From Escherichia coli (GTDB lineage: Bacteria; Pseudomonadota; Gammaproteobacteria; Enterobacterales; Enterobacteriaceae): a stretch of 64,000 nt of DNA. The notes under the pieces were generated by a model. The model was not told the DNA's origin. It was given only the letters and a program-made list of their open reading frames with translations, and did not search any database. Where the stretch lies: NCBI RefSeq assembly GCF_003334335.1, contig NZ_QOWQ01000007.1. One strand, given 5' to 3'. How positions within the stretch are numbered: the stretch's first letter is position 1; each line of letters opens with the position of its first letter. A program made the position numbers and the translations under genes. Of this stretch, positions 1 to 64,000 are shown in pieces.

Positions 1-21536: not shown

Positions 21537-22025
21537 ATGCTGGAAGATCTGCGCGCCAACAGCTGGAGTTTACGCCCGTGCTGCATGGTACTTGCCTATC
21601 GCGTCGCTCATTTTTGTTCGGTGTGGCGCAAAAAGAACGTCCTCAACAATCTGTGGGCGGCCCCGCTGCTGGTGCTGTATCGCATTATCACCGAATGCTT
21701 TTTCGGTTATGAAATCCAGGCCGCCGCGACCATTGGCCGCCGCTTTACTATCCATCACGGTTACGCCGTAGTGATCAATAAAAACGTGGTGGCGGGGGAT
21801 GATTTCACCATTCGCCACGGCGTCACTATCGGCAATCGTGGTGCCGATAACATGGCATGTCCACACATTGGCAACGGCGTCGAACTCGGTGCCAACGTCA
21901 TTATTCTTGGTGATATCACGCTTGGTAACAACGTCACCGTGGGTGCGGGCAGCGTGGTGCTCGACTCTGTCCCGGACAACGCGCTGGTGGTGGGAGAAAA
22001 AGCGCGAGTGAAGGTAATTAAATGA
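21537..22025 (+). CDS. wcaB: Colanic acid acetyltransferase WcaB (hexapeptide repeat)
   Basis: 162 aa; left-handed beta-helix hexapeptide repeats ('IGNGVELGANVIILGDITLGNNVTVGAGSVV'). Confidence 0.9.
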   Translation: MLEDLRANSWSLRPCCMVLAYRVAHFCSVWRKKNVLNNLWAAPLLVLYRIITECFFGYEIQAAATIGRRFTIHHGYAVVINKNVVAGDDFTIRHGVTIGNRGADNMACPHIGNGVELGANVIILGDITLGNNVTVGAGSVVLDSVPDNALVVGEKARVKVIK

Positions 22026-23239
22026 ATATTTTGCAATTTAATGTGCGACTGGCGGAAGGCGGGGCAGCAGGTGTGGCGTTAGATCTCCATCAGCGTGCGC
22101 TGCAACAGGGGCTGGCGTCACATTTTGTCTACGGTTACGGCAAAGGCGGCAAAGAGAGCGTCAGCCATCAAAACTATCCGCAGGTAATCAAACATACGCC
22201 GCGGATGACCGCGATGGCGAACATTGCACTGTTTCGTCTGTTTAATCGCGATCTGTTTGGCAATTTCAATGAGTTATATCGCACCATTACTCGCACACCG
22301 GGTCCGGTGGTCCTGCATTTTCATGTGCTGCACAGCTACTGGCTAAATCTTAAGAGCGTGGTGCGCTTTTGCGAAAAAGTGAAAAACCATAAACCGGACG
22401 TCACTGTGGTCTGGACGCTGCACGATCACTGGAGTGTAACCGGGCGCTGCGCCTTTACCGACGGTTGCGAAGGCTGGAAAACGGGTTGCCAGAAATGCCC
22501 GACCTTAAATAACTATCCGCCGGTGAAGATTGATCGCGCGCACCAGCTGGTGGCGGGCAAACGCCAGTTATTTCGTGAGATGCTGGCGCTGGGCTGTCAG
22601 TTTATTTCCCCCAGCCAGCATGTGGCTGATGCTTTCAATAGCCTGTACGGTCCAGGGCGTTGCCGGATTATCAATAATGGCATTGATATGGCAACCGAAG
22701 CGATTCTGGCGGATCTGCCTCCGGTGCGCGAAACCCAGGGCAAGCCGAAAATCGCGGTGGTGGCGCATGACCTGCGTTACGACGGCAAAACTAACCAGCA
22801 ACTGGTGCGTGAGATGATGGCGCTGGGCGACAAAATCGAACTGCATACCTTTGGTAAGTTCTCGCCGTTCACCGCTGGCAACGTGGTTAATCACGGCTTT
22901 GAAACTGACAAGCGCAAGTTGATGAGCGCGCTCAATCAGATGGATGCGCTGGTGTTCAGTTCTCGTGTCGATAACTACCCGCTGATTTTGTGTGAGGCGC
23001 TATCGATTGGTGTGCCGGTGATCGCCACCCATAGCGATGCGGCGCGGGAAGTGCTGCAAAAATCCGGAGGTAAAACTGTCAGCGAAGAAGACGTGCTGCA
23101 ACTGGTCCAGTTAAGCAAACCGGAAATCGCGCAGGCGATATTTGGTACCACGCTGGCTGAGTTCAGCCAACGCAGCCGCGCCGCCTACAGTGGACAACAG
23201 ATGCTGGAGGAGTATGTCAACTTCTATCAGAATCTGTAG
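22022..23239 (+). CDS. wcaC: Colanic acid glycosyltransferase WcaC (GT-B)
   Basis: 405 aa; start overlaps wcaB stop (ATGA). Confidence 0.9.
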   Translation: MNILQFNVRLAEGGAAGVALDLHQRALQQGLASHFVYGYGKGGKESVSHQNYPQVIKHTPRMTAMANIALFRLFNRDLFGNFNELYRTITRTPGPVVLHFHVLHSYWLNLKSVVRFCEKVKNHKPDVTVVWTLHDHWSVTGRCAFTDGCEGWKTGCQKCPTLNNYPPVKIDRAHQLVAGKRQLFREMLALGCQFISPSQHVADAFNSLYGPGRCRIINNGIDMATEAILADLPPVRETQGKPKIAVVAHDLRYDGKTNQQLVREMMALGDKIELHTFGKFSPFTAGNVVNHGFETDKRKLMSALNQMDALVFSSRVDNYPLILCEALSIGVPVIATHSDAAREVLQKSGGKTVSEEDVLQLVQLSKPEIAQAIFGTTLAEFSQRSRAAYSGQQMLEEYVNFYQNL

Positions 23240-24431
23240 CTACCTGTTGCTGCCGCTGATTTATCTGCTGGTTAACGTCAAAATCGCCCAGCTTGGCGAA
23301 AGTTTCCCCATCACCATCGTCACTTTTTTACCTGTCTTGTTACTGCTGTTTTTAGAACGCATCAGCGTTAAAAAATTGATGATTGCCTTAGGGATTGGCG
23401 CGGGACTCACGGCGTTTAACTATCTGTTTGGTCAGTCGCTGGATGCCAGTAAATACGTCACTTCAACTATGCTGTTTGTCTATATTGTGATCATTATTGG
23501 CATGGTGTGGAGTATTCGTTTTAAAACAATTTCGCCACACAACCATCGCAAGATATTACGTTTCTTTTATCTGGTGGTCGGGCTGGTGGTGGCGCTGGCG
23601 GCGGTGGAGATGGCACAAATTATCCTCACCGGTGGCAGCAGTATTATGGAGTCGATTTCGAAATATCTGATTTACAGCAACAGCTATGTGCTGAATTTCA
23701 TTAAATTCGGCGGCAAGCGCACGACAGCACTTTATTTCGAACCGGCATTTTTCGCTCTGGCATTAATCTCAATTTGGCTCAGCATCAAACAGTTTGGTAT
23801 CAAAACGCCTAAAACAGATGCTATGATTCTCGCAGGGATAATATTATCCGGATCGTTTTCAGGGGTTATGACCTTTATCCTGTTTTATTTGCTGGAGTGG
23901 GCGTTTCAATATCTGAATAAAGAGGCGATTAAGAAAAAGTTACCGTTAGCATTGATTTCTCTGGCTGTATTCCTGGTTGGTGTGGTAATCGCGTTTCCTT
24001 ATATTTCCACCCGTCTGGGCGATTTAGGTACGGAAGGATCGTCATCATATTATCGTATTGTCGGTCCGCTGGTGATGGTCGGTTATTCTTTGACCCATAT
24101 TGACGGTGTAGTCAGATTTGGCTCACTTTATGAATATGTCGCATCATTCGGAATATTTAACGGTGCGGATGTCGGAAAAACCATAGACAATGGTTTGTAT
24201 CTGCTGATTATTTATTTTTCCTGGTTCGCGGTGTTTTTATCGCTGTGGTACATGGGGAAAGTGATAAAAATGATGATCAACGCTTTTGGTGATAACCGCA
24301 ATTTTCGCGTGCAATTATATCTTTTTACTCCGGTATCGCTGTTTTTTACCGGTTCGATATTTAGCCCGGAATATGCATTTTTAATCGTCTGTCCGTTTAT
24401 TTTGCGAAAAGCGTTAAATATTACGAGGTAA
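23214..24431 (+). CDS. wcaD: Putative colanic acid polymerase WcaD (Wzy-like)
   Basis: Start at internal ATG 23214 ([10 protein letters not shown]...) giving 405 aa; polytopic membrane protein. Confidence 0.85.
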
Positions 24432-24441
24432 GAATAAGAAC

Positions 24442-25188
24442 ATGTTGCTTAGCATAATCACTGTCGCGTTTCGTAACCTCGAAGGGATAGTCAAAACACA
24501 TGCCTCGCTGGCGCATCTGGCGCAGGCGGAAGATATCAGCTTCGAATGGATTGTTGTCGATGGCGGTTCCAATGACGGCACCCGTGAGTATCTGGAAAAT
24601 CTCAATGGTATCTATAACCTACGCTTTGTCAGCGAGCCAGATAACGGTATCTACGACGCCATGAACAAAGGCATTACGATGGCACAAGGCAAGTTCGCGT
24701 TGTTTCTCAATTCGGGCGATATTTTTCATCAGGATGCCGCAAATTTTGTCCGTAAGTTAAAAATGCAAAAAGATAACATGATGATCACCGGCGATGCGCT
24801 GCTGGATTTTGGCGACGGGCATAAAATTAAACGTAGCGCCAAACCGGGCTGGTATATTTATCACAGCCTGCCCGCCAGTCATCAGGCGATATTTTTCCCT
24901 GTATCCGGCTTGAAAAAATGGCGTTATGACCTGGAATATAAAGTTTCTTCCGACTACGCGCTGGCAGCCAAAATGTATAAAGCCGGTTATGCATTTAAAA
25001 AACTCAATGGCCTGGTGTCTGAATTTTCCATGGGTGGGGTATCTACCACCAATAATATGGAATTGTGTGCTGACGCGAAAAAAGCCCAACGACAAATATT
25101 ACATGTACCTGGCTTTTGGGCTGAATTATCCTGGCATTTACGCCAACGTACTACCTCAAAGACGAAAGCCTTATATAACAAAGTCTGA
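24442..25188 (+). CDS. wcaE: Colanic acid glycosyltransferase WcaE (GT2)
   Basis: 248 aa; 'SIITVAFRN...[12 protein letters not shown]' GT2 motif. Confidence 0.9.
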
Positions 25189-25203
25189 ATATAAGGAGAA
25201 CCA

Positions 25204-25752
25204 ATGCAAGATTTAAGCGGTTTCTCGGTGCCGAAAGGGTTCCGGGGCGGCAACGCTATTAAAGTGCAATTATGGTGGGCAGTACAGGCAACAATATTTG
25301 CCTGGTCGCCACAAGTATTGTATCGCTGGCGGGCATTTTTATTACGTTTATTCGGCGCAAAAATAGGAAAAAACGTAGTTATTCGTCCGTCAGTAAAAAT
25401 TACCTATCCGTGGAAATTAACCTTAGGTGATTACGCGTGGGTCGGCGATGACGTCAATTTATATACCCTCGGTGAAATAACCATTGGCGCACATTCGGTG
25501 ATATCGCAAAAAAGTTATTTATGCACCGGTAGCCACGACCATGCAAGTCAACATTTCACCATTAATGCTACGCCTATTGTGATTGGCGAGAAATGCTGGC
25601 TGGCAACCGATGTTTTTGTTGCCCCTGGCGTCACGATTGGCGACGGCACCGTCGTGGGTGCACGAAGCAGTGTTTTTAAAACGCTTCCGGCAAATGTGGT
25701 TTGCCGGGGGAATCCCGCAGTGGTGATACGCGAACGCGTTGAAACTGAATAA
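25204..25752 (+). CDS. wcaF: Colanic acid acetyltransferase WcaF (hexapeptide repeat)
   Basis: 182 aa; hexapeptide repeats. Confidence 0.9.
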   Translation: MQDLSGFSVPKGFRGGNAIKVQLWWAVQATIFAWSPQVLYRWRAFLLRLFGAKIGKNVVIRPSVKITYPWKLTLGDYAWVGDDVNLYTLGEITIGAHSVISQKSYLCTGSHDHASQHFTINATPIVIGEKCWLATDVFVAPGVTIGDGTVVGARSSVFKTLPANVVCRGNPAVVIRERVETE

Positions 25753-25778
25753 ATTCAAAAAATACAGAGGAATAAGAC

Positions 25779-26900
25779 ATGTCAAAAGTCGCTCTCATCA
25801 CCGGTGTAACCGGACAAGACGGTTCTTACCTGGCAGAGTTTCTGCTGGAAAAAGGTTACGAGGTGCATGGTATTAAGCGTCGTGCATCGTCATTCAACAC
25901 CGAGCGCGTGGATCACATTTATCAGGATCCGCACACCTGCAACCCGAAATTCCATCTGCATTATGGCGACCTGAGTGATACCTCCAACCTGACACGCATT
26001 TTGCGTGAAGTGCAGCCGGATGAAGTTTACAACCTGGGCGCAATGAGCCACGTTGCGGTTTCTTTTGAGTCACCGGAATATACCGCAGACGTCGATGCGA
26101 TGGGTACGCTGCGCCTGCTCGAGGCGATCCGCTTCCTCGGTCTGGAAAAGAAAACCCGTTTCTATCAGGCTTCCACCTCTGAACTGTATGGTCTGGTGCA
26201 GGAAATTCCGCAGAAAGAAACCACGCCGTTCTACCCACGCTCTCCGTATGCTGTCGCCAAACTGTACGCCTACTGGATCACCGTTAACTACCGCGAATCC
26301 TACGGCATGTACGCCTGTAACGGTATTCTCTTCAACCATGAATCCCCGCGCCGCGGCGAAACCTTCGTTACCCGCAAAATCACCCGCGCAATCGCCAATA
26401 TCGCCCAGGGGCTGGAGTCGTGCCTGTACCTCGGCAATATGGATTCCCTGCGTGACTGGGGCCACGCCAAAGACTACGTAAAAATGCAGTGGATGATGCT
26501 GCAACAGGAACAGCCGGAAGATTTCGTTATCGCGACCGGCGTTCAGTACTCCGTGCGTCAGTTCGTGGAAATGGCAGCGGCACAGCTGGGCATCAAACTG
26601 CGCTTTGAAGGCACGGGTGTTGAAGAGAAGGGCATTGTGGTTTCCGTCACCGGGCATGACGCGCCGGGCGTTAAACCGGGTGATGTGATTATCGCCGTTG
26701 ATCCGCGTTACTTCCGTCCGGCTGAAGTTGAAACGCTGCTCGGCGACCCGACCAAAGCGCACGAAAAACTGGGCTGGAAACCGGAAATCACCCTCAGAGA
26801 GATGGTGTCTGAAATGGTGGCTAATGACCTCGAAGCGGCGAAAAAACACTCTCTGCTGAAATCTCACGGCTACGACGTGGCGATCGCGCTGGAGTCATAA
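25779..26900 (+). CDS. gmd: GDP-mannose 4,6-dehydratase (colanic acid copy)
   Basis: 373 aa; '[17 protein letters not shown]' Rossmann motif; high GC. Confidence 0.95.
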
Positions 26901-26902
26901 GC

Positions 26903-27868
26903 ATGAGTAAACAACGCATTTTTATCGCTGGCCATCGTGGGATGGTCGGTTCTGCCATCAGGCGGCAGCTCGAACAGCGCGGTGATGTGGAACTGGTATT
27001 ACGCACCCGCGACGAGCTGAACCTGCTGGACAGCCGCGCGGTGCATGATTTCTTTGCCAGCGAACGCATTGACCAGGTCTATCTGGCGGCGGCGAAAGTG
27101 GGCGGCATTGTTGCCAACAACACCTATCCGGCGGATTTCATCTACCAGAACATGATGATTGAGAGCAACATCATTCACGCCGCGCATCAGAACGACGTGA
27201 ACAAACTGCTGTTTCTTGGATCGTCCTGTATCTACCCGAAACTGGCAAAACAGCCGATGGCAGAAAGCGAGTTATTGCAGGGCACGCTGGAGCCGACCAA
27301 CGAGCCTTACGCCATTGCCAAAATCGCCGGGATCAAACTGTGCGAATCATACAACCGCCAGTACGGACGCGATTACCGCTCAGTCATGCCGACCAACCTG
27401 TATGGCCCGCATGACAACTTCCACCCGAGTAATTCGCATGTGATCCCTGCATTGCTGCGTCGCTTCCACGAGGCGACGGCACAGAATGCACCGGACGTGG
27501 TGGTATGGGGCAGCGGTACACCGATGCGTGAATTCCTGCACGTCGATGATATGGCGGCGGCGAGCATTCATGTCATGGAGCTGGCGCACGAAGTCTGGCT
27601 GGAGAACACCCAGCCGATGCTGTCGCACATTAACGTCGGCACGGGCGTTGACTGCACTATCCGCGAGCTGGCGCAAACCATCGCCAAAGTGGTGGGTTAC
27701 AAAGGTCGGGTGGTTTTTGATGCCAGCAAACCGGATGGTACGCCGCGCAAACTGCTTGATGTGACGCGCCTGCATCAGCTTGGCTGGTATCACGAAATCT
27801 CACTGGAAGCGGGGCTTGCCAGCACTTACCAGTGGTTCCTTGAGAATCAAGACCGCTTTCGGGGGTAA
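26903..27868 (+). CDS. fcl: GDP-L-fucose synthase (colanic acid copy)
   Basis: 321 aa; '[12 protein letters not shown]' NADP-binding motif. Confidence 0.95.
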
Positions 27869-28350
27869 TGATGTTTTTACGTCAGGAAGACTTTGCCACG
27901 GTAGTGCGCTCCACCCCGCTTGTCTCTCTCGACTTTATTGTCGAGAACAGTCGCGGCGAGTTTCTGCTTGGCAAAAGAACCAACCGCCCGGCGCAGGGTT
28001 ACTGGTTTGTGCCGGGAGGGCGCGTGCAGAAAGACGAAACGCTGGAAGCCGCATTTGAGCGGCTGACGATGGCGGAACTGGGGCTGCGTCTGCCGATAAC
28101 AGCAGGCCAGTTTTACGGTGTCTGGCAGCACTTTTATGACGATAACTTCTCCGGCACGGATTTCACCACTCACTATGTGGTGCTCGGTTTTCGCTTCAGA
28201 GTAGCGGAAGAAGAACTGTTACTGCCGGATGAGCAGCATGACGATTACCGCTGGCTGACGCCGGACGCACTGCTCGCCAGTGACAATGTTCACGCTAACA
28301 GCCGCGCCTATTTTCTCGCTGAGAAGCGTGCCGGAGTACCCGGATTATGA
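27868..28350 (+). CDS. gmm: GDP-mannose mannosyl hydrolase (Nudix), colanic acid copy
   Basis: 160 aa; Nudix box '[23 protein letters not shown]'. Confidence 0.9.
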
Positions 28351-29570
28351 AAATACTGGTCTACGGCATTAACTACTCGCCGGAGTTAACCGGCATCGGC
28401 AAATACACCGGAGAAATGGTGGAATGGCTGGCGGCGCAAGGTCATGAGGTGCGGGTTATTACCGCACCGCCTTACTACCCGCAGTGGCAGGTGGGCGAGA
28501 ACTATTCCGCCTGGCGCTACAAACGAGAAGAGGGGGCCGCCACGGTGTGGCGCTGCCCGCTGTACGTGCCAAAACAGCCGAGCACCCTGAAACGCCTGTT
28601 GCATCTCGGCAGTTTTGCCGTCAGCAGTTTTTTCCCGTTGATGGCGCAACGTCGCTGGAAGCCGGTTCGCATTATCGGCGTGGTGCCAACGCTGTTTTGC
28701 ACGCCGGGAATGCGCCTGCTGGCGAAACTCTCTGGTGCGCGTACCGTGCTGCATATTCAGGATTACGAAGTGGACGCCATGCTGGGGCTGGGCCTTGCCG
28801 GAAAAGGCAAAGGCGGCAAAGTGGCACAGCTGGCAACGGCGTTCGAACGTAGCGGACTGCATAACGTCGATAACGTCTCCACGATTTCGCGTTCGATGAT
28901 GAATAAAGCCATCGAAAAAGGCGTGGCGGCGGAAAACGTCATCTTCTTCCCCAACTGGTCGGAAATCGCCCGTTTTCAGCATGTTGCAGACACCGATGTT
29001 GATGCCCTTCGTAACCAGCTTGGCCTGCCGGATAACAAAAAAAACATTCTTTACTCCGGCAATATTGGTGAAAAGCAGGGGCTGGAAAACGTTATTGAAG
29101 CTGCCGATCGTCTGCGCGATGAACCGCTGATTTTTGCCATTGTCGGGCAGGGCGGCGGCAAAGCGCGGCTGGAAAAAATGGCGCAGCAGCGTGGACTGCG
29201 CAACATGCAATTTTTCCCGCTGCAATCGTATGACGCTTTACCCGCACTGCTGAAGATGGGCGATTGCCATCTGGTGGTGCAAAAACGCGGCGCGGCAGAT
29301 GCCGTATTGCCGTCGAAACTGACCAATATTCTGGCGGTAGGCGGTAACGCGGTGATTACCGCAGAAGCCCACACAGAACTGGGACAGCTTTGCGAAACCT
29401 TTCCGGGCATTGCGGTTTGCGTGGAACCGGAATCGGTCGAGGCGCTGGTGGCGGGGATCCGTCAGGCGCTCCTGCTGCCCAAACACAACACGGTGGCACG
29501 TGAATATGCCGAACGCACACTCGATAAAGAGAACGTGTTACGTCAATTTATAAATGATATTCGGGGATAA
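28347..29570 (+). CDS. wcaI: Colanic acid glycosyltransferase WcaI (GT-B)
   Basis: 407 aa; overlaps gmm stop. Confidence 0.9.
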
Positions 29571-29572
29571 TT

Positions 29573-31009
29573 ATGGCGCAGTCGAAACTCTATCCAGTTG
29601 TGATGGCAGGTGGCTCCGGTAGCCGCTTATGGCCGCTTTCCCGCGTACTTTACCCCAAGCAGTTTTTATGCCTGAAAGGCGATCTCACCATGCTGCAAAC
29701 CACCATCTGCCGCCTGAACGGCGTGGAGTGCGAAAGCCCGGTGGTGATTTGCAATGAGCAGCACCGCTTTATTGTCGCGGAACAGCTGCGTCAACTGAAC
29801 AAACTCACCGAGAACATTATTCTCGAACCGGCAGGGCGTAACACTGCACCTGCCATTGCACTGGCGGCGCTGGCGGCAAAACGTCATAGCCCGGAGAGCG
29901 ACCCGTTAATGCTGGTGCTGGCGGCGGATCATGTGATTGCCGATGAAGACGCGTTCCGTGCCGCCGTGCGTAATGCCATGCCGTATGCCGAAGCGGGCAA
30001 GCTGGTGACCTTCGGCATTGTGCCGGATCTACCTGAAACCGGATATGGCTATATTCGTCGCGGTGAAGTGTCGGCGGGTGAGCAGGATACGGTGGCCTTT
30101 GAAGTGGCGCAGTTTGTCGAAAAACCGAATCTGGAAACCGCCCAGGCCTATGTGGCAAGCGGCGAATATTACTGGAACAGCGGCATGTTCCTGTTCCGCG
30201 CCGGACGCTATCTCGAAGAACTGAAAAAATATCGCCCGGATATTCTCGACGCCTGTGAACAAGCGATGAGCGCCGTCGATCCGGATCTCGATTTTATTCG
30301 CGTGGATGAAGAAGCGTTTCTGGCCTGCCCGGAAGAGTCGGTGGATTACGCGGTCATGGAACGTACGGCAGATGCCGTTGTGGTGCCGATGGATGCGGGC
30401 TGGAGCGATGTCGGTTCCTGGTCTTCATTATGGGAGATCAGCGCCCACACCGCCGAGGGCAACGTTTGCCACGGTGATGTGATTAATCACAAAACTGAAA
30501 ACAGCTATGTGTACGCCGAATCTGGCCTGGTCACCACCGTCGGGGTGAAAGATCTGGTAGTGGTGCAGACCAAAGATGCGGTGCTGATTGCCGACCGTAA
30601 CGCGGTGCAGGATGTGAAAAAAGTGGTCGAGCAGATCAAAGCCGATGGTCGCCATGAGCATCGGGTGCATCGCGAAGTGTATCGTCCGTGGGGCAAATAT
30701 GACTCTATCGACGCGGGCGACCGCTACCAGGTGAAACGCATCACCGTGAAACCGGGCGAGGGCTTGTCGGTACAGATGCACCATCACCGCGCGGAACACT
30801 GGGTAGTGGTCGCGGGAACGGCAAAAGTCACCATTGATGGTGATATCAAACTGCTTGGTGAAAACGAGTCCATTTATATTCCGCTGGGGGCGACGCACTG
30901 CCTGGAAAACCCGGGGAAAATTCCGCTCGATTTAATTGAAGTGCGCTCCGGCTCTTATCTCGAAGAGGATGATGTGGTGCGCTTCGCGGATCGCTACGGA
31001 CGGGTGTAA
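29573..31009 (+). CDS. cpsB: Mannose-1-phosphate guanylyltransferase (colanic acid copy)
   Basis: 478 aa; '[16 protein letters not shown]' nucleotidyltransferase motif. Confidence 0.95.
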
Positions 31010-31010
31010 A

Positions 31011-31111
<101 letters not shown>

Positions 31112-31201
31112 AATGAATGCGAAACCGAGATGTAAATAACGACAAAAACAAAATTGGCCGTTTCGGTCAGGGCCAACTATTGCCTGAAAAAGGGTAACGA
31201 C

Positions 31202-32572
31202 ATGAAAAAATTAACCTGCTTTAAAGCCTATGATATTCGCGGGAAATTAGGCGAAGAACTGAATGAAGATATCGCCTGGCGCATTGGTCGCGCCTATGGC
31301 GAATTTCTCAAACCGAAAACCATTGTGTTAGGCGGTGATGTCCGTCTCACCAGCGAAACCTTAAAACTGGCGCTGGCAAAAGGTTTACAGGATGCGGGCG
31401 TTGACGTGCTGGATATTGGTATGTCCGGCACCGAAGAGATCTATTTCGCCACGTTCCATCTCGGCGTGGATGGCGGCATTGAAGTTACCGCCAGCCATAA
31501 TCCGATGGATTATAACGGCATGAAGCTGGTTCGCGAGGGGGCTCGCCCGATCAGCGGAGATACCGGACTGCGCGACGTCCAGCGTCTGGCTGAAGCCAAC
31601 GACTTTCCTCCCGTCGATGAAACCAAACGCGGTCGCTATCAGCAAATCAACCTGCGTGACGCTTACGTTGATCACCTGTTCGGTTATATCAATGTCAAAA
31701 ACCTCACGCCGCTCAAGCTGGTGATTAACTCCGGGAATGGCGCAGCGGGTCCGGTGGTGGACGCCATTGAAGCCCGCTTTAAAGCCCTTGGCGCACCCGT
31801 GGAATTAATCAAAGTGCACAACACGCCGAACGGCAATTTCCCCAACGGTATTCCTAACCCGCTACTGCCGGAATGCCGCGACGACACCCGCAATGCGGTC
31901 ATCAAACACGGCGCGGATATGGGCATTGCCTTTGATGGCGATTTTGACCGCTGCTTCCTGTTTGACGAAAAAGGGCAGTTTATCGAAGGCTACTACATTG
32001 TCGGCCTGCTGGCAGAAGCGTTCCTCGAAAAAAATCCCGGCGCGAAGATCATCCACGATCCACGTCTCTCCTGGAATACCGTTGATGTGGTGACTGCCGC
32101 TGGCGGCACGCCGGTGATGTCGAAAACCGGACACGCCTTTATTAAAGAACGTATGCGCAAGGAAGACGCCATCTACGGTGGCGAAATGAGCGCCCACCAT
32201 TACTTCCGTGATTTCGCTTACTGCGACAGCGGCATGATCCCGTGGCTGCTGGTCGCCGAACTGGTGTGCCTGAAAGATAAAACGCTGGGCGAACTGGTAC
32301 GCGACCGGATGGCGGCGTTTCCGGCAAGCGGTGAGATCAACAGCAAACTGGCGCAACCCGTTGAGGCGATTAACCGCGTGGAACAGCATTTTAGCCGTGA
32401 GGCGCTGGCGGTGGATCGCACCGATGGCATCAGCATGACCTTTGCCGACTGGCGCTTTAACCTGCGCACCTCCAATACCGAACCGGTGGTGCGCCTGAAT
32501 GTGGAATCGCGCGGTGATGTGCCGCTGATGGAAGCGCGAACGCGAACTCTGCTGACGTTGCTGAACGAGTAA
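31202..32572 (+). CDS. cpsG: Phosphomannomutase (colanic acid copy)
   Basis: Start at ATG 31202 ([14 protein letters not shown]...) giving 456 aa; active-site 'TASHNP'. Confidence 0.93.
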
Positions 32573-32582
32573 TGTCATTACT

Positions 32583-32678
32583 TTCCCCCTCACCCTGACG
32601 CTCTACTGCCTGCGGAGAGAAGTGAGCACGGAACTTTCTTCTCCCCCTCGCCCCTTTGGGGAGAGGGCCGGGGTGAGG
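32583..32678. repeat. GC-rich nested palindromic intergenic element (boxC-like) between cpsG and wcaJ
   Basis: 'ttccccctcaccc' and 'ttctccccctcgccc' direct repeats plus inverted 'ggggtgaggggcgagg'; family assignment from memory only. Confidence 0.4.
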
Positions 32679-32707
32679 GGCGAGGCGACAATAGAACAGG
32701 AACAACG

Positions 32708-34102
32708 ATGACAAATCTAAAAAAGCGCGAGCGAGCGAAAACCAATGCATCGTTAATCTCTATGGTGCAACGCTTTTCAGATATCACCATCATGTTTGCC
32801 GGACTATGGCTGGTTTGCGAAGTCAGCGGACTGTCATTCCTCTACATGCACCTGTTGGTGGCGCTGATTACGCTGGTGGTGTTCCAGATGCTGGGCGGCA
32901 TCACCGATTTTTATCGCTCATGGCGCGGTGTTCGGGCAGCGACAGAATTTGCCCTGTTGCTACAAAACTGGACCTTAAGCGTGATTTTCAGCGCCGGACT
33001 GGTGGCGTTCAACAATGATTTCGACACGCAACTGAAAATCTGGCTGGCGTGGTATGGGCTGACCAGTATCGGACTGGTGGTTTGCCGTTCATGTATTCGT
33101 ATTGGGGCGGGCTGGCTGCGTAATCATGGCTATAACAAGCGCATGGTCGCCGTAGCGGGGGATTTAGCCGCCGGACAAATGCTGATGGAGAGCTTCCGTA
33201 ATCAGCCGTGGTTAGGGTTTGAAGTGGTGGGGGTTTACCACGACCCGAAACCGGGCGGCGTTTCTAACGACTGGGCGGGCAATCTTCAACAGCTGGTCGA
33301 GGACGCGAAAGCGGGCAAGATTCATAACGTCTATATCGCGATGCAAATGTGCGACGGCGCGCGAGTGAAAAAACTGGTCCATCAATTGGCGGACACCACC
33401 TGTTCGGTGTTGCTGATCCCCGATGTCTTTACCTTCAACATTCTCCATTCACGTCTTGAAGAGATGAACGGCGTTCCGGTGGTGCCGCTTTACGACACGC
33501 CGCTTTCCGGGGTTAACCGCCTGCTCAAACGTGCGGAAGACATTGTGCTGGCGACGCTTATTCTGCTGCTGATCTCCCCGGTGCTGTGCTGTATTGCGCT
33601 GGCGGTGAAACTCAGTTCACCAGGGCCGGTTATTTTCCGCCAGACTCGCTATGGCATGGATGGCAAACCGATCAAAGTGTGGAAGTTCCGTTCGATGAAA
33701 GTGATGGAGAACGACAAAGTGGTGACTCAGGCGACGCAGAACGATCCGCGCGTCACCAAAGTGGGGAACTTTCTGCGCCGCACCTCGCTGGATGAACTGC
33801 CGCAGTTTATCAATGTGCTGACCGGGGGGATGTCGATTGTGGGGCCACGTCCGCACGCAGTAGCGCATAACGAACAGTATCGCCAGCTCATTGAAGGCTA
33901 CATGCTGCGCCATAAAGTGAAACCGGGCATTACTGGCTGGGCGCAGATTAACGGCTGGCGCGGCGAAACCGACACGCTGGAGAAAATGGAAAAACGCGTC
34001 GAGTTCGACCTTGAGTACATCCGCGAATGGAGCGTCTGGTTCGATATCAAAATCGTTTTCCTGACGGTGTTCAAAGGTTTCGTTAACAAAGCGGCATATT
34101 GA
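32708..34102 (+). CDS. wcaJ: Undecaprenyl-phosphate glucose-1-phosphate transferase WcaJ
   Basis: 464 aa; N-terminal TM segments and C-terminal sugar-transferase domain ('VGPRPHAV'). Confidence 0.93.
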   Translation: MTNLKKRERAKTNASLISMVQRFSDITIMFAGLWLVCEVSGLSFLYMHLLVALITLVVFQMLGGITDFYRSWRGVRAATEFALLLQNWTLSVIFSAGLVAFNNDFDTQLKIWLAWYGLTSIGLVVCRSCIRIGAGWLRNHGYNKRMVAVAGDLAAGQMLMESFRNQPWLGFEVVGVYHDPKPGGVSNDWAGNLQQLVEDAKAGKIHNVYIAMQMCDGARVKKLVHQLADTTCSVLLIPDVFTFNILHSRLEEMNGVPVVPLYDTPLSGVNRLLKRAEDIVLATLILLLISPVLCCIALAVKLSSPGPVIFRQTRYGMDGKPIKVWKFRSMKVMENDKVVTQATQNDPRVTKVGNFLRRTSLDELPQFINVLTGGMSIVGPRPHAVAHNEQYRQLIEGYMLRHKVKPGITGWAQINGWRGETDTLEKMEKRVEFDLEYIREWSVWFDIKIVFLTVFKGFVNKAAY

Positions 34103-34103
34103 T

Positions 34104-35582
34104 ATGAGCTTACGTGAAAAAACCATCAGCGGCGCGAAGTGGTCGGCGATTGCCACGGTGATCATCATCGGCCTCGGGCTGGTGCAGATGACCGTGCTGG
34201 CGCGGATTATCGACAACCACCAGTTCGGCCTGCTGACTGTGTCGCTGGTGATTATCGCGCTGGCAGATACGCTTTCTGACTTTGGTATCGCTAACTCGAT
34301 TATTCAGCGAAAAGAAATCAGTCACCTTGAACTCACCACGTTGTACTGGCTGAACGTCGGGCTGGGGATCGTGGTGTGCGTGGCGGTGTTTTTGTTGAGT
34401 GATCTCATCGGCGACGTGCTGAATAACCCGGACCTGGCACCGTTGATTAAAACATTGTCGCTGGCGTTTGTGGTGATCCCCCACGGGCAACAGTTCCGCG
34501 CGTTGATGCAGAAGGAGCTGGAGTTCAACAAAATCGGCATGATCGAAACCAGCGCGGTACTGGCGGGCTTCACTTTTACGGTGGTTAGCGCCCATTTCTG
34601 GCCGCTGGCGATGACCGCGATCCTCGGTTATCTGGTCAATAGTGCGGTAAGAACGCTGCTGTTTGGCTACTTTGGTCGCAAAATTTATCGCCCCGGTCTG
34701 CATTTCTCGCTGGCGTCGGTGGCACCGAACTTACGCTTTGGTGCCTGGCTGACGGCGGACAGCATCATCAACTATCTCAATACCAACCTTTCAACGCTGG
34801 TGCTGGCGCGTATTCTCGGCGCGGGCGTGGCAGGGGGATACAACCTGGCGTACAACGTGGCCGTTGTGCCACCGATGAAGCTGAACCCAATCATCACCCG
34901 CGTGTTGTTTCCGGCATTCGCCAAAATTCAGGACGATACCGAAAAGCTGCGCGTTAACTTCTACAAGCTGCTGTCGGTAGTGGGGATTATCAACTTTCCG
35001 GCGCTGCTGGGGCTGATGGTGGTGTCGAATAACTTTGTACCGCTGGTCTTTGGTGAGAAGTGGAACAGCATTATTCCGGTGCTGCAATTGCTGTGTGTGG
35101 TGGGTCTGCTGCGTTCCGTAGGTAACCCGATTGGTTCGCTGCTGATGGCGAAAGCGCGGGTCGATATCAGCTTTAAATTCAACGTATTCAAAACCTTTCT
35201 GTTTATTCCGGCGATTGTTATTGGTGGGCAGATGGCGGGCGCAATTGGCGTCACGCTCGGCTTCCTGTTGGTACAGATTATCAACACCATTCTGAGTTAC
35301 TTCGTGATGATTAAACCGGTTCTTGGTTCCAGTTATCGCCAGTACATCCTGAGTTTGTGGCTGCCGTTTTATCTCTCGTTGCCGACGCTGGTGGTCAGTT
35401 ATGCGCTGGGCATTGTGCTGAAAGGGCAACTGGCGCTGGGGATGCTGCTGGCGGTGCAAATAGCCGCGGGCGTGCTGGCGTTTGTGGTGATGATTGTGCT
35501 GTCGCGCCATCCGCTGGTGGTGGAAGTGAAGCGTCAGTTTTGTCGCAGCGAAAAAATGAAAATGCTTTTACGGGCGGGGTGA
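34104..35582 (+). CDS. wzxC: Colanic acid flippase WzxC
   Basis: 492-aa polytopic membrane protein (MOP/Wzx family). Confidence 0.92.
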   Translation: MSLREKTISGAKWSAIATVIIIGLGLVQMTVLARIIDNHQFGLLTVSLVIIALADTLSDFGIANSIIQRKEISHLELTTLYWLNVGLGIVVCVAVFLLSDLIGDVLNNPDLAPLIKTLSLAFVVIPHGQQFRALMQKELEFNKIGMIETSAVLAGFTFTVVSAHFWPLAMTAILGYLVNSAVRTLLFGYFGRKIYRPGLHFSLASVAPNLRFGAWLTADSIINYLNTNLSTLVLARILGAGVAGGYNLAYNVAVVPPMKLNPIITRVLFPAFAKIQDDTEKLRVNFYKLLSVVGIINFPALLGLMVVSNNFVPLVFGEKWNSIIPVLQLLCVVGLLRSVGNPIGSLLMAKARVDISFKFNVFKTFLFIPAIVIGGQMAGAIGVTLGFLLVQIINTILSYFVMIKPVLGSSYRQYILSLWLPFYLSLPTLVVSYALGIVLKGQLALGMLLAVQIAAGVLAFVVMIVLSRHPLVVEVKRQFCRSEKMKMLLRAG

Positions 35583-35610
35583 GTTGCTGTTTTCGGTTCC
35601 GACAACGGTT

Positions 35611-35796
35611 GCCGGATGCGGCGTAAAACGCCTTATCCATCCTACGGTTCCGTGCTCGGGACCTGTAGGCCTGATAAGACGCGTCAGCGTCGCATCAGGC
35701 ACTGAATGCCGGATGCGGCGTGAACGCCTTATCCGGCCTACGGTTCTGTGCTCGGGTCTTGTAGGCCTGATAAGACGCGTCAGCGTCGCATCAGGC
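35611..35796. repeat. Tandem BIME (two near-identical units of about 90 bp of paired REP palindromes) between wzxC and wcaK
   Basis: Unit 1 at 35611-35700 and unit 2 at 35709-35796 are almost identical ('gccggatgcggcgt.aacgccttatcc...gtaggcctgataagacgcgtcagcgtcgcatcaggc'). Confidence 0.85.
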
Positions 35797-35856
35797 AAAA
35801 AGCGGCAACGAACAAAACAAACACAGCCCACCTGGCATCAAATTTATGAGGAAAAA

Positions 35857-37137
35857 ATGAAATTACTTATTCTGGGCAACCACACTTGCGGCAATCGTGG
35901 CGACAGCGCCATCCTGCGCGGCTTACTTGATGCCATCAACATCCTCAATCCACACGCCGAAGTGGACGTGATGAGCCGCTATCCGGTCAGTTCTTCCTGG
36001 CTGCTCAACCGCCCGGTAATGGGCGATCCGCTGTTCCTGCAAATGAAACAACACAACAGCGCGGCGGGCGTTGTCGGGCGCGTTAAAAAAGTCCTCCGTC
36101 GCCGCTACCAGCATCAGGTATTGCTCTCACGCGTCACCGACACTGGCAAGCTGCGTAATATCGCCATCGCCCAGGGATTCACCGACTTCGTGCGCCTGCT
36201 GTCAGATTACGACGCCATTATTCAGGTCGGCGGATCGTTTTTTGTCGATCTCTACGGCGTGCCGCAGTTTGAACATGCACTTTGCACGTTTATGGCGAAA
36301 AAGCCGCTGTTTATGATTGGTCACAGCGTCGGTCCCTTCCAGGATGAGCAATTTAACCAACTGGCGAACTACGTTTTTGGTCACTGCGACGCGCTGATCC
36401 TGCGCGAATCGGTCAGCCTTGATCTGATGAAACGCAGCAATATCACTACCGCAAAAGTGGAACATGGCGTCGATACCGCGTGGCTGGTCGATCACCACAC
36501 AGAAGAATTCACCGCCAGCTATGCCGTTCAACATTGGCTGGACGTTGCCGCACAACAGAAAACGGTGGCAATTACCCTGCGCGAACTGGCACCGTTCGAC
36601 AAACGTCTCGGCACCACTCAACAAGCGTATGAAAAAGCCTTTGCCGGGGTGGTCAATCGCATTCTCGACGAAGGCTATCAGGTTATTGCGCTCTCCACCT
36701 GTACGGGCATCGACAGCTATAATAAAGACGACCGCATGGTGGCGCTCAATCTTCGCCAGCACATCAGCGATCCTGCCCGTTACCACGTGGTGATGGATGA
36801 ACTCAACGATCTGGAAATGGGCAAAATTCTCGGAGCCTGTCAACTCACCGTCGGTACGCGTCTGCACTCAGCCATTATCTCGATGAATTTCTCCACTCCG
36901 GCAATTGCCATCAACTACGAACATAAATCCGCCGGGATTATGCAGCAGCTGGGGCTGCCAGAGATGGCGATCGATATCCGTCATTTATTAGATGGCAGCC
37001 TGCAAGCGATGGTTGCGGATACCTTAGGCCAGCTTCCGGCGCTGAACGCACGACTTAGCGAAGCCGTCAGTCGCGAACGTCAGACGGGAATGCAGATGGT
37101 GCAATCTGTGCTTGAGCGCATCGGGGAGGTGAAATGA
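35857..37137 (+). CDS. wcaK: Colanic acid pyruvyl transferase WcaK
   Basis: Start at ATG 35857 (MKLLILGNHTCGNRGD...) giving 426 aa; the ORF track extends through the REP array and is not coding there. Confidence 0.9.
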   Translation: MKLLILGNHTCGNRGDSAILRGLLDAINILNPHAEVDVMSRYPVSSSWLLNRPVMGDPLFLQMKQHNSAAGVVGRVKKVLRRRYQHQVLLSRVTDTGKLRNIAIAQGFTDFVRLLSDYDAIIQVGGSFFVDLYGVPQFEHALCTFMAKKPLFMIGHSVGPFQDEQFNQLANYVFGHCDALILRESVSLDLMKRSNITTAKVEHGVDTAWLVDHHTEEFTASYAVQHWLDVAAQQKTVAITLRELAPFDKRLGTTQQAYEKAFAGVVNRILDEGYQVIALSTCTGIDSYNKDDRMVALNLRQHISDPARYHVVMDELNDLEMGKILGACQLTVGTRLHSAIISMNFSTPAIAINYEHKSAGIMQQLGLPEMAIDIRHLLDGSLQAMVADTLGQLPALNARLSEAVSRERQTGMQMVQSVLERIGEVK

Positions 37138-38354
37138 AGGTCGGTTTCTTCTTATTGAAATTTCCGCTGTCGTCAGAAACCTTCGTTCTTAACCAAATCA
37201 CTGCGTTTATTGATATGGGCTTTGAAGTGGAGATTGTCGCGTTGCAAAAAGGCGATACAGAGAACACCCACGCGGCTTGGACGAAATACAACCTTGCTGC
37301 CAGAACCCGCTGGTTACAGGACGAACCTACGGGCAAAGTGGCGAAACTGCGCCACCGCGCCAGCCAGACCTTACGCGGCATTCATCGTAAAAATACCTGG
37401 CAGGCGCTCAACCTCAAACGCTATGGTGCCGAGTCGCGGAACCTGATTTTGTCTGCTATTTGCGGCCAGGTCGCAACCCCGTTTCATGCCGATGTGTTCA
37501 TCGCTCATTTTGGACCTGCGGGGGTAACCGCAGCAAAACTACGGGAACTGGGTGTCATTCGCGGCAAAATTGCCACCATTTTCCACGGCATTGATATCTC
37601 CAGTCGGGAAGTGCTCAACCGCTACACCCCCGAATATCAACAACTGTTTCGCCGTGGCGACCTGATGCTACCGATAAGCGATCTGTGGGCCGGAAGGCTG
37701 CAAAAAATGGGCTGCCCGAGGGAAAAAATCGCCGTATCGCGTATGGGTGTGGACATGACGCGCTTTAGCCCGCGTCCGGTGAAAGCGCCTGCAACGCCGC
37801 TGGAAATCATTTCCGTCGCACGCTTAACCGAGAAAAAAGGCCTGCATGTGGCGATCGAAGCCTGCCGTCAGTTGAAAGAGCAGGGTGTGGCATTTCGCTA
37901 TCGCATCCTCGGCATTGGCCCGTGGGAACGACGCTTGCGCACGCTCATCGAACAATATCAACTGGAAGATGTGGTGGAGATGCCGGGCTTTAAACCGAGC
38001 CATGAAGTGAAGGCGATGCTCGACGACGCGGATGTCTTCCTCCTGCCATCGGTAACGGGCGCGGACGGTGATATGGAAGGTATTCCGGTGGCGCTGATGG
38101 AAGCGATGGCGGTCGGCATTCCGGTGGTTTCTACTCTGCATAGCGGAATACCAGAGCTGGTCGAGGCCGATAAATCCGGCTGGCTGGTGCCTGAGAACGA
38201 TGCTCGCGCACTGGCGCAACGACTGGCGGCGTTTAGCCAACTGGACACTGACGAACTGGCTCCGGTTATCAAACGTGCTCGCGAAAAAGTCGAACACGAT
38301 TTTAACCAGCAGGTGATCAATCGAGAACTCGCCAGCTTGCTGCAAGCTTTATAG
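37134..38354 (+). CDS. wcaL: Colanic acid glycosyltransferase WcaL (GT-B)
   Basis: 406 aa; overlaps wcaK stop (ATGA). Confidence 0.9.
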
Positions 38355-38364
38355 AGGAGAACGC

Positions 38365-39759
38365 ATGCCATTTAAAACACTCTCCCGACGCACCTTCCTG
38401 ACGGCAAGCTCGGCGCTTGCCTTCCTCCATACCCCTTTCGCTCGCGCACTTCCCGCCCGACAAAGCGTTAACATTAACGACTACAACCCACACGACTGGA
38501 TCGCCTCATTTAAACAAGCCTTCAGCGAAGGGCGAACGGTCGTCGTGCCTGCCGGATTGGTTTGTGACAATATCAACACCGGCATCTTCATTCCTCCCGG
38601 CAAAACGTTACACATCCTTGGAAGCCTGCGCGGCAATGGCAGAGGGCGATTTGTCTTACAGGACGGCAGCCAGGTGACAGGGGAGGAGGGCGGCAGTATG
38701 CATAACATCACCCTGGATGTGCGTGGCTCTGACTGCACCATCAAAGGGCTGACGATGAGCGGCTTTGGTCCGGTAACGCAGATTTATATCGGCGGCAAAA
38801 ACAAACGAGTAATGCGTAACCTCTCCATCGATAACCTGACCGTTAGCCACGCTAATTACGCCATCTTACGCCAGGGATTTCATAACCAGATTATCGGTGC
38901 CAACATCACCAACTGTAAATTTAGTGATTTACAGGGCGACGCCATTGAATGGAACGTGGCGATTAACGACCGTGATATTTTGATATCTGACCATGTCATC
39001 GAGCGCATCAACTGTACCAACGGCAAAATCAACTGGGGTATCGGCATAGGCCTTGCGGGAAGTACCTACGATAATAACTACCCGGAAGACCAGGCAGTGA
39101 AAAACTTTGTCGTGGCGAATATCACGGGATCGGATTGTCGGCAGTTGATCCATGTTGAAAATGGTAAACATTTTGTTATTCGTAATATCAAAGCCCGCAA
39201 TATCACGCCGGATTTCAGTAAGAAAGCGGGCATTGATAACGCCACGGTCGCTATTTACGGTTGTGACAATTTCGTGATTGATAATATTGAAATGATTAAT
39301 AGCGCCGGGATGTTAATCGGGTATGGAGTAATTACAGGCAAATATCTCTCGATACCGCAAAATTTCCGAGTGAATAATATTCAACTGGATAATACCCACC
39401 TTGCTTACAAATTGCGCGGTATCCAAATCTCTGCCGGGAATGCCGTCTCCTTTGTGGCACTGACTAACATTGAGGTGAAGCGTGCGTCGCTGGAGTTACA
39501 CAACAAACCGCAACATCTTTTTATGCGTAATATCAAAGTGATGCAGGAATCCTCTGTTGGACCCGCATTGAGCATGAACTTTGACATGCGCAAAGACGTT
39601 CGCGGCGTCTTTATGGCGAAAAAAGAAACCCTGCTATCTCTTGCAAATGTTCATGCGGTGAATGAGAAAGGACAAAGCTCCGTCGATATCGATAGGGTTA
39701 ATCACCATATTGTTAATGTGGAAAAGATTAACTTTAGATTGCCGGAACGGAGAGAGTAG
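38365..39759 (+). CDS. wcaM: Colanic acid biosynthesis protein WcaM (Tat-like signal, beta-helix)
   Basis: 464 aa; N-terminal '[15 protein letters not shown]' twin-arginine-like signal. Confidence 0.88.
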
Positions 39760-39933
39760 ATTTGCGACCATTCCTGGAAAAATGGAGCCATACTTAGGAA
39801 CAATGCTACTGCAATCCACAACGAAGCGGCGTAACATCACAAGTAATTCAGTAATCAATTCAGGGTAATTGATGCTGGCGAAAAAAATCGAACAAGCTAT
39901 AATTCAGCAACCATTTTACAGGTGGATGAAATA

Positions 39934-40827
39934 ATGACGAATTTAAAAGCAGTTATTCCTGTAGCGGGTCTTGGGATGCATATGTTGCCTGCCACTAAGG
40001 CGATTCCCAAAGAGATGCTACCGATCGTCGACAAGCCAATGATTCAGTACATTGTTGACGAGATTGTGGCTGCAGGGATCAAAGAAATCCTCCTGGTAAC
40101 TCACGCGTCCAAGAACGCGGTCGAAAACCACTTCGACACCTCTTATGAATTAGAATCTCTTCTTGAACTGCGCGTGAAGCGTCAGCTGCTGGCGGAAGTG
40201 CAGTCCATCTGTCCGCCGGGCGTGACCATTATGAACGTGCGTCAGGGCGAACCTTTAGGTTTAGGTCACTCCATTTTGTGTGCGCGGCCTGCCATTGGTG
40301 ACAATCCATTTGTCGTGGTGCTGCCAGACGTTGTGATCGACGACGCCAGCGCCGACCCGCTGCGCTACAACCTTGCTGCCATGATTGCACGATTCAACGA
40401 AACGGGTCGTAGCCAGGTGCTGGCAAAACGTATGCCGGGTGACCTCTCTGAATACTCGGTCATCCAGACCAAAGAACCACTGGACCGTGAAGGTAAAGTC
40501 AGCCGCATTGTTGAATTTATCGAAAAACCGGATCAGCCGCAGACGTTGGACTCAGACATCATGGCCGTTGGTCGCTATGTGCTTTCTGCCGATATTTGGC
40601 CGGAACTTGAACGCACTCAGCCTGGTGCATGGGGGCGTATTCAGCTGACTGATGCCATCGCTGAACTGGCGAAAAAACAGTCCGTTGATGCCATGCTGAT
40701 GACAGGTGACAGCTACGACTGCGGTAAAAAAATGGGCTATATGCAGGCGTTCGTGAAGTATGGGCTGCGCAACCTCAAAGAAGGGGCGAAGTTCCGTAAA
40801 GGCATTGAGAAGCTGTTAAGCGAATAA
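39934..40827 (+). CDS. galF: UTP-glucose-1-phosphate uridylyltransferase paralog GalF
   Basis: Start at ATG 39934 ([14 protein letters not shown]...) giving 297 aa. Confidence 0.93.
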
Positions 40828-41085
40828 TGAAAATCTGACCGGATGTAACGGTTGATAAGAAAATTATAACGGCGGTGAAGATTCGTGGCGAAAGTAATTT
40901 GTTGCGAATATTCCTGCCGTTGTTTTATATAAATAATCAGAATAACAACGAGTTAGCAATAGGATTTTAGTCAAAGTTTTCCAGGATTTTCCTTGTTTCC
41001 AGAGCGGATTGGTAAGACAATTAGCGTTTGAATTTTTCGGGTTTAGCGCGAGTGGGTAACGCTCGTCACATCGTAGGCATGCATG

Positions 41086-41124
41086 CAGTGCTCTGGTAGC
41101 TGTAAAGCCAGGGGCGGTAGCGTG
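41086..41124 (+). promoter_or_regulatory. JUMPstart element with ops site (GGCGGTAGCGTG at 41113-41124) upstream of the O-antigen cluster
   Basis: 39-bp 'cagtgctctggtagctgtaaagccaggggcggtagcgtg'. Confidence 0.88.
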
Positions 41125-41346
41125 TCCAGTTTTAATAAAAAACGGCAGATAATTATCGGTTATATAGTCAAAACAATAAAAGATATTTATTAAATATTAA
41201 CGGGGTTGGCTTTAGTGATAAAGTGAGGAAGAACTCAGAAAATGAGAGCATATATTAGAAGTTAGCAGTTTACTCAAATTTTAAACATTTATGTTAACAT
41301 ATGTTTCTGATGAAAATTGTGAGTTTGAATCAATTGCAAAATTATC

Positions 41347-42714
41347 ATGCTATCAAAGGACCATAATTTGTCACATATAAATGACCCTAATAAGTTCTGG
41401 CTTAAGTTAATCCCCCCTCAAATTTTATCAAAAATATCCAATTATAATGGATTATTGGCTGCTATCAATAATAGTGGATGGCTTATCTTTGATAAATTAA
41501 TTCGACTGGCTCTTGGGTTTATTGTTAGTGCATGGATTGCGCGATATCTTGGGCCGAATGATTTTGGTATACTAGCATATGTTCTTGCATATTTGGCCTT
41601 TTTTCAAACTATATCTGTTTTAGGTATGGATGGAATCATTGTTAGGGATATAGCGAGAGATAAAGATAAAGCCGGTGAAGTATTAGGAACTGCATTTATA
41701 TTAAGATTAACAGTTGGTTTTATTTGTTGGATATTTTCAATCATTGGGATGATTATATTTAATGGAATCCATGATGAGGTTGTGTATATTACGGCAATTA
41801 CAGGAGGTCTATTATTATTCCAATCCGTCGATACAGTAGATCTTTGGTTTCAGAGTCAAAGTGAAAGCCGGAGGACTGTTATTGCGAAATTGACAGCTTA
41901 CTTATTATCTAGCAGTGTAAAAATAATATTGATATTAAATGAAGCACCATTAATAGCATTCGCAACAATAATGTTATTTGAAACTGTGGTTTCAGCTGTA
42001 GCATTAGTTATTGCTTATAGAAAATATCCTTGTTATCAATCTTGGGTATTCTTAAAACAACGAGCATATAAAATTATTAATGAGTCCTGGCCCTTTATCT
42101 TAAGTGGCCTTTCAATCTCAATATATATGAGAATAGATCAAATCATGATCAAGGAGTTTATGGGGGATTCTGAACTGGGAATATATGCTGCAGTACTACC
42201 TTTTGCAACACTATGGTCGTTTATTCCAATGACACTATCAATAAGCTTGGCACCTTTTGTTGCAAAAACAAAACAAAAAGGGGAAAGAGAATATTGGACC
42301 TGTTTATATACAATCTTTAGAGTGTTTGCAATTATTGCTTGGTTTGTGGCAATACCTATATCACTAATGTCGAATCATATCGTTTCAATACTTTTAGGTG
42401 CTAAATATGAAGCTGGATCTGTGGTTTTATCTATAATGGCATTTGTAAATATTTTTATAAACATGGGCATAGCACAAAGTTTATGGATATTAAATGAAGG
42501 TAAATCTAAAGTTAGCTTGTATAAAACGATGATAGGTGCAGTTGTATGTGTTGCTGCTAACCTTATTTTGATTCCGAAATATGGGCTTATAGGGGCTTCT
42601 GTAAGCGCGTTATTGGCACAATTTACATCATGCATACTAAGCAATTTTCTCATATGCAAAAAAATATTTTATCTACAAGTTAGAAGTTTGTTTTTTATCA
42701 AGATGAAATTTTGA
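41347..42714 (+). CDS. wzx: O-antigen flippase Wzx (MOP family)
   Basis: 455-aa AT-rich polytopic membrane protein; 'GWLIFDKLIRLALGFIVSAWIARYLGPNDFGI' typical of Wzx N-termini; first gene after JUMPstart; start codon uncertain. Confidence 0.75.
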   Translation: MLSKDHNLSHINDPNKFWLKLIPPQILSKISNYNGLLAAINNSGWLIFDKLIRLALGFIVSAWIARYLGPNDFGILAYVLAYLAFFQTISVLGMDGIIVRDIARDKDKAGEVLGTAFILRLTVGFICWIFSIIGMIIFNGIHDEVVYITAITGGLLLFQSVDTVDLWFQSQSESRRTVIAKLTAYLLSSSVKIILILNEAPLIAFATIMLFETVVSAVALVIAYRKYPCYQSWVFLKQRAYKIINESWPFILSGLSISIYMRIDQIMIKEFMGDSELGIYAAVLPFATLWSFIPMTLSISLAPFVAKTKQKGEREYWTCLYTIFRVFAIIAWFVAIPISLMSNHIVSILLGAKYEAGSVVLSIMAFVNIFINMGIAQSLWILNEGKSKVSLYKTMIGAVVCVAANLILIPKYGLIGASVSALLAQFTSCILSNFLICKKIFYLQVRSLFFIKMKF

Positions 42715-42802
42715 TTAGTGAATAAGATATAGCGTTGCATATTTGTAATGAAATATAAATTAGATTAATCAGTAATATTGTTTTCAAAATAGGGATAATG
42801 CT

Positions 42803-44023
42803 TTGAATATAGTACTTTCGCTACTACTGCTTCTGATAGGGGGGATATCGATTATATGTGCAATAAATAAAAAGCGACCTATGCTTTTAATTCTTGCAGC
42901 CTTCTTTACAGTATATTTGGCGCTACGCCCCGTATTGCTTTCATTGGGCTTATATAATATTTATGCTTACCTCAACCCATCTGTTATCGATTATGACGAA
43001 AGCGCGCTTACGCATTGTATTATATTCACCCTAATATCATATGTATTGTTATTATTTACTTATCATAAAACAAAAAAAAGAATAAAGATTGATAAATCAA
43101 GCAATAATGACGATCAGAGAGAAAGTAATAGTAATTATAATTTTGTTGCATTTATAATTGCTCTATTACTAATCTTTTCAGTTATATTGATACCAATGTA
43201 TGTTTGTTTTGTTTATTTACTGCTGTTGATCTTGTATTATATTATCAAGTATAAAGGAGATGGGCGTAAGCTTAATGTTGTATTATCGGCTCTTTATTAT
43301 ATCTTATTAATTTTATTGCTTTTTTTTATTTCAGATGATCGTCGTGATTGGTTAGTGGCTATAGGTGTTCCTTTATATATATACATATTTGTATACTTAA
43401 AAAGCCTTATTAAGATTTTAATACCCTCAATAGTTTGCCTGCTACTTCTGGTATATATAAGTGTAGCATTCAGGAGCGGAGGTGATATATTTGATTATGA
43501 TGCTGTTAAAAATAGAGCTGAATCAGTAAGTGCAACTCTTACAGTACTTGAAGTAGAAACTGATTTTAGTATTGTATTTGATGATTATTTACTTTTATTT
43601 GACAAAAGATACTCAAGTATTGATTTTTTATACGGGGTGACAATTTTAAAACCTGTCATCTCGATTATCCCAAGAAGTATATTTCCCGACAAGCCAGAAA
43701 CATCTAGTCGACTTTTCCCAAAATATTTTAATAAACAGTTTTATAATGTTGGTGGTAGTGAACCTGTAACATTATTTGGGGAACTATATTGGAATTTTTC
43801 GTATTTGTCTCTCATTGTTTTTATGTTGTTGGGTAATATTATTGCTCTGATTGATAATACATATTTACATAATAGATCTAATTACTTATTCTCAGCATTG
43901 GTATTATCATTAAGCTTAACTGGTTTCCATCTTCTAAGAGGGCCGATTGATTCTTTTTGTTATCTGTATTTATGGTTGATATTGGCTTATCAATTATTGA
44001 ATGTCGTTAAAAAAATTAAATAG
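42803..44023 (+). CDS. wzy: Putative O-antigen polymerase Wzy
   Basis: 406-aa very hydrophobic, AT-rich ORF with apparent TTG start; about 10 predicted TM segments and one larger loop; assignment by position and topology only. Confidence 0.6.
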   Translation: MNIVLSLLLLLIGGISIICAINKKRPMLLILAAFFTVYLALRPVLLSLGLYNIYAYLNPSVIDYDESALTHCIIFTLISYVLLLFTYHKTKKRIKIDKSSNNDDQRESNSNYNFVAFIIALLLIFSVILIPMYVCFVYLLLLILYYIIKYKGDGRKLNVVLSALYYILLILLLFFISDDRRDWLVAIGVPLYIYIFVYLKSLIKILIPSIVCLLLLVYISVAFRSGGDIFDYDAVKNRAESVSATLTVLEVETDFSIVFDDYLLLFDKRYSSIDFLYGVTILKPVISIIPRSIFPDKPETSSRLFPKYFNKQFYNVGGSEPVTLFGELYWNFSYLSLIVFMLLGNIIALIDNTYLHNRSNYLFSALVLSLSLTGFHLLRGPIDSFCYLYLWLILAYQLLNVVKKIK

Positions 44024-44032
44024 GATATTAAG

Positions 44033-44956
44033 ATGAGTAGCAATCTTGCACCAATATGTTTATTTGTGTATAACAGATATGAGCATACAGTACGAACTGT
44101 TGAGGCTTTGAAAAAAAACACACTTGCATCAAAGTCTGAACTTTATATATTTAGTGATGCGTCCAAAGATTCAAAATCTGTAGTTCAGGTACAAAAAGTT
44201 AGAGAGTATGTTGATACAATAAAAGGTTTTAAGAAAATAACAATAATTAAAGCACCAAAAAACATGGGGTTGGCGGAATCAATTATTAGCGGGGTGTCAT
44301 CTGTTATAAAAAAATATGGGCGTGTAATTGTATTTGAAGATGATCTAGTCTCAAGTCCACTGACTCTAGAATACCTCAATATAATGTTAGATAACTATAA
44401 GAATCAAGAAGACGTTATGTCGGTTACTAGCTACTCGTATCCTGAAAAAACATTAGAAATAGATAAATTTTACAATTTCGATAATTATTTTACGGGGAGA
44501 CCATGTTCATGGGGATGGGCAACATGGCAAGATAGGTGGGAGTCTATTCAATGGGAGGGTGATATATATAGAGATTATTTAAAAAACGAAAGCATGCAGA
44601 AGCAATTCATGAAATATTCAGGTGTCGATATTGACCGAATGCTTAAAAAACAATTGGCAGGGCATATTGATTCGTGGGCAGTAAGATTTGTCTTTAATTG
44701 TTTTTTACAGAAAAAATTAGCTTCATACCCGACTAAATCGTATATTACAAATATCGGTTCTGATGGGACAGGTACGCATCGGGGAGTTAATGAAGAATAT
44801 ATAGTGAATTACTCCTTAAATATTAATCTGCCAACAAATTTGCTAAATGATCTATATGTAGATAAGGATATTTGGAAGCAGTTTAATTTATTTGTTAGGA
44901 AAAAATATTTTTTTCGGAGGGCTTTACTGTTTATAAGAAGGAAATTTTATGCTTAA
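44033..44956 (+). CDS. Putative glycosyltransferase (GT-A-like; candidate DXD 'FEDD')
   Basis: 307 aa; 'ICLFVYNRYEHTVRTVEAL...IFSDAS...VFEDDLV' resembles GT-A signatures; family not determinable without search. Confidence 0.55.
   Translation: MSSNLAPICLFVYNRYEHTVRTVEALKKNTLASKSELYIFSDASKDSKSVVQVQKVREYVDTIKGFKKITIIKAPKNMGLAESIISGVSSVIKKYGRVIVFEDDLVSSPLTLEYLNIMLDNYKNQEDVMSVTSYSYPEKTLEIDKFYNFDNYFTGRPCSWGWATWQDRWESIQWEGDIYRDYLKNESMQKQFMKYSGVDIDRMLKKQLAGHIDSWAVRFVFNCFLQKKLASYPTKSYITNIGSDGTGTHRGVNEEYIVNYSLNINLPTNLLNDLYVDKDIWKQFNLFVRKKYFFRRALLFIRRKFYA

Positions 44957-64000: not shown

Follow-up and report, generated by a model that had tools for sequence, protein, structure and literature searches.

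A BoxC (PIT/TMECO) repeat and its probable decayed partner in the cpsG-wcaJ spacer of Escherichia coli, at a site that carries a simple hairpin in most strains

REP sequences shield upstream mRNA against 3' exonucleases. For a second family of palindromic repeats, BoxC, we know of no mRNA-stabilising effect that has been shown and of no association with TnpA-REP, and to our knowledge no function has been assigned to the family since the 1990s; the papers of Hoyne and Maher, in which the same elements are called PIT, appeared in 2000 and 2002. A stem-loop lying before the initiating transferase gene of the E. coli K30 group 1 capsule cluster, was reportedly described by Rahn and Whitfield in 2003 as an attenuator that cuts downstream transcription.

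The element earlier named BoxC (Bachellier and colleagues) and PIT (Hoyne and Maher) is also known as TMECO, the triplex motif of E. coli, and its consensus reads CCCTCNCCC N3-6 GGGNGAGGG N3 GGGNGAGGG, in which the second loop is TTA in type A and CCG in type B units (Holder et al. 2015, PMC4666352). According to the same work, 23 TMECOs are present in K-12 and 29 in O26:H11, type A and type B units are joined as palindromic pairs at five K-12 sites, and TMECO loci display a raised variability, with palindromic pairs collapsing to simple hairpins (PMC4666352). A length of 56 bp is given in the literature for BoxC (PMC2267715).

The DNA analysed here, called the window throughout, is a stretch of 64,000 nucleotides from E. 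coli in which cpsG ends with the codons GAG TAA (stop codon TAA, 32570-32572) and the ATG of wcaJ starts at 32708. Both gene names are taken from the annotated records of K-12 MG1655 and O26:H11 11368, whose flanks are identical or near-identical to those of the window. The 135-bp spacer between the two genes is 100% identical to that of O26:H11 11368 and of many other strains, and the element that it contains has no coding capacity. The original prediction had quoted three repeats from this spacer, and all three strings were located in the window, ttccccctcaccc at 32583-32595, ttctccccctcgccc at 32639-32653 and ggggtgaggggcgagg at 32670-32685, the last one running 7 nt beyond position 32678, where the element had then been made to end. 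The features of the spacer are the following.

32573..32707, + strand: cpsG-wcaJ intercistronic spacer, long allele, 135 bp, bounded by the cpsG stop and the wcaJ start
32585..32622, - strand: decayed inverted type-A-like unit (CCCCCTCACCC, TGA, CGCTCTAC ... GGAGAGAAG), as aligned with intact inverted units elsewhere
32586..32597, + strand: 5' arm of the predicted outer stem, pairing with 32669-32680 in the MFE structure; corresponds in position to the CCCTTACCC arm in the short allele
32626..32681, + strand: 56-bp BoxC unit, the extent of similarity with the copies upstream of yagE and in the araA-araD, phnP-yjdP and lldD-trmL spacers
32645..32680, + strand: intact TMECO core, type B 'mm', with an exact consensus match and a 36-mer identical to K-12 no. 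3 and entry 391
32645-32653, + strand: block 1 of the TMECO core, CCCTCGCCC, followed by loop 1, CTTTG
32659-32667, + strand: block 2 of the TMECO core, GGGAGAGGG, followed by loop 2, CCG
32669..32680, + strand: 3' arm of the predicted outer stem, overlapping TMECO block 3
32671-32679, + strand: block 3 of the TMECO core, GGGTGAGGG, followed by G
32695..32710, + strand: wcaJ ribosome-binding region (ACAGGAACAACG) and ATG, outside the hairpin, conserved in sequence across species

The comparison of this spacer with the described TMECOs leaves little room for doubt about the family. The consensus is matched exactly at 32645-32679 on the + strand, this match is the only one in the window when both strands are scanned, and none was obtained in 100 shuffles; the 24-mer core likewise occurs once in the 64-kb window, with 0 occurrences expected from 100 shuffles. 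The second loop is CCG (32668-32670) and the unit is therefore of type B. Furthermore, the 36-mer spanning 32645-32680 is letter-for-letter that of K-12 TMECO no. 3, listed as 'type B mm' (Table 1, PMC4666352), and that of entry 391 (Table S8, PMC4666352; NC_013361 2875141-2875106), whose position falls within the cpsG-wcaJ spacer of O26:H11 11368. As the consensus is matched, the K-12 no. 3 sequence is reproduced and entry 391 sits at the same locus, both this copy and its family are already catalogued, and the family name given in the original prediction, boxC-like, was the right one.

The other genomic copies that had been anticipated were found in large numbers. BLAST searches against 5426 complete E. 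coli genomes returned 28083 places, spread over 4611 genomes; at BLAST sensitivity the median is 6 detectable places per genome and the maximum 15. Matches at other loci span positions 54-109 of the spacer (56 nt, 32626-32681 of the window) with 85-91% identity, and dispersed copies were fetched at four loci, upstream of yagE and in the araA-araD, phnP-yjdP and lldD-trmL spacers. The element of the window is also intergenic, as expected for BoxC, since it lies between the cpsG stop at 32572 and the wcaJ start at 32708. All the defining features of BoxC/PIT/TMECO that can be assessed in silico, namely consensus, loop type, intergenic location, dispersed copies and unit length, are thus present at this locus.

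The left half of the palindrome (32585-32622) does not conform to the strict consensus and gave no BLAST match elsewhere in the 5426 complete E. coli genomes searched. It lines up with the intact inverted type-A units of phnP-yjdP and lldD-trmL, two loci at which such a unit (CCCCCTCACCC TAA CCCTCTCCCC nnn GGGG(A/C)GAGGGG) precedes a type-B unit, and also with the orthologous spacers of Kluyvera, Enterobacter and Buttiauxella. These alignments led us to prefer a decayed inverted unit for the left half over a decayed BoxC copy in direct (tandem) orientation, the reading considered at first. The same alignments change the meaning of the 'direct repeats' of the original prediction: the strings do exist, and a repeat search returned 32584-32595 and 32642-32653 as a direct pair, but they are better read as the outer arm of the decayed inverted BoxC unit and block 1 of the intact unit. 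In the left unit the inner blocks are decayed, but the outer block (32587-32595) has stayed intact. It pairs with block 3 of the unit to its right, a pairing predicted to be the outer stem of the 'nested palindrome'. The repeat search returned four nested inverted pairs, among them those at 32586-32604 and 32662-32680, at 32644-32654 and 32670-32680, and at 32646-32655 and 32676-32685.

We therefore regard the feature as almost certainly a BoxC repeat (PIT, TMECO) in the common 'palindromic pair' form, with an intact type-B unit on the + strand and a decayed type-A-like unit inverted to its left, the two filling the cpsG-wcaJ spacer of the colanic-acid operon. Beyond the defining features, it shares with the described elements the 36-mer of K-12 no. 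3 and probably the inverted A/B arrangement, which the family often shows without being bound to it. It departs from them in nothing essential; the left partner is decayed here and the E. coli locus has a second, dominant allele consisting of a simple hairpin.

REP/BIME palindromes resemble the element in being short GC-rich palindromic repeats of intra-operon spacers that are co-transcribed with the operon. However, they belong to another sequence family, as the arms of BoxC are strictly pyrimidine or purine and are accompanied by a third purine block, and a REP motif of the GCCGGATGCGGCG type is absent from 32573-32707. A comparison of the Rfam 15 covariance models with positions 31500-33800 (E up to 10) returned only two chance-level matches to eukaryotic lncRNAs, with E of at least 2 and scores far under the gathering thresholds. 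The element is neither a REP/BIME nor an intrinsic terminator, and it is neither a MITE nor a member of an Rfam family.

A BIME-like stretch is nevertheless found nearby. At 192 nt, the cpsB-cpsG spacer of the window is longer than its 104-nt K-12 counterpart, and the extra 88 bp (31010-31100) consist of a REP (GTCGGATGCGGCGTGAACGCCTTATCCAACCTAC) facing an inverted REP (GTAGTCCTGATAAGACGCGGCAGCGTCGCATCAGG) and bounded by the repeat ACGTCGCATCAGG. With a BIME in cpsB-cpsG and a BoxC in cpsG-wcaJ, two adjacent cps spacers thus hold strain-variable palindromes of different families. In the araBAD operon, the araA-araD spacer (strain 2013C-3513, L094 300-467) is another intra-operon spacer holding both REP-like and BoxC families, the BoxC unit coming straight after a REP-like sequence (GCCTGATGCGACGCTGACGCGTCTTATCTGGCCTAC ... 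GCCGGATAAG).

The predicted folding of the spacer RNA was compared with that of dinucleotide shuffles. The + strand transcript reached -59.0 kcal/mol whereas the mean of the shuffles was -45.4 kcal/mol (z -3.76), and only 1 of 200 shuffles folded as well; the - strand gave -56.6 kcal/mol (z -2.31). The nested hairpin was kept in fold contexts of 135, 235 and 335 nt. These values bear out the stable stem-loop that had been claimed just upstream of wcaJ. Neither of the two outcomes that would have spoken against the original prediction, the lack of a stable fold and the lack of further genomic copies, is therefore seen. Two further structures were observed in this region. A G-T-rich stem of 10 pairs (TGACGTTGCTGAACGAGTAATGTCA, 32553-32577, + strand) extends across the cpsG stop codon, with TTACTTTCCC after it; it was flagged as terminator-like and recurs in longer folds, and is probably weak or incidental. 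In addition, GGGGAGAGGGCCGGGGTGAGGGG (32658-32680, + strand, and so also in the mRNA) corresponds to the canonical G-quadruplex motif, with four runs of at least 3 G and loops of 1-7 nt; formation of a G4 in the DNA oligonucleotide was argued against from NMR data (Holder 2015, PMC4666352).

To describe the junction in the species, the 150-nt coding flanks alone were used as a query against the 5426 complete E. coli genomes. The cpsG-wcaJ junction was present in 4639 of them, and two classes of spacer account for exactly this number: a short K-12-type spacer of 54/55 nt in 4130 genomes (89%) and a long spacer of 134/135 nt in 509 (11%). The short allele is a plain 10-bp hairpin, CCCTTACCC-cactgc-GGGTAAGGG, of -17.1 kcal/mol. 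We asked whether simple deletions could turn the long allele into the short one and rejected this, because a MAFFT alignment of the two requires three gaps together with many substitutions, and nothing in the long allele corresponds to CCCTTACCCCACTGC. With no route of precise excision and CCCTTACCCCACTGC unmatched, the two forms are therefore distinct alleles and not excision products.

The long allele is near-invariant, with 0-1 differences between strains that are 2-4% apart over their 850-nt flanks. Two variants were nevertheless found. In strain E69 (L003 1374-1500), a 127-nt form has lost GGGCGAGG, which destroys block 3, together with one C of the C-run. In NT1N25 (L087 851-984), a 134-nt form is one G short in the GGGG run of block 2. 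Both deletions lie in G/C runs or short direct repeats, which fits slippage. Since two very different alleles coexist in E. coli without known phenotype, the details of the long form are likely to be close to neutral.

The same junction was then considered outside E. coli. A WcaJ scan of a species-representative genome collection yielded 80 loci, in 74 of which both gene ends could be placed, with spacers of 39-357 nt. A GC-rich hairpin with pyrimidine/purine arms of the CCCTC/GAGGG type is found in nearly all these spacers (about 70 species of Enterobacteriaceae; typical locus positions about 1340-1500) and, in the spacers that were read closely, it ends about 20-26 nt ahead of the wcaJ ATG. 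Simple hairpins are carried by E. whittamii, Salmonella arizonae, Citrobacter, Leclercia, Lelliottia and Kosakonia, and full single or paired TMECO-like units by Enterobacter, Kluyvera, Buttiauxella, Lelliottia and others. Sixty-one of 73 species' spacers fold with z below -2 (median -3.1), and the sense strand folds more stably than its complement in 51 spacers and less stably in 20, a modest preference that takes no account of the kinship of the species.

In 13 related sequences of Escherichia, Salmonella and Citrobacter, the 10-pair stem is 97.6% paired, whereas slid registers reach at most 66%. Compensatory changes occur at 3 pairs of the same 13 sequences (C-G to U-A, A-U to G-C and U-A to C-G), with a covariation score reached by 0 of 500 shuffles, although a DNA palindrome can keep its arms matched by template-switch repair without selection on the RNA. 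On these comparisons, a hairpin is kept at this position across the Enterobacteriaceae, and the BoxC pair of the window represents one state of the site. A search of the searchable literature for a described cpsG-wcaJ stem-loop returned nothing relevant. It should be noted that in two species the spacer is expanded, to 357 nt (L053 1144-1500) and 247 nt (L027 1254-1500), and contains three or four tandem copies of a unit with TMECO-like blocks, of which GGGCCGGGGAGAGGGGGAGCGTTTA(G/A)CCTCCTTCC(C/T)CGCA(A/C)AAGGGACCGGGGCTGCTTA(G/C)CAGA in L053 is an example. These two expanded spacers suggest that the palindromes of the wcaJ spacer may amplify in place.

Taken together, the locus as a whole is best explained as a BoxC pair that may provide a boundary at the RNA level and a source of instability at the DNA level, a reading to which we give a probability of about 0.85. 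Its RNA part, a structured intercistronic boundary, is put forward tentatively, at somewhat short of even odds. The element would be transcribed within the polycistronic cps mRNA, and the transcript would fold into a long nested hairpin of -53 to -59 kcal/mol ending about 22-27 nt before the wcaJ start and leaving the ribosome-binding site free. The BoxC pair may be a repeat with a tendency to form structure that occupies a site under selection for a hairpin, and the long hairpin would most likely act like the simple hairpin that it replaces. Such a boundary would be of the REP type, a barrier to 3'-to-5' exonucleases or a processing mark that could affect mRNA stability, and not a switch of wcaJ translation. 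At the DNA level, the single strand can fold as a hairpin or as a purine-motif triplex and so may promote slippage, deletion and recombination, a mechanism suggested by the polymorphism described above and by the population data of Holder and colleagues; a folding-prone single strand fits both the coexistence of long and short spacers and the small deletions observed. The hairpin/triplex itself was characterised in vitro for the identical 36-mer, the 'type B mm' oligonucleotide, by CD, NMR and melting, with a Tm of about 70 C (Holder 2015, PMC4666352).

The same biophysical data, together with the exact TMECO match, can also be taken to mean that the element acts on DNA only, the G-rich strand forming a triplex (or H-DNA, or a G-quadruplex, for which the canonical motif at 32658-32680 is available) during replication or transcription and stalling polymerases, which would create a deletion and recombination hotspot and make the RNA hairpin incidental. 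The link between TMECO loci and local variability (Holder 2015, PMC4666352) agrees with this, as do the sequences around the spacer. Indeed, between the window and K-12 there are zero SNPs over 32177-33056 (about 745 bp of coding flank) but the spacer is wholly different, and divergence rises to about 2% further out. When 14 E. coli strains were compared, no SNP in the flanks consistently distinguished long from short alleles, and near-flank haplotypes are common to both. A recombination hotspot at the spacer is suggested by these data, from a sample of 14 strains that is small and a region that adjoins the O-antigen recombination hotspot, which could alone explain the mixed haplotypes. By contrast, in vivo DMS footprinting did not detect the triplex, and addition of the complementary strand led to a duplex (Holder 2015, PMC4666352). 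Moreover, the cross-species covariation concerns Watson-Crick pairs only, and many species hold a simple hairpin without the third block. We thus consider an action on DNA only to be unlikely, although its chance is not a small one, and we keep the BoxC pair acting as an RNA boundary and unstable as DNA as the preferred reading.

A role of the hairpin in the control of wcaJ, the gene of the initiating glucose-1-phosphate transferase, had been proposed in the original prediction, as a modulation of its translation or of mRNA processing. In such a reading the hairpin would either tune the initiation of translation or serve as an intra-operon transcription attenuator. The presence of a hairpin just upstream of the wcaJ ribosome-binding site in most of the roughly 70 species despite sequence turnover speaks for such a role, and so do its spacing of about 20-26 nt to the ATG in the closely read spacers, the compensatory changes and the better folding of the sense strand. 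The K30 and Klebsiella group 1 capsule attenuator is reportedly a comparable case, that is, a stable stem-loop in a Wzy-dependent polysaccharide operon, just before the gene of an initiating sugar-phosphate transferase; it is said, however, to follow wzc and to reduce downstream transcription, whereas the cpsG-wcaJ element shows no terminator features in the scan.

Several results disagree with a control of wcaJ. The Shine-Dalgarno sequence and AUG of wcaJ are unpaired in the MFE structure of the spacer alone and have a mean unpaired probability of about 0.6 in longer contexts; since they are largely unpaired in the predicted folds, a direct occlusion of wcaJ translation is unlikely. A promoter and terminator scan detected neither at the element on either strand. 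The stem does not qualify as an intrinsic terminator, being followed by CGACAATAGAACAGG and not by a U-tract, and no U-tract follows it on the other strand. Alleles of -17 and -59 kcal/mol also coexist within one species. Hoyne and Maher are cited as having found PIT elements inactive as promoters and as terminators and without effect in vivo (in Holder et al. 2015, PMC4666352). The available evidence is mostly against the proposed role, which we hold to be unlikely.

We give a similarly low weight to a broader proposal, in which the hairpin would be a functional RNA of the colanic-acid operon conserved across the Enterobacteriaceae, acting by processing, stability or attenuation on the ratio between the GDP-mannose/fucose precursor genes and the initiating transferase, and BoxC/TMECO units would be expanded versions of such hairpins, produced by palindrome-templated growth at their sites and not independent repeats. 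If true, this would provide both an origin and a role for BoxC.

A recent MITE-like insertion of the long spacer into an empty site would account for a dispersed multi-copy family and for its presence or absence at cpsG-wcaJ. However, the short allele does not represent an empty site, nor is there any sign of precise excision, of a target-site duplication or of terminal inverted repeats beyond the palindrome itself. Related BoxC units occupy the orthologous spacer of Enterobacter, Kluyvera, Buttiauxella and Lelliottia. In addition, no association with transposons, phages or plasmids was reported for TMECO (Holder 2015, PMC4666352), and only 15 of the 28083 BLAST places are on plasmids. In the lack of a target duplication or an empty site, the insertion was rejected as largely refuted, and it is very improbable. 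Finally, the view of the palindrome as a chance product of GC-rich sequence, which has nothing more than the general GC-richness of the spacer in its favour, can be set aside, because the predicted fold is stable (z -3.76), homologous copies exist by the thousand and 0 of 100 shuffles contained the pattern.

The preferred reading, a BoxC pair with a possible RNA boundary and an unstable DNA, adds little as a discovery, given that the BoxC family has been known since the 1990s, that the 36-mer has been biophysically characterised and that this very copy stands in a published table. Modestly new are the exact 89:11 split of the spacer forms in E. coli and the position-conserved hairpin ahead of wcaJ across the Enterobacteriaceae, with its compensatory changes. 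The two E. coli alleles amount to a natural experiment, in which one operon-internal site between near-identical flanks is filled by a 10-bp hairpin in the one case and by a 97-bp BoxC pair in the other, while a hairpin is kept across the family, and the locus is thus suited to a direct test of the effect of BoxC on mRNA or genome stability.

Follow-up and report, generated by a model that had tools for sequence, protein, structure and literature searches.

A BIME-2-type array of strain-variable length between wzxC and wcaK in the Escherichia coli colanic-acid operon

Introduction

BIME-2 elements, defined in work by Gilson, Bachellier and co-workers and set out again by Ton-Hoang et al. 2012, combine Y and Z2 REPs in tandem arrays whose length varies between strains (PMC3333891). 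An array of Y/Z2-type hairpins with a described effect on expression is REP325, the source of naRNA4, which lies between the co-directional genes of the yjdM-yjdN operon. When REP325 is deleted, the yjdM transcript falls and yjdN goes up about 8-10-fold, and the array has been interpreted as a stabiliser combined with a partly Rho-dependent attenuator (bioRxiv 10.64898/2026.03.23.713779). Rho dependence was seen with the full array of 12 hairpins only, fragments of 2-4 hairpins showing none, and the same study stresses for REP325 that REP effects depend strongly on context (bioRxiv 10.64898/2026.03.23.713779). Genome-wide, tandem gene pairs separated by REPs have a higher ratio of upstream to downstream expression. 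A further rule, cited in PMC12306157, holds that a gene is translated less when a REP hairpin begins 15 nt or less past its stop codon.

REPs of the colanic-acid operon have also been described. Iguchi et al. 2011 reported REPs, with insertions and deletions of REPs among strains, in the wcaK-wzxC, cpsG-cpsB and wcaA-wzc gaps; at wcaK-wzxC, the REP indels coincide with a shift in sequence similarity (PMC3158064). That comparison covered a handful of O157 strains, whereas the sampling presented here covers about 118 complete genomes and spans 0-6 units. A stem-loop transcriptional attenuator just after wzc is cited in PMC2516531, and Klebsiella cps clusters have a predicted stem-loop between wzc and wbaP. 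The published attenuator concerns the wzc-wcaA block, not the array between wzxC and wcaK that is the subject of this report. K-12 MG1655 carries the same two-unit array at wzxC-wcaK, in the same 275-nt gap, as the DNA studied here; the version of the NC_000913.3 annotation that we used does not list REP or repeat features. Earlier publications thus cover the element and the family it belongs to, its occurrence at this locus in K-12 and the strain-variable copy number of BIME-2, and these carry little weight as discovery. Here, we describe the anatomy of the array, its length spectrum among E. coli genomes and its probable consequences for the operon.

Materials and Methods

REPs were called by blastn-short against Y, Z1 and Z2 REP consensus sequences. 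The perfect matches obtained support these consensus sequences. The identities of wzxC, wcaK, wzc, wcaA, cpsB and cpsG were taken from the RefSeq annotation of matching genomes. For copy number at wzxC-wcaK, a 600-nt query consisting of the unique flanks only was used, and match length was converted to insert size. Two evenly spaced samples of 60 rows each were drawn from 4642 and 4693 matching genomes; 118 rows were informative and were pooled. For comparison with other species, 120 loci were retrieved from one-genome-per-species contigs with a degenerate DNA pattern representing the N-terminus of WcaK.

Results and Discussion

The window, meaning the whole 64,000-nt stretch of E. coli DNA that was analyzed (contig NZ_QOWQ01000007.1), contains the colanic-acid (cps/wca) cluster followed by the O-antigen cluster. 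In the RefSeq annotation of matching genomes the gene order is wza-wzb-wzc-wcaA...cpsB-cpsG-wcaJ-wzxC-wcaK-wcaL-wcaM. The operon's RfaH loading site, a JUMPstart element whose ops core is GGCGGTAG (16574), lies upstream of wza at 16547-16585 on the plus strand. A second JUMPstart with ops core GGCGGTAG precedes the O-antigen cluster (41086-41124, plus strand). With an 801-nt query around the array, every colanic-acid-bearing complete genome gave a match at wzxC and wcaK; identity was 100% for strain EC21Z-147 and 98.6% for K-12 MG1655. Upstream of the cps operon, the window also holds two more REPs, a Z2 copy (14269-14305; 35/37) and a short Z-type stem (7383-7408).

The upstream neighbor of the array is wzxC, encoding the colanic-acid repeat-unit flippase (34104-35582, plus strand, TGA stop at 35580-35582; assigned from the ORF list and the RefSeq annotation of matching genomes), and the downstream neighbor is wcaK, encoding a pyruvyl transferase (35858-37137, plus strand). 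The untranslated gap of 275 nt that holds the array extends from the wzxC stop (35582) to the wcaK ATG (35858). An initial annotation of this DNA had proposed that a BIME composed of REP pairs is duplicated in tandem within the cps operon at wzxC-wcaK, and both the repeat structure and the REP consensus matches bear this out. Tandem Repeats Finder called 35610-35797 as the sole array at the site (period 96, 1.9 copies, 92% matches, score 327), within 1 nt of the 35611-35796 given earlier. The two near-identical units, originally put at about 90 bp, have a period of 96 nt, and the copies are 93% identical over 75 nt.

By blastn-short, the REPs of the array follow one another in the order Y(+), Z2(-), Y(+), Z2(-), and three of the four are perfect consensus matches, the first Y being degenerate. 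Unit 1 opens with this Y-type REP in iREP orientation (35610-35645, plus strand, 3' CTAC), which reads CCATCC for CCGGCC, begins 27 nt past the wzxC stop and has a predicted RNA hairpin of -13.7 kcal/mol. A head-to-head linker of 19 nt, GGTTCCGTGCTCGGGACCT (35646-35664, plus strand), leads to a Z2-type REP on the minus strand (35665-35701; 37/37 to consensus; 5' GTAGG when read on the plus strand) with a hairpin of -21.9 kcal/mol. The tail-to-tail linker CTGAA, 5 nt long (35702-35706, plus strand), joins unit 1 to unit 2, in which a Y-type REP (35707-35741, plus strand; 35/35 to consensus; RNA hairpin -21.3 kcal/mol), a second 19-nt head-to-head linker, GGTTCTGTGCTCGGGTCTT (35742-35760, plus strand), and a Z2-type REP (35761-35797, minus strand; 37/37 to consensus) repeat the arrangement. 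Between the array and wcaK lies an A/C-rich spacer of 60 nt (35798-35857, plus strand; C/G ratio 1.4) that contains the wcaK Shine-Dalgarno sequence GAGG. The REP head motif CTTATCMGGCCTAC, with up to two mismatches allowed, was found at 10 places in the window; shuffling predicts 0.46, and none of 100 shuffles reached 10.

An 8-nt direct repeat, CGRCAACG (CGACAACG / CGGCAACG), borders the array at 35600-35609 and 35803-35810, and the empty allele (L005 883-954) has a single copy of it. This repeat could be a target-site duplication or a deletion substrate. REP and BIME movement is not expected to create target-site duplications, and the left flank of the array resembles a decayed Z2 tail plus linker (74%). 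Because deletion between the 8-nt repeats explains the empty allele equally well, a target-site duplication is not singled out.

Judged by its sequence, the array is a canonical BIME-2, with every feature by which the family is recognized at this level. Y and Z2 REPs are both present (Z2 at 37/37 twice, Y at 35/35 once, and one degenerate Y), and REP and iREP alternate with GTAG/CTAC heads, both Y copies ending in CTAC and both Z2 copies beginning with GTAG on the plus strand. Copies are in tandem and separated by short linkers (period 96, 1.9 copies; 19 and 5 nt), the site is extragenic (the wzxC-wcaK gap), and unit number varies between strains (0-6 units in the two 60-row samples). Compared with the family as described, the window array is a plain member, the degenerate first Y (CCATCC versus CCGGCC) being its sole deviation. 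Membership of BIME-1 (RIB/RIP), which pairs Y with Z1 and has a long L linker with an IHF site, was considered and rejected. Matches to Z1 were confined to the 14-nt head common to Z2, and the IHF consensus WATCAANNNNTTR had no match in any of the three REP gaps; the array is not a BIME-1 since it has neither a Z1 REP nor an IHF consensus.

The tail-to-tail junction of the array also matches the Rfam naRNA4 model (RF02564) with 79.7 bits against a gathering threshold of 59.5, on the minus strand at 35668-35738. This score is the argument for a naRNA4-like gene of a nucleoid-associated small RNA on that strand, a reading we hold to be extremely improbable. RF02564 describes a tail-to-tail Y/Z2 pair, which any BIME-2 would match, so the hit only restates BIME-2 identity; the linker concerned is 5 nt in the window array versus approximately 13 nt in the model. 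Moreover, the match is antisense to the operon, the sense strand stays below threshold (55.4 bits), no promoter-like site was found, and REP325/naRNA4 itself does not compact the nucleoid (bioRxiv 10.64898/2026.03.23.713779). A search of the wzxC-wcaK gap for sigma-70-like promoters was likewise negative.

As a typical BIME-2, the array might instead act as DNA, serving as a site of DNA gyrase binding and cleavage that relieves supercoiling generated by transcription of this operon of about 20 kb encoding membrane proteins. Sequence prerequisites for gyrase and for TnpA-REP appear to be present, namely the GTAG tetranucleotide and an imperfect stem interrupted by an internal mismatch. BIME-2 elements are in vivo gyrase targets according to Espeli & Boccard 1997, a work entered in the reference list of PMC12306157, and binding of gyrase to REPs is cited in PMC3158064. 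Nothing specific to the wzxC-wcaK locus was found for such a role, however, and the alleles without an array described below argue against its necessity. We therefore rate a gyrase function at this site as unlikely.

The ORF track does run spuriously through the REP blocks, as had been remarked, with ORFs at 35584-37137 (plus strand), 20341-20691 (minus strand) and 30846-31151 (minus strand). The first starts at a TTG, is in the wcaK frame and is a mechanical extension of wcaK through the array. In nearly all of the 120 loci from other species, the start corresponding to the wcaK ATG at 35858 is located 18 nt upstream of the conserved GNHTCGNRGD motif, and because the position of this ATG is conserved relative to the motif, the TTG-started ORF is considered spurious. 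Coding potential across the array was accordingly rejected on the strength of the ORF list and the conserved wcaK start. Annotation pipelines should avoid ORF calls through the REP gaps.

The initial annotation also placed further REP blocks at wzc-wcaA (20521-20632) and cpsB-cpsG (31011-31111), and consensus comparison confirmed both. The wzc-wcaA block (20529-20632, plus strand) occupies a 177-nt gap and consists of a REP hairpin (20529-20567) that starts 11 nt past the wzc stop, a partial Y (20566-20583) and an inverted Y(-) (20598-20632). At cpsB-cpsG is a BIME-2 with one 88-nt unit (31011-31112, plus strand), made of a Z2-tail footprint (31011-31022) that directly abuts the cpsB stop, Y(+) (31033-31067) and Z2(-) (31076-31112); its first hairpin begins 21 nt past the stop. 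The 15-nt rule for REP hairpins thus applies at wzc only (11 nt), and not at wzxC (27 nt) or cpsB (21 nt). The gaps measure 177 nt in the window versus 92 nt in K-12 at wzc-wcaA, and 192 versus 104 nt at cpsB-cpsG. In NC_000913.3 the three gaps occupy 2,118,405-2,118,679 (wzxC-wcaK), 2,122,980-2,123,083 (cpsB-cpsG) and 2,133,398-2,133,489 (wzc-wcaA).

Two further elements lie in this part of the operon. Between the cpsB-cpsG BIME and the cpsG ATG (31202) is an algC RNA motif (Rfam RF02929; 31148-31197, plus strand; 78.2 bits against a gathering threshold of 33.8). Its core, GGTCAGGGCCAACTGTTGCCTGAAAAAGGG, is conserved and precedes cpsG in 13 of the 14 other Enterobacteriaceae species compared, each time after the REP-type hairpin of the respective genus. 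The cpsG-wcaJ gap (32573-32707) measures 135 nt versus 54 nt in K-12 and contains a GC-rich boxC-like palindromic element, the full 120 nt of which are found in 509 of 5426 E. coli genomes, with a core of 45-55 nt at 1-6 places per genome.

A comparison of BIME copy number among E. coli genomes had been proposed for the wzxC-wcaK site. It revealed 0-6 units, and the other two gaps vary too. Among the 118 informative rows, two units were most frequent (31 rows), followed by one unit (21), four units (15, a class defined by match length alone), no unit (14), five units (11), three units (9) and six units (7). Three rows had a Y-only remnant and seven had an unrelated gap of 161 nt, as in BL21. 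Alleles of 0, 1, 2, 3, 5 and 6 units were read directly. Natural carriers include PD23 (0 units), ecoli019 (1), MG1655 (2), ATCC 25922 (4) and CRE287 (6). Approximately 12% of sampled genomes therefore have no unit at all, and about 6% have unrelated sequence at this site; the wzxC/wcaK match is absent from about 730-780 of 5426 genomes. The possibility that the 0-unit allele resides on a much more divergent haplotype was rejected, as its flanks share about 97% identity with the window, no less than those of other alleles, and its lower BLAST identity is due to the junction. A separate case is E. coli EC6 (L135), which has a foreign distal cps segment (flippase-wcaK-wcaL-wcaM) with a wcaK about 71% identical to that of the window, a flippase-wcaK gap of 29 nt and a truncated manC upstream.

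In 59 sampled rows, the cpsB-cpsG BIME-2, with a period of 88 nt, had no unit in 19, one in 30, two in 8, and three and four in one row each. K-12 is among the 0-unit rows and retains the Z2-tail footprint; the window is among the 1-unit rows. Natural hairpin numbers consequently span 0-12 at wzxC-wcaK and 0-8 at cpsB-cpsG. The wzc-wcaA gap of 59 sampled genomes was 92 nt in 31 (K-12 type), 95 nt in 2, 128 nt in 8 and 177 nt in 18 (window type), and at least one REP hairpin is kept in all five sequences read (two 92-nt alleles plus single ones of 95, 128 and 177 nt). In the alleles read from these four length classes a REP hairpin is located directly 3' of wzc, the position of the published attenuator. 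REP hairpins are not classical intrinsic terminators, because they have no U-tract, as checked for the wzxC-wcaK gap. No terminator-like site was found there on either strand between 35300 and 36100, and the last Z2 is followed by AAAAAG.

Unit number is stable within lineages: all K-12 derivatives seen have two units, and all O157:H7 strains seen have one. Such stability indicates a slow minisatellite and not a phase-variable locus. It also fits the view that the array is a neutral or selfish passenger, a BIME-2 that sits in a harmless gap of a packed operon, drifts like a minisatellite and has no measurable effect on cps genes. The broad spectrum of 0-6 units with no dominant state speaks for this view, as do the alleles that lack any unit, keep a remnant or carry unrelated sequence. 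We consider it a tentative possibility, for reasons that emerge from the predicted RNA folds below. Copy-number variation in itself provides no evidence of a dosage role.

Length steps correspond to whole units, 96 nt at wzxC-wcaK and 88 nt at cpsB-cpsG. In a 4-unit array the internal units do not differ from each other, a 6-unit array contains duplicated two-unit blocks, and array deletions fall between short direct repeats. Changes in length would arise by unequal recombination or by slippage in register, possibly assisted by the REP-associated transposase TnpA-REP. In strain 30EVA2, the wzxC-wcaK gap (L136 374-544) holds a single unit that is closer to cpsB-cpsG units (92-93% identity) than to the usual wzxC-wcaK units (only 80-82%). 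This affinity implies exchange between two arrays 4.6 kb apart and, to judge from the unit's sequence, suggests ectopic conversion or transposition between arrays of one operon.

The 30EVA2 exchange can also be read as a sign that the REP arrays are recombination junctions, at which homologous exchange of the O-antigen and distal cps region between lineages breaks and joins. The coincidence of REP indels with similarity changes at wcaK-wzxC (Iguchi et al. 2011, PMC3158064), the wholly different gap sequence of BL21-type strains and the start of the foreign EC6 segment at about this point are all in keeping with that role. Flank identities, however, show no sharp difference across the array (97-100% next to wzxC and 97-98% next to wcaK in the alleles examined), and the published evidence is correlative and drawn from few cases. 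A function as recombination junction thus seems quite unlikely.

Outside E. coli, the array is largely missing from this position. The median length of the wzxC-wcaK gap is 30 nt in the 72 Enterobacteriaceae species with wzxC directly upstream, of which 47 have an essentially unstructured gap of at most 45 nt. The gap reaches at least 100 nt in 17 species; the 16 that are not E. coli hold other palindromic repeats, and the 17th genome, E. coli E69, has one Y/Z2 unit. GC-rich boxC-like elements are found in Pluralibacter, Lelliottia, Enterobacter, Buttiauxella and Kosakonia, and REP pairs in Citrobacter. Absence of the array from this position in most other Enterobacteriaceae marks it as an Escherichia-specific insertion into a gap that has repeatedly accepted such elements. 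Sequence comparison argues that the gap is colonized independently by unrelated repeat families. In BL21-type E. coli (BL21, L006 883-1043) and in loci from several other genera (L043, L060, L108, L111, L116, L118 and L122), the wzxC-wcaK gap contains boxC-like CCCTCTCCC...GGGAGAGGG palindromes, not REPs. Both the short unstructured gap of most species and the unrelated palindromes of other genera, whether boxC-like or their own REPs, add to the case for a neutral passenger.

The cpsB-cpsG gap is organized differently in these species: 13 of 14 have a REP-type hairpin of their own genus right after cpsB, followed by the conserved algC RNA motif. Citrobacter sp. On2M (L097) has about five tandem GCCTGAT heptamers directly after cpsB that resemble a REP stem arm. 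In Superficieibacter (L072) the gap is 350 nt long and holds an array of five REPs.

Predicted RNA structure is where a passenger without effect becomes harder to accept. The RNA of the wzxC-wcaK gap has a predicted fold of -139 kcal/mol (z = -8.95); predicted values are -14 to -22 kcal/mol for single REPs and -114 kcal/mol for the whole array. The ribosome-binding site of wcaK (GAGG) is unpaired in the predicted fold of the gap. A structure of -114 kcal/mol in the mRNA is unlikely to be without any effect on decay or elongation. The large effects of the comparable REP325 array and the higher upstream/downstream expression ratio at REP-separated tandem pairs also tell against a purely neutral element.

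We therefore favor an effect at the level of mRNA. Upon transcription of the Rcs-activated, ops/RfaH-equipped operon, the array would fold within the message into very stable hairpins. These would block 3'->5' exonucleases and thereby stabilize the wza...wzxC segment, and would act as a weak, probably length-dependent attenuator of transcripts that reach wcaK-wcaL-wcaM. By analogy with REP325, the most likely outcome is protection of the upstream transcript together with a modest reduction of read-through into wcaK-wcaL-wcaM. The parallel with REP325 is one of covariance-model match and of proposed action, in which upstream mRNA would be stabilized and the downstream gene attenuated. The two systems differ in size, REP325 having 12 hairpins versus four in the window array (0-12 in natural wzxC-wcaK alleles), and in the ops/RfaH site present in the cps operon. 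Through ops/JUMPstart, RfaH may suppress Rho-dependent attenuation at the cps REP blocks. With only four hairpins, JUMPstart/ops opposing Rho, and natural alleles of 0 units, the effect is expected to be weak or conditional. The 0-unit alleles (about 12%), the unrelated gaps (about 6%) and the short gaps in 47 of 72 species further indicate that any role of the array is non-essential, and modulation of gene dosage would then be a dispensable side-effect instead of a dedicated regulatory device. Taken as a whole, the account of a BIME-2 that changes length in unit steps, and whose mRNA hairpins stabilize upstream and weakly attenuate downstream in a dispensable manner, is in our judgment probable. 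The earlier suggestion that cps REPs act as stabilizers or attenuators and so influence gene dosage agrees with published REP work and is plausible on that basis. A literature search found no RNA-seq paper naming wzxC, wcaK, wcaA and wzc together.

A stronger version of the mRNA effect, which we regard as doubtful, would make the cps BIME-2 arrays heritable rheostats of operon polarity, each unit lowering read-through or raising upstream stability by a step. If so, lineages would differ in the ratio of late (wcaK, wcaL, wcaM) to early cps genes, and colanic-acid yield or pyruvylation would differ with promoter and coding sequence unchanged. The near-universal REP hairpin after cpsB (13 of 14 species) would then reflect selection for a structured junction element. 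The natural series of 0-6 units at a single intra-operon site is a ready test set for length-dependent tuning of polarity by REPs.

Length polymorphism in three cps gaps, or four with cpsG-wcaJ, also matters for designing primers, for typing and for assembling sequence near the O-antigen locus. Other repeats in the window lie outside the REP gaps. A 300-nt direct repeat, 80% identical between 47373-47672 and 26049-26348, marks an additional gmd copy within the O-antigen cluster; this copy is part of a second GDP-fucose/mannose gene set and is a possible recombination substrate with the cps genes. Near the start of the window, three tandem repeats of about 330 nt (77-799) constitute an Ibs/Sib toxin-antitoxin repeat region, with Sib antitoxin RNAs (Rfam RF00113) on the minus strand at 320-462 and 649-797.

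Follow-up and report, generated by a model that had tools for sequence, protein, structure and literature searches.

Introduction

JUMPstart is the 39-bp element of Hobbs and Reeves. The element, its two positions in Escherichia coli (before wza, and in the gap between galF and the O-antigen cluster) and its dependence on RfaH are already described in the literature. The ops sequence is a consensus pause, at which RNA polymerase halts at U11, driven by the T11-G12 dinucleotide (PMC5995543). The non-template strand folds into a small DNA hairpin with G4-A7 as its loop and C3:G8 as its closing pair; T6 is flipped out and enters a pocket in the N-terminal domain of RfaH, and changes at G4, G5, A7 or G8 abolish RfaH recruitment (PMC5995543). 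Once recruited, RfaH refolds and hyper-stabilises the pause; it is thought to bring in a ribosome, and it remains bound until the operon ends (PMC11001881). Weinberg et al. (2010) described a stem-loop that JUMPstart elements have in common.

The closest in vivo data come from strain CFT073. RfaH ChIP-seq in the wild type gives a signal on the wzx unit, from the leader through wzzB, and RfaH is found on wza-wcaM only in an hns stpA double mutant, in which the otherwise silent promoter fires (PMC9765446). All RfaH targets of CFT073 are coated by H-NS, and both leaders (wzx and wza) contain GGCGGTAGCGTG (PMC9765446).

Here we analyze a 64,000-nucleotide stretch of E. coli DNA (the window) that holds a colanic-acid locus and an O-antigen locus, and we compare the leader elements of the two with each other and with those described before.

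Results

Gene order in the window

The window is nearly identical to strain LR-29-1 (NZ_AP027515.1), from which it differs by 6 substitutions and 1 extra homopolymer A over 43 kb. It contains, in this order:

16764-39759, plus strand: wza to wcaM (colanic acid)
39934-40827, plus strand: galF
41368-53245, plus strand: O-antigen cluster with wzx, a wzy-like gene, four glycosyltransferases, gmd, fcl, gmm, manC and manB, assigned from the RefSeq annotation of the near-identical record and from NCBIfam

Within the cluster, gmd, fcl, gmm, manC and manB are the GDP-fucose genes. manB is followed by gnd, ugd and wzzB, beyond which the his operon runs in the opposite direction. A cluster of the Wzx/Wzy type is supported by NCBIfam searches, in which no serogroup-specific model matched its Wzx and Wzy. 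The cluster is rare, being present in 3 of the 5426 complete E. coli genomes. At ~44008-44014 the window has a run of seven A and NZ_AP027515.1 a run of six, which alters the end of the wzy-like ORF (406 aa versus 410 aa); this may reflect either a sequencing difference in the homopolymer or genuine variation. Elsewhere in the window, Rfam reports two Sib antitoxin RNAs (320-462 and 649-797, both on the minus strand), an naRNA4/REP-type element past wzxC (35668-35738, minus strand) and an algC RNA motif directly upstream of cpsG (31148-31197, plus strand).

A JUMPstart element between galF and wzx

A search with the Rfam JUMPstart covariance model (RF01707, gathering score 35) identified two elements in the window, and both matches span model positions 1-38, that is, the full length of the model. 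The features are:

41086-41124, plus strand: JUMPstart of the O-antigen operon leader; RF01707, 60.0 bits, E 2.6e-11; identical at 39/39 positions to the K-12 rfb element (O16, before rfbB) and at 39/39 to the CFT073 element (O6, before wzx)
16547-16585, plus strand: JUMPstart of the colanic-acid (wza-wcaM) leader; RF01707, 57.3 bits, E 1.6e-10; identical to the CFT073 wza copy
41113-41124, plus strand (non-template strand): ops, an exact GGCGGTAGCGTG 12-mer; predicted RNA polymerase pause (U11) at 41123

The first match has exactly the coordinates at which a sequence-only reading of this DNA had placed a JUMPstart/ops element ahead of the O-antigen cluster. It lies in noncoding DNA, 258 nt past the galF stop (40827) and 243 nt ahead of the wzx start (41368), and the downstream genes are all on the plus strand. 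The ops of the wza copy (16574-16585) is located 190 nt upstream of the wza ATG (16764). The GGCGGTAGCGTG 12-mer occurs at exactly two sites in the window (16574 and 41113), each on the sense strand of a leader, and at both the consensus GGCGGTAGnnTG is matched with bases 3-8 intact and T11-G12 present. Three further GGCGGTAG octamers, at 5170-5177 (minus strand), 15987 (plus strand) and 29333 (plus strand), come without the remaining bases of the 12-mer. Judged by its sequence, 41086-41124 belongs fully to the JUMPstart family, has a canonical ops and is of the kind that is standard for O-antigen operons of E. coli.

Direct comparison of the two 39-mers gives 34 equal positions out of 39, where 32 had been counted before. 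The differences fall on element positions 6, 7, 8, 17 and 18, and the string common to both copies reads CAGTG...TGGTAGCT..AAAGCCAGGGGCGGTAGCGTG; the version quoted in the earlier reading agrees with it except for one wrong position. To the right of both elements two extra bases (TC) match, and comparison of the flanks of the two copies revealed no similarity on either side beyond these. A match of 34/39 between any two sites is expected only ~2e-6 times in the 64-kb window, so that chance is excluded as its source.

Probable transcription through the element

The segment between galF and the element is well conserved:

40828-41085, plus strand: galF-JUMPstart spacer with the presumed O-antigen promoter(s); ~96-98% identical to K-12 and CFT073

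A sigma-70 consensus scan upstream of 41086 on the plus strand found no strong promoter, and upstream of the wza copy the best candidate (16431-16458) reached only a 9/12 match. Since these scans yielded no convincing promoter, we relied on start-site data from relatives. In CFT073, ops lies 67 nt downstream of the start of the wzx unit, and a sigma-70 ChIP peak coincides with this predicted start (Hustmyer et al. 2022, PMC9765446, Data set S2A). By homology, over a stretch without indels, this start maps to ~41046 in the window. The start of K-12 rfbB, for which Kim et al. (2012) give a 317-nt UTR and 8 reads, maps by homology to ~40883, 203 nt ahead of JUMPstart; the tables of the same study list no wza start site. 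The two positions are ~160 nt apart, the K-12 start being defined by 8 reads and the CFT073 start by an RNA-seq unit boundary. In both K-12 and CFT073 the published start thus lies upstream of ops; a start downstream of it, which would leave the element untranscribed, is seen in neither. By analogy with these strains, we infer that the element is transcribed here as well, from one or more spacer promoters upstream of ops. No terminator was predicted in the spacer, so that read-through from galF would cross the element too.

We also searched the window for RcsAB boxes, using TAAGAATATTCCTA, which we take to be the consensus, and allowing up to 3 mismatches. There were 3 matches against 4.1 expected, none of them upstream of wza. 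The segment 40903-40916 (TGCGAATATTCCTG) in the galF-JUMPstart spacer is within 3 mismatches of this consensus, the number of matches in the window being within chance.

Probable RfaH loading at the O-antigen leader

The leaders in the window agree with those of CFT073 and K-12 at all JUMPstart positions and at ~96-98% of the surrounding ones. The rfaH gene lies outside the window; it is found at full length, with at least 90% identity, in 5426/5426 complete E. coli genomes, including LR-29-1. The earlier suggestion that RfaH acts on both polysaccharide operons is backed by the CFT073 ChIP-seq on the same sequences, and by analogy it should hold for this strain.

We conclude that 41086-41124 is very probably a JUMPstart in the operon leader, which loads RfaH for antitermination of the O-antigen operon. 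What our own analysis contributes is the sequence identity, the family assignment, the position, the strand, the conservation boundary and the covariation of the stem (see below). RfaH binding, pausing and antitermination are established in the literature for identical sequences and would be expected to occur likewise in this strain. The cluster at 41368-53245 is presumed to be under control of the element; going by the RfaH signal in CFT073, which extends through gnd, ugd and wzzB, the controlled unit would reach ~57395 here.

On this model, transcription would begin in the conserved galF-JUMPstart spacer and run through the element, and RNA polymerase would pause at ops U11 (41123). The non-template GGCGGTAG, exposed in the open bubble, would fold into the small DNA hairpin with T6 flipped out. 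Autoinhibited RfaH would recognize this DNA hairpin, bind to the polymerase, refold, exclude NusG and recruit a ribosome. The modified polymerase would resist pausing, Rho and H-NS-promoted termination over the long, horizontally acquired cluster of 30% GC. The copy at 16547-16585 would do likewise for wza-wcaM when the wza promoter fires.

A conserved hairpin upstream of ops

The Rfam consensus structure places a stem-loop in the part of the element that precedes ops:

41093-41111, plus strand: JUMPstart stem-loop; 41093-41097 (CUGGU) pairs with 41107-41111 (GCCAG), enclosing a 9-nt loop (41098-41106)

All 5 of the 5 pairs are standard, and the stem-loop is found directly 5' of the GGGCGGTAGCGTG block, with GGGCGGUAGCGUG left unpaired by the Rfam model. 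When the leader and both 39-mers were folded as single sequences, z-scores were between ~0 and -1.1, no better than for shuffled sequences, and the minimum-energy fold of the wza copy differs from the Rfam stem. As folding energies were uninformative, we used covariation instead. We hand-picked and aligned 22 JUMPstart-like sequences. Of the cells in this alignment 99.1% pair (88.6% in shuffles), 2 of the pairs contain a total of 7 compensatory cells, and sliding the partner arm along lowers pairing to 22-62%. As far as these sequences indicate, the 5-bp hairpin shows compensatory changes across Gammaproteobacteria.

To assess the spacing between hairpin and ops, we scanned for GGGGCGGTAGCGTG in one genome per species and obtained at least 120 loci. 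For the register test we used 121 sites from diverse genomes, among the matches listed. A hairpin of at least 5 bp whose 3' arm ends at the first G of the pattern is present at 52 of these 121 listed sites (6-24 of the 121 at other offsets), and the 52 hairpins among the matches listed comprise 32 distinct arm pairs. At this favoured offset the hairpin stops 2 nt ahead of ops G1, with 12 nt to go to U11.

The hairpin is not a general feature of RfaH targets. Among 8 RfaH-bound ops sites in CFT073, the JUMPstart hairpin, 2 nt before ops, is found only at wzx, wza, kpsM and rfaQ. At hlyC and c4518 another conserved box is found, whose CCGG...CCGG hairpin stops ~4 nt short of ops, and c1882 and tssH have no hairpin upstream of ops. 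Because the JUMPstart hairpin is missing at 4 of these 8 sites, it is not needed for RfaH loading as such.

A model built on ops only leaves the conserved upstream hairpin unexplained. The 5' two-thirds of JUMPstart could act as an RNA hairpin of the sense strand and have a separate role, additional to that of the RfaH-binding DNA site; sitting in the RNA exit channel, it might limit backtracking or modulate the ops pause, or it might aid ribosome loading. The covarying stem with its loss of pairing on sliding, the fixed 2-nt spacing to ops G1 maintained with so many different arm pairs, and the stem-loop of Weinberg et al. (2010) all speak for such a role, and frequent G-U pairs fit a structure on the sense strand only. 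However, the hairpin is confined to the 4 polysaccharide sites among the RfaH-bound sites of CFT073, the folding energies give no more stability than in shuffled sequences and, for the wza copy, favour another fold, and structural work finds that ops and RfaH alone set the cycle and that the ops pause is unlike hairpin-stabilized pauses (PMC11001881). On balance we regard a separate RNA function as possible, though rather unlikely. If it exists, it would belong to the JUMPstart family in general, specifically in polysaccharide leaders, and not to this locus.

Among the matches listed, 16 of the 52 hairpin-bearing sites have CCTG or TCTG right after GCGTG, as judged by eye. At this position the wza copy has TCTG (16586-16589) and the O-antigen copy TCCA. 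CCTG/TCTG may represent an extension of the conserved motif.

Conservation ends at the last base of the element

Sequence similarity among the window, K-12 and CFT073 stops at the last G of the element, position 41124, beyond which the clusters are unrelated. Most megablast matches of the spacer in other genomes stop at the same base. What follows in the window is specific to the cluster:

41125-41367, plus strand: cluster-specific AT-rich leader from JUMPstart to wzx; 27% GC, common to only 3 complete genomes

The GC content is 47-49% in galF, 39.5% in the spacer and 61.5% in the element, drops to 27% in the next 243 nt and is ~30% in the first genes; over the cluster as a whole it is ~30-40%, returning to ~48-54% at gnd. 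The drop to ~30% right after the element fits the H-NS counter-silencing model of PMC9765446. Position 41124 marks the switch from the conserved chromosome backbone to the serotype-specific cluster. The element is thus of help in annotating and delimiting this rare O-antigen cluster, and it would mark the start of the antitermination control of the operon.

The coincidence of the element with this edge raises the question of whether it serves chiefly as a fixed left crossover point, at which whole clusters are replaced by homologous recombination, its conservation reflecting that use. The common end of similarity in this strain, K-12 (O16) and CFT073 (O6), the megablast matches ending at 41124 and the GC shift at the same base are what one would expect of such a junction. 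Yet an edge of homology is also expected wherever a conserved functional element adjoins a variable cluster, and the motif occurs before wza, kpsM and rfaQ as well, where no replacement junction is implied. Moreover, experiments demonstrate RfaH binding and function at ops. A junction role is compatible with a regulatory one, but it leaves the sequence itself unexplained, and we consider it improbable as the main reason for the conservation. RfaH loading remains the preferred explanation for the element.

Resemblance between the two copies

Of the 5426 complete E. coli genomes, 2388 carry the O-antigen 39-mer, with an identical sequence in 2179, and 4580 carry the wza 39-mer, with an identical sequence in 4141. 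For each, the number of sites per genome has a median of 1 and a maximum of 2. As identical 39-mers recur throughout the species, each nearly always in one place, the two copies are stable alleles of one motif.

These population data bear on the idea that the two copies resemble each other through recent gene conversion between the loci, as could be the case for a patch in gmd. A 23-nt exact word (16565-16587 and 41104-41126) is indeed the second-longest common to both loci, after a 44-nt word in gmd, and to this extent the sequence-only reading, which had remarked on a short identity between the loci, described the fact correctly. As a sign of exchange the word does not stand: the five differences are fixed species-wide, the flanks are unrelated, and the two loci share precisely the 3' arm of the hairpin together with ops, a functionally constrained portion that other genera keep as well. 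Inter-locus exchange, which we regard as very unlikely, was rejected as the source of the likeness because the alleles are distinct across genomes. With the shared part restricted to hairpin 3' arm and ops, fixed differences and unrelated flanks, the resemblance is best read as that of a shared, functionally constrained regulatory motif.

A last alternative, in which the element is an intrinsic terminator or attenuator made of a stem at 41112-41127 followed by AGTTTTAATA, has next to no likelihood: a consensus scan does flag 1 terminator-like site there, but shuffled sequences would be expected to give 0.5 such matches, not far from this number, the 5-pair stem includes 2 G-U pairs (-5.8 kcal/mol, z-score -0.4), and its 3' arm and T-run lie in cluster-specific sequence absent from K-12, CFT073 and the wza copy, so that the site was rejected as weak and not conserved.

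The colanic-acid and O-antigen gmd genes are 69% identical in DNA sequence, with 128 of 374 codons identical. At 26307-26350 and 47631-47674, 14 consecutive codons are identical at the DNA level and make up the 44-nt exact word; such a run was reached in 0 of 20000 shuffles. The word could be a micro gene-conversion tract or the result of nucleotide-level constraint.

Discussion

The O-antigen leader of this strain is closely related to those of K-12 rfb (O16) and CFT073 (O6), with which it shares the 39-mer, the spacer, the strand and the position between galF and the first gene. It differs from them downstream of JUMPstart only, where a rare, fucose-type cluster with wzx as its first gene takes the place of theirs. 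The first gene also begins at a different distance: wzx follows after 243 nt (27% GC) in the window, rfbB of K-12 after ~75 nt and wzx of CFT073 after 59 nt.

The wza JUMPstart resembles the O-antigen copy in matching RF01707 and in having the same ops 12-mer and a 5-bp stem with a 9-nt loop that ends 2 nt before ops. It differs by 5 substitutions, which include a change of the closing C-G pair to U-G and two changes in the loop, and its flanks are unrelated. Moreover, the wza promoter does not fire under standard culture conditions, and RfaH is seen there only in the hns stpA mutant.

A more distant parallel is provided by the EAR element in the epsC leader of Firmicutes. Like JUMPstart, it is found before long polysaccharide operons and makes polymerase termination-resistant, a comparison drawn by Weinberg et al. 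The two have no sequence relationship, and they differ in how they would act: EAR acts as a structured RNA, as discussed by Weinberg et al., whereas the ligand presented by JUMPstart is a non-template DNA hairpin, bound by a NusG paralog.

The general framework is that of the ops/RfaH systems of rfaQ, kps, hly, tra and related operons. In these, as here, the non-template strand carries GGCGGTAGnnTG within an untranslated leader, and the operon that follows is long, AT-rich and horizontally acquired. Within this group, ops sites of the hly type and the T6SS type are without the JUMPstart hairpin, whereas those of the polysaccharide type, including the copy at 41086, have it.
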